64,000 nucleotides of DNA. Origin: an uncultured Gammaproteobacteria bacterium (GTDB lineage: Bacteria; Pseudomonadota; Gammaproteobacteria; CAYGNG01). How positions within the stretch are numbered: the stretch's first letter is position 1; every line of letters begins with the position of its first letter. This document shows, piece after piece, positions 1 to 64,000 of the stretch. The stretch spans positions 12,976 through 76,975 of the forward strand of contig CAYGNG010000005.1 of assembly GCA_964351225.1 (NCBI GenBank), read 5' to 3'. The translations under genes and the position numbers were made by a program. A model generated the notes under the pieces. That model saw only the letters and a program-made list of their open reading frames with translations, did no database searches and had not been told where the DNA came from.

Positions 1-102
1 GTTTATTTTATTATCATCGGTGACTTCGCCAACTAATGCTGCAACTTTTGATGTCCCAATATCCAGACCAACAATGAGATTTTTATCCGGTTTTTTAGCC
101 AT
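1..102 (-). CDS. ftsA: Cell division protein FtsA, N-terminal fragment (gene continues beyond window start)
   Basis: Reverse-strand translation from ATG at 102-100 gives MAKKPDKNLIVGLDIGTSKVAALVGEV..., the conserved FtsA N-terminus (actin-like ATPase fold); position downstream of ftsQ as in canonical dcw clusters. Confidence 0.75.
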   Translation of the reverse strand, partial: MAKKPDKNLIVGLDIGTSKVAALVGEVTDDNKIN

Positions 103-208
103 AAGTTAACCAGCCCTGCTTAAAGATACCATATGTTATATCTCAGTTTCTCGTGCCGCCAATATAACATAACTTATTTGTTTTCGCTTGAAAAGATGAC
201 AACAAACC

Positions 209-952
209 TTAGCCTTCTTTATTGTCATCTCGAGCAACCGCAACACCATTTGGATAGCGCAAATCAACAGAGCGAATGGCTCGTGGATCATTGGCTATCA
301 ATTGCGGGTATAGCTTGATAAATCTGTTAAGCCTTGTCAGTAACTGATCCCGGCCTAACTCTAAAACAACACCGCTTTTCAGCGTTATTTGCCATGCCCC
401 ACGCTCACTGACGAGCAGTTGACTGATGGTAAAACCACCTTGAGCCAATACTTGGCTCATTTGCAAATACCATTGATAAATCAAAGATTGCCTATGCGCC
501 GGCCCAAATAAATTCGGTAAATTTTCTGGAATGGTATCTGGATGCGGATAGTATATTTCACCCGCAGCGCTAATTAATGCCGTTTTATTGAAATGAGCGA
601 CGGCTATTTTTTCATGGATCATCAACACCAGTGTGCTTGGCCATATTCTTCGAATCGAAACAGAAGCAACCCAAGGCAATTGTAAAATTCTTTCATGAAG
701 TCCGTGAACATCTACCGCAAAAAACCCCTTTACCGTTTGCTCGGTTACGATGTTTTGCAAATCAGCTCGGTCAATATGAGGGATATTGCCATGGATCTCA
801 ACTTTTTGGATCGGGAAAATACTATCTAAATGTAACGAAGGCGCCGACGAAACCAAAGAAAATAAAGCGACAATAACAATGCTCGCACCCAGAAAAAAAG
901 GCACAAGCCGTGTTGATAAAAAGCGATCAAAAAATCCATTTTTATTAATCAT
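209..952 (-). CDS. ftsQ: Cell division protein FtsQ (POTRA domain, single N-terminal TM)
   Basis: 247 aa ORF with N-terminal TM helix and POTRA-like region; sits between murB and ftsA as in dcw clusters. Confidence 0.85.
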   Translation of the reverse strand: MINKNGFFDRFLSTRLVPFFLGASIVIVALFSLVSSAPSLHLDSIFPIQKVEIHGNIPHIDRADLQNIVTEQTVKGFFAVDVHGLHERILQLPWVASVSIRRIWPSTLVLMIHEKIAVAHFNKTALISAAGEIYYPHPDTIPENLPNLFGPAHRQSLIYQWYLQMSQVLAQGGFTISQLLVSERGAWQITLKSGVVLELGRDQLLTRLNRFIKLYPQLIANDPRAIRSVDLRYPNGVAVARDDNKEG

Positions 953-957
953 GTACG

Positions 958-1863
958 CTAAAAAAATTCCCCAATTATTTTAATTTCTGGTTGCAGCCTA
1001 ATCGAAAACTTATCCATTACCACACCTTGCGCTAAATGAATCAAAGCTTCTATATCTGAGGCCTTGGCATTTTGATCGTTTACAATAAAATTTGCGTGTT
1101 TCTCAGAAATCACCGCCCCACCAATTCGCTGGCCCTTAAGCCCAGACACCTCTAACAATCGCCCGGCATAATCTCCTTTAGGGTTTTTAAACACCGACCC
1201 CCCTGAAAAAACACCAGTTGGTTGCGTTACCCCACGTTGATGTAAACACGATTTTATCGCTTGTAACGCCTCTTTAGCACACCCGGATTGCAAAGCTAAG
1301 GTGGCTGCGACAAACCATTCATCCCCTAATCCCTCAACCTGGCGGTATGCCACGGTAAAGTCCTCCGCATTTCGCACCCGCACGTTACCAGTCCTATCGA
1401 TTGTTTCAACGGCCACCACGTGGGCCCAGGTTTCTCCGCCAAAAGCACCCGCATTCATGGCCAAAGCCCCCCCCATCGTACCCGGGATCCCAGCCAAAAA
1501 CGCAACTCCCATCAACCCCAATCGCGAGCAAAATTTCGCAACTTTGGCACACGTCACGCCAGCCTCTACCCGAACATGGGTTGCATCAAGTTGAGCGATT
1601 TCACGCAATCCCCCTTGTGTCAAAATGACCGTGCCTCGGACCCCACCCTCTCTGATCAGGGTATTACTTCCCAAACCCAACCAAGTCACCGGCTCACCTG
1701 CGGGGCAGTTTGCTAGAAATTGCTGACAATCGGCTAAATCAGCTGGACGAAACAACCGATCGGCCAAACCACCGACATGCCACGAGGTGTAAGCGGCTAA
1801 ACACGGATTTAACAGCAGATCGCCACGCCACAACCGATTTTTAGTATCAATAACCGAGTTCAC
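958..1863 (-). CDS. murB: UDP-N-acetylenolpyruvoylglucosamine reductase MurB
   Basis: 301 aa; FAD-binding MurB family sequence (…[15 protein letters not shown]…, …[12 protein letters not shown]…); dcw context. Confidence 0.9.
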
Positions 1864-3302
1864 AATGACGAAGCCCCTGTCGTTGTCTCCCTAGGAAGTT
1901 GCATTTTTAATTTGGCCAATTTCTCAGACAACGCACCAATGTTGCCAGCACCTTGCATTAAAATCACATCCCCATCTTGAATTAAATTATGCAAAACTGG
2001 CAACAGCTCCGCATTATCGGCAACCAATACCGGCTCTCGCAATCCTCGTTGCCGAATACTGCGACAAAGACTGCGGCTGTCTGCACCATTGATCAGCGTC
2101 TCGCCAGCGCTATAAACTTCTAATAAAACCAGCTGATCCGCTTGCGATAACACCGCCACAAAATCTTCGTATAAATCTCGGGTTCGGGTATATCGATGCG
2201 GCTGAAAAACCACAATCACTCTGCGTTCCGGCCAAGCTTGCGATAACGCTTCGTAGGTCACCGCCACTTCTCGCGGATGGTGGCCATAATCGTCAACTAA
2301 CAACACCGTTTTGTCATGAATTTGATATTCACCATAAACTTGCATTCGACGACCGATTCCCTGAAATGCCGCTAATGAAGAAAAAATCGCCTGTTCGGGA
2401 ATATTCAACTCATACGCAACCGCCAGCGCAGCTGTCGCATTCAATGCATTATGACGGCCCGCTAAATTCAAACGCAGATCACGTAATTCACGGCCATCGG
2501 GAAAGCGAATAGAAAACTGGCTTTGCATACCGTGTTGTTGGTAATCAAGCAGTCGCACATCCGCTTCTGGATGAAAGCCATAGGTTAATGCCGCACGCGG
2601 CAATTCAGCACGAAGCGCATTTATGGTTGGATCATCAATACATAACACGGCTAAACCATAAAACGGCAAGTTATGCAAGAACTCTAAAAACGTTTTACGC
2701 AACCGATTAAAATCACCACCATAAGTACCCATATGATCTTGATCAATATTGGTGACTATGGCAATCATCGGCATCAAATGTAAAAAAGAGGCATCACTTT
2801 CATCGGCTTCTGCGACCAGATATTTGCTTTTGCCTAAATACGCATTGGAACCGGCGCTATTTAATTTTCCGCCAATAACAAAAGTCGGGTCAAGCCCGCC
2901 TTCGGCCAGCACCGACGCAGTTAAACTGGTTGTGGTGGTCTTACCATGGGTACCCGCAATGGCTATCCCAAATCTAAAACGCATTAATTCTGCGAGCATT
3001 TGCGCTCGTGGTACAATCGGGATCCGTGACTGCATGGCAGCAACAACTTCTGGGTTATCTTTGGGAATGGCCGATGAAACCACCACCACATCAACACCCA
3101 CGACATGGCTGGCTTGTTGGCTTGAATAAATGGTTATTCCCAGCTCAGACAAACGACGAGTCATTTCATTCTCTGTGCGATCTGAGCCGGTAATCTCATA
3201 CCCTTCGCGCAATAAAATTTCAGCAATCCCGCCCATCCCGGCACCACCAATTCCAACAAAGTGGATCCGGTTTGTTTTATGCATTCTTCGTTTACTTTCC
3301 AC
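1860..3302 (-). CDS. murC: UDP-N-acetylmuramate--L-alanine ligase MurC
   Basis: 480 aa; [17 protein letters not shown] Mur ligase N-terminal motif and [10 protein letters not shown]-loop; 4-bp overlap with murB. Confidence 0.9.
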
Positions 3303-3369
3303 AATTGCAACCTTTATGAACTTATTTAGCCCTTTATATTATCAAAAGCCGCTATTGGAAGCCATGAAG

Positions 3370-4461
3370 TTAGGTCTGTTGAGAAACTTGCAAACACTTT
3401 TCAGCAACGCGCACAGTCGGATCGCCGTGATGGCATCGCCTAGCCGCCAGGGCAAGCGCCAAACACTTTTCAGGCGACCGTAAATAGGGCTCAAGGTAAT
3501 TAAATAAATTTTCGGGCGTTAACGCCGACTCGGGGATCAAAATAGCAGCTTCTTGCGCAACAAGATACTGCGCATTTGTCGTTTGATGGTCATCCACTGC
3601 GAAAGGATACGGCACCAAAATGCTGCCTAAACCCGCGGCCGCTAATTCAGCAATGGTCAAAGCACCCGCCCTACAAATAACCAGATCGGCCCATTGGTAC
3701 GCCGATGCCATATCGTCAATAAAACTTTCTATCCTGGCCCCAACACCGGCTGTTGCATACTCTTCTTGGGTCTTCTCAAGATGCGCCCGCCCACATTGAT
3801 GCCAAATTTCAGGCCGACTGTCGAGCGCAATTTTTTGAATGCAGCGAGGAATTTGCTGATTTAATTTCAAAGCGCCAAGACTGCCCCCTAAAATTAATAA
3901 TTTCAAAGGCGGGGCGTGTGTCCTGAATCGCGCGCGCGGCTCTGGCAGTTGCGCAATATCACTCCTAACTGGATTGCCCGTCACTATCGGTTGCAGCCTT
4001 TCCGCAAAGGTATTTGGAAACGCCGCTAACACACAGTCCGCCAATTTAGCTAAATAGGCATTGGTCATGCCGGCAATGCTATTTTGCTCATGGATAACCA
4101 AAGGAACTCGCAATAACCACGCGGCTATTCCACCCGGGCCACTGGCATAACCACCCATCCCTAACACCACATGGGGTTTAAAGCGGCGCATAATCAGCAG
4201 CGACTGCACCACCGCTTGCAGCAATTGCCAAGGGAACATGAATTTCCGCCATAATCCCGAACGACGCACACCGCTAATCGGCAATAAATGCAGGGTAATA
4301 TTTGCTTGTGGAACCAAGGCCGTTTCCAAACCTTTCGCCGTACCTATCCACTCAACTTGACAACCAAATTGATCTTGTAACGTTTTAGCAACCGAAAGCG
4401 CTGGAATAACATGGCCACCAGTTCCCCCGGCCATAATCAAAACTCGTTTTGGATCATTCAT
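3370..4461 (-). CDS. murG: UDP-N-acetylglucosamine--N-acetylmuramyl-(pentapeptide) pyrophosphoryl-undecaprenol GlcNAc transferase MurG (start chosen at MNDPKRVLIMAGGTGGH; ORF extends to 4503)
   Basis: MAGGTGGHVIPAL glycosyltransferase family 28 signature; dcw context. Confidence 0.9.
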   Translation of the reverse strand: MNDPKRVLIMAGGTGGHVIPALSVAKTLQDQFGCQVEWIGTAKGLETALVPQANITLHLLPISGVRRSGLWRKFMFPWQLLQAVVQSLLIMRRFKPHVVLGMGGYASGPGGIAAWLLRVPLVIHEQNSIAGMTNAYLAKLADCVLAAFPNTFAERLQPIVTGNPVRSDIAQLPEPRARFRTHAPPLKLLILGGSLGALKLNQQIPRCIQKIALDSRPEIWHQCGRAHLEKTQEEYATAGVGARIESFIDDMASAYQWADLVICRAGALTIAELAAAGLGSILVPYPFAVDDHQTTNAQYLVAQEAAILIPESALTPENLFNYLEPYLRSPEKCLALALAARRCHHGDPTVRVAEKCLQVSQQT

Positions 4462-4468
4462 GTCGGTT

Positions 4469-5650
4469 TCATACTTTTGTTGCACGCTGTAAACAAAACG
4501 CATCTAAGCGATTCTCGTGATCAATCCGCAATATGATCCCAAGCATCATACAACACACCAATAAACTACTGCCGCCAGAGCTCATGAGAGGAAGTGTTAA
4601 GCCTTTGGTGGGTAATGCCCCAGCATTAACCCCTAGATTAATCAGGCACTGGATACTCAATAGCAATGTCATGCCATAAGCCATATAACCAGAAAAAAAA
4701 TTGGCGCTTACTATTGCCGTTTTCGCAATCTTAAATCCCCGGACTATTAAAAGCGCATACAGACTCATCATAACCAAGACACCCAACAAACCCATTTCTT
4801 CAGCAAGCACCGCAAACAAAAAATCGGTATGCGCCTCAGGCAAATAAAATAACTTTTGCACGCTCTCTCCAAGCCCCACCCCAAACCAACCACCGCGACC
4901 AAATGCAATCAATGATTGCGTTAACTGATACCCACTGCCATATTGCGAAGCCCACGGGTTTAAAAACGTTGTCATCCTTTGTATGCGGTAAGGCGCTGAT
5001 AAAGATACCAGGCCCACAACCAGCAACGCCATGGCGACTAATATTGCAAACCGCCACCATTTAACGCCTGATAAAAATAACAAACCCATGGTGGTAATTA
5101 AAATAACCACCGCAGCACCAAAGTCTGGTTGTAATAATAATAATAATGCAACGCCGCCGACCAGCAGAATGGGCTTCCAAAATGCTGAGGAAGAATCCAG
5201 TAAGGCTTCTTGGTGTCTTGCCATATAACCGGCTAAATAAATCACGAAACAGAATTTCGCCAACTCTGAAACTTGCATTCTAAAAAATATCAAATTAATC
5301 CAGCGCGTACTGCCATTTACTGTTTTTCCTAGGCCGGGAATATAAACCAGTATGAGTAAAAAAAATGTTGTCAGCAATAATGCATTGCGAATCTTATATA
5401 AATAATCCGTATCAATGCGCAATAACACTAATATCAACCCCAACCCAATGCCTAAGAAGAGTAGTTGCCGATAGAGATAGTAAAAAGGTTGCTGATATAA
5501 TCGGTCGGCAATCACCATCGAGGAAGAGGCAACCATCAATAAACCCATAGCAATAATGGCTACGGCCGCAAACAAGAATACGCGATCGTATAATGCGATG
5601 GTTTGAACAGTTTTCGATGAATGATAGGCCATATTATTTTGTGATCTCAT
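4469..5650 (-). CDS. ftsW: Peptidoglycan glycosyltransferase FtsW (SEDS family)
   Basis: 393 aa polytopic membrane protein, SEDS family features, between murD and murG. Confidence 0.9.
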   Translation of the reverse strand: MRSQNNMAYHSSKTVQTIALYDRVFLFAAVAIIAMGLLMVASSSMVIADRLYQQPFYYLYRQLLFLGIGLGLILVLLRIDTDYLYKIRNALLLTTFFLLILVYIPGLGKTVNGSTRWINLIFFRMQVSELAKFCFVIYLAGYMARHQEALLDSSSAFWKPILLVGGVALLLLLQPDFGAAVVILITTMGLLFLSGVKWWRFAILVAMALLVVGLVSLSAPYRIQRMTTFLNPWASQYGSGYQLTQSLIAFGRGGWFGVGLGESVQKLFYLPEAHTDFLFAVLAEEMGLLGVLVMMSLYALLIVRGFKIAKTAIVSANFFSGYMAYGMTLLLSIQCLINLGVNAGALPTKGLTLPLMSSGGSSLLVCCMMLGIILRIDHENRLDAFCLQRATKV

Positions 5651-6987
5651 TGGTTTTGAGCCATGACCAAACGCGCAAACTCATTACCACGATGTTCAAA
5701 GTTTTGAAACATATCCCAACTGGCACACGCCGGCGCCAATAACACGGCATCATGCGCTTTGGCTTTCTGTCTTGCCAAATTAACCGCTTCTTCCAGCGTA
5801 TTAACCACATTGATCTCAGTACAACCATGCAAAGCCTCTGCGATGCGCTGCTTATCCCTACCATACAATATGGCTGATTTGACGGTCTTGAGTACGCTGT
5901 CTCTGAGTAAGTGGAAATCGGCACCTTTGCCATCACCACCGGCAAGCAACACAATTTCGCCTGAAATAATTGCGCTTATCCCAGCTAGTGAGGCAACGGC
6001 TGATCCCACATTGGTTGCTTTAGAGTCATTAAACCAAAAAACGCCATCATTGGTCGGGATTAATTGGCATCGATGAGCTAAGCCCGTAAAGGTTGTTAAC
6101 ACCTCGAGCATTGCCGATAGCGGTAACGCGAGCGCTTGCCCAATGGCTAGCGCAGCTAGGGCATTCAACCAATTATGCTGACCCAGTAACTTCATCTCTT
6201 TGGTCGCAAGCAACCGTTCATTGCCAAAACAAAACCACGTTTCTCCTGCAAAAGTATCTATTCCAAATTGACTGGCTTTCGGTGGGTTTTGGGTAAACTC
6301 GATAGAATGCTTACCTGAATGCTTTTTAGGAAACAGCGCCGGCTCGTCAGCATTAATCACTGCCGTTTTGGCATGGTGATAGATTAGTTGCTTTGCTTGT
6401 AAATATTTTTCAATGCTGCCATAACGATCCATATGATCTTCACACAGATTGAGGATCACCGCGACATCGGCGGCCAAAGAAGGTGTCAGCTCTAATTGAT
6501 AACTGGATAGTTCTAAGATATACCATTCGATATCCGCTTGTGGTAACAAATCAAGCACCGGGATCCCGATGTTACCACCGACTCTGGCTTTCACTCGAGC
6601 CTGCTTTGCCATCTCTCCCACTAACGAGGTGACGGTACTTTTGCCATTGGTTCCGGTGATAGCCACAATCTTGGCATCAACCTGACGCAAAAATAATTCC
6701 ACATCCCCAATCAAAGGGATCCCTGCGCGAGTGGCTGACTGCAACATCGGATGGTCCATGACTACCCCAGGACTCAAAATGATTTCATCCACTTCAGCAA
6801 AGCGCGCCTCCGGCCAATCGACTAAGCACACCTCAATATTGGGAAATTGCTGTTTGAACGCTGTTAAATTCTGTGGCTTATCACGGGAATCGAATACCAT
6901 GAAGGGCACGTGTTGTTGGGCAAAAAAACGCGCCACACTCATCCCCGTCATACCTAATCCAAACACACATTTTTTTTTATCGTGCAT
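5647..6987 (-). CDS. murD: UDP-N-acetylmuramoylalanine--D-glutamate ligase MurD
   Basis: 446 aa; GLGMTGMSVARFF N-terminus and AITGTNGKST P-loop; 4-bp overlap with ftsW. Confidence 0.9.
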   Translation of the reverse strand: MHDKKKCVFGLGMTGMSVARFFAQQHVPFMVFDSRDKPQNLTAFKQQFPNIEVCLVDWPEARFAEVDEIILSPGVVMDHPMLQSATRAGIPLIGDVELFLRQVDAKIVAITGTNGKSTVTSLVGEMAKQARVKARVGGNIGIPVLDLLPQADIEWYILELSSYQLELTPSLAADVAVILNLCEDHMDRYGSIEKYLQAKQLIYHHAKTAVINADEPALFPKKHSGKHSIEFTQNPPKASQFGIDTFAGETWFCFGNERLLATKEMKLLGQHNWLNALAALAIGQALALPLSAMLEVLTTFTGLAHRCQLIPTNDGVFWFNDSKATNVGSAVASLAGISAIISGEIVLLAGGDGKGADFHLLRDSVLKTVKSAILYGRDKQRIAEALHGCTEINVVNTLEEAVNLARQKAKAHDAVLLAPACASWDMFQNFEHRGNEFARLVMAQNQ

Positions 6988-7000
6988 ACGATTTCCTACC

Positions 7001-8083
7001 CTAACGTAATTTCAATGTTGCCAGTCCACATAACACCAAAACTACCGTAATAATCCAAAATCGCACAATTATCTTCGGCTCGGGCCAACCAATTAATTCA
7101 AAATGGTGATGAATGGGCGCCATTTTAAAAATTCGCTTTCCGGTTAATTTAAATGAAGCGACTTGTAAAATGACCGAAACCGTTTCTAATACAAAAATTC
7201 CTCCCATAATAAACAATATCAATTCTTGGCGAACCACCACGGCAATAATACCCAAAGCACCACCGAGGGCTAGCGAACCGATATCGCCCATGAACACTTG
7301 TGCCGGATAGGTATTAAACCACAAAAACCCCAGACCAGCGCCAAAGATAGAGCTGCAGACAACCACCACCTCCCCCGCGCCAGGAACAAAAGGAATTTCC
7401 AAATATCGAGAAAATTCCGCATTACCGGTAACATACGCGAAGATCCCAAACGCACCGCCGACCAACAGCACCGGCATGATAGCAAGCCCATCTAAACCAT
7501 CCGTTAGATTAACCGCGTTACTGCTCCCTACTATCACAAAACTGGTGAAAATAATGAAAAACACCCCCAAATCCGGCGTCACATTCTTAAAAAATGGAAC
7601 CACCAACTGCGTCTCAACCGGAACCGTGGCTTGCAAATATAACAAGGTGGTCACCAGCAGGGCCGCTGTAAATTGCCAAAATAATTTCCATCTGCCAGAT
7701 AAACCTTTGGCGTTACGCTTAGCAATTTTTCGATAATCATCGACCCACCCTATCAAGGCATAAGCCATCGTAATAAAAACTATCAACCCTATATAGATAT
7801 TTTTAAGATTTGCCCACAGTAACGTTGCAAGAACAATACTAATAATAATAAGTAGCCCACCCATCGTTGGCGTGCCGGCTTTTTGCAGGTGTGATTGTGG
7901 ACCATCTTCGCGGATCATTTGCCCTAGTTGAAACTTGGTCAACCAATAAATCATTTTGGGTCCAACGGTCAGCGACATAACCAGTGCTGTTAAACTGCTT
8001 AAAATCGCTCGTAGAGTAAGATAATGGAAAACATGGAAACCGTGATAATATTGTTTTAAGTATTGGGTTAACCATAACAGCAT
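7001..8083 (-). CDS. mraY: Phospho-N-acetylmuramoyl-pentapeptide transferase MraY
   Basis: 360 aa; near-colinear identity to E. coli MraY ([27 protein letters not shown]…, …[14 protein letters not shown]…, …[25 protein letters not shown]…). Confidence 0.95.
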
Positions 8084-8142
8084 ATATCAACCTTTTATCA
8101 TCAGTGGATTACAAACTAGTGGAAAAAGAGCTTTGAAGCGCC

Positions 8143-9666
8143 CTACTGGTGACTTTCTAAACCAGTGGCAGCATAAGCACAATCATTGAACGGATAACGT
8201 TGCCCTGCTATTTCTTGGTAATCCTCATGCCCTTTGCCGGCAATTAATACCACATCTCCTGTTTGCGCACTAGCTATCATTTCATGAATCGCCGCTGCTC
8301 GGTTTAAATTAATCGAAAATGAATAAGAACTATCAAATCCCATCACAATTTCATCGACTATTTGCTTGGGATCTTCGCCACGAGGGTTATCGTTCGTCAC
8401 CAGCGCACGATCCGCATAACGCGCCACGGCTTTTGCCATCAGCGGCCGTTTCTGCCGGTCGCGCTCTCCGCCACAGCCAAAAACGCAAAATAACTGCCCT
8501 TTGGTGTGAGTTTTTAGTACAGATAACACTTGTTCTAAGGCATCGGGCGAATGGGCATAATCAACAACCACAAGTGGCTTATCACCACCGCCCAATGTCT
8601 GCATGCGCCCGGGTGCCCCTTTTATTTGAGCCAGTCGTGCGGCCACCTCACTGAGCGACATCCCCATTAAATTAGCAACCGTTACCGTCGCCAACGCATT
8701 ACTCAAATTAAACCGCCCCAGTAGTGGAATAACCAGTTGCGTATGGCCCCATGGGGTATCGACCTCGGCACGAATGCCCGTCTCAGAATATTCCATGTCA
8801 CAGGCGATAATGGTGCGAATACCAGGCATCGTCCGCCCCTCGATAGAGTAACCATATACTTGCAATTTGACGCTTAATTCTTTACATAATGCCAGCCCAA
8901 ATTCATCATCTAAATTAATCACGGCTTGACGCAGACTGGGAACTGAAAACAATTTGCGCTTTGCTTGCCCATAACGCGTCATATCACCATGATAATCCAG
9001 ATGTTCATGCGTTAAATTGGTAAAAACGCCGATATCAAAAATAACATTATTCACCCGACCTTGATCTAAAGCATGTGAGGACACCTCCATGGCCACCGCT
9101 TGGATCCCTTGGCCGCGAAGTTCGGCCAGAGTCCTTTGTACAGAAACCGCATCGGGTGTCGTAAGATTGCCCGCTTTAATGTCATGGACAGGTCCAGATC
9201 CCAAGGTCCCAATAACGCCACTGGCAATGCCTGCTGCACGTAATATTTGGGCAATAAAAAGCGTACAAGATGTTTTACCATTGGTGCCAGTAACCCCTAT
9301 TAATTTCATCCACCGTGAAGGATAATGAAAATAGCGTGCCGCAATATAACCAATTCGAAAACGTAACTGTTTGAGCATAACATGGGTAATGCCAGCGATC
9401 TCCGTCGCGTACGACTCCCCAGCCATTAAATCACGAATGATAACGCAAGCGCCTTTATCTACCGCCTCTTTTATGTAATCTATCCCGCCCCCGAAAGCAA
9501 CAAAGGTGGAGCCGTTGGTGACCGCGCGACTATCTACAAAAAGATCGGTAACCGATTTATCGAGATGCGCTGGAATATCGACAATTCCAGATAACAGTTC
9601 GCTTAACAGAACCGACTTGGTCGATATACGCGGTTGTTTAGTGCATTTTATCATCGGGCGCCACAT
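8143..9666 (-). CDS. murE: UDP-N-acetylmuramoyl-L-alanyl-D-glutamate--2,6-diaminopimelate ligase MurE
   Basis: 507 aa Mur ligase; IGVTGTNGKTS P-loop and Mur-ligase C-terminal DNPR motif; followed directly by mraY (no murF in between). Confidence 0.9.
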   Translation of the reverse strand: MWRPMIKCTKQPRISTKSVLLSELLSGIVDIPAHLDKSVTDLFVDSRAVTNGSTFVAFGGGIDYIKEAVDKGACVIIRDLMAGESYATEIAGITHVMLKQLRFRIGYIAARYFHYPSRWMKLIGVTGTNGKTSCTLFIAQILRAAGIASGVIGTLGSGPVHDIKAGNLTTPDAVSVQRTLAELRGQGIQAVAMEVSSHALDQGRVNNVIFDIGVFTNLTHEHLDYHGDMTRYGQAKRKLFSVPSLRQAVINLDDEFGLALCKELSVKLQVYGYSIEGRTMPGIRTIIACDMEYSETGIRAEVDTPWGHTQLVIPLLGRFNLSNALATVTVANLMGMSLSEVAARLAQIKGAPGRMQTLGGGDKPLVVVDYAHSPDALEQVLSVLKTHTKGQLFCVFGCGGERDRQKRPLMAKAVARYADRALVTNDNPRGEDPKQIVDEIVMGFDSSYSFSINLNRAAAIHEMIASAQTGDVVLIAGKGHEDYQEIAGQRYPFNDCAYAATGLESHQ

Positions 9667-11317
9667 TTAAAATTCTCAATGCCCCACCCATCACTTTTGC
9701 AAAAATAGGCGCAGCAACACGACCACCATAGTACACTTTTCCACGCGGATCATGAATAACAACAGCAACCACTAGCCTGGGCTGGCTTGCCGGGGCTAAC
9801 CCAACAAAAATACTATTATGCCTGTTTTTCTCATACCCATATTTTCCCACGATACGTGTTGTGCCTGTTTTGCCACTGACACGATACCCTGGAACCCGAG
9901 CAAGTGGTGCTGTTCCCCCTCGTGCGACAACGGACTCCATCATGGTGACAATCTGTCTTGCCATATTGGCAGTGATCACTCGAACACCATGACTTAATTT
10001 ATTTGTTTTTAAAAACGTTACTGGATAACGTATCCCGCCGGATCCGAGAATAGCGTAAGCATTTGCCAACTGCAAAGCCGTTACCGATATACCATAACCG
10101 AATCCCAAAGTGGCCAGGGTAAATGGCTCCCATTCGGAATGGTAAGGCAAGCGCCCCATGCTCTCTCCTGGAAAACCGCTTTCTGTTATTTCGCCAAAAC
10201 CAAAACGATGCAACAAACGATAGAGACGCTCTCCGGTCGATGCCAGCACCAGCTTCGAAACCCCGACATTGCTTGATATTTGTAAAATTGTCTCAACGGT
10301 AATTTTTCCGTGATTAATCCTATCTTTCACTTGATGACCATTCAAGGTTAAAAATCCAGGCGCGGTATTCACCAAGGTAGTTGGCTCAAAGTTCCCGCTG
10401 GCTAAGGCATTGGCAACCGCAAAGGGTTTCAGCGCCGAACCCGGTTCAAAAACATCCGTTACCGCACGATTACGATAACGGGCCATCTGGTTACTTTGCA
10501 AACGACTATTCGGGTTAAATGAAGGTTGATTAACCATCGCTAATACTTCACCATTGGTTACATTCATAACGATAATTGAGCCAGACTCCGCATGATACTC
10601 ATCTATCGCGGCCTGCAATTCACGATAGGCCAAATACTGAATTCTTCTATCGATACTTAATGTCAGCTCATTGCCGGGTTTCGGGGATTGCACAATATTC
10701 AGATCGTCAACCACCCGACCAATCCTATCTTTGACCACTCGTTTCTTTCCCGGGATCCCCCGCAACCAATTATCAAACGACAACTCTAATCCTTCTATTC
10801 CGTGGTCATCAATATTGGTTATTCCTAGAATATGAGCCATGATTTCACCTTCTGGGTAGAAGCGATGAAACTCTCCTTGTAAAAACAATCCTGGCAACCC
10901 AATAAGCTTAATGGCATTGGCAATCGTTGGATTAACCCCACGCTTAAGGTAAATAAATTCGCGTGCTTTATTTTGTTTTATCCGCTGCTTCAGCAACCGC
11001 GAATTGAAGCCAATCAATTTACTCACTTGTTGTAATCGACTATCTTGCACGGAAACCTCTTTTGGATTCATCCAAACAGAAGACACCGGTGTACTGATTG
11101 CTAATGGCTCACCATTGCGATCAGAGATAATCCCACGATAAGCAGGAATAGCCACGGTTCGTAAAGCACGAGCATCTCCTTGACTGAGTAAAAAAGCACG
11201 GTCCACTACCATCAACTGCACCATGCGCCCTATCAACCCCACTAATATTAACGTCAATAATCCCAGAACTATCCGATGACGCCAACGAGTCGGCCACTCG
11301 TCACCATACTTCTTCAC
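9638..11317 (-). CDS. ftsI: Peptidoglycan D,D-transpeptidase FtsI (PBP3)
   Basis: 559 aa; N-terminal TM, PBP dimerisation and transpeptidase domains (SxxK, SxN, KTG-type motifs: …FEPGSALKPF…, …SSN…, …KTGT…). Confidence 0.9.
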   Translation of the reverse strand: MKKYGDEWPTRWRHRIVLGLLTLILVGLIGRMVQLMVVDRAFLLSQGDARALRTVAIPAYRGIISDRNGEPLAISTPVSSVWMNPKEVSVQDSRLQQVSKLIGFNSRLLKQRIKQNKAREFIYLKRGVNPTIANAIKLIGLPGLFLQGEFHRFYPEGEIMAHILGITNIDDHGIEGLELSFDNWLRGIPGKKRVVKDRIGRVVDDLNIVQSPKPGNELTLSIDRRIQYLAYRELQAAIDEYHAESGSIIVMNVTNGEVLAMVNQPSFNPNSRLQSNQMARYRNRAVTDVFEPGSALKPFAVANALASGNFEPTTLVNTAPGFLTLNGHQVKDRINHGKITVETILQISSNVGVSKLVLASTGERLYRLLHRFGFGEITESGFPGESMGRLPYHSEWEPFTLATLGFGYGISVTALQLANAYAILGSGGIRYPVTFLKTNKLSHGVRVITANMARQIVTMMESVVARGGTAPLARVPGYRVSGKTGTTRIVGKYGYEKNRHNSIFVGLAPASQPRLVVAVVIHDPRGKVYYGGRVAAPIFAKVMGGALRILNVAPDDKMH

Positions 11318-20414: not shown

Positions 20415-21089
20415 TTATTGATCAATCCGATAGGAAGCGTTCACGATTTCTTGGGTAAAGTGAGTTCGAAGATAAAAGCCGCGAGGCAAGGTCTGGATTA
20501 TTTCCCCTTGCTCATTGATGGCGTAACATAAGGCTTTGCTATTGGCGGCTTTGGGTCGGATCTGTAAAGCTTGCCCATGTTTACCGGTAATAGACTCAAC
20601 CTTACCCTCGGCTATCATACCAGTTAATTCTTGCCAATCCCGTTGTAATACCCGTAATTGTGAGGCACTGGGTCGCCACAACAGTGGATTACCGATGATA
20701 CGCGCTTCAAAGGCTAATTGCGGATCGGATTGGATGGGGATCCAGAGTACTTGAGAAAGTTTACGACAGCAGGTCGAGCACTCCCAAGATTCGTTAGCGA
20801 TTTTCATTAAAGGAATAGAACAAACATAAGTGGTTTCTCGAGGTTTACCGGCACAGGTCACTGGAATGGTTTTTAACTCGATCCCTAAGTGCATAAAATC
20901 CGGCAACGGTTTACTACCGGCCACGGCACCCAGTGCAACTTCCAACAATTGACCTACCCAGCCCTTGGCATTAAGTGCCGTTTTCGGAATAGCCATTGCT
21001 AATTCTTGAGCGAGCTCTTTCAAAGTAAAACCCGCTAACGCTTGGGCGCGAATGAGCAACTCGTGTTCTGAAGCGGGCGTGCTAGCCAT
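20415..21089 (-). CDS. mutH: DNA mismatch repair endonuclease MutH
   Basis: 224 aa; strong colinear similarity to E. coli MutH (GWVGQLLEVALGAVAGSKPLPDFMHLGIELKTIPV vs [35 protein letters not shown]; …LQIRPKAAN…; …LPRGFYL…). Confidence 0.85.
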   Translation of the reverse strand: MASTPASEHELLIRAQALAGFTLKELAQELAMAIPKTALNAKGWVGQLLEVALGAVAGSKPLPDFMHLGIELKTIPVTCAGKPRETTYVCSIPLMKIANESWECSTCCRKLSQVLWIPIQSDPQLAFEARIIGNPLLWRPSASQLRVLQRDWQELTGMIAEGKVESITGKHGQALQIRPKAANSKALCYAINEQGEIIQTLPRGFYLRTHFTQEIVNASYRIDQ

Positions 21090-21101
21090 CTCTCGCGGTG
21101 C

Positions 21102-22364
<1,263 letters not shown>

Positions 22365-22373
22365 TCATTGCCT

Positions 22374-22604
22374 CTATTCTGGTACCAGCGTCTTAAGTGC
22401 TAACGCATGTATTGACCCATCTTTAATGTATTCACCTATGGCATTGTATACTTGCTGCTGCCTTTTTACCAAACTCATCCCAATAAAGGTTTTGGAAATA
22501 ACAACGGCTTCAAAATGGATATTATCTTGGCTGGTTACGGTTGCTTGGCTATCTGGAATTTGCTGTTCAATTAAATTTTTAATCTCATCACACGCTATCA
22601 TCAC
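22374..22604 (-). CDS. ibaG: BolA-family protein IbaG/YrbA
   Basis: 76 aa BolA-like; located between mlaB and murA exactly as E. coli mlaFEDCB-ibaG-murA. Confidence 0.7.
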   Translation of the reverse strand: MMIACDEIKNLIEQQIPDSQATVTSQDNIHFEAVVISKTFIGMSLVKRQQQVYNAIGEYIKDGSIHALALKTLVPE

Positions 22605-22912
22605 TACGTCACTTCCTCTTTCTCAATCGGGATAATAGAGAGCACACCGCAAACTTGCAACATGGCCAATACGCTTTCGGGGGCATTTTTGAAAGTGACT
22701 GTCTTATTCAAGCGATAAGCATACCGCACCCACCCCAAAAACAACGCGACGGCGCTGGTATCGCACGCCGCCACCTGTGCTAAGTCAATACGCCCATGCG
22801 CTATCGAGCCCAAATAACGCTCCCCCAGCGGCAGTAACGCAGGCACAGAGTGGAAATTCAAACGTCCCTTGAGACACACCACCTTGTCTTTTATCACAAA
22901 ATCCGCTGTCAT
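22604..22912 (-). CDS. mlaB: Phospholipid ABC transporter STAS-domain subunit MlaB
   Basis: 102 aa STAS-like; position in mla operon. Confidence 0.7.
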   Translation of the reverse strand: MTADFVIKDKVVCLKGRLNFHSVPALLPLGERYLGSIAHGRIDLAQVAACDTSAVALFLGWVRYAYRLNKTVTFKNAPESVLAMLQVCGVLSIIPIEKEEVT

Positions 22913-22920
22913 CTGTTATG

Positions 22921-23529
22921 CTATTTCCCGTTATGCAAAGACATTTTACCCAAAAGTGACTCGATGCCACCCGCCGCTATTTGACTGGCAAATTGTGAAC
23001 GAAAACTTTGCACCAAGCTTACCCCCTCAACATTGATATCATACACTTTCCAACCACTGCTGCGTGACACTAACCGATAATTAACCGGAATCGATGGACC
23101 ATTCTGGCGAACAATCACACTGCGCACCTCCACAAAACGTTGCCCTTGATGCCCCCCTCGGATGGGGTAAAATTTAACCGTTTCATTCGAGTAGCTCGCA
23201 AACGCGCTGGCATAGGTTTGAATAACGGTATCAGTAAACGCAGCGATAAAACGCCTACGTTGAGTCTCAGTTGCCTTCCCCCACGCCTCTCGCCCTAACA
23301 CCGAACGAGACATCATGATGACATCGACTTTCGCTAATAAATGCTGCCGAACCAAAGAACGAACCAATTTGGGATTTGATTTTAAGGTGGCTTTATTGGC
23401 ATTCAATGCCGCAACCATAGCATTTGACGTTTGCTGTAACATCTCCACCGGAGATGATTCAGCAGCCCAAGTCATGTGACAATTTAGCATTAAGATTACT
23501 AATAGTAATTGTCGCGCTAACTTCAACAT
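22921..23529 (-). CDS. mlaC: Periplasmic phospholipid-binding protein MlaC (Ttg2D family)
   Basis: 202 aa with signal peptide; operon position. Confidence 0.8.
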   Translation of the reverse strand: MLKLARQLLLVILMLNCHMTWAAESSPVEMLQQTSNAMVAALNANKATLKSNPKLVRSLVRQHLLAKVDVIMMSRSVLGREAWGKATETQRRRFIAAFTDTVIQTYASAFASYSNETVKFYPIRGGHQGQRFVEVRSVIVRQNGPSIPVNYRLVSRSSGWKVYDINVEGVSLVQSFRSQFASQIAAGGIESLLGKMSLHNGK

Positions 23530-23549
23530 AGTGCTGATCCCCTTTATGA

Positions 23550-24023
23550 TTATTTAGCCTTATTAGAGACACTAAACATAAACTGCCCGATTAAATTTTC
23601 TAATATTAACGCTGAATTGGTATCAACAATTTGATCCCCGTCTTTGAGGGTGTGCGCTTCCTCAAACCCTGGTGTCAAACTAATATAATTTGAGCCAAGT
23701 AACCCTTGCGTGAAAATACTGGCACTGGTGCCACCGGGTAATTTGACAGTGGGATTAATGATCATCGTCACAGCACCCTGAAAAGTGACATTGTCGAGTT
23801 TGATATCAGAAATTTCACCTACCGAAACACCCGCAATACGAACCGGTGCACGAATTTTTAAGTCGCCAACATTATTAAATCGAGCGGTAATGTGATAGCC
23901 CTTACCCCCAGTTAAGTTGGTCAGGCCGCTGACTTGCAGTGCCAAAAAAACAAAAGCAACGATGCCAAATAACAAGAAAGTCCCTACGCTAAGTTCGAGC
24001 GTTGCGTTACGGATCATCACCAT
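23550..24023 (-). CDS. mlaD: MCE-domain protein MlaD
   Basis: 157 aa, N-terminal TM + MCE domain. Confidence 0.85.
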
Positions 24024-24802
24024 CCTCCAATCATCATGGCCGTTAATACAAAATCCATTCCTAACACGGCTAAAGAAGAATAGACCACTGTTTTAGTGGT
24101 GGCATTCCCTATTCCTGCAGCAGTTGGCACGGTATTATAACCTTGGAAGGTTGCAATCCACGTGACGATAAAGCCAAAGACCACGCTCTTGACAATACCG
24201 CTCATAATATCCACTCTAAAATCGACAGCCGCTTGCATATTACTCCAAAATGATCCGCCATCAACGCCCAACCATAAAACACCAACCAAATAACCACCAT
24301 AGATAGCAACCATACTAAAAATCAGTGATAGAATTGGTAAAGCAATAACGCCGCCCCAAAAACGAGGAGCAATCACCCGCCACAACGGATCCACCGCCAT
24401 CATTTCCATCGCTTTCAATTGTTCGGTCGTTTTCATTAACCCAATTTCCGCAGTCAATGCCGATCCGGCCCGACCAGCGAACAATAACGCGCTGATCACT
24501 GGGCCTAATTCTCGCACGACACTGAGCGCGACTAGCTGGCCTAACTCTTGCGAGGCACCAAACTTAGAAAGCGTATTATACCCCTGTAATCCCATCACCA
24601 TTCCGACGAATAACGACGACACAAGAATCAGAAGCCCAGTCAAAACCCCAACGTGATAAATTTGCTCAACCACCAAAGGGAAACCCTGCAATGGTTTTGG
24701 CACTCGCAATAAGGTATTTATCAGAAACAACCCAAAACGCCCCAGCGCTGCTATCTGCGTCAAAGTCTTACCACCCAGTTTCGCAATGGAATGTCGTATC
24801 AT
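24017..24802 (-). CDS. mlaE: Phospholipid ABC transporter permease MlaE
   Basis: 261 aa polytopic permease, MlaE family. Confidence 0.9.
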
Positions 24803-25599
24803 GAAAGCAAATCCTCAGCGTAATCTTTTGTGGGATAATGAAATGGCACCACACCATCTGGCAAACCGTGCATAAACTGTTTAACCCACGGATCTTCACT
24901 CTGTAACAATTGCTCCGGCTCACCTTGTGCGATTATTTTTTTCTCTGCCAATAAATAAATATAATCGGCAATTCTTGCTGTCTCCGGCACATCATGCGAA
25001 ACGATGATGGTCGTCATATTTAAAGCATCGTGAATATGACGAATTAACTGCACAATCACCGCCATTGTGATCGGATCAAGCCCGGTAAATGGCTCATCAT
25101 ACAAAATTAAATTTGGATCGAAAGCAATAGCTCGTGCCAACGCCACTCGCCTGGCCATACCACCTGATAATTCACTCGGCATTAAATCAATAGCACCGCG
25201 TAAACCGACCGTTTCAAGTTTTATTTTTACCACATCACGAATAATGGATTCCGGCAGACGGGTGTGCTCGCGTAGCGCAAAAGCCACATTTTCATAAACT
25301 GAAATATTGGTAAATAATGCATTGTTTTGATACAACATGCCCATATTTTTGCGTAACGCATATAATGCCGCAGACGACAGGTGATTAATATCTTGACCAA
25401 ATACGGTTACCGAGCCAGTATCGGCTACCAGCTGCCCGGTAATGAGATTTAAAAGCGTTGATTTACCCGCACCACTGGGCCCCATGATGACGACCAGCTT
25501 TCCTCTGGGAACTTGCAAATCCACATCCTGAAAAATGAGCGTGCCTCGCCGCTGTAAGGAGACTTGTTGCAAAACGACAACATCATCGCATTTGTTCAT
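24799..25599 (-). CDS. mlaF: Phospholipid ABC transporter ATP-binding protein MlaF
   Basis: 266 aa; Walker [10 protein letters not shown], signature LSGGMARR, Walker B ILYDEP. Confidence 0.9.
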
Positions 25600-25777
25600 A
25601 TTTTTATTACTTAGCTGTCTGTGTTTCTCTTAGTAAAGTTACCATAAATTTCAATTTTGATTTATCTTTTCATTAGTATGAAAATTTATTTATCATTTAG
25701 CACGACTGGTAGAGAATGCGGCATTCTCACAGAAACTCTGGTAACATGCTCCCAATTTCCTAGGCCAAGGATAAAAA

Positions 25778-26776
25778 ATGGTTACAATTGACGCACAAAA
25801 AAACCCCGTTACCACCAGTTTTTGTGAAATGGGCCGCGCCGTCTTTGAAACCGAAGCCCAAGCAGTGCTCGATTTATTACCGCGTATTGATCATAAATTC
25901 TCTGCAGCTTGCGAATATCTGTTGCGGTGCGATGGCCGAATTATTGTAATGGGCATGGGAAAATCAGGCCACATTGGCAAAAAAGTTGCCGCAACATTCG
26001 CCAGCACCGGCAGCCCGGCTTTTTACGTTCATCCTGCGGAAGCCAGCCACGGCGATCTCGGTATGATCACGCGTAAAGATGTGGTACTCGCTATTTCAAA
26101 CTCAGGCCAAACGAATGAGTTACTTATCATTGTACCGCTCATCAAGCGCTTTGGCATTCCACTTATCACCATGACGGGCGATCCCCGCTCGGTGTTGGCA
26201 AAAAATGCCACCGTCAACTTGGATATTAGCGTGCAACAAGAAGCTTGCCCGCTGGGGCTGGCCCCGACTTCAAGCACAACGGTTGCACTGGTCATGGGCG
26301 ATGCTCTGGCCATTGCGCTTTTAAGAACACGAGGCTTCACCAAAGAAGATTTTGCACTCACTCATCCATCCGGTGCACTCGGAAGAAAATTATTATTACG
26401 AATCGATGACCTCATGCATAAAGACGCTAACATACCCATCGTCATCAAATCCGCCACGATTGCAGAAACCCTAATCGAAATGACGAAAAAACGCTTAGGT
26501 ATGACGGTCGTTATCAACGACGACCATCATATTGCGGGAATTTATACCGATGGTGACTTACGCCGAACGCTAGACCGTGGTCTAGATATCCACAAAACCC
26601 CGGTGGGTGACGTCATGACACAAAACTGCAAAACCATTAAACAAGGCACTTTAGCGGCCGAAGCGCTACACGTTATGGAGCAGTGTAAAATCACTTCCTT
26701 GGTCGTAACCGATGATAACAAACAGTTACACGGTGTTATTCATATTCACAGTCTGATCAGTGCAGGAGTAATCTAA
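25778..26776 (+). CDS. kdsD: Arabinose-5-phosphate isomerase KdsD (SIS + tandem CBS domains)
   Basis: 332 aa; SIS motif GMGKSGHIG and C-terminal CBS pair; followed by kdsC. Confidence 0.9.
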   Translation: MVTIDAQKNPVTTSFCEMGRAVFETEAQAVLDLLPRIDHKFSAACEYLLRCDGRIIVMGMGKSGHIGKKVAATFASTGSPAFYVHPAEASHGDLGMITRKDVVLAISNSGQTNELLIIVPLIKRFGIPLITMTGDPRSVLAKNATVNLDISVQQEACPLGLAPTSSTTVALVMGDALAIALLRTRGFTKEDFALTHPSGALGRKLLLRIDDLMHKDANIPIVIKSATIAETLIEMTKKRLGMTVVINDDHHIAGIYTDGDLRRTLDRGLDIHKTPVGDVMTQNCKTIKQGTLAAEALHVMEQCKITSLVVTDDNKQLHGVIHIHSLISAGVI

Positions 26777-26781
26777 AATCC

Positions 26782-27321
26782 ATGGCACAATACCTCGATT
26801 TTTCGCCCGATTTATTAGTTAAAGCCCAAAAAGTCAAACTATTGGTTTGTGACGTCGATGGGGTACTCACCAATGGCTTATTTTATTACGACCAAGCCGA
26901 AGAAAATAAATGTTTCCACGTCCACGACGGCTTAGGCATTCAATTAATCCAGCGAAGTGGTATCCCCGTCGCCATTGTTTCAGCAAAGACATCGCCCGCT
27001 GTTACACGGCGGATGGCTGAGCTTGACGTTGAATGGGTTTATCAAGGATGCTCACCGAAATTGCCTACCGTGGAGAAACTCATTGCCAATCTCAATCTCA
27101 CCTTTGAGCAAATTGCTTATATAGGTGATGATCTGGCCGATCTTGCTTTAATCCGCCGCGCTGGCCTTGGCGTTACCGTAGCGAATGCTCGCCCCTACCT
27201 CAAATCCCATGCCGATTGGATAAGTCCTTTAGCTGGCGGTAGTGGTGCAGTGCGAGAGCTCACCGATCTCATCATGACCGCACAAAACACCCTAGATAAA
27301 GCGATTGAGGCATTTTTATGA
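26782..27321 (+). CDS. kdsC: 3-deoxy-D-manno-octulosonate 8-phosphate phosphatase KdsC (HAD family)
   Basis: 179 aa; HAD motif LLVCDVDGVLT; operon position. Confidence 0.85.
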   Translation: MAQYLDFSPDLLVKAQKVKLLVCDVDGVLTNGLFYYDQAEENKCFHVHDGLGIQLIQRSGIPVAIVSAKTSPAVTRRMAELDVEWVYQGCSPKLPTVEKLIANLNLTFEQIAYIGDDLADLALIRRAGLGVTVANARPYLKSHADWISPLAGGSGAVRELTDLIMTAQNTLDKAIEAFL

Positions 27322-28241
27322 TGGTTACCATCAAACAATTTCTTGGTTATGGCTTGCTGATTACGATATTAATAGCAAGCTCCGTTATTTTGCTCTATTT
27401 AAGGCACACGGAGTCACTCGATGTACAGCCCGCTCCAGCTAACATACCCGATAGCTACGCTAAGCAAGTTACCCTTTCTCGATACGCACCCAATGGCAAA
27501 TTACACAGTGCATTAACCTCTCATTACATCCTTCATTATGATAAAGCACGAGTCACCAATCTATACCACCCCATTGTCTATTTTAAAAATCCTGATCACG
27601 AAGACTGGATCATTCGCTCAAACTACGCCCAATACAATGATAGCAATGACATCATTGAATTTTGGGAGGCGGCAAACATTCAACAACAAGCCAGCGCCGT
27701 TCAGCCGCCAACTGAAATCAACACCGCCTATCTGCGATATAACCCACTAACGAGTATAGCGAATACAGCAACAAAAGTTACTATCATCCAACCGAAAAAC
27801 ACCCCATCAGAATCATTGACGATCACGGCTGATTCGGCTATTTTTAAACATAATGAGGGGATCAGCACTTTCACCGATCAGGTTAAAATACAACAGGGCA
27901 GCACCGTCATTACGGGGAAAAAAATGATTGCCTATACCAACCACGCCAACAAATTAACTAAACTTATCATTGATGGTAATCCCGCCCGCTATCAAACAAC
28001 CCCTAACGTTTCGCAATCAAATGTATATGCCTCTGCACAGCAGATTTATTATTTCCCCAGTAAAAAAGAAGTGGATTTGATAGGCAATGCAACCGCCACA
28101 CAAAATCAAAAAATCATCACCGGGCCACACTTAAAATATTTTACCGAGCAAAAACTGGTAATTTCACCACCCAATGACATCGGGCAAACCACCATTATCT
28201 ACCCACCGGATCCCAGCGCACAAGGATCGCAACATGGGTGA
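27318..28241 (+). CDS. lptC: LptC-like N-terminal region (TM + OstA-fold) fused to an LptA-like C-terminal domain (apparent LptC-LptA fusion; no separate lptA)
   Basis: 307 aa; N-term TM helix, residues ~40-120 resemble LptC, residues ~165-307 show the LptA pattern (…[35 protein letters not shown]…IIDGNPARY…[21 protein letters not shown]); stop overlaps lptB start (ATGGGTGA). Confidence 0.6.
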
Positions 28242-28959
28242 GTTACGCGCAGAGCAATTAGCAAAAGCCTATAAAAAGCAAGCGATCGTCAAAAACGTTT
28301 CACTGTCAGTTAAAAGTGGCGAAATTGTAGGGCTACTGGGGCCCAACGGCGCAGGGAAAACCACCAGCTTTTATATGATTGTTGGCCTTATCCCCTGCGA
28401 CTCAGGAAAGGTTTCAATCGACAATCAAGATATCACGCACAGCCCCATGCATATGAGAGCACGTGCCGGCTGCGGCTATTTACCACAAGAAGCATCGATT
28501 TTTCGGAAAATGACTGTCGCCAATAATATTTTATCCATTTTAGAATTGCGCAAAAACCTCAACCGCAAACAACGGAAAGAAAAACTCGAAGAATTACTAT
28601 CCGCCTTTGGTCTTGAAAACCTCCGAGACAATGAAGGCATTCGCTTATCCGGTGGTGAACGACGTCGAGTAGAGATTGCCCGAGCACTGGCCACCGAGCC
28701 AAAATTTATTTTATTAGATGAGCCTTTCGCAGGCATTGATCCGATTTCGGTTCATGAAATTAAACAAATCATTCACCAACTGCAACAAAAAAACATAGGG
28801 ATCCTGATTACTGATCATAATGTTCGGGAGACTTTGGCTATCTGTGTTCGTGCTTATATCGTTAATCGAGGTGAAATCCTCTGCTCTGGTGATCCTCAAA
28901 CCATCCTGAATAACACCGAGGTTAGATCCGTTTATCTTGGTGAAGAGTTTGCGATGTAA
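28234..28959 (+). CDS. lptB: LPS export ABC transporter ATP-binding protein LptB (start at [15 protein letters not shown])
   Basis: Walker [10 protein letters not shown], signature LSGGERRR, Walker B ILLDEP; conserved lptB N-terminus. Confidence 0.9.
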
Positions 28960-28978
28960 CCTGAATTCCGGTAGTAAA

Positions 28979-29875
28979 TCAAGATAAAAGTGCGCCATAT
29001 CCCTCAATATAAGTCGGATATTTTAATTCAAACCCGCTTTGCTTGAGCTTATGATTACTGCAACGTTTACCACGGATCTCTGGAATTTCTCGCGTTTGCA
29101 TTGCAGCGGTATCACCAAAACATTGCCGATTTAGCCAAGTGTATACCTCATTCATATCGACTGGCGCATCATCTGTAACGAGAAACTTACCACTTAACCC
29201 TTGATTGTTGATAACATGCCAAACAAAAGCGGCGCAATCTTTTTCATGGATCCGATTGCGGTAATGCGGCTTCGAGGTAAGAAACACTTCTTGCTCTCGA
29301 ACGCTTTGCAATAAACTACTGCGAAGATCACCGTAAATTCCGGAGCATCGTAATATCGCATATGGATTTTCGGAGCAAGACAAGGCTTGCTCGGCCGCCA
29401 GTAACGTTTTGGCGATGACCGTCGTAGCGCTTGGCGGTGTCACTTCATTGACCCACTCGCCATTATCTTGACCATACACACCCGTGCTTGAGATATAAAT
29501 TATTTTTTTCACCGCCACGGTATTTAATAGCGAAACAATCCGCTTTATACCTAAGACATAGGTATGGTGATAATTTTTCTCATCGCGAACGGCAGGTGCT
29601 GGGCAATACACTAAATAGTCTACCGCAGCTGGAAGCTGGTTTTGAGTGACAGTGGTCACATCAGCAATAATTTCCGTGACCCCCTCTGGCATTTGCCCAG
29701 CGGTTCGCCGGAGCCCATACACGTCAAACTGATCCGTGGGTTGTAACCCAACGATTGCCCGAGCAAGCCGACCAAACCCAGCGATAACTAATGTTGGTTT
29801 CAAGTTTAAATCCTTTGATTTTAAATGCTTTTTAAAGTAATTGGCGATAAACCCTAAGTTTAGCAACCACCCCAC
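28979..29875 (-). CDS. NAD(P)-binding SDR-family epimerase/dehydratase-like protein inserted between lptB and rpoN
   Basis: 298 aa; Rossmann motif LVIAGFGRLARAIVG near N-terminus; opposite strand to flanking conserved genes. Confidence 0.65.
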   Translation of the reverse strand: MGWLLNLGFIANYFKKHLKSKDLNLKPTLVIAGFGRLARAIVGLQPTDQFDVYGLRRTAGQMPEGVTEIIADVTTVTQNQLPAAVDYLVYCPAPAVRDEKNYHHTYVLGIKRIVSLLNTVAVKKIIYISSTGVYGQDNGEWVNEVTPPSATTVIAKTLLAAEQALSCSENPYAILRCSGIYGDLRSSLLQSVREQEVFLTSKPHYRNRIHEKDCAAFVWHVINNQGLSGKFLVTDDAPVDMNEVYTWLNRQCFGDTAAMQTREIPEIRGKRCSNHKLKQSGFELKYPTYIEGYGALLS

Positions 29876-30110
29876 AAGCTTTCAAGCGCTATTCACAACG
29901 CTATATATAGCGGCAACCGCTGGACTTCAGCCTAGAAGGCGGTTGGCACAATAATTGAGACCAGCCACCCCAGCCTGTCAAGTAAATTAACTTTAATTTT
30001 ATTACGCTTCTAACTACCAAAAAGCAAATGTTGGATTAGACTTAATGATGATAATTTGTAAAAAATTCAAATGTAACTGTGCGTTAAACCCCAAGCAGAT
30101 GAGGTGACTA

Positions 30111-31544
30111 GTGAAGCAAGGATTACATTTACATATCGGGCAACACTTATCTTTAACGCCACAATTGCAGCACGCCATTCGTTTGTTACAATTGTCCACA
30201 CCTGAGCTTACCCAAGAAATACAAGAAGCTCTGGAAAAAAACCCCTTATTAGAGCTCGCTTTCGACCAGGATCCCCAAGAAAATCATCACACAGCAAATA
30301 CCGACAACAAACCCGAAAATGACACACGCTCACCCAGCAACGAACAGACTTTCGAGCAATCCTGGGACTCATCCTATTCACAAAGTGGCAATAAAAATCT
30401 TGACCCAAAAGAATTCGCCTTCTTTGAGACAAACCAAACAGCAACTAAGACATTGCAAGGACACTTACAAGAACAAATGCAAATGGCTTCATTCTCCGAA
30501 ACCGACCACGCCATTGCCACAGCCTTGATAGATGCCATCAACGAACATGGTTTTTTATCTTGCCCATTAGAAGAGATACATCAAAGTCTCACTGAGCTTC
30601 ACGACGACGAGGCCATAGACTTAGATGAAATTGAAGCGGTGTTACACCGTATTCAATCTTTCGATCCCATTGGTGTGGCTGCCAGAGATATTCAAGAGTG
30701 CTTACTGTTGCAATTAAAGCAATTGCCAGATAGCACCCCATGGAAAAAAGAAGCGCTCAGCTTGATAAACAAAAATTTTAACTTGTTAACTGAACGCAAT
30801 GCTCGCAAGCTGTGTAAGCGCTTAAAAATAACCGAAACACAATTACACGAAATCATGACATTGATACAGTCGCTTGCACCAAGACCGGGCTCTGTTGTCG
30901 CAGCACTGGAACCGCAATACATCACTCCGGACATTATCGTCACCAAGGCAAAAGATGGCTCATGGACCGTTGCTTTACATACAGAAGCCTTGCCAAAACT
31001 TCGGCTCAATTTGAGCTATTCCACTGTTATTCGCAACTCCAGAAATGAAACAGATGTCAGCTATTATAAAAACCAATTACAAGAAGCAAAATGGCTCTTG
31101 AAAAGCATCCATTCTCGCAATGAAACTTTATTGAAAGTTGCTAACTGTATTTTTCAATATCAAAAAGAGTTTCTGGAACACGGCGAACAAGCCATGAAAC
31201 CACTCATTTTAAGCGCTGTTGCAGAAGCCATTGGCATGCACGAATCAACCATTTCTCGCGTGACCACTCAGAAATATGCCGAAACACCGAAAGGCCTCTT
31301 CGAATTAAAATATTTCTTCTCCAGCCATGTTGGAACCGAAGACGGTGGTGAATGTTCAGCCACCGCTATCCGGGCAAAGATTAAAACCCTTGTTGATGGT
31401 GAAAATTCTTGCAAACCCTTGAGTGACAGTAAGATAGCCCATATGTTACAAACGGAAGGAATTAAAGTCGCTCGCAGAACAGTTGCAAAATATCGCGAAG
31501 CCATGCATATTCCACCATCGAATGAACGCAAATCTCTCGTATAA
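30111..31544 (+). CDS. rpoN: RNA polymerase sigma-54 factor RpoN (GTG start)
   Basis: 477 aa; MKQGLHLHIGQHLSLTPQLQHAIRLLQLS nearly identical to E. coli RpoN N-terminus; C-terminal RpoN box ARRTVAKYRE. Confidence 0.92.
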   Translation: MKQGLHLHIGQHLSLTPQLQHAIRLLQLSTPELTQEIQEALEKNPLLELAFDQDPQENHHTANTDNKPENDTRSPSNEQTFEQSWDSSYSQSGNKNLDPKEFAFFETNQTATKTLQGHLQEQMQMASFSETDHAIATALIDAINEHGFLSCPLEEIHQSLTELHDDEAIDLDEIEAVLHRIQSFDPIGVAARDIQECLLLQLKQLPDSTPWKKEALSLINKNFNLLTERNARKLCKRLKITETQLHEIMTLIQSLAPRPGSVVAALEPQYITPDIIVTKAKDGSWTVALHTEALPKLRLNLSYSTVIRNSRNETDVSYYKNQLQEAKWLLKSIHSRNETLLKVANCIFQYQKEFLEHGEQAMKPLILSAVAEAIGMHESTISRVTTQKYAETPKGLFELKYFFSSHVGTEDGGECSATAIRAKIKTLVDGENSCKPLSDSKIAHMLQTEGIKVARRTVAKYREAMHIPPSNERKSLV

Positions 31545-31718
31545 GTTAGGACTGACGATTAACGATGCTGGGTGAGGCAAAAACGACCGCACCAGGATGT
31601 GCGCGCTCTGGGGTATCACGAAGCCTCAATGTCACGACAGGATGTCAGGCAATTAAACCCGTGCGGTTGCATACATGAGCGATTTAAGTGCGTTTTGCCT
31701 CGGTCCTATAAGTCTTAG

Positions 31719-31738
31719 GTGCTGTTGACAATTAGGAG
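31719..31738. repeat. Half-copy remnant of the MITE/REP-like element (TTAGGTGCTGTTGACAATT) just upstream of hpf RBS
   Basis: Matches left arm + core start of family consensus, then diverges into aggag RBS + ATG of hpf. Confidence 0.5.
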
Positions 31739-31746
31739 TTAATATT

Positions 31747-32028
31747 ATGAACGTATCTCATACCGGATTAGGTATCGATGTCACTGATGCTATTAAAAAT
31801 TTCGCAGATGAAAAGCTTACTAAGCTCGAGCGTCATTCTGATCATATTACCCAAGTTAAAATTACTTACGACATTCAACATCTTGATCAAGTTGCTGAAG
31901 CAACCATCCATGTCAAAGGGGAGGTTCTTCACGCCCGCGCCTCCGCTAAAGACTTATATACGGCCATTGCAGAGGTTGTTTCCAAACTGGATAGGCAATT
32001 GATTAAGCATAAAACTAAAAACACATAG
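31747..32028 (+). CDS. hpf: Ribosome hibernation promoting factor / sigma-54 modulation protein (short HPF/YfiA family)
   Basis: 93 aa; position immediately downstream of rpoN, typical HPF fold residues. Confidence 0.8.
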   Translation: MNVSHTGLGIDVTDAIKNFADEKLTKLERHSDHITQVKITYDIQHLDQVAEATIHVKGEVLHARASAKDLYTAIAEVVSKLDRQLIKHKTKNT

Positions 32029-32146
32029 CGACCCATATTTTGATTTAATTTAAGCCATTTTTGAGATTTGCCTATCTTAATCCTATCCCTGCGATTTTGA
32101 AGCAGGTAGGATATACCGTGTTTTTAATGAATTAAGCATACAAATC

Positions 32147-32611
32147 ATGCAATTAAACGATATCTTGACAGTACAGCGGACCGCTTACGCTGATCAAGTC
32201 CATAGCGCAAAACAAGCATTTGAATTATTGGCGGAATGTTTCTGCCAAGCCAATGAGCCCTTAGATCGAAAGCAATTATTTGATTTAATGCTTGCCCGTG
32301 AAAGATTAGGGAGCACCGGCATTGGTCATGGTGTCGCCGTGCCACATATCCGCTACCCGCTCCTTACCGAGCCCTTAGCCGCATTGCTTATCAGTGCCAA
32401 TTCCATTTCATTTGATGCGCCCGATAATCAACCAGTAAACATTTTCTGTGGCCTTATCGTGCCAGAAGAAGCGCCTAAGGAACATTTGCAATTACTCTCC
32501 CATATAGCCAAAATCTTCCATGATCCACTTTGTCGAGAAAAAATACGCTCACACGTTGACGCTCGCGAGATATACTACACTGCGGTAGAATATGCGAGTA
32601 AACATGAGTAA
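32147..32611 (+). CDS. ptsN: PTS-Ntr EIIA component PtsN
   Basis: 154 aa; GIGHGVAVPH active-site His motif of EIIA(Ntr/Fru) family. Confidence 0.85.
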   Translation: MQLNDILTVQRTAYADQVHSAKQAFELLAECFCQANEPLDRKQLFDLMLARERLGSTGIGHGVAVPHIRYPLLTEPLAALLISANSISFDAPDNQPVNIFCGLIVPEEAPKEHLQLLSHIAKIFHDPLCREKIRSHVDAREIYYTAVEYASKHE

Positions 32612-32622
32612 CAGGTGGGCTT

Positions 32623-33564
32623 GTGACGGAAATTTTTACAGCGCAGAGTTTCTTTGCGCGCTACCAAAATAAATTATTTCTGAGCTGGATCTACCGGAAA
32701 TACAGCGAATCAAAACCATTGCACCCTTGCACGAACCACGGCAGTTTATTTGCTGGTTTTTTCAGCTATATTCATCCGCATCAAATTACCGTCTTTGGCC
32801 GAGAAGAAATAAAATATCTCAATAATTTGGATACCCGAACCAGTAATCGCACCATTCAACAAGTTTTCGCTTTAGATCCTTGCTTTTTAATTATGTCTGA
32901 CGACATTGATGCACCCAGCAAGTTAATTGCTAAAGCCAAGCGCTACCGGATCCCTATTTTAAAAAGCACCCTGCCCGGGCAAATCCTTATAGACAAAATC
33001 AATAGCGATTTATCGGATTACTTCGCTGAATCGGTCACGCTGCATGGTGTCTACATGGATGTCTTAGGGGTTGGTGTATTACTGACGGGCCCCAGTGGCG
33101 TTGGTAAAAGTGAATTAGCCCTAGGCTTGATTAATTGCGGTCACCGATTGGTTGCCGATGATGCGGTTGTTTTTTCCAAAGTTTCTGACAATAAGCTTAT
33201 CGGCACTTGTCCCTCCACTTTACAAGATTTCTTGGAAGTCCGTGGTTTAGGTATAATCAATATTAGAGCGATGTTTGGCGATAACGCAATAAAAGATTCG
33301 AAACGATTACAGTTAATCGTTAAAATTGTCGCTATGGACAATGAAGCGCTGCAGCGCGTTGATCGCTTAAAAGGAATACATGCCATTCAAACCATCCTGA
33401 ACGTTGGGATTGAAGAAGTCACCATCCCCGTAGCACCTGGCAGAAATTTGGCAGTGCTCGTTGAAGGAGCGGTTCGCAATCAAATTCTTAAATTAACCGG
33501 CTACCAGGCTAGTGCTGAATTCATTGCACGCCAACAAAAACTATTAGAAGCATTGCCGCTATGA
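32623..33564 (+). CDS. hprK: HPr kinase/phosphorylase HprK
   Basis: 313 aa; P-loop GPSGVGKSELAL and LVADD/…LEVRGLGI… motifs of HprK family. Confidence 0.85.
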   Translation: MTEIFTAQSFFARYQNKLFLSWIYRKYSESKPLHPCTNHGSLFAGFFSYIHPHQITVFGREEIKYLNNLDTRTSNRTIQQVFALDPCFLIMSDDIDAPSKLIAKAKRYRIPILKSTLPGQILIDKINSDLSDYFAESVTLHGVYMDVLGVGVLLTGPSGVGKSELALGLINCGHRLVADDAVVFSKVSDNKLIGTCPSTLQDFLEVRGLGIINIRAMFGDNAIKDSKRLQLIVKIVAMDNEALQRVDRLKGIHAIQTILNVGIEEVTIPVAPGRNLAVLVEGAVRNQILKLTGYQASAEFIARQQKLLEALPL

Positions 33565-34406
33565 AACTAATCATTGTAAGCGGCCGCTCTGGCTCTGGAA
33601 AAAGCATCTGCCTGCACGTACTAGAAGATCTGGATTATTATTGCATTGACAATCTCCCACTCGTGCTCCTTTCTTCCTGTGTCGCTGAATTGCAGGGACG
33701 TTATCAAGATATTGCCGTCAGTATTGATGCGCGCAATGCCTCTGCTCACTTAGATAATTTCGAGCAAACCATCCTCGAGCTCAAAAAATCTGAGGTCACT
33801 GTTGAAATCATATTTTTAGATGCCGATAACCAGACTTTACTGCAACGCTACAGTCAGACCCATCGTAAGCACCCACTCACTAAAAATAACTTATCGCTTA
33901 TTGAGGCGCTCGACCAAGAACGCGAATTTCTACGCCCCATCACCATGGCAAGCGATCAAACCATCAACACCACCCACATGAATCTACACCAATTAAGAAC
34001 GCTACTATACGAACGATTAAAAAGCCGTACGGAACAACACATTAGTTTGTTTTTTACTTCATTTGGTTATAAATTTGGCTTGCCCAGTGATGTGGATTTC
34101 ATCTTTGATGTTCGGTGTCTGGCAAACCCACATTGGATACCCAATTTATCCAAGTTTTCGGGGAAAGATATTGAAGTTGAAAGTTTTTTGCAAAGTCAAC
34201 CGAAAACCAAATTGTTATTGCGTGATCTTATCGCATTTCTAGAACAATGGCTGCCTCATTATGAAATAAGCAATCGCCGTTACATTAGTATTGGGATAGG
34301 TTGTACCGGTGGCCAGCACCGCTCCGTATATATCACTGAAAAATTATTTGAGCACTTTTCCATCCACTATGAAAACATTCAAATTAGGCACAGAGAGTTA
34401 ACATGA
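33561..34406 (+). CDS. rapZ: RNase adaptor / nucleotide-binding protein RapZ (YhbJ)
   Basis: 281 aa; MKLIIVSGRSGSGKSICLHVLEDLDYYCIDNLP N-terminus characteristic of RapZ. Confidence 0.9.
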   Translation: MKLIIVSGRSGSGKSICLHVLEDLDYYCIDNLPLVLLSSCVAELQGRYQDIAVSIDARNASAHLDNFEQTILELKKSEVTVEIIFLDADNQTLLQRYSQTHRKHPLTKNNLSLIEALDQEREFLRPITMASDQTINTTHMNLHQLRTLLYERLKSRTEQHISLFFTSFGYKFGLPSDVDFIFDVRCLANPHWIPNLSKFSGKDIEVESFLQSQPKTKLLLRDLIAFLEQWLPHYEISNRRYISIGIGCTGGQHRSVYITEKLFEHFSIHYENIQIRHRELT

Positions 34407-34783
34407 CCATAGAATTAATTTTGGTAACCCATGGAACTATCGGTGAATCATTGATTAATACCATTCAAGATACTTTTGAAACGTTACCAATCTCCACAAC
34501 ATTATTACCCATCTTTAAAGACTGTGATATTGAGATCAGAATGCAAGAGCTTGATACGTTAATCCAAACAAAAAAACAGCACGATATATTAATATTAACT
34601 GATTTATATGGGGCAACGCCTTGTAATTTAGCGCAACAGTATCATACTAATCCAAACATTTCCGTGGTAACTGGTGTTAATTTATCGATGCTAATGCGAG
34701 TTATGAATTACCCGCAGTTGCCCCTTGTTGAATTAACTCAGAAAGCACTCTCAGGCGGTCATGATGGCATCAAAGAATGTTAA
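34403..34783 (+). CDS. PTS EIIA, mannose/fructose family
   Basis: 126 aa; LILVTHGTIGESL with active-site His near residue 10. Confidence 0.7.
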   Translation: MTIELILVTHGTIGESLINTIQDTFETLPISTTLLPIFKDCDIEIRMQELDTLIQTKKQHDILILTDLYGATPCNLAQQYHTNPNISVVTGVNLSMLMRVMNYPQLPLVELTQKALSGGHDGIKEC

Positions 34784-34803
34784 TGATATAAAAGGAACAA
34801 ACC

Positions 34804-35073
34804 GTGGTTGAAAAAACACTCAAGATTATCAACAAATTAGGCTTACACGCCCGTGCCGCTGCAAAGCTGGTCTCGGCAGCTTCTCGCTTCGCTTGCGACA
34901 TTGAAATCCATAAAAATAGTCAAATTGTCAATGGTAAAAGTATCATGGGTGTGATGATGCTCGCGGCAAGCCAAGGCACTGAGTTATTATTTCGCATCGA
35001 TGGCCTCGACGAACTCGCGGCCATGGCTTGTATCGAGCAATTAATTGCTGAGCGATTTGGCGAAGCCGAGTAA
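34804..35073 (+). CDS. ptsO: HPr-family phosphocarrier protein (NPr/PtsO-like)
   Basis: 89 aa; GLHARAAAKLV with His15-equivalent; follows rapZ as in npr-containing rpoN clusters. Confidence 0.75.
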   Translation: MVEKTLKIINKLGLHARAAAKLVSAASRFACDIEIHKNSQIVNGKSIMGVMMLAASQGTELLFRIDGLDELAAMACIEQLIAERFGEAE

Positions 35074-35136
35074 TTGCTAAGACGCAATAACTAGTTGATA
35101 ATGCGATAGGCCCTTTTGATAGACAATGAGTAAAGC

Positions 35137-36069
35137 ATGAAGTACTGGCTAAGTTTTTTGATCCCCATGTTGCTAATTCACGCCACTTTTGCCAATAATG
35201 ACGAGTTTGTCATCAGCAAAACCATCGCCCTTTGCGAAAATTTACCGCTCACTACCCGAATCGAAAAAATCAGTCAACATTGCCTCGGTAAGCCTTATGA
35301 AAATGAACCACTTGGTGAAGGCATTGGCGGTACTTACAATCAAGAACCTCTATTTCGAACCGATAAATTTGACTGTTTAACCTATGTCAGCACCGTAACC
35401 GCCATGGCCTTGGCACATACCTTCAACGATTTCACCACGATTCTTAAAAAAATCAATTACCAAAACGGTGATGTTTCTTTCCAAACTCGTAATCACATTG
35501 CTTCCCTCGACTGGATCCCCAATAACGTGGCAAATGGCATAATAACCCCACTCACCGCGCAAATCGCCGGCAAAAATTGCCAGGTAGCCTCTGCACTTAT
35601 CGATAAGAAAAGCTGGTATGAGCACTTGAGTCACTCGCGCATTAAACTCCGCCATCAAAGCAATACCACAATACAACACCGCTTACGCCACCTGCGTCGC
35701 TTAGGGCAAGATGAAAAGCCTATAACGGTAACACTGCCATACATCCCTTTAACGCTATTATTCTCTAATAACAAACCCAATTCAGAGATATTCGCCAAAA
35801 TCCCATCCAGTGCCATTGTATTTATCATCCGCCAAAATTGGCCTGTTAAAGATAAAATAGGCACTGAATTAATCGTTTCTCATGTCGGATTTGCTATTCG
35901 TGATAAGCAGCAACTTTATTTTCGTCACGCTTCCTCTGACAAAGGTCAAGTTTTGCAATTACCTTTAGAAACCTATTTACGGCAAGCCTTAAAAAGCCCC
36001 AGCGTGGTTGGGATCAGTGTTTACCAAGTAAACTCCCTTGATCAGTCATCATCATACTCTTCATCGTAG
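35137..36069 (+). CDS. Hypothetical secreted protein (signal peptide; possibly DUF1460/amidase-like), uncertain
   Basis: 310 aa; N-terminal MKYWLSFLIPMLLIHATFA signal peptide; no confident family assignment. Confidence 0.45.
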   Translation: MKYWLSFLIPMLLIHATFANNDEFVISKTIALCENLPLTTRIEKISQHCLGKPYENEPLGEGIGGTYNQEPLFRTDKFDCLTYVSTVTAMALAHTFNDFTTILKKINYQNGDVSFQTRNHIASLDWIPNNVANGIITPLTAQIAGKNCQVASALIDKKSWYEHLSHSRIKLRHQSNTTIQHRLRHLRRLGQDEKPITVTLPYIPLTLLFSNNKPNSEIFAKIPSSAIVFIIRQNWPVKDKIGTELIVSHVGFAIRDKQQLYFRHASSDKGQVLQLPLETYLRQALKSPSVVGISVYQVNSLDQSSSYSSS

Positions 36070-37916
36070 ATGACGCGTAAAGGATAGAGGTCATCATTTT
36101 CTCCCGTGATAATCAGTGAGCGATCAGCCCGAATGCTGCTGCCTGCATAATAACCATTTACCGTAAAAGTGTTGGCTTGCACGTAGTGATCCTGAATTTT
36201 AGGCAAGCAAAACAATTCTTGATAAATCAAATGTCTCCCTGCAAATTTTCCATCAGTCGTTGAAAGCAAGTGATTATGCTTATCATACATTTTGATATTA
36301 TGCCCGCGGCGCCCGACAATGGGTTTTATAACATAACCCTTTTGCCGTAACGCATCCGTCAATTCAAACTGTGAATTTAACAAATAGGGATTGTTTGGGT
36401 ATAGCATCCATAGAATTGGCAAAATGGCTTTATTACTGGGAATGAGCGTCCAGAAGGGTTCGTACACGCGCACACTTTTTTTCAACAAAATATCGGCTAA
36501 TTTTACTGAGTCATTCACTGCGGTGAGCTCAGGAATCGTTTCGCTGGGATCTAAGCGAATTTGATCCAACGCCGACTCCCAAGCCCAGGTTTTCCATACG
36601 TATTTAACTTTCAGCCCATCTTGATCGATAATATCTCCCGCTGCGTTGCATGAAAACCCGGAGAAATTCTTAACCATTTTACAGCTTATATTGGCCTGCT
36701 CGATGGCACTCTTCATAAAATAGGCATGATAAGTTTCTTCTAAATTGTCATCATAAAGAATATGTAACGGCTCTGTTATTTTTTTATCTTGCCACGCTTC
36801 CACTAATAAGTGATGCAAGTCTTCCCCAGTGCTTTCGCCATCATGGCAATTGTAATGCTCTGCCCATTTGATTTGAATTTTACCGCACTCCATATGACAA
36901 GAAGCCGAATCACAATTGTATTCATACAGCTTTAAACCCTCCTCTCGGATCACAAAATCAAAACGTCCCGTGATCATTTCGTTTTTACGATTATCCCAAG
37001 AAGTATGCAATTTTGGCCAAAGATTTTGAGGAATACAAAATTTTTCTAACAAGCTATCGTCACGCAAAACAAAATTAATGGCGTGCATTATCATTAAATG
37101 TAATTCATTCGTTGCTCGCCGCAACTCACACTCTGCGGTCTTTGAAATACAGAAATATTTATACTGTCCTTGAGCGTCGGTGACATGATGGTGGCCATGC
37201 ATCATGTCAACAAACACTTTTTCATCTGGATTGGCGACATTTAGCCAAGGGATCTCCGATTGGCCTTCGTGTTTCATCTCACGAATTTTGAGGTTAAATA
37301 ATCGTTTATCGAGCAATTTTATTGTTTCAGCATGGGCCTCATCCGACGTTTGTATCACCCAGCCCAAGATTTTAGCGTCGAAAAATTGGCTCTCTATCCA
37401 AAAGCAGCCTTCTTCATCGGCAATTGCTTTCAATTCACGCGAATAAGATTGCCCAGGTGGCCAAATACTATTATCCATGTTTTGCTCTACAATTCGCACT
37501 TTATCGTGAAAAACTTCCGTCACGATTGCCACATGACCGGTAACTTCAAATTGCCCACCCTCATCCCAAATCAGCAAACAACCCGGCTCAGGCGGTCTTT
37601 TTGCACCATTTTTAAATGATTGCAGGGGTAACCGTTGTTTGGTCTCGATTTCTAATACCGACCGTAATTGGAAAATATCATACGCCATGGCAATATCATC
37701 GAAAACGTAGCCTTTATTGCAATATAGCCATCGCCTGGCAAACTCAACACATTGCCATTTGTATCCCAAGAAGATCTCACCTATCGTACTGCGGTAATCT
37801 TGACGATTTGGCAATGGTTCAGGATCGGAAGGGTCATGGTTACAGGAGTAGACTGGAACGTTGCCTGGGGCATACCCTAATATTACGCCAAATTTAGCTT
37901 TTTTGTGCCCTTCCAT
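36042..37916 (-). CDS. gss: Bifunctional glutathionylspermidine amidase/synthetase Gss
   Basis: 624 aa; colinear similarity to E. coli Gss incl. CHAP-amidase N-terminus (LGYAPG…YKWQCVEFARRWL…GHVAIVTEV) and ATP-grasp synthetase half (…VYEYNCDSASCH…KAILPILWMLYPNNPYLL…). Confidence 0.85.
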   Translation of the reverse strand: MEGHKKAKFGVILGYAPGNVPVYSCNHDPSDPEPLPNRQDYRSTIGEIFLGYKWQCVEFARRWLYCNKGYVFDDIAMAYDIFQLRSVLEIETKQRLPLQSFKNGAKRPPEPGCLLIWDEGGQFEVTGHVAIVTEVFHDKVRIVEQNMDNSIWPPGQSYSRELKAIADEEGCFWIESQFFDAKILGWVIQTSDEAHAETIKLLDKRLFNLKIREMKHEGQSEIPWLNVANPDEKVFVDMMHGHHHVTDAQGQYKYFCISKTAECELRRATNELHLMIMHAINFVLRDDSLLEKFCIPQNLWPKLHTSWDNRKNEMITGRFDFVIREEGLKLYEYNCDSASCHMECGKIQIKWAEHYNCHDGESTGEDLHHLLVEAWQDKKITEPLHILYDDNLEETYHAYFMKSAIEQANISCKMVKNFSGFSCNAAGDIIDQDGLKVKYVWKTWAWESALDQIRLDPSETIPELTAVNDSVKLADILLKKSVRVYEPFWTLIPSNKAILPILWMLYPNNPYLLNSQFELTDALRQKGYVIKPIVGRRGHNIKMYDKHNHLLSTTDGKFAGRHLIYQELFCLPKIQDHYVQANTFTVNGYYAGSSIRADRSLIITGENDDLYPLRVIYDEEYDDD

Positions 37917-37935
37917 CTCGCTTCTCCTTAAGATC

Positions 37936-39297
37936 TTAACTCCCTGAAACCATCATTCCTTCTATTAATATTGAGCCGGAATGAATATTGCCACGGGTAT
38001 CCACATCATTACCGACAGCAACAACCTGCTGAAACATATCTGATAAATTGCCGGCAATCGTAATTTCTTCAACTGGATATTGTATTTCACCATTCTCGAC
38101 CCAAAAACCACTGGCACCACGAGAGTAATCACCAGTGACTAAGTTAATCCCTTGGCCCAATAATTCACGCACCACCAAGCCTCGATTCATTTTTTTGATT
38201 AAAGCTTCAAAGGCGAGATCACTATGCTCAATTTTTAAATTGCAGACGCCACCAGCGTTTCCGGTCGTCGGCATTCCCAATTTCCGTGCGGAATAAGAGC
38301 CCAATACATAATTTTGCAAGATACCATCACGAACAAAATCTTTATCCCGGGTTCTAACCCCATCCCCATCATAAGGGGCGCTACCCAACGATCGAGGAAT
38401 ATGCGGCCGCTCATAAAGATGAATGTGCTTAGCAAATACGGGTTTATTTATTTTATCCAGCAAAAATGAGGATTTACGATACAAAACCCCGCCACTGATG
38501 GCCGAGATAAAAGTCCGGATCAACGATTTTGCTATCTCTGGCTCAAATAAAACAGGCACCGTGCTGGTTTGCGCTTTTCTAGCATTTAATCGCTCAATGG
38601 TACGTTTTGCGGCTATCAAACCAACGTTTTTTTCCGGCAATAACTCGCGCGGATCGCGCGAGGAAGTATAATAATAATCGCGTTGCATGGCGGAATGTTC
38701 TTTGGCGACCAACATACAACTTAAGCTATGAATGGTTGTGGGAACACAACCAATAAAGCCATGGCTATTGCCATAAACTTGTATATTTTGTCCTGTTGCA
38801 ACAGATGCGCCATCGGAATTCACTATCCGTTTATCATAGGCTCTGCCATAATCCTCACAGGCTTTGGCCAATTCAATGGCGCGCTCCGGATCAATATCCC
38901 AAGGATGAAATAAATCCAAATCTTGATAATCCCACGCCAATTCACTGTGCTCTGCCAATCCGGAATAAGGATCGACACCCGTACATTTTGCAATATCACA
39001 AGCGGCTTCGACGGTTGCTTGTAATGCCTTGGCTGTTACATCTGAACTACTGGCCGTTCCCTTCTTGCCCTCAAAGTAAACCGTTACGCCAACTCCTTTA
39101 TCGCGATGATATTCTACCGTTTCCACTGCTCCCATTCTTGCGGTCACTGAAAAGCCCAATTGGGTACTGAGCGCAACTTCAGCAGCAGTCGCACCTTTGG
39201 CACGCGCCATTTTAATTAATTGCTCGGCTAATTCTTTCAAAGCATTCGCCTCAGCCAGCTTGTCTAAAACTAATTCGTTTTTTATCTGTGTCACCAA
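37936..39297 (-). CDS. pmbA: Metalloprotease PmbA (TldE)
   Basis: 453 aa; PmbA/TldD family, conserved C-terminal …GDYSRGASGFWVENGEI… region. Confidence 0.9.
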   Translation of the reverse strand: MVTQIKNELVLDKLAEANALKELAEQLIKMARAKGATAAEVALSTQLGFSVTARMGAVETVEYHRDKGVGVTVYFEGKKGTASSSDVTAKALQATVEAACDIAKCTGVDPYSGLAEHSELAWDYQDLDLFHPWDIDPERAIELAKACEDYGRAYDKRIVNSDGASVATGQNIQVYGNSHGFIGCVPTTIHSLSCMLVAKEHSAMQRDYYYTSSRDPRELLPEKNVGLIAAKRTIERLNARKAQTSTVPVLFEPEIAKSLIRTFISAISGGVLYRKSSFLLDKINKPVFAKHIHLYERPHIPRSLGSAPYDGDGVRTRDKDFVRDGILQNYVLGSYSARKLGMPTTGNAGGVCNLKIEHSDLAFEALIKKMNRGLVVRELLGQGINLVTGDYSRGASGFWVENGEIQYPVEEITIAGNLSDMFQQVVAVGNDVDTRGNIHSGSILIEGMMVSGS

Positions 39298-39383
39298 TCT
39301 GTCTCCTTTATTTTTTCTTTATACAGGAATCATAATAGAATAAGCTGTTCTCAGTGCATATGCCAATGCTCAAAGGGTGAAAT

Positions 39384-40001
39384 ATGTTGAATGTCATTTG
39401 GCTTGGAATGATCCTGATCGCTGTCGTTGTTGGCGCAATTCATGGCCGTACCACACTGGTTGTCGCTGCAGTCACTGATTCCGCCAAAATGGCGTTTGAG
39501 CTTGGTCTCAGCATGGCGGGGATCATGGCCTTATGGTTAGGCATTATGAAAATTGCTGAAGACGCGCACTTAATTCACCGGTTTGCCACCTTACTGAAAC
39601 CGCTGATGGCAAAACTTTTCCCTGATGTCCCTGCCGATCATCCCGCAATGGGTTCCATGGTACTCAATATGTCGGCCAACCTTCTCGGATTAACCAATGC
39701 CGCAACCCCTTTCGGCCTCAAAGCCATGCAAGATCTCAATACCTTAAACAAACAGCCCGGAACGGCGACCAATGCCATGTGCACCTTCCTGGCAATCAAT
39801 ACCTCAAGCATCCAATTGATCCCAACGACTGCGATTGCCTTGCTGGCAGCTGGTGGTGCAACGGATCCGAGTATTATCCTTGTTTCTGCTCTGTTAGCAA
39901 CCACTTGTTCGACCATTACCGGCATTAGTGCTGCAAAGATTTTAGAAAAATGCTCATGTTTCCGCCTTGAGGATAAGGAATCTGGCTCATGTCTACCGTA
40001 A
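39384..40001 (+). CDS. Nucleoside-recognition-domain membrane protein, SpmA-like
   Basis: 205 aa polytopic membrane protein resembling spore maturation protein A / Gate-domain family. Confidence 0.65.
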   Translation: MLNVIWLGMILIAVVVGAIHGRTTLVVAAVTDSAKMAFELGLSMAGIMALWLGIMKIAEDAHLIHRFATLLKPLMAKLFPDVPADHPAMGSMVLNMSANLLGLTNAATPFGLKAMQDLNTLNKQPGTATNAMCTFLAINTSSIQLIPTTAIALLAAGGATDPSIILVSALLATTCSTITGISAAKILEKCSCFRLEDKESGSCLP

Positions 40002-40531
40002 ATCATCTTGCGAGCATTTCTAATGGGTTATTCCTCAGTGTTGTCGCAGGAATACCCTTGTTTGCTGCTTTGAAACAAGTCAAAGTTTATGAGTCTTTTG
40101 TAGAAGGCGCCAAATCGGGCTTCACCCTCGTCGTCTCACTCATCCCCTATTTGGTTGCGATGATTGTAGCCATTGGCATGCTCCGTGCCTCCGGTGCATT
40201 TGAAGATCTATCCTATTTGCTTGCTCCCTTATTGAGCAAAATCGGTTTTCCGCCCGATCTATTACCACTTGCACTCATGCGACCTTTTTCTGGCTCAGGT
40301 GCCACCGGCGTGCTCGCTGAAATCATCCATCATCACGGTGCCAATTCCATGATTGCTTTAATGGCAGCAACCGTTATGGGCAGTACCGAAACCACATTTT
40401 ATGTGCTAGCCGTCTATTTTGGCTCGGTAAATATTCAAAAAACACGGCACGCTATTCTGGCGGGATTATTAGCTGATGCGGTTGGCGTATTTGCATCGGT
40501 CTGGATATGTTTATGGTTATTTAGACATTAG
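39989..40531 (+). CDS. Nucleoside-recognition-domain membrane protein, SpmB-like
   Basis: 180 aa polytopic; overlaps spmA-like gene by 13 bp, typical of spmAB pairs. Confidence 0.65.
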   Translation: MSTVNHLASISNGLFLSVVAGIPLFAALKQVKVYESFVEGAKSGFTLVVSLIPYLVAMIVAIGMLRASGAFEDLSYLLAPLLSKIGFPPDLLPLALMRPFSGSGATGVLAEIIHHHGANSMIALMAATVMGSTETTFYVLAVYFGSVNIQKTRHAILAGLLADAVGVFASVWICLWLFRH

Positions 40532-40579
40532 GGCCTGTTGACATTTGCAGCCGAAAAAGCAATTGTCAACAGACCCTAG
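40529..40579. repeat. Palindromic MITE/REP-like element, copy 3; terminal TAG is the spmB-like stop codon; lies between convergent spmB-like and tldD
   Basis: tagggcctgttgacatttgcagccgaaaaagcaattgtcaacagaccctag. Confidence 0.85.
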
Positions 40580-40591
40580 CTTCTGCTGACC

Positions 40592-42034
40592 TTACGATGT
40601 CCCACCAACGGTCAATTGATCAATCTTCAATGTGGGCTGACCAACGCCAACCGGCACGCTTTGACCATCCTTACCGCAGACACCGACCCCGGAGTCAAGC
40701 CGCATGTCATTCCCTATCATGGAAACATGTTTTAAAACTTCAGGACCATCGCCAATTAATGTTGCGCCCTTCACTGGGTATTTGATTTCGCCATTTTCGA
40801 TGTAATAAGCTTCATTGGCAGAAAAAACAAACTTCCCTGACGTGATGTCAACCTGCCCGCCACCAAAATCTACGGCAAACAACCCTTTTGAGACTGATTT
40901 AATAATCTCTTGCGGATCGTAAGCGCCGGCTAGCATATACGTGTTTGTCATCCGCGGTAAAGGAAGATGAGCATAAGATTCCCGTCGTCCGTTACCGGTC
41001 GGTTGCATCCCCATTAATTTTGCATTTAACTTATCTTGTATATAGTTTTTTAAGATCCCATCTTCAATCAATACGGTACATTGTGATGGCAATCCTTCAT
41101 CATCGATATTCAACGACCCTCGCCGCCCCACCAACGTGCCATCATCGACCACCGTCACGCCCGGTGCAGCTACCCGCTCACCCAAGCGACCACTAAACGC
41201 TGAAGTTCCTTTGCGGTTAAAGTCCCCTTCTAAACCATGACCAATCGCTTCATGCAGCAAAACACCCGGCCAGCCAGGGCCTAAAATCACCGGCATCGTC
41301 CCAGCTGGCGCAGGAAGCGCTTGCAAATTAAGCAACGCCTGTGCGACAGCTTTATCGGCATACTCAATGGCTTTATCTTCTTGCAAAAAATAATCATACA
41401 ACAAACGACCACCGCCACCGGCATTGCCGCGCTCTCTGCGACCATTTTCTTCAACCAGTACTGAAACATTCATGCGAACTAAAGGCCGAATATCTGCCGC
41501 GATTTCTCCGCGGCTTGTCATTACTAAAATATATTCATGAACACCGGACAAGCTGACAGTAACTTCTTGGATCCGTGCGTCTTTATTTCGAATATAGTCA
41601 TTAACTCGATGCAATAAGGCCACTTTGGTTGACACCAAGGTGGTTGCTAAAGGATCTTCAGAAATATATAGACTGGGTGTCACAGTAGGCGCACCCATAC
41701 TCACTTGCCCCTGCCCACCATGATGCGCAATGCTTCTTGCTGCTCGAGCCGCATTTTCCAGTGCTGGGTATAAAATATCGTTTGAATAGGCAAATCCCGT
41801 TTTTTCTCCAGATATCGCTCGTACCCCAACGCCACGTTCAATACTATAACTGGCCTCTTTAACAATGCTATCTTCTAACAGCCACGATTCATAACGACTC
41901 GATTGGAAATACAAATCCGCATCATCTATTTGGTGCCCCAAAACATGGTTTAGCGCAATCTCCAAATGTGATAAATCCATTCCACCTGGTTCTAACAATA
42001 CCGCACTTGCTTGCTTGATAATATCTGTTGTCAT
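40592..42034 (-). CDS. tldD: Metalloprotease TldD
   Basis: 480 aa; TldD family ([12 protein letters not shown] zinc-binding motif). Confidence 0.9.
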
Positions 42035-42050
42035 GTTTCTTAAGTCCTAC

Positions 42051-42863
42051 TCAAATTAACTTCGCATGCTCAATCGCTGGAAAATTTTTCCTAACACTCG
42101 CTTGAAACTCAAAATCCAAATCTGCCGTAATAACACCAGGCTCATTCTCTCTACGAGCCAAAATGTCACCCCACGGTGAAACCACCATACTATCACCGTA
42201 GGTCTCTCGACCACTCATGTGTTTACCCCATTGTGCTGCAGCAATCACATAGCTTAAGTTCTCTATTGCACGCGCCCTAAGCAAAACTTCCCAATGGGCA
42301 CGCCCGGTCACCGCGGTAAAAGCAGCGGGAATCGCCATGACATCTACCTGTAATCGATGCATCCGCCTAAACAATTCAGGAAATCTCAAATCATAACACA
42401 CAGCCAATCCGAGTCGCCCAAGCGGAGAATCCAATACCACTATCTCGGTACCAGGCTCCGTATGGAGACTTTCTCGATAAATGCCTCGTTGATCGGCCAC
42501 CGATACATCAAATAAATGGACCTTATCGTAACGAGCTTTACAAATCCCATTATCATCGAAAACCAAGGTGCTTGAACGTGATTTATTCGCATCGACCCCT
42601 TTAAGTGGAATCGTGCCACCCACCAACCACAGTTTGTATTTTTTTGCACATTCAGAAAGAAATGTCTGCAATCGCCCGCGACCAAACGTTTCTCGCAGTG
42701 ATAAACGTTGCTCCTCACTTGCACCCAAACAAGCAAAATCTTCCGGCAAAACCGCAAGCTGCACTTGCTCATGAGACAACACCGATAAATAGTGATCGAC
42801 CCGCTCAAGATTCGTTTGAGCATCCGTCGAACTGGTCAGTTGCACCGCCGCAACCTTTGTCAT
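42051..42863 (-). CDS. Carbon-nitrogen hydrolase (nitrilase superfamily) protein
   Basis: 270 aa; CN-hydrolase fold motifs (…LAVCYDLRFPE…); position between tldD and yhdP-like gene as in Pseudomonas. Confidence 0.8.
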   Translation of the reverse strand: MTKVAAVQLTSSTDAQTNLERVDHYLSVLSHEQVQLAVLPEDFACLGASEEQRLSLRETFGRGRLQTFLSECAKKYKLWLVGGTIPLKGVDANKSRSSTLVFDDNGICKARYDKVHLFDVSVADQRGIYRESLHTEPGTEIVVLDSPLGRLGLAVCYDLRFPELFRRMHRLQVDVMAIPAAFTAVTGRAHWEVLLRARAIENLSYVIAAAQWGKHMSGRETYGDSMVVSPWGDILARRENEPGVITADLDFEFQASVRKNFPAIEHAKLI

Positions 42864-45800
42864 TTTCTCACTCCCTGCCTCGAATATTTTTGTGATTGCA
42901 GCAAGGTGATCTTAGGATTATCCCATGAACCTTGCATCCGATAAATATTTGACGTCAACTGCCCCACGGCAGGCGACACCACTTGATCGGCAACCCACGT
43001 GATCACCCCAAGCACAGGACCACCAGCAATAGTCGCAACAACGGGCAAGCTCGAAGTCACATAGGGAATAATGTCTAATTGTACATCAAAATTGTGCTCC
43101 GCTAAACCTATCTTGCCGCGTAACCCAACAAAAGCGATTGGACCATCTAAATAAGCATTTTTAGTGACCGCATTACCATTTTGCAAATGAAAGGTTCCCT
43201 GCAAAATGTCAAAATCAAAACCTTCATTAGAAATTGCTTTATGATCCAGCGATAAACGGCGACGTAACGATCGCAAGCTTAGAAAGGTTAATAACTTCCC
43301 AGTTGCAATTTGCTGCTCGGCTTGTTCGCCTAAAGTTAACACTTCACCACCATGTAAAGTCAACGCCATCTGGCCATTCACCCGCTCAATGGCAAAATCA
43401 AATAAAGAACCACGCCAATCAATATCAAAATCCAATTCCCCTTTGCTTGCTTGTAACGCCGGCTCAACATTAAAATCCTGAAATACTTGTTGAACAGCAG
43501 CGGCCTTGAGCTCACCACTCAACTTGGTTAAGCCATTATTTCCATCACGCCAACTACCTCTAGCCCGCAACAACCAATTCGGCCTATTAAAGCTCAACTC
43601 ATGAATTTGAACAACCGACTTGTTTTTTTCTATCCTTATCGTTACTTTTCCTAATTGATACCGACCAAATTTGCAATCTTTGCAATAAAAATCAAACCGC
43701 TGGAGATCACCAGGCAAGAATTGCCTAGTGCCTTTAGACTGTGGCATATTCTTTAAATGCAATCGAGAAAAATTAAATACCACGCTTCCTTTAGCGCTCA
43801 AAGGATAGGCGATATCGCCTTTGATATGCCGGTTATTCACCGATAACAACCAAGCTGATTTCTGCTTTTGTGCTTTAACATTGATATCACGAAAAACCCT
43901 ATTCGCCCACAATAGTCTACCAATGTTGGTATTAACCCGTAGCCGCTCTACATAATTTGGCGACTGCGTTTTCATGTATTTTGCGTGCTTTTTATATAAA
44001 TGTATCCAAGGGGATAAATCTAATTTATCGAGGTGGCCATCAACTAGAATTTCTGAATTTTTAAGGACCTTGGTTTTGGTTTTTGCAAAGCTCAAATGGG
44101 CATTTGTTAATTGAATACCCTGCTGTTGTTTTTTAAGCTCAATCGCAGCGGCAAACCGATTGGCCATAACCAAGTTAATAACTTGTCGCTCACCTTGACT
44201 TAATAGCACATCCATCAAGAAACGTTGCTGAGCTTGTGGTTTTTTAGCAAACGGCTCTGGCAAATCTATTTGTATGCCGACTAAATCGCTGCGGATACGT
44301 AGGCTATCAGGCAGCTTACTCTTAATGCCTTGCAGCGACAATAAGACATTCAGATCGGTACTACCCGAGATGATTCCATAAGTTGGAGCGTGGAAAAAGT
44401 CCAAGACTTTCTCGATCGGCAAATGGCCCTGCAACAATACTTCAGTAAAATTTTCTCGCTTTTCCTTTGAACGGGAAGTGGCCCTCAAGGTGACTGGTTT
44501 TCCAAACAATTCCGCGTGCATCGGCGCACTCAGCAACCCATCTTGATTAAACATTAAATTTCCCATCACTTTATTGAGACTGAGGTGCCATAAGGGAACA
44601 ACGATTTCACTATTACTCAACCGTATTTCCCCTTTGGTCTGCACCGGCAGATCGGATCGGTCTAAAGGAATTGAAAGCGCCAAATGCAGATCCAATGGTC
44701 CTTTAAATTCCATATCGCGAAACGCGCTTCCCAAGGTATGCTGCAATGGGGTGTGCCTGATGAAATTCATCCCTTTTTCCATCGTCGAAAGCACATCACC
44801 GGATAACAGCAAAGAAGCACTGTCACCATGCTGCAAATTGGGGATCCGCGCCTTAATATCACTCAAATGCACATTCAATATGTCGGCTTTAGAATGTGCA
44901 AAATAAATAGCTTGATTCAAAAATTCGATGTCAGTTGAAATATTTTTAACCGAAGGCCATGCTTTGTTAAAGCGTAAATCTCCGTGTTCAATATGGGTGT
45001 TCGCTTCAAAAACCCCCATATTATCAACAAATGGGAAATGGGTGATTAAACCACGCAAATTAATTTGCAGATCAAAAGGATCGCTGTGTTTGAGCGAATG
45101 CGTGAGCCATTGAAAAAGCCTCGGCTTCATCACGCCAACCGGGTAATAATGCTTAATCTGCCCTAAGTCACCACAATGTATTTTCCCTAACACACTGATC
45201 TCTGTTTGAGTTAAATCACTTGGTAACTGCACAGCTCCAGATAACTGAGCATCGAGTTCAGAATTTACTAATTGTAGCTTATCAAACTGAACGGTCTTGG
45301 TATCACCATGCAACAATACGCTAACAAGCCCACGAGCATCATTAAAATACAGCGGTTGCGGCAATAATTTTCCTGCATCGAGCGTTATGTTACTACTATT
45401 AAGTTGTAGTTGTAGCCCATTTTGCGTCGCGATTACCGCACCAGTTAAATTATCAACCCCAGGGAATTTATCTTGTGGATCACTATGAAAATGCTCCGCA
45501 TCGGCTTGAATGATAAAATGACTGAACGGTTCGTGCCAATTAAAACCAACACGCAAATTTTGTAATTGACCACTATAATTATACACCGATCCCAAGTAAG
45601 GTCTCACATCGCTTAGTGACAAGCGATCTGCTATCATCTTTACTTGATAATCTTTAGCATTCTCATCAGATTGAATTTGCAGCCATGAAGTCGGCCAATT
45701 TTTTTTATCGATAACAATATGCAATTTATCAAACAATAAATCCCATTTCTGCTTGGTATATTTGCTCCAAGAAAGCGTTCCTGAAAACGCATTGCAACGA

Positions 45801-46720
45801 TAAGGATGCTTTTGATATTCAAATGTCGCTGCTTCTAAATCAAACTGACTTTGTATTTTTTGCCATTGCCCACCCTCCCATTTTGCCCAAATTTTTGCGC
45901 TTAATTTGCCGGCATCGATGGTGAGATCCGGTAAATTTTGCAGCCATTGCTTTAGGGCCTGTTGCCATCTGCAGTCGAAAAAGCAATTATCAACAGGCCC
46001 TAATACTAAATTCCTAAAATTCAAGTATAAGTCTATTTTAGTTTGCTCAGGATCTAAAGTTGTCCCTTGCATGATCATACCAAATGAAACGGGGGATTGA
46101 ATATCTCGTGCTAAATGAAAGCCACCTTTAACATAATGCTTTTGGGCTCCGCTGTTATTTATAATCACATTGAGATCGATCAGTGAATACACTTTTCCAG
46201 CCGCCGATTTAAACAAAAGATCGATATGTGACAATGCAATACTATTACGATTTAAAATCCACTTTAGTGGCGACTGATATGAATCATAAGATATGGTTGC
46301 TTGTAATGGCAGCGGATAACCATTAATAGTGAACGCGGTAGTGCCGATCTGCGCTATGGTCAACTTGATCCCGGAAAGCTCAATGCTTTGTGGATCCAGT
46401 GTGAGAGAAAATAAGCTGGCAAGCAAACTAAATTGTGCGTTTAATCGCTCTGCGCTTAAAATCGGTTGTTTTTTTTCATCATATAAAATGATATGGTGCA
46501 ATGTAATGCTGGGATGCCATCGATGCCAATGAAATTCCGAATGCGACAACGTAATGGTCTGATGGAGCGCTCGACTGACCCATCTTTCAACTTGAGCATT
46601 GTCTTGCAGCCACATCGGCACAATAACGCGAAGCACACTGGAGAGCACGGCCAGCAATACCACAGCCACCGCACACAACAACCCTATTTTTTGCCATAAC
46701 CATTTTGCCAATTTGACCAC
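42860..46720 (-). CDS. yhdP: YhdP/AsmA-like giant envelope protein (N-terminal TM anchor, ~1286 aa) carrying an in-frame MITE insertion
   Basis: Size, single N-terminal TM helix, and genomic position next to mreBCD and tldD match YhdP (AsmA2/DUF3971 family); no catalytic motifs expected. Confidence 0.7.
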   Translation of the reverse strand: MVKLAKWLWQKIGLLCAVAVVLLAVLSSVLRVIVPMWLQDNAQVERWVSRALHQTITLSHSEFHWHRWHPSITLHHIILYDEKKQPILSAERLNAQFSLLASLFSLTLDPQSIELSGIKLTIAQIGTTAFTINGYPLPLQATISYDSYQSPLKWILNRNSIALSHIDLLFKSAAGKVYSLIDLNVIINNSGAQKHYVKGGFHLARDIQSPVSFGMIMQGTTLDPEQTKIDLYLNFRNLVLGPVDNCFFDCRWQQALKQWLQNLPDLTIDAGKLSAKIWAKWEGGQWQKIQSQFDLEAATFEYQKHPYRCNAFSGTLSWSKYTKQKWDLLFDKLHIVIDKKNWPTSWLQIQSDENAKDYQVKMIADRLSLSDVRPYLGSVYNYSGQLQNLRVGFNWHEPFSHFIIQADAEHFHSDPQDKFPGVDNLTGAVIATQNGLQLQLNSSNITLDAGKLLPQPLYFNDARGLVSVLLHGDTKTVQFDKLQLVNSELDAQLSGAVQLPSDLTQTEISVLGKIHCGDLGQIKHYYPVGVMKPRLFQWLTHSLKHSDPFDLQINLRGLITHFPFVDNMGVFEANTHIEHGDLRFNKAWPSVKNISTDIEFLNQAIYFAHSKADILNVHLSDIKARIPNLQHGDSASLLLSGDVLSTMEKGMNFIRHTPLQHTLGSAFRDMEFKGPLDLHLALSIPLDRSDLPVQTKGEIRLSNSEIVVPLWHLSLNKVMGNLMFNQDGLLSAPMHAELFGKPVTLRATSRSKEKRENFTEVLLQGHLPIEKVLDFFHAPTYGIISGSTDLNVLLSLQGIKSKLPDSLRIRSDLVGIQIDLPEPFAKKPQAQQRFLMDVLLSQGERQVINLVMANRFAAAIELKKQQQGIQLTNAHLSFAKTKTKVLKNSEILVDGHLDKLDLSPWIHLYKKHAKYMKTQSPNYVERLRVNTNIGRLLWANRVFRDINVKAQKQKSAWLLSVNNRHIKGDIAYPLSAKGSVVFNFSRLHLKNMPQSKGTRQFLPGDLQRFDFYCKDCKFGRYQLGKVTIRIEKNKSVVQIHELSFNRPNWLLRARGSWRDGNNGLTKLSGELKAAAVQQVFQDFNVEPALQASKGELDFDIDWRGSLFDFAIERVNGQMALTLHGGEVLTLGEQAEQQIATGKLLTFLSLRSLRRRLSLDHKAISNEGFDFDILQGTFHLQNGNAVTKNAYLDGPIAFVGLRGKIGLAEHNFDVQLDIIPYVTSSLPVVATIAGGPVLGVITWVADQVVSPAVGQLTSNIYRMQGSWDNPKITLLQSQKYSRQGVRK
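45953..46003. repeat. Palindromic MITE/REP-like element, copy 4, inserted IN-FRAME inside the yhdP-like CDS (translated as [17 protein letters not shown])
   Basis: tagggcctgttgccatctgcagtcgaaaaagcaattatcaacaggccctaa, 51 bp = 17 codons; ORF continues uninterrupted on both sides. Confidence 0.85.
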
Positions 46721-46803
46721 GGCTATATCCCATTACCGCCAAATCGATTTGGTTTGGGAGTCAGATGATTGCGAGACGAAATAAAAAAACGGCTCAAACA
46801 TCT

Positions 46804-47322
46804 CTACTTCCTTTTGACCTGACTCGATGAGGCAAACATTTCTTCTGGGATCACGCGATGCTTCTCTTCTTGTAGTAAAATAATCGCAGGCCATACTAGC
46901 GCATTACTTAAAGGCATAAACCAATTAAAATGTGCATAACTTAATATCCCAATCATGCCTTGTACCCAGATCAATAACAGCAAGTAAATAAAGCTAAACA
47001 ATGCCACCATGAGACTCTGCTGCCACAAAGGATATAACCACATCCGTTGAGATACTTGAATCGTTAGATAGGCAATTATCGTTAAGGCCAGTGCGTGCTC
47101 TCCGAGTAAGGTTCCAGTTAACACATCCAATAAAATGCCACTGCCCCAAGCCACCCCTAAACTAAAACGCTCTGGATTTTGCATGATCCAATACATGAGT
47201 AGCAAAACCATCCAGGCCGGGCGAAACCAAACGGCCCACGTTGGCACCGGGATAATTTCTAGCATTAAAGAAAGAACTAATAACCAAGCACAATGGTTAA
47301 AGAATTTACGCCTCTTTGCCAC
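46804..47322 (-). CDS. mreD: Rod shape-determining protein MreD
   Basis: 172 aa polytopic membrane protein directly downstream of mreC with overlap. Confidence 0.75.
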   Translation of the reverse strand: MAKRRKFFNHCAWLLVLSLMLEIIPVPTWAVWFRPAWMVLLLMYWIMQNPERFSLGVAWGSGILLDVLTGTLLGEHALALTIIAYLTIQVSQRMWLYPLWQQSLMVALFSFIYLLLLIWVQGMIGILSYAHFNWFMPLSNALVWPAIILLQEEKHRVIPEEMFASSSQVKRK

Positions 47323-48235
47323 CAGTGCCTGCCTTTTTCTCGGGTTGTAATAAGGATTTCCATGCCGTCATTTTCATATCGAGTGTTTCCTGTTTGTGAT
47401 TGTGTAATAGATTAACGACTTCTCTCTGACGCGCACTGTCATGCCACGCTGGCCAAGCTAACAACAGTTGATGAACCCGATTCATATCGGCGCTTGGACG
47501 AACGGCTACCGTTAAAAACATTTCACCTGGACGCGCGGTAATTTTTTCAATGACACCAACCGGGTATCCCACAGGAAATTGCAAACCCAACCCGGAAGTC
47601 ACCAACACATCCTCTTCTTGGATCTCCGCCGTTTTCGGGACATGGATCATAGCTAACCGATTATTAGCACCCATGCCAACAACCACCCCCGTATACCCAT
47701 TGCGATTCACCCGCACCGGAACGGCACTACGCAGATCAGAGATCAATATCGCTCGACTGGTTAAAGGATCCACTTCAACGACTTGACCTAAGACGCCCTG
47801 AGCATCAAGCACAGGCTGTCCCAAATACAAACCTTGACGCCGCCCTTTGTTGATAATAATTTCATCCGCAAAAGGGCTGGCACCAACCGACAGCACCTGC
47901 CCAGCCAATACTTTATCGCCAGCTTTAGGTGCTGATTTCAGTAGTGCACGCAATTGCTTATTTTCCTGCTCCAAATTCAATAATTTTTGAACTCGCGCTT
48001 TCAACAATAATTGCTCGGTTTGCAACAATTGATTTTGCTTCAAAAGCGCATCGCGACTTGCCAAATCAGAAACAGCGCGTCGATAGAGGTGGAAAGGAAA
48101 ATTCACAATATATTGCAAAGGCACCACAAACAAAGTGAGCTCAGCGCGCAATGATTGCATGGAGTAATAACGCTGATCGCACACCATAAGCACAATCGAC
48201 AGTGTTGACAACAACAGCAGTCGCAAACTGAGCAT
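47306..48235 (-). CDS. mreC: Rod shape-determining protein MreC
   Basis: 309 aa; N-terminal TM, coiled-coil then beta-rich domain; mreBCD order. Confidence 0.85.
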   Translation of the reverse strand: MLSLRLLLLSTLSIVLMVCDQRYYSMQSLRAELTLFVVPLQYIVNFPFHLYRRAVSDLASRDALLKQNQLLQTEQLLLKARVQKLLNLEQENKQLRALLKSAPKAGDKVLAGQVLSVGASPFADEIIINKGRRQGLYLGQPVLDAQGVLGQVVEVDPLTSRAILISDLRSAVPVRVNRNGYTGVVVGMGANNRLAMIHVPKTAEIQEEDVLVTSGLGLQFPVGYPVGVIEKITARPGEMFLTVAVRPSADMNRVHQLLLAWPAWHDSARQREVVNLLHNHKQETLDMKMTAWKSLLQPEKKAGTGGKEA

Positions 48236-48290
48236 GTAGCCACGAGCGAAAATCCGTTTGATATTGCTATCCTCGTTGTTAGATTAACTG

Positions 48291-48339
48291 AGGTCCTGTT
48301 GACCATTGTTTTTTCGGCTGCAAATATCCGCAGGCCCTA
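48291..48339. repeat. Palindromic MITE/REP-like element, copy 5, in mreB-mreC intergenic region; terminal CTA (rc TAG) is the mreB stop codon
   Basis: gaggtcctgttgaccattgttttttcggctgcaaatatccgcaggccctac. Confidence 0.8.
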
Positions 48340-49374
48340 CTCGGTTGATAAAAAATCGCCGCCCATGATATCCATCAACTCCAAAGCTCGGCCGCCACCA
48401 CGAGCCACACAAGTTAAAGGATCTTCAGCGATAATCACTGGTAATCCGGTTTCTTCCATCAATAAGCGATCTAAATCTTTTAATAAGGCACCGCCGCCAG
48501 TTAACACCATCCCTCGCTCAGCAATATCCGCCGCTAATTCTGGTGGCGCTTGCTCTAATGCCGCACGCACAGCACCAATGATTCCAGATAAGGGCTCCTG
48601 TAATGCTTCGAGGATTTCATTACTGTTCAGCGTAAAACTTCTTGGAACGCCTTCGGCAAGATTACGTCCTCGCACTTCCATCTCCCGAATGCCGCTTCCA
48701 GGAAAAGCGGCGCCAATCTCTTGCTTCACACGCTCCGCGGTGGTTTCACCGATAAGGCTACCGTAATTACGTCGAACATAATTTACAATCGATTCATCAA
48801 ATCGATCGCCACCAATCCGAACAGACTGCGCATAAACAATACCGCTTAAGGAAATGATAGCTACTTCTGTGGTACCACCACCAATGTCCACAACCATTGA
48901 GCCACTGGCTTCTTCAACCGGCATTCCAGAGCCCATCGCCGCTGCCATCGGTTCTTCAATGAGGTAAACTTCTCGAGCACCAGCACCCATGGCTGATTCG
49001 CGAATGGCTCGACGCTCAACTTGAGTCGAACCGCATGGCACACAAACCAAAACGCGTGGGGAAGGTCGTAAAAACCGAGTCTCGTGAACTTTATGAATAA
49101 AATGCTGCAACATTTTCTCCGTCACATAGAAATCGGCAATCACACCATCTTTTAATGGCCGTGTGGCGGTAATATTGCCAGGTGTGCGACCCAACATTCT
49201 CTTCGCTTCTAAGCCAACTGCTGCAACCCGCCTTGCGCCGCCTTCGCTACGAATGGCTACTACAGACGGTTCGTTCAAAACAATACCTTTATCACGTACA
49301 TAAATAAGTGTATTAGCAGTACCCAGATCGATTGACAAATCGTTAGAAAAAACGCCTCTTAACTTTTTGAACAT
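48337..49374 (-). CDS. mreB: Rod shape-determining protein MreB
   Basis: 345 aa; [26 protein letters not shown]… near-identical to canonical MreB. Confidence 0.95.
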
Positions 49375-49481
49375 GCTGTATCCTCACATGACGGTCTAAA
49401 TCTTGGTAGATTAACAATGGAGAAGATTTTGGGCAAGAACCACAGTATAATATTCCCCATTTTGTAGCAGGAGAGATTGCC

Positions 49482-49781
49482 ATGAAGATCGACGCACAAC
49501 AAGTAAAAGCTATCGCAAATTTGGCTCGAATTGAAATTGATGAAAAAGATATTGAACAATATAGCGAAGACTTAACAAAAATCCTCACCCTGTTCACAAT
49601 ATTAAACCAACACAACATGGTCAACGTGGAGCCAATGTCTCATCCGCTCGATGTTTCACAACGGCTGCGCCAAGATGACGTCACTGAAAACATAACAGAG
49701 AATGACCAATTCGAACGCTTGCAAGCCCTTGCTCCACGCCTTGAAAATCATTTATACCTTGTTCCTAAAGTCATTGAGTAA
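49482..49781 (+). CDS. gatC: Glu-tRNA(Gln) amidotransferase subunit C GatC
   Basis: 99 aa; …[16 protein letters not shown]…LYLVPKVIE matches GatC family C-terminus. Confidence 0.85.
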
Positions 49782-49791
49782 GGCCCAAAAG

Positions 49792-51249
49792 ATGCATCAC
49801 CATTCGCTCGCACAACTCGCGCAACAGCTGATAAATAAAACCATTAGCAGTGTTGAACTCACCCACTACTTTTTAGCACGGATCCAAGCACTGGATAAGC
49901 ATCTCAACAGTTTCATTACGGTATGCGAAGACGGCGCACTTGCAGCGGCAAAACGAGCGGATAAACGCCGTGCCAAAGGAGAAAACACGCCACTACTCGG
50001 GCTCCCGCTCGCTCATAAAGATATTTTTTGCACGCAAGGAGTCACCACGACCTGTGGTTCGAAAATGCTCGAAAATTTTGTCTCCCCTTACGATGCCACC
50101 GTCGTAAAAAAGCTGCGCCAAGCCGGCATGATCACGCTGGGTAAAACCAACATGGATGAATTCGCCATGGGCTCCTCTAATGAAAACAGTTACTATGGCC
50201 CAGTCAAAAACCCGTGGGATACCACAATGGTTCCTGGCGGCTCGTCTGGCGGTTCAGCGGCAGCGGTCGCTGCCCGACTCGTGCCTTTTGCCACCGCAAC
50301 GGACACCGGCGGATCGATACGGCAACCGGCGGCTTTATGTGGGATCACGGGATTAAAACCAACCTATGGTCGCGTTTCACGCTACGGCATGATAGCTTTT
50401 GCATCGAGTTTAGATCAGGCTGGCCCCATGACCCTCAGTGCCGAAGATGCGGCCATGATTTTAACGGCAATGGCTGGATTTGACCCAAATGATCCAACCA
50501 GCATCGACCAACCCACTCCAAACTATCAAGCCACGCTTAATCAAGATCTGCGTGGTTTGAAAATCGGTTTGCCCAAAGAATATTTTACCACCGGTCTCGA
50601 TAAACCGATCGAACAGTCTATTCAAGAAGCAATCCACGTTTTAATCCGCTTAGGCGCCACTTGCCAGGAAATTTCTTTACCTCATACCAATCTTGCGATT
50701 CCAACTTATTACATCGTCGCTCCCGCTGAATGCTCATCCAATTTATCGCGTTTCGATGGCGTTCGTTTTGGCCATCGAACTCAACATCCTAAAAACATTC
50801 ATGATCTCTACTGCCAAACCCGTCGTGAAGGCTTTGGAAGAGAAGTGCAGCGTCGGATCATGATAGGGACTTATAGTCTATCCTCTGGGTTTTACGATGA
50901 CTATTATCTGAAAGCGCAGAAGGCCCGCAGATTAATTGCCAATGATTTTAAAAATGCCTTTACCGAAGTTGATGTTATATTAACCCCAACCGCACCAACC
51001 ACCGCTTTTAAAATTGGCACCAAACAGCACGATCCGATTCAAATGTATCTCTCCGATATTTTTACCAGTGCAACCAATTTGGCAGGCCTTCCCGGACTCT
51101 CACTCCCGATAGCACCCGTTAACGGTATGCCAGTCGGGATGCAATTGATCGGTAATTATTTTGCTGAAGGCCGACTATTAAATATCGCACATCGTTATCA
51201 AGGTGAAACCACTTGGCATACCGCCATCCCAGCATTATTTATTAAATAA
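49792..51249 (+). CDS. gatA: Glu-tRNA(Gln) amidotransferase subunit A GatA (start at MHHHSLAQL)
   Basis: Amidase signature [13 protein letters not shown]; gatCAB order. Confidence 0.9.
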
Positions 51250-51297
51250 GGCTTATTGCCATTTGCAGCCGAAAAAGCAATTGTCAACAGGCCCTAA
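51247..51297. repeat. Palindromic MITE/REP-like element, copy 6, between gatA and gatB; its terminal TAA is the gatA stop codon
   Basis: taaggcttattgccatttgcagccgaaaaagcaattgtcaacaggccctaa. Confidence 0.8.
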
Positions 51298-51317
51298 GAA
51301 AATCGAGGAAAACAAAA

Positions 51318-52760
51318 ATGGAATGGGAACCGATTATCGGCTTAGAAGTTCATATACAACTAAACACCCAATCAAAAATTTTTTCGGGTGCTGCCACCCA
51401 ATATGGCGCCAAGCCGAATACCCAAGCTTGCGACATTGATTTAGGCTTGCCTGGCGTACTACCCTCCTTTAACGGTGAAGTCCTCAAAAAAGCCATCATG
51501 TTTGGCTTAAGCATTGAAGCTGAAATTGCAAAAAAATCGTATTTCGATAGAAAAAATTATTTCTATCCCGATCTTCCTAAAGGCTATCAAATCACCCAAT
51601 TTCGCAAACCAACCGTCGGCCGCGGACATTTAATGATCCCCCTGGCCAATGGTGAATTAAAAAAAATTAATATAACCCAAGCACATATCGAAGAAGACGC
51701 CGGCAAATCATTACATGAAGATTTCCACGACATGACTGGGATTGATTTAAATCGTGCCGGCATCCCTTTGATTGAAGTGGTTTCCGATCCTGATCTGCGC
51801 TCACCGGAAGAAGCCGTGACTTATTTGAAAATGCTCCACGCGCTGGTTCGATATTTGGATATTTGTGATGGCAATATGCAGCAAGGCTCTTTCCGCTGCG
51901 ATGCCAATGTCTCTGTGCGCCCCAAAGGGGAAACAAAACTCGGCACCAGAACTGAAATAAAAAATGTCAATTCATTTCGCTTTGTTGAACGTGCGATTAC
52001 TTACGAAATTCAACGACAAATTGCATCTTTAGAAAATGGTGAAAAAATTCAACAAGTCACCCTGCTGTATGATTCCGAGAACAATATCACGCGCCCCATG
52101 CGCAGCAAAGAAAATGACCAGGACTATCGTTACTTCCCCGATCCCGATCTGTTACCCATTGTAATTGACGATGATTATATTAATCAGATCAAAGCATCGC
52201 TGCCTGAGTTACCACAACAAAAAAGGCATCGATTTCAACAAGATTATCAGCTCTCACCTTACGATGCCACAATCATCACCAGTCAAAAAAGTGTGGCTGA
52301 CTATTTTGAAAACGTCTGCCAATTCATCCCCAATCATCCTAAACTCGCAGCGAATTGGATCATGGGAAACCTAATGGCTGCCCTAAATAAAGCACAACTC
52401 GACATTGATCAGTCACCGATCTGTTCCCAGCAGCTCGCAGAATTACTCATGCGCATTGCCGATAAAACCCTCTCAAGCAAAATCGCAAAAACGGTTTTTG
52501 ATGCCATGTGGCAACAACTCGGATCGGCGGATGACATCATCGCAGCCCAAGGGTTAACGCAAGTCTCGGATCAAAGTGAAATTGAAAAATTAGTGGCACA
52601 AGTGATTGCTGATAACCCTAAACAATTGCAACAATACCGAGAAGGCAAAGACAAACTGTTTGCCTTTTTTGTGGGGCAAGTGATGAAGCTTTCTGCTGGC
52701 AAAGCCAACCCACAACAAGTTAACGACTCTCTACTGCGGGCATTGCAAAAACCGCAATAA
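51318..52760 (+). CDS. gatB: Glu-tRNA(Gln) amidotransferase subunit B GatB
   Basis: 480 aa; [23 protein letters not shown] conserved GatB N-terminus. Confidence 0.92.
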
Positions 52761-52778
52761 ACCCTACCACGCTTCAGC

Positions 52779-52815
52779 GCACCCCCAGTGGACTCGTGCC
52801 CCCCACTGGGGGTGC
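52779..52815. terminator. 13-bp perfect-stem hairpin (GCACCCCCAGTGG / CCACTGGGGGTGC, 11-nt loop) between convergent gatB and the 1205-aa gene; putative bidirectional terminator
   Basis: Inverted repeat read directly; GC-rich stem; no strong U-tract so intrinsic-terminator status is uncertain. Confidence 0.5.
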
Positions 52816-52832
52816 GGTGAAGAAAGGGTATG

Positions 52833-64000: not shown

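Follow-up and report, generated by a model that had tools for sequence, protein, structure and literature searches.

Where does a gammaproteobacterium encode the two consecutive steps that build D-Ala-D-Ala and add it to the cell-wall precursor, if neither murF nor ddl is found in its division and cell wall (dcw) cluster? Both genes are missing from their usual places in the cluster described here, and they could be encoded at another site, be replaced by an enzyme of unusual form or be lost altogether. Most likely the locus represents an unusual gene order and not a new pathway.

Organisation of the dcw cluster

The cluster lies on the minus strand of the window, the whole 64 kb stretch of DNA that was analysed, in the order mraZ-rsmH-ftsL-ftsI-murE-(59 nt)-mraY-murD-ftsW-murG-murC-murB-(5 nt)-ftsQ (Table 1). 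Open reading frames and profile matches reproduced the gene order and both gaps of the original prediction exactly to the base. Every gene of the cluster exceeded its curated NCBIfam cutoff except ftsQ, whose identity also follows from the Pfam domains POTRA_1 and FtsQ_DivIB_C. The window ends within ftsA; beyond it the cluster continues as ftsA-ftsZ-lpxC-(dciA)-secA-mutT, which is complete in the overlapping locus L083 (positions 1-1486 of L083 correspond to window positions 1486-1 at 100% identity). Both the 5' module of the proteobacterial dcw type (mraZ-rsmH-ftsL-ftsI, co-oriented) and its 3' module (ftsQ-ftsA-ftsZ and then lpxC, from the L083 gene table) are present. The dcw operon is genuine and intact, and its genes are probably co-transcribed. 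A candidate promoter, Pmra, was found upstream of mraZ as a consensus match, in a region where the total of sigma-70-like sites is no greater than in shuffles.

Table 1 Features of the dcw cluster, in window coordinates
Feature	Position	Strand	Evidence or remark
Candidate Pmra, sigma-70-type promoter-like site 5' of mraZ	13111..13140	-	TTGACA-18-TATAGT, 11/12 matches, consensus match only
mraZ	12596..13054	-	TIGR00242, 156 bits vs cutoff 98
rsmH (mraW)	11664..12599	-	TIGR00006, 366 bits vs cutoff 154
ftsL	11314..11667	-	TIGR02209, 75 bits vs cutoff 42
ftsI, division DD-transpeptidase, PBP3 type	9638..11317	-	NF011685, E = 3e-159
murE, 507 aa	8143..9666	-	TIGR01085, 487 bits vs cutoff 257
murE-mraY non-coding spacer, 59 nt	8084..8142	-	Stops in all three frames
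mraY	7001..8083	-	TIGR00445, 453 bits vs cutoff 192
murD	5647..6987	-	TIGR01087, 430 bits vs cutoff 212
ftsW	4469..5650	-	TIGR02614, 418 bits vs cutoff 337
murG	3370..4503	-	TIGR01133, 357 bits vs cutoff 250
murC, 480 aa	1860..3302	-	TIGR01082, 552 bits vs cutoff 335
murB	958..1863	-	NF010480, 342 bits vs cutoff 259
murB stop-ftsQ start gap, 5 nt	953..957	-	
ftsQ	209..952	-	PRK10775, E = 9e-35, 120 bits vs cutoff 366 (weak)
ftsA, first 34 codons only	1..102	-	L083 gene table

Two vacant slots

In the canonical E. coli cluster (mraZ-rsmH-ftsL-ftsI-murE-murF-mraY-murD-ftsW-murG-murC-ddlB-ftsQ-ftsA-ftsZ-lpxC) the shared genes have the same order and orientation as here, including the lpxC-secA-mutT continuation, and the cluster proteins are 40-62% identical, a typical inter-order distance within the class. 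The present cluster differs in that murF and ddl are absent and murB is placed after murC. Neither the murE-murF-mraY adjacency of the proteobacterial type nor a ddl between murC (or murB) and ftsQ is found; as predicted, murE is followed after 59 nt by mraY, and murB after 5 nt by ftsQ. This absence is a statement of gene content and not a chance pattern. Translation of the 59-nt spacer gave nothing recognisable as a murF remnant, and no terminator-like site was found in it. The spacer does contain a purine-rich AAAAGG, eight nt 5' of the mraY ATG. Searching the whole 64 kb window by tblastn returned only paralogous Mur ligases with E. coli MurF and a best E of 2.8 with E. coli DdlB. MurF and Ddl homologues are likewise absent from the flanks, which extend 9.6 kb to the left and 1.8 kb to the right (about 11 kb, from an independent assembly).

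Neither enzyme is concealed in a neighbouring gene. Mur chimeras are single polypeptides, usually of more than 800 aa, that span both enzyme profiles, whereas the match of MurE (507 aa) is confined to positions 27-499 of the 965 in the MurE/MurF profile NF008896 and that of MurC (480 aa) to positions 1-447 of the 809 in the MurC/Ddl profile NF011171. The view that no MurE-MurF or MurC-Ddl fusion is hidden here, proposed from protein length, is borne out by these single-enzyme matches.

The vacant slots might also be an artefact, with the region collapsed, misjoined or misbinned and the real chromosome carrying a canonical cluster. The source is apparently a metagenome-assembled contig, and the independent Logan assembly stems from the same sequencing run (ERR3534985), so that the two assemblies share reads. 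They are two different assemblies, identical to the base (100% identity) over both junctions. At both junctions the order of elements is biologically tidy: a stop codon in its proper place, a spacer, a stretch rich in purines and a start codon. Furthermore, a collapse requires repeats, and none is common to murE and murF or to murB and ddl; two separate, precise excisions through misassembly within 8 kb would be implausible. The assembly collapse that the original prediction had kept as an alternative is accordingly very unlikely.

The layout among gammaproteobacteria and in Bacillus

As a baseline for comparison, 80 loci were taken from an MraY scan of species-representative genomes, among the matches listed; the relatives among these matches were inter-order only, at no more than 67% identity. 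murF lies between murE and mraY in all of the gammaproteobacterial loci compared at this position (73/73) and is tightly coupled to mraY in 61 relatives, the two genes overlapping by a median of 7 nt. It is also kept in the contexts of the two nearest MurE homologues. Relocation of ddl, by contrast, is common within the class: the gene occupies its slot in 60/70 loci and is missing from 10/70, Vibrio, Shewanella and Aeromonas included. The description of the murB-ftsQ junction as the place where ddl normally sits therefore suits the 60 loci and fails for the ten gammaproteobacterial loci that already lack ddl there. Clusters of the Vibrio/Shewanella/Aeromonas type resemble the present one in the absence of ddl between murC and ftsQ, but they keep murF and do not have murB in the cluster. 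murB was found inside the cluster in 4/70 loci, and in L031, L056 and L058 it is followed by ddl. We considered L071, a MAG contig with murC-murB-ftsQ and no ddl, as a relative and rejected it, as it proved no closer than the others (mean identity 49%); this contig begins at mraY. The layout without murF and ddl is rare among gammaproteobacteria.

Outside the class the arrangement is familiar. In Bacillus and Staphylococcus the dcw cluster has the order murE-mraY...murB-divIB, with murF and ddl co-transcribed at another site. The Bacillus subtilis operon is the textbook precedent for the same layout (PMC1925097), the Bacillus type being defined by murE followed by mraY, murB followed by ftsQ/divIB, and murF and ddl outside the cluster (PMC1925097; PMC9603463). 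To say that both genes normally sit in the two slots was thus an overstatement, as the whole layout is normal in B. subtilis (PMC1925097). Both Bacillus-type adjacencies, murE-mraY and murB-ftsQ/divIB, occur in our cluster. In contrast to the Bacillus type, where murC is outside the cluster, murC is still inside here, and a spoVD duplicate is lacking. The Bacillus type also has a separate ddl/murF unit; no such unit was seen in the 76 kb covered here. Because the proteins encoded here are gammaproteobacterial, the likeness is convergent.

A poorly sampled lineage

In a search of 5.8 billion proteins the closest MurE was 49% identical, and no close relative was found in the databases searched with MurE, SecA and the comparison loci. 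A SecA search picked out a single relative, 73% identical, whose 6-kb contig (run SRR14610208) carries no dcw genes; the next matches form a plateau at 65-68% from gammaproteobacteria of the sulfur-oxidiser type. The organism belongs to a deep-branching and so far unsampled lineage of gammaproteobacteria, represented by one sequencing run and one distant relative. Coding density in the region is high (about 0.95, at a GC of 45%), and pseudogene debris is absent; no signs of genome decay were seen in 76 kb, and regulatory and accessory genes are present (rpoN, ptsN, hprK, rapZ, mutH, gss, tldD/pmbA).

Also encoded on the contig are a protein of 806 aa whose ankyrin repeats are genuine and four large ORFs, of 301 to 1205 aa, that belong to no Pfam or NCBIfam family. 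These proteins hint at an association with a host.

Supply of MurF and Ddl

Alignment to E. coli FtsI showed that the SxxK, SSN and KTG motifs of the transpeptidase are intact. MurE keeps its DNPR (meso-DAP) motif and P-loop, the catalytic Asp and His residues of MraY are likewise in place, and murA and mreBCD are intact within the window. Judged by these motifs, the rest of the peptidoglycan pathway looks functional. The FtsI DD-transpeptidase requires a D-Ala-D-Ala donor. On the favoured reading the cell still makes meso-DAP peptidoglycan cross-linked by a DD-transpeptidase, and so it needs D-Ala-D-Ala as well as the step that joins this dipeptide to the tripeptide. MurF and Ddl are therefore most likely provided in trans, from one or two other chromosomal loci, as happens in Bacillus and Staphylococcus.

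We infer that murF and ddl exist elsewhere in the genome, which we consider likely, and that they are possibly linked there; the order of events is reconstructed in the same way. In the simplest history, a second copy of the pair would have arisen through duplication, or a linked ddl/murF unit would have been acquired, and the in-cluster murF and ddl would have been lost after this second copy arose, each cleanly excised from its ancestral slot (murE-murF-mraY and murC-murB-ddl-ftsQ). Some points count against a location elsewhere: neither gene has itself been found, the sequence covered being the 64 kb window and flanks of about 11 kb, the departure of murF is without precedent in the 73 sampled loci and the two nearest MurE contexts, and the ankyrin-repeat protein and large orphan ORFs keep a loss with complementation alive. 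At present the locus is a gene-order curiosity in a poorly sampled lineage. The loss of exactly the two D-Ala-D-Ala steps from the cluster makes it a small natural experiment on gene-order conservation, for which assembly of a Mur ligase complex and MurE-MurF coupling are candidate causes. Should murF and ddl sit together at another site, the lineage would have converged on the Bacillus solution.

Total loss of murF and ddl, with the other steps still under selection, would be a more far-reaching explanation. Both the synthesis of D-Ala-D-Ala and its addition would then be supplied by the product of a host nuclear gene, by a co-resident bacterium or by an unrecognised enzyme, or the wall would be built with tripeptide stems. 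The same pair of genes is inactivated in Sodalis endolongispinus, for which host-encoded murF and ddl copies are known; MurF is also reported to be imported into a symbiont (bioRxiv 10.1101/2021.01.28.428658). Mealybug symbionts (Moranella; Sodalis endolongispinus) are comparable in that the pair absent or inactivated in a gammaproteobacterium is again murF and ddl, and the ankyrin-repeat protein, the four family-less ORFs and the orphan status of the lineage would fit such a life. However, the mealybug cases involve recent pseudogenes, a decaying genome and documented host copies, whereas the present locus shows clean excisions in a dense, intact region with many regulatory and accessory genes. 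The deletions are old, yet all other pathway genes are intact with their catalytic motifs, among them the FtsI that depends on a D-Ala-D-Ala donor, and one insect system is the only one in which such complementation by a host has been documented. We therefore regard true loss, in any of these forms, as improbable. A genome without both genes would point to a split or unconventional wall pathway and, after the mealybug symbionts, the second independent case of a split pathway; this would be important, but is unlikely on present evidence.

The two steps might instead be carried out by an enzyme of unusual form encoded elsewhere, such as a non-orthologous ligase or a protein in which MurF is fused to alanine racemase or, in either order, to Ddl. 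That two successive steps disappeared together would fit replacement by a single gene, and an NCBIfam model (NF008897) exists for MurF/alanine racemase. We know of no non-orthologous enzyme that adds D-Ala-D-Ala. Proteins that fuse neighbouring steps of this pathway are familiar (MurE-MurF, MurC-Ddl), although a survey of Mur chimeras gives five main types, none of them MurF-Ddl (PMC10214165). A profile joining MurF and Ddl end to end, designed to bring out such fusions, was run against 5.8 billion proteins and the best 120 matches were inspected. A proteobacterial-type MurF-Ddl fusion would be expected to score near 1000 bits, yet none was present among these 120, a result that speaks against the fusion idea; the organism's own MurF would fall below the best 120, and on its presence the search is silent. 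We accordingly hold an enzyme of unusual form to be quite improbable as well. The best 120 matches consisted only of MurE-MurF chimeras, scoring up to 705 bits, and of plain MurF at about 600 bits.

Gene order and junctions of the dcw cluster

The division and cell wall (dcw) cluster in the window has neither murF nor ddl, the two genes that make and attach D-Ala-D-Ala. ORF calls give an unbroken series of same-direction genes on the minus strand (1-13140), in which NCBIfam models identify, in order, mraZ, rsmH, ftsL, ftsI, murE, mraY, murD, ftsW, murG, murC, murB and ftsQ. All exceed their curated cutoffs except FtsQ, the identity of which is backed by Pfam domains. The original prediction placed both junctions exactly: a 59-nt spacer separates the end of murE (8143) from the start of mraY (8083), and 5 nt separate the end of murB (958) from the start of ftsQ (952). 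Only 34 codons of ftsA fall within the window; L083, a Logan contig of run ERR3534985 that extends past its left end, matches it identically over the shared part and carries on with ftsA-ftsZ-lpxC-(dciA)-secA-mutT.

We give almost no weight to the layout being an assembly error. Both junctions are covered at 100% identity by three Logan contigs (L002, L083 and L084), which come from the same sequencing run and another assembler and are thus independent at the assembler level only. Nor would a collapse be expected to leave two such clean and biologically orderly excisions, separated by 7 kb. The arrangement is real and exact.

No hidden copy was found. MurE (507 aa) aligns with no more than the initial half of the bifunctional MurE/MurF profile, and MurC (480 aa) likewise with that of the MurC/Ddl profile, which bears out the claim that neither is a disguised fusion. 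In tblastn searches of the 64 kb window, E. coli MurF recovered only its paralogues MurE and MurD, and the best E value for E. coli DdlB was 2.8. Mur ligase and ATP-grasp domains were absent from the unannotated ORFs of the window, and neither gene lies in the recovered flanks (9.6 kb left, 1.8 kb right). Every frame of the 59-nt spacer contains stops, and no recognisable murF remnant is present in it.

Comparison with other bacteria

An MraY-seeded scan of species-representative genomes provided, among the matches listed, 80 gammaproteobacterial loci for comparison. As had been proposed, the murE-mraY gap is where murF normally sits: it lies there in 73 of the 73 listed loci having both genes. 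The two nearest MurE contexts also retain murF. Coupling in relatives is tight, with a median murF-mraY overlap of 7 nt. The corresponding claim for ddl holds less strictly, as the gene lies between murC and ftsA in 60 of the 70 listed loci with both, but the other ten, among them Vibrio, Shewanella, Aeromonas, Microbulbifer and two MAGs, already lack it. Within the class, clusters that have lost ddl are therefore commonplace, which is not true of clusters that have lost murF. Few listed loci carry murB inside the cluster (4/70), and three of these (L031, L056 and L058) have the order murC-murB-ddl-ftsQ, likely the ancestral state of the window's lineage.

Outside the Gammaproteobacteria this layout is textbook, and the same murF- and ddl-less arrangement is standard in Bacilli. 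The B. subtilis cluster is missing three genes of the E. coli cluster (PMC9780078), murF and ddlA of S. aureus are co-transcribed at a separate site (PMC9603463), and reviews describe murC, murB and ddlB as frequently outside the cluster (PMC8871954). The original interpretation is reasonable, yet less remarkable than its wording; what is new here is only a gammaproteobacterial instance.

Other non-canonical arrangements were observed. In L085, a JGI metagenome contig with a gammaproteobacterial-type cluster, a 445-aa gene with no Pfam match (11501-12838) lies between murE and murF, and the cluster stops directly after mraY. On an 8.7-kb contig of Candidatus Parabeggiatoa communis (L035), mraY is solitary: neither flank yielded a further dcw gene, and the cluster of that lineage is fragmented.

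Presumed requirement for D-Ala-D-Ala and its probable source

DD-transpeptidases take a donor substrate that terminates in D-Ala-D-Ala, so the Ddl and MurF functions are presumably still required by the cell. In FtsI the SxxK, SSN and KTG motifs are preserved, as are the P-loop and DNPR meso-DAP motif of MurE and the catalytic Asp and His residues of MraY. The murA and mreBCD genes are likewise intact.

Genome-wide loss of both genes with complementation from outside would be much more interesting, and has a striking precedent in Sodalis endolongispinus, where precisely murF and ddl are inactivated and host copies exist (bioRxiv 10.1101/2021.01.28.428658). However, that genome is decaying, whereas the window lacks the same pair in a region without decay, and we consider such loss improbable. 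That the functions reside elsewhere in unusual form, as a fusion or a non-orthologue, is very doubtful: a concatenated MurF+Ddl profile retrieved only MurE-MurF chimeras and plain MurF among its best 120 matches, and MurF-Ddl is missing from a published survey of Mur chimeras (PMC10214165).

On comparative and biochemical grounds, we consider it probable that MurF and Ddl are supplied in trans, by one or more loci elsewhere. The two genes might be linked there, as in Firmicutes, and a second copy would have made those in the cluster dispensable. The dcw operon itself looks continuous: a single strong promoter-like site precedes mraZ, the murE-mraY spacer is free of terminator-like sites, and a purine-rich stretch lies ahead of mraY.

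Placement of the organism and other features

For the window MurE a single exact match was recovered (NCBI plus Logan); after it, the closest sequence among 5.8 billion proteins is 49% identical. Seven cluster proteins are ~50% identical to those of every sampled gammaproteobacterium, the same divergence as between E. coli and Pseudomonas. The nearest SecA (73%) is on a single short Logan contig from SRR14610208 without dcw genes; below it, identities level off at 65-68%, with Thiohalobacter and Thiogranum in this group. By these nearest matches, the lineage is an orphan at roughly order-level distance from every sampled gammaproteobacterium.

Features of the window and its left flank
Feature	Position	Strand	Remarks
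RNase P RNA gene, class A	13882-14220	-	340 bits; upstream of mraZ
163-aa ORF	13278-13769		between RNase P RNA gene and mraZ; no family match
DAK2/FakA-like + DegV/FakB-type ORF, 632 aa	15150-17048	+	
Orphan ORF, 301 aa	17103-18008	-	no Pfam/NCBIfam match
Orphan ORF, 728 aa	18099-20285	-	no Pfam/NCBIfam match
mutH	20415-21089	-	above equivalog cutoff
Apparent LptC + LptA in one ORF, 307 aa	27318-28241	+	residues 13-162 LptC, 164-294 LptA
GatA and GatB	49702-52760		
Orphan ORF, 1205 aa	52833-56450	-	no Pfam/NCBIfam match
Orphan ORF, 1002 aa	56551-59559	-	no Pfam/NCBIfam match
Ankyrin-repeat protein, 806 aa	L083 8522-10942		~7 kb past window's left end; Ank_2 C-terminal, 57 bits (cutoff 27)

The window is ~0.95 coding with 45% GC, and E. 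coli-like synteny extends over long stretches (murA-mlaFEDC, kdsDC-lptCAB-rpoN-ptsN-rapZ and tldD-yhdP-mreDCB). At ~58-60 kb, GC falls to 0.40 and the AT skew is strongly negative. The four orphan ORFs may encode lineage-specific secreted or effector proteins. The ankyrin-repeat protein, encoded next to mutT, suggests a host-associated lifestyle, and with the large orphan ORFs hints at host association. A 145-aa ORF opposite the RNase P RNA gene is spurious.

The cluster proteins are as distant from E. coli and Vibrio as those of Pseudomonas are; MutH together with GatA/GatB at such a distance is odd for the taxonomic range usually tied to MutH. LptC and LptA are two separate genes in E. coli, and the 307-aa ORF is possibly a natural fusion of these two LPS transport bridge components. 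In the 632-aa ORF, a DAK2/FakA-like N-terminal region (residues 28-344) is followed by a full DegV/FakB-type fatty-acid-binding domain (350-627), an arrangement that resembles a fatty acid kinase fusion.

Follow-up and report, generated by a model that had tools for sequence, protein, structure and literature searches.

A natural in-frame lptC-lptA fusion in an uncultured gammaproteobacterium probably encodes a joined periplasmic bridge for lipopolysaccharide export

The lipopolysaccharide (LPS) transport system of Escherichia coli has the organization LptB2FGC-LptA-LptDE. The terminal strands of LptC form the edge of the protein that binds LptA and include positions in contact with LPS. LptC and LptA interact by pairing of the C-terminal strand of the former with the N-terminal strand of the latter (PMC4986956) and, according to current E. 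coli models, LptC binds a pre-formed LptA-LptDE complex (PMC11447908). Deletion of the C-terminus of LptC is tolerated (PMC4986956), LptC can be bypassed altogether (PMC4986956; PMC9972910), and monomeric LptA is sufficient in vivo, where it supports viability (PMC5575297). A bridge of six proteins, which lacks LptC and has LptA in direct contact with LptF, is found in E. coli lptF suppressors (PMC4986956; PMC9972910). Finally, an engineered E. coli LptC-LptA fusion assembled stably into a complex with LptB2FG and displayed ATP-dependent transfer of LPS to LptD (PMC12065857).

In the window, i.e. the whole stretch of 64 kb of DNA that was analyzed from an uncultured gammaproteobacterium, LptC and LptA are encoded by a single gene. 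This natural fusion is real and probably functional as a joined LptC-LptA bridge. It resembles the engineered protein in that a single polypeptide harbors both LptC and LptA. The engineered protein is a laboratory construct that is joined by a linker and was designed to avoid LptA oligomerization, whereas the fusion of the window is compact and the C-terminal strands of its LptC moiety appear to have been deleted. The bridge of the lptF suppressors shows that jellyroll modules are interchangeable and the number of separate polypeptides reducible, but the fusion keeps both modules, in a joined form.

The fusion gene occupies positions 27318 to 28241 of the plus strand and is an intact open reading frame (ORF) with an ATG start, encoding 307 amino acids followed by a stop codon. 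The ORF list and the sequence agree with an earlier note on this DNA, made from the sequence alone, in that this is the single ORF between kdsC and lptB; no other substantial ORF was detected in this interval. The start of the ORF overlaps the stop codon of kdsC (ATGA), and its stop codon overlaps the start of lptB (ATGGGTGA), the latter overlap having also been described in the note. The gene order in this region is mlaD-mlaE-mlaF on the minus strand, kdsD (25778 to 26776, plus strand; 332 residues, SIS and CBS domains), kdsC (26782 to 27321, plus strand; 179 residues, Hydrolase_3 domain), the fusion, lptB (28234 to 28959, plus strand; 241 residues, ABC_tran domain, 61–71% identity with LptB of relatives), an epimerase-like gene (28979 to 29875, minus strand), rpoN, and hpf. 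Thus, the conserved kdsD-kdsC-lptC-lptA-lptB-rpoN block proposed previously is present with respect to order, although the epimerase-like gene intervenes between lptB and rpoN, which are not strictly adjacent. The LPS genes flanking the fusion are intact. The lptF, lptG, and lptD genes were not found in the 64-kb window.

Profile searches identified an LptC and an LptA domain, both above curated cutoffs, in one uninterrupted frame. Residues 13 to 162 matched positions 4 to 155 of the 180 positions of the LptC equivalog model TIGR04409 of NCBIfam (113.3 bits for a cutoff of 38), and residues 15 to 161 matched positions 2 to 148 of the 175 positions of the Pfam LptC model PF06835 (E = 5.3e-27; 95 bits for a cutoff of 21 bits). 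In the remainder of the protein, residues 164 to 294 matched positions 7 to 138 of the 142 positions of the LptA equivalog model TIGR03002 of NCBIfam (95.3 bits for a cutoff of 71.7), and residues 168 to 278 matched positions 1 to 111 of the 113 positions of the Pfam LptD_N/LptA model PF03968 (E = 3.5e-23; 82.4 bits for a cutoff of 20.4). The score obtained with NF008143, an LptA model at the Enterobacterial level, was 30 bits for a cutoff of 234, a miss that is expected for a distant lineage. With custom models, the fusion matched positions 3 to 161 of the approximately 190 positions of LptC and scored 163.5 bits against LptA, versus 169.9 bits for the stand-alone LptA encoded by the Logan contig L052, which is the nearest relative found. 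A phmmer search against the sequences of the PDB matched the C-terminal half to LptH (4uu4) and LptA (2r19 and 8onu). These results support both moieties that had been recognized by eye, except that the LptC-like part, anchor included, extends over ca. 160 residues rather than the ca. 130 residues initially estimated.

Four segments were delineated, all on the plus strand. An N-terminal transmembrane anchor (residues ca. 5 to 31; positions 27330 to 27410) is indicated by a helix in the AlphaFold model, by the hydrophobic sequence, and by the match to chains 6mit_C and 6mjp_C. It is followed by a β-jellyroll of the LptC type (residues ca. 45 to 158; positions 27450 to 27791), defined by profiles and alignments, which is devoid of the last ca. 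27 to 31 residues of canonical LptC. The alignments place a junction at residues 159 to 164 (PKNTPS; positions 27792 to 27809), containing neither a signal peptide nor a hydrophobic stretch. The fourth segment is a β-jellyroll of the LptA type (residues ca. 165 to 295; positions 27810 to 28202), which corresponds to mature LptA according to TIGR03002, identity with LptA of L052, and Foldseek, with target-normalized TM-scores of 0.80 to 0.88 for this segment. The fusion therefore resembles LptC of E. coli and other gammaproteobacteria (YrbK; 3my2, 6mit_C) by its N-terminal transmembrane helix and periplasmic β-jellyroll, its matches to TIGR04409 and PF06835, and the position of its gene, which directly follows kdsC and whose start codon overlaps the kdsC stop codon. 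It differs from LptC by the absence of the terminal strands, the jellyroll being incomplete as judged by all three LptC profiles, and by its continuation into an LptA module. Likewise, it resembles LptA (YhbN) and LptH (2r19, 2r1a, 4uu4) by the presence of a complete mature-LptA jellyroll and by its location immediately upstream of lptB. In contrast to LptA and LptH, which are soluble proteins produced with a cleavable Sec signal peptide, the LptA module of the fusion has no signal peptide and would be tethered to the membrane via LptC.

The AlphaFold model, built from a shallow alignment of 10 sequences, displayed a pLDDT of 84.6 and a pTM of 0.69, the pLDDT being only 39.7 for a model built from the single sequence. 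The predicted structure comprises one helix (residues 5 to 31) and uninterrupted β strands (residues 46 to 294), with pLDDT values of ca. 76 to 87 across the junction. Comparison of the model with the PDB by Foldseek returned LptH, LptA, and LptC as top matches, with target-normalized TM-scores of 0.74 to 0.88. These scores were 0.77 to 0.88 for the LptA and LptH structures 2r1a, 2r19, and 4uu4 (rmsd of 1.9 to 3.2 Å) and 0.85 for the LptC structure 3my2. The matches included the full-length LptC chains 6mit_C and 6mjp_C, which contain the transmembrane helix and originate from LptB2FGC complexes. The model is thus a transmembrane helix followed by two consecutive β-jellyroll modules matching the solved structures of LptC and LptA/LptH. 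A single long LptC jellyroll was not observed.

When 1.84 billion cluster representatives were searched exhaustively with HMMER, 1349 relatives of the fusion were retrieved. The best 150 of these were mostly stand-alone LptA proteins of 160 to 190 residues, aligning to residues ca. 164 to 300 of the fusion. The best match, P0002 (168 residues), was 49% identical to residues 165 to 301 of the fusion and is the product of the lptA gene located between lptC and lptB on contig L052. The gene order of L052 (mlaE, mlaF / kdsD, kdsC, lptC, lptA, lptB) is syntenic with that of the window, with identities of 77% for MlaE, 71% for LptB, 70% for KdsD, and 53% for KdsC; the best LptB match in the scanned genome collection was 68% identical. 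By best match and by synteny, the C-terminal half of the fusion is orthologous to stand-alone LptA; the earlier reading of the sequence had recognized an LptA pattern there.

These observations bear on the possibility that the ORF encodes one long LptC, whose C-terminal half would be an extension or a duplication of the LptC jellyroll, the true lptA gene being located elsewhere. LptC, LptA, and the N-terminal domain of LptD share one fold, and the Pfam LptC model detected a weak second stretch in the fusion, both of which speak for this possibility. Against this, the C-terminal half passes the cutoff of the LptA equivalog, and its best matches among the 1.84 billion representatives are stand-alone LptA proteins, led by the product of a syntenic lptA gene. 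The N-terminal and C-terminal halves displayed no significant mutual similarity (blastp E = 0.27), and internal duplication was therefore rejected. Together with the two predicted jellyrolls, the equivalog matches and the identity with LptA of L052 indicate that the protein is not a single long LptC jellyroll, and we regard this explanation as effectively refuted.

Comparison with L052 provided clues to the origin of the fusion. In L052, lptC (189 codons) and lptA (168 codons) are separate genes overlapping by 11 nt. The same synteny with separate genes was found in L052, L036, L003, and L002, with lptC/lptA overlaps of 11 to 65 nt, and the overlap is also out of frame in L002 (uncultured Legionella sp.), L003, and L036 (Legionella sp. 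MAG GCA_002786165.1). In E. coli, lptC and lptA overlap by 32 nt (PMC4986956). Residues 15 to 158 of the fusion align with residues 14 to 158 of L052 LptC, and residues 165 to 301 align with residues 27 to 163 of L052 LptA. No counterpart was found in the fusion for the last 31 residues of L052 LptC (residues 159 to 189) or for the first 26 residues of L052 LptA, which comprise the signal peptide MNRKLISSILIMALFQFCFALS and a few residues following it. The signal peptides of P0002 to P0010 and of LptA from L002 and L003 have no counterpart in the fusion. The distance separating the lptC start from the lptA stop is smaller by 142 nt in the window than in L052, and 142 modulo 3 is 1, which is the frame offset of lptC relative to lptA in L052. 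The fusion can thus be explained by a net deletion spanning the overlap. The ancestral genes would have overlapped out of frame, as they do in the relatives, and a net loss of ca. 142 nt across the overlap would have removed the last ca. 31 codons of lptC and the signal peptide of LptA, thereby joining the two frames. Deletion is the most likely origin of the fusion as judged from these alignments, although a single event is not demonstrable at the present level of divergence.

The fusion of the window is not the only one. Among the best 150 of the 1349 relatives, at least 14 other clusters defined at 50% identity are LptC-LptA fusions of 267 to 341 residues (P0019, P0021, P0031, P0033, P0036, P0041, P0048, P0059, P0064, P0071, P0085, P0113, P0118, and P0134), and both domains were detected in all ten fusion proteins scanned with Pfam. 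The architecture is thus rare but recurrent and not unique, and its earlier description as an unusual Lpt organization has to be moderated. The other fusions are rare metagenomic proteins of uncultured Gammaproteobacteria, forming mostly singleton clusters among those that were looked up. They resemble the protein of the window in harboring a transmembrane anchor, LptC, and LptA on one chain, but are overall only 21–29% identical to it. The gene neighborhood was checked for P0033 (locus L050), P0019 (L051), P0031 (L054), P0021 (L055 and L056), P0118 (L057), and P0041 (L058 and L059). The fusion was located directly upstream of lptB in all six cases and downstream of kdsC in five, the upstream gene of L057 being cut at the end of the contig. 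An identical P0041 protein was found on seven contigs from several samples, with bins ERZ19397860 and ERZ19033950 among its sources, and P0021 was found both in the NCBI MAG GCA_050249855.1 and in a Logan run unrelated to it; these two fusions recur in independent samples and are therefore not assembly accidents.

Most of the other fusions consist of a full LptC and a linker of 10 to 25 residues. The fusion of the window, P0031, and P0041 are compact, with matches to the custom LptC profile ending at positions 161, 151, and 162, respectively, of ca. 190. Thus, the same C-terminal block of LptC is absent from the fusions of L054 and of L058/L059, the latter being present in several independent samples. 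Scanning of metagenome contigs with P0031 returned only distant loci encoding stand-alone LptA. In the clade comprising P0019, P0064, P0036, P0048, and P0033, the architecture has been kept in spite of pairwise identities of 29–42%, with invariant residues in both modules, which argues for long-term function.

The existence of these proteins is relevant to the possibility that the fusion of the window is an artefact or a pseudogene, i.e. that two separate genes, functional or decaying, were joined by a sequencing or assembly error or by a recent inactivating deletion. The sequence evidently comes from an assembly of metagenomic origin, the fusion protein forms a singleton cluster, and the C-terminus of LptC is missing. 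No close relative (more than 50% identity) carrying the fusion was found in searches of cluster representatives. However, the loss of 142 nt, located exactly at the N-terminus of mature LptA and restoring the frame, is atypical of a sequencing error. An identical protein with the same neighbors was found on a 14-kb Logan contig from run ERR3534985, which may derive from the same reads as the assembly of the window. Both domains score like intact homologues, as illustrated by the similar scores of the fusion and of L052 LptA with the custom LptA profile; the overlaps with kdsC and lptB have been kept; and the adjacent LPS genes are intact. Equivalent compact fusions exist in L054 and L058/L059, and LptC and LptA are essential where tested, which also counts against a pseudogene. 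Taking these points together, we consider an artefact or a pseudogene to be highly improbable.

The number of fusion events was estimated from a neighbor-joining tree of LptB (241 residues) with bootstrap analysis, which can only be used as a rough guide. A neighbor-joining tree of the LptA domains was too poorly resolved for counting fusion events on its own. In the LptB tree, the window grouped with L052, which is not fused (bootstrap value of 92.5%). The fusion of L058 fell within a group of Legionellales whose other members have separate genes (99.5%), and L051 and L055, both fused, grouped together (93.5%). The grouping of all fusion carriers received a bootstrap value of 0%. Since the tree groups the window with a non-fused relative, its fusion appears to be an event independent of the others. 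The topology points to at least three independent origins of LptC-LptA fusions, and the junctions also differ. The lptC and lptA genes overlap out of frame, so that one small deletion can fuse them, which provides a simple explanation for this recurrence. The contigs of the fusion carriers have a G+C content of 35–44%, and large ankyrin-repeat genes were observed near two of the fusions. In a rough placement based on LptB, the carriers lie near the Legionellales. The ankyrin-repeat genes and this placement suggest that the carriers are host-associated Legionellales-like bacteria.

The absence of a separate lptA gene from the operon could mean either that LptA is covalently tethered to LptC or that it is encoded elsewhere, and both options had been put forward in the note. 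The first of these is supported by the matches to both equivalogs in one frame and by a junction devoid of a signal peptide. The second does not hold within the 64-kb window, where no second LptA/OstA-like sequence was detected by tblastn with the C-terminal half of the fusion and no second LptA-like sequence by a six-frame search with an LptA profile built from 145 domains. A six-frame profile search detected no other LptA-like sequence in the 7.8 to 20.7 kb surrounding five other fusion genes. The two options could also be combined: a functional fusion could coexist with a stand-alone lptA gene located elsewhere, in which case the bridge would consist of the LptC-LptA fusion, LptA(n), and LptD, and the fusion would do no more than extend the stub at the inner membrane. 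LptA does form head-to-tail oligomers (PMC4986956), the window covers only 64 kb of the genome, and the organization of the locus varies in this group: lptB directly follows lptC, with no lptA in between, in L005 (Legionellales bacterium RIFCSPHIGHO2_12_FULL_37_14), so lptA can sit elsewhere or be missing. Conversely, in addition to the negative searches in the window and around the five other fusions, monomeric LptA is enough in E. coli (PMC5575297) and none of our observations requires a second copy of LptA for its explanation. We consider a free LptA possible but doubtful; this scenario overlaps with the one that we prefer and differs from it only by the stoichiometry.

Our preferred explanation, to which we assign a probability of roughly 80%, is that the ORF is a genuine in-frame lptC-lptA fusion which was generated by deletion and works as a joined LptC-LptA bridge. 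In the proposed mechanism, the helix formed by residues ca. 5 to 31 would anchor the fusion in the inner membrane and, together with the LptC module's N-terminal edge, would dock on LptB2FG via LptF and LptG, as does E. coli LptC. LPS that LptB2FG has extracted would slide along one continuous hydrophobic groove, from the LptC module to the LptA module, and the free C-terminal edge of the latter would dock on the N-terminal jellyroll of LptD. The contact between LptC and LptA, which is non-covalent in E. coli, would be replaced here by a peptide bond, the terminal strands of LptC being absent. Being exported as part of a bitopic protein, the LptA module could dispense with a separate signal peptide. 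LptC and LptA would necessarily be present in a 1:1 ratio, and a regulated assembly and disassembly of the bridge, if any, would have to occur at the LptA-LptD end. This mode of action is made plausible by the precedents of the engineered fusion, of monomeric LptA, and of truncation or bypass of LptC in E. coli.

Every part of the protein can be assigned to a known family, and databases already contain annotation that reveals the fused architecture: one fusion is named 'LPS export ABC transporter protein LptC/lipopolysaccharide transport protein LptA' by JGI and another 'LptC [Gammaproteobacteria bacterium]' by NCBI. In the literature that was searched, neither natural LptC-LptA fusions nor their recurrence nor their compact, truncated form was described, the matches for 'LptCA' corresponding to the engineered fusion, to the lptCA gene pair, or to ΔlptCA deletions.

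Two questions are open in the field of LPS transport, namely the number of LptA molecules per bridge and the identity of the contact that breaks and forms during assembly. The natural joining of LptC and LptA, with deletion of part of their interface, is an evolutionary experiment on both. We tentatively propose, with odds that we place slightly below even, that the lineage of the window, as well as two or more further, independent Legionellales-like lineages, export LPS via a single covalent LptC-LptA polypeptide in the absence of free LptA. Should lptA be present nowhere else in the genomes of the carriers, a single LptA would be all that the bridge operates with, and the joint at LptD would be the only reversible one. 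Such lineages would prove, in nature, that a single LptA module per transporter is enough to span the periplasm and that the normally regulated contact between LptC and LptA can be permanent. The compact fusions of the window, P0031, and P0041 (LptC profile matches ending at positions 151 to 162) would then define the minimal length of the bridge, and the first strands of LptA would be able to replace structurally the terminal strands of LptC. The fusions could also serve as reagents, since they are predicted to be naturally monomeric and stable LptC-LptA units that could be used in structural studies of the entire bridge, and they offer a direct handle on the question of its stoichiometry.

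In the window, the usual adjacency of lptB and rpoN is broken by an NAD-dependent epimerase-like gene (28979-29875, minus strand), which is located between these two genes on the opposite strand. In three other carriers of natural LptC-LptA fusions, hpf (Ribosomal_S30AE) directly follows lptB without an intervening rpoN (L051, 3060-4085; L054, 10867-11930; L055, 5996-7186).

At L054, kdsC and the fusion gene are separated by a 225-nt gap and an unannotated 108-aa ORF (9450-9776, plus strand), which was matched by neither the LptC nor the LptA HMM. At L057, lptB, located 3' of the gene for fusion P0118, was called in two pieces of 161 and 96 aa (1000-1723). The contig is a short one from Logan, and the split is probably due to a frameshift or to an error in sequencing, so the sequence quality of this contig is doubtful.

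The locus of Legionellales bacterium RIFCSPHIGHO2_12_FULL_37_14 (L005; MHBC01000014.1), which harbors lptC (190 aa), is a further deviation within the group from the canonical lptC-lptA-lptB order, since lptB starts 16 nt past lptC and lptA is absent between them (3401-4717). No LptA-like sequence was found across the 8.7 kb of this locus.

The window has ordinary housekeeping content, including genes for a full-length YhdP (1286 aa; 42860-46720, minus strand), a FakA-like protein combining Dak2, FakA middle, and DegV domains (632 aa; 15150-17048, plus strand), and class A RNase P RNA (13882-14220, minus strand; 339.9 bits). Three large minus-strand ORFs had no Pfam match at E≤1e-5 and may encode lineage-specific or effector-like proteins (727 aa, 18099-20285; 1205 aa, 52833-56450; 1002 aa, 56551-59559); the latter two adjoin each other.

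Very large ankyrin-repeat protein genes, identified by weak or faint Ank matches, were detected on the minus strand of two other fusion loci, L055 (1104 aa; 1-1650) and L058 (676 aa; 9646-10804), each only a few kb from the fusion gene. The proximity of these genes hints at a host-associated lifestyle of the fusion carriers.

Follow-up and report, generated by a model that had tools for sequence, protein, structure and literature searches.

A short palindromic repeat read in frame within the yhdP gene of an orphan gammaproteobacterial lineage

The 64,000-nucleotide stretch of an uncultured gammaproteobacterial genome analysed here (the window) contains a dispersed palindromic element, one copy of which lies inside the coding sequence of yhdP and is read through in frame. 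This copy probably arose by transposition of a MITE/REP-like hairpin repeat into the coding sequence, where it survives because it is harmless. The added peptide is likely to be a neutral, tolerated passenger rather than an adaptation, in a YhdP protein that is predicted to have retained its ability to fold and work.

The element is a palindrome of about 52 bp with the consensus TTAGGGCCTGTTGACA-TTTGCAGCCGAAAAAGCAAT-TGTCAACAGGCCCTAA, nearly the entire length of which folds as one hairpin. Its arms are terminal inverted repeats of 13-16 bp (TTAGGGCCTGTTGACA / TGTCAACAGGCCCTAA), and the 52-bp unit as a whole is what gets copied, because conservation extends over the centre as well as the arms. 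A repeat search of the window returned six full copies of about 50 nt each, all recovered by a profile built from the six (nhmmer, E from 5e-15 to 1.7e-19), and a 13-mer of the arm has 10 matches at two or fewer mismatches, against 1.48 expected, a number reached by none of 100 shuffled sequences. An earlier sequence-only reading of this DNA had numbered the yhdP copy as the fourth, and the repeat is present in five other, unrelated places in the window, all of them extragenic, the yhdP copy being the single intragenic one. Every copy is a singleton. TA is found at both ends of four of the six copies, and the copies at 48289 and 51246 deviate from it at one position of one end. The copies and the features associated with them are:

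42860..46720, minus strand: yhdP, 1286 aa, with a GTG start and intact around the insertion
45952..46003, minus strand: element copy in yhdP, the fourth along the window, matching 48 of 52 consensus positions and with perfect 13-bp arms
40528..40579, plus strand: element copy between convergent genes, with TAG at 40529-40531 as the stop codon of the YjgA-like ORF 39989..40531
17045..17096, minus strand: element copy between convergent genes, with TAG at 17046-17048 as the stop codon of the DAK2/DegV fusion gene 15150..17048
51246..51297, plus strand: element copy in the gatA/gatB spacer, with TAA at 51247-51249 as the gatA stop codon
48289..48340, minus strand: degraded element copy in the mreB/mreC spacer, with its terminal CTA at 48337-48339 as the mreB stop codon TAG on the minus strand
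13809..13860, minus strand: element copy carrying a 1-nt indel and lying 21 nt past the RNase P RNA 3' end
13882..14220, minus strand: RNase P RNA gene, identified by an Rfam match
31716..31733, unstranded: arm-only remnant TTAGGTGCTGTTGACAATTA downstream of rpoN, a weak match (E 0.39)

A profile search of the window found nothing above noise beyond the six copies and the arm-only remnant, and two Logan contigs adding about 11 kb of flanking sequence carry no additional copy, which brings the count to just six over some 75 kb. All six copies in the window fit the core pattern YATYTGCAGYCGAAARARYAATK. This pattern has four matches among 185,579 representative species genomes, a set that does not include the source genome, and four in JGI metagenomes, none of them with flanking arms; all eight of these matches outside the window are due to chance. 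Comparison of the consensus with plasmids and phages by blastn gave nothing meaningful, and a 51-column concatenated profile of the element peptide returned 66 candidates, none at E<=10, in a search that missed YhdP itself and so was powerless. The element matches no Rfam family, the RNase P RNA gene being the sole gathering-level match in the window. Intrinsic terminators, DNA-uptake sequences and integron attC sites were considered and rejected: a T-run follows none of the copies, centre and arms are conserved as one unit rather than as paired short motifs, and the R/L box consensus is absent.

The minus-strand ORF carrying the fourth copy encodes a full-length YhdP, in agreement with its earlier description as a yhdP-like gene. 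The protein matches Pfam PF13116 (E 2.5e-220) over residues 3-1271 and over the full profile (positions 6-1224 of 1224), and the gene stands in its usual neighbourhood, with the order mreB-mreC-mreD-yhdP-(CN hydrolase)-tldD. YhdP is an AsmA-like bridge protein believed to deliver phospholipids to the outer membrane. Among 5.8 billion proteins, identity to the present YhdP reaches only 21-24% in the nearest relatives; for GatA the nearest, from Ca. Berkiella cookevillensis, Thiodiazotropha, Methylophaga and metagenome-assembled genomes, are only about 70% identical. Relatives this distant mark the source as an orphan gammaproteobacterial lineage.

Window positions 45952-46003 read TTAGGGCCTGTTGCCATCTGCAGTCGAAAAAGCAATTATCAACAGGCCCTAA, with two perfectly complementary 13-nt arms. 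The palindrome itself spans 52 bp, of which 51 bp (46003..45953) make up 17 whole codons of the minus-strand ORF 42860..46720. The sequence-only reading gave these 51 bp and the encoded peptide correctly, and placed the peptide at residues ~241-257; with the GTG start counted as residue 1 it occupies residues 240-256, one position earlier. Translation runs through the element without a stop and remains open for all 1286 aa, as that reading had also noted. In either orientation the consensus can be read through in just one of its three frames, the remaining ones running into TAG or TGA, and the yhdP copy uses exactly this open frame (TTA GGG CCT ... GCC CTA). The copy departs from the consensus at four positions, all central and three of them non-synonymous, with the arms intact, a pattern for which six copies are too few to allow interpretation.

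On the plus strand, an ORF at 45906..46100 is antisense to this well-supported gene and has no gene-like features, consistent with its having been called spurious. It is open only because the yhdP copy has TGC at the place of an in-frame TGA in the consensus.

The segment of 16-17 aa is, on the evidence of sequence alignment, a lineage-specific insertion in YhdP, as had been proposed. In a MAFFT alignment none of 39 informative homologues has residues under about 13-15 columns of the segment, and conserved residues across it in orthologues, which were looked for, were not found. A profile built from 40 homologues with the query left out places about 15 query residues in insert states exactly at the element. 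When a 17-aa deletion was slid along the protein, gains over the intact score of 789.8 bits (to 795-798 bits) were confined to a zone of about -7 to +12 residues around the element, and 15-25 bits were lost elsewhere in YhdP. Deletions at the site scored best at a length of 16 aa (803-805 bits); a 17-aa deletion reached 795-797 bits and the undeleted protein 789.8, and a second peak, almost as high, lay at 12-13 aa. Once the segment is deleted, KQWL falls on the conserved ..W/QWL.. motif of the family.

The proposed insertion would have involved an element consisting of a 46-bp body flanked by TA, reading TTAGGG...CCCTAA, entering at a TA dinucleotide, duplicating it and lengthening the sequence by a net 48 bp (16 codons). 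Because of this 48-bp gain, the downstream frame would always be kept. In yhdP the target would have been the TA of a TTA (Leu) codon, the sequence N-L-V-L-K-Q-W-L gaining 16 aa between L and K, and the rebuilt pre-insertion gene would read GTA TTA AAG CAA TGG (V-L-K-Q-W). A 48-bp gain with TA duplication predicts the empty site GTATTAAAG, whereas a 51-bp gain predicts GTAAAG; a net insertion of 48 bp (16 aa) with TA duplication appears more likely than one of 51 bp. Both the duplication and the choice of 48 over 51 bp are inferred, since the databases searched offer no empty site and no relative above 24% identity for YhdP or above 70% for GatA. The outer T and A of TTAGGG/CCCTAA could instead belong to the inverted repeat itself and not reflect a target preference. 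The element would have been mobilised in trans by an unseen transposase; none of the larger window ORFs scanned was a transposase with matching ends.

The extragenic copies are also consistent with insertion at TA. Four of the five non-yhdP copies supply the stop codon of an adjacent gene, at element positions 2-4 (TAG or TAA), and the tldD stop lies 13 nt past the opposite end of the copy at 40528..40579. The proteins ending in these stop codons are neither extended nor shortened: their domain models end no more than a few residues from the C-termini, and GatA keeps a normal length (485 aa, compared with 483-486 in homologues). When the empty spacers of the four stop-codon copies were rebuilt, assuming a 46-bp body and a duplicated TA, they contained 3, 2, 1 and 6 TA sites. 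The spacer TAAAGGTATCTA, between convergent stops, has three TA sites, two of them within stop codons; TAGCTTCTGCTGACCTTA, also between convergent stops and belonging to the copy at 40528, has two, both in stop codons; and TAAGAAAATCGAGGAAAACAAAAATG, between gatA and gatB, has one, in a stop codon. In spacers as tight as these, stop-codon TAs would be nearly the only harmless TA sites, and an inserted TA followed by G would recreate a TAG stop because the element body starts with G. Placement at stop codons would be expected of a TA-targeting element under purifying selection.

A possible but clearly less favoured origin is that of a REP-type repeat spread by a RAYT, an IS200/IS605-like tyrosine transposase, without target duplication and with a net gain of 51-52 bp, the in-frame outcome in yhdP then being one survivor among many frame-breaking insertions. 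The 52-bp size and near-complete hairpin are closer to REPs than to typical bacterial MITEs, which are much longer than an element of 46-52 bp. The REP/REPIN-RAYT systems of Enterobacteria and Pseudomonas share with it a size class of 20-60 bp and consist of imperfect palindromes just downstream of stops, also between co-transcribed genes, a position resembling that of the five extragenic copies adjoining gene 3' ends. The REP head is GTAG, and the element ends TTAG/GTAG resemble it; there is also no DDE transposase among the window ORFs scanned. REPs are numerous, extragenic by definition and often form clusters or inverted doublets, whereas the six copies described here are singletons, one of them inside a gene, with TA at both ends in four of the six. 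The stop-codon TA in four of the five copies together with the TA-poor rebuilt spacers fits TA targeting, the profile favours an excess of 16 aa over 17, and a Y1 transposase or RAYT is likewise absent from the scanned window ORFs.

Transposition of a TA-targeting repeat into yhdP could be extended to a broader but doubtful proposal, in which the element is an unusually small (46 bp + TA), autonomous-looking and near-harmless hairpin transposon colonising the stop and NTA codons of essential genes. If this were true, its design would be near-harmless in that a 48-bp gain never shifts the frame, the G-start regenerates TAG and an open frame exists in each orientation. It would be a regular source of new protein loops and a gammaproteobacterial counterpart of the Rickettsia palindromic elements (RPE) with a defined targeting rule, in a host with a compact, orphan, host-associated gammaproteobacterial genome.

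The position of the insert in the protein agrees with tolerance. YhdP residues 1-600 were modelled by AF2 from a 41-sequence alignment (mean pLDDT 89.2, pTM 0.79), giving an N-terminal helix at 2-38 that leads into an unbroken series of beta-strands, in keeping with the N-terminal membrane helix and long beta-rich groove that characterise the YhdP family; no PDB structure matched the model at E<=0.001 in a Foldseek search. Block-mean pLDDT fell below 77 only at residues 141-150 (56), 241-250 (58), 251-260 (60) and 261-270 (75), and the low-confidence blocks at 241-270 cover most of the insert. In the model, the insert lies between the strand at 228-240 and a short helix at 251-259 that precedes the strand at 267-282, so that it is predicted to lengthen a low-confidence connector between beta-strands in the N-terminal lipid-groove region, with no strand interrupted. 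Its location in a connector rather than a strand fits a tolerated insertion.

It is improbable that the insertion disabled YhdP, leaving a young pseudogene that is open only because the inserted length is a multiple of three and whose role is covered by TamB/YdbH-type paralogues. In E. coli the AsmA-like proteins overlap partly in function, and the added peptide of 16-17 aa is Cys-rich and aromatic, in a groove-forming region where AF2 confidence is low. Against this, the copy is not brand new, having four substitutions, yet the 1286-aa frame is free of stops and frameshifts and covers the whole Pfam profile, and the insert falls between secondary-structure elements, outside the strands, in the AF2 model.

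Co-option of the copy is very improbable, whether as an mRNA hairpin modulating yhdP translation or RNase III/E processing, or as a CFFDC loop, possibly with a disulphide, that alters the function of the protein. As mRNA the copy folds into a hairpin of -28.6 kcal/mol (z -5.4) with perfect arms despite its four central changes, and RNases are known to target the hairpins of Correia and ERIC elements (PMC2229807). The insertion is present in one genome only, however, and the contrast between arms and centre (0/26 vs 4/26 changed positions) is not significant. The same hairpin occurs in the other copies, which have no common regulatory context, and none of them, lacking a T-run, is an intrinsic terminator.

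The assembly around the insertion was compared with Logan contig ERR3534985_37106 (run ERR3534985), which is 100% identical to window positions 45920-51283 and crosses both insertion junctions. The end of this contig at 45920 was considered as a sign of presence/absence polymorphism and rejected, since the contigs of this sample are short and often broken and 45920 is off the expected junction offset; the Logan breaks at 40550 and 51283 fall within element copies that share more than 31 nt. That the similarity to the element is ancestral or coincidental, or the insertion an assembly artefact, is scarcely credible: although the insertion is known from one genome and both assemblies possibly derive from the same reads, the copy matches the family profile at E 5e-18, the segment is absent from all aligned homologues, and a second assembler gave an identical sequence through both junctions, where the 31-mers of the yhdP copy are unique because it differs from the other copies in its centre.

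Tolerated insertion of the repeat into yhdP does not overturn current understanding, and events of this kind are already familiar in bacteria, including the gammaproteobacterium Coxiella. What is of modest interest is how small the element is, together with its frame-neutral 48-bp design, its placement at stop codons and the protein that it targets. The yhdP copy is a clear case, from a host other than Rickettsia, in which a selfish palindromic repeat has given a peptide segment to a conserved envelope protein, with an explicit, testable rule for tolerance consisting of a TA target, a 48-bp net gain and a single open frame. The 16-aa natural loop marks a position in the N-terminal YhdP groove that probably accepts extra sequence and could be useful for tagging, and the stop-codon pattern suggests by what means a TA-targeting element can last where the spacers of a genome are very short.

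RPE were the first small palindromic repeats described as inserting in frame into conserved genes (Ogata et al. 2000, Science 290:347, as summarised in PMC10969869 and PMC2229807), and the sequence-only reading took the yhdP copy as showing the hallmark behaviour of that group. The behavioural part of the comparison stands: both are dispersed palindromes with an open frame, found in frame in a conserved housekeeping gene with other copies intergenic, and in both the added peptide takes a probably surface-exposed or loop position. Membership does not follow, as RPE measure about 100-150 bp, compared with 52 bp here, and belong to Rickettsia rather than to a gammaproteobacterial host, a different class. 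Nearly half of the copies are intragenic in some RPE families, compared with one of the six visible here. The likeness to RPE is therefore one of behaviour only, the two being set apart by length and host; kinship in sequence would not be expected.

Similar insertions were later reported for the 107-bp Correia form, ERIC/IRU, YPAL and the Coxiella QMITEs (PMC2229807, PMC5896051), and TA termini with duplication of a TA target are typical of bacterial MITEs (PMC5896051; PMC2229807). The QMITE1 and QMITE2 elements of Coxiella burnetii, with a small REP-like form of QMITE2 among them, likewise inhabit a gammaproteobacterium of a host-associated lineage, form hairpins and overlap gene 3' ends by a few bases (PMC5896051), with an in-frame protein extension in one case, enhC (Wachter et al. 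2018, PMC5896051). They differ in their length of about 190-400 bp and in that the enhC extension is C-terminal, compared with the internal insertion in yhdP; the core pattern of the present element gave only chance matches among the representative genomes, a set that C. burnetii may lie outside. Correia/NEMIS of Neisseria, RUP (IS630-Spn1), ERIC/IRU and YPAL share inverted repeats ending in 5'-TA-3' and insertion at TA (Delihas 2008, PMC2229807), but the present element is less than half their length, its parent IS is not known and its TA duplication is inferred rather than observed. The element thus behaves like RPE, Correia, ERIC and QMITE insertions but belongs to none of those families.

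In four of the five extragenic copies of the palindromic element, the stop codon of the adjacent gene (TAG or TAA) is formed by element positions 2-4, and the length of the encoded protein is unchanged in each case. In two of the empty spacers, rebuilt on the assumption that the element duplicates a TA target, the stop codons are the only TA sites present. The copies and ORF concerned here are:

17045-17096, 40528-40579, 48289-48340 and 51246-51297: element copies supplying the stop codon of a neighbouring gene
13809-13860: element copy with a 1-nt indel
13882-14220: gene for RNase P RNA, matched by Rfam family RF00010 at 339.9 bits
45906-46100, plus strand: 64-aa ORF crossing the yhdP copy of the element, antisense to yhdP

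The copy at 13809-13860 is found downstream of the RNase P RNA gene, 21 nt from its 3' end. The antisense ORF owes its open frame solely to a TGC in the yhdP copy, at a position where the consensus reads TGA, a stop codon. On the sense strand, this base change appears in the inserted peptide as the Cys-to-Trp difference.

At 31716-31733, downstream of rpoN, only an arm of the element remains (TTAGGTGCTGTTGACAATTA), and shortly after it come a Shine-Dalgarno-like AGGAG and an ATG. The element arm also contains a perfect -35 hexamer, TTGACA.

Two Logan contigs from run ERR3534985 break off within copies of the element: the one corresponding to window positions 45920-51283 does so at 51283, and the one corresponding to 40550-44085 at 40550. 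These two copies have more than 31 identical bases in common, and the repeat therefore fragments short-read assemblies of this genome.

Other features of the region include the following ORFs:

27318-28241, plus strand: 307-aa single ORF with two domains, LptC (residues 15-161) and LptA/OstA-like (168-278)
52833-56450, minus strand: 1205-aa ORF
56551-59559, minus strand: 1002-aa ORF
18099-20285, minus strand: 728-aa ORF

The first appears to be an LptC-LptA fusion, and its end is overlapped by the next, lptB-like ORF. A 21-bp unit in four to five tandem copies (17349-17453) lies within a 301-aa minus-strand ORF (17103..18008) without a match in Pfam.

The three large ORFs had no NCBIfam match, and the 728-aa ORF, the only one of them scanned against Pfam, had none there either. 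A TCTTCC-type tandem repeat (58913-59025) inside the 1002-aa ORF encodes a Glu/Lys-rich stretch, and an 806-aa protein with faint ankyrin matches is encoded just beyond the window (8522-10942 of L011, a Logan contig extending the sequence). Together, these three ORFs, the Glu/Lys-rich repeat and the 806-aa protein suggest a host-associated, effector-rich lifestyle.
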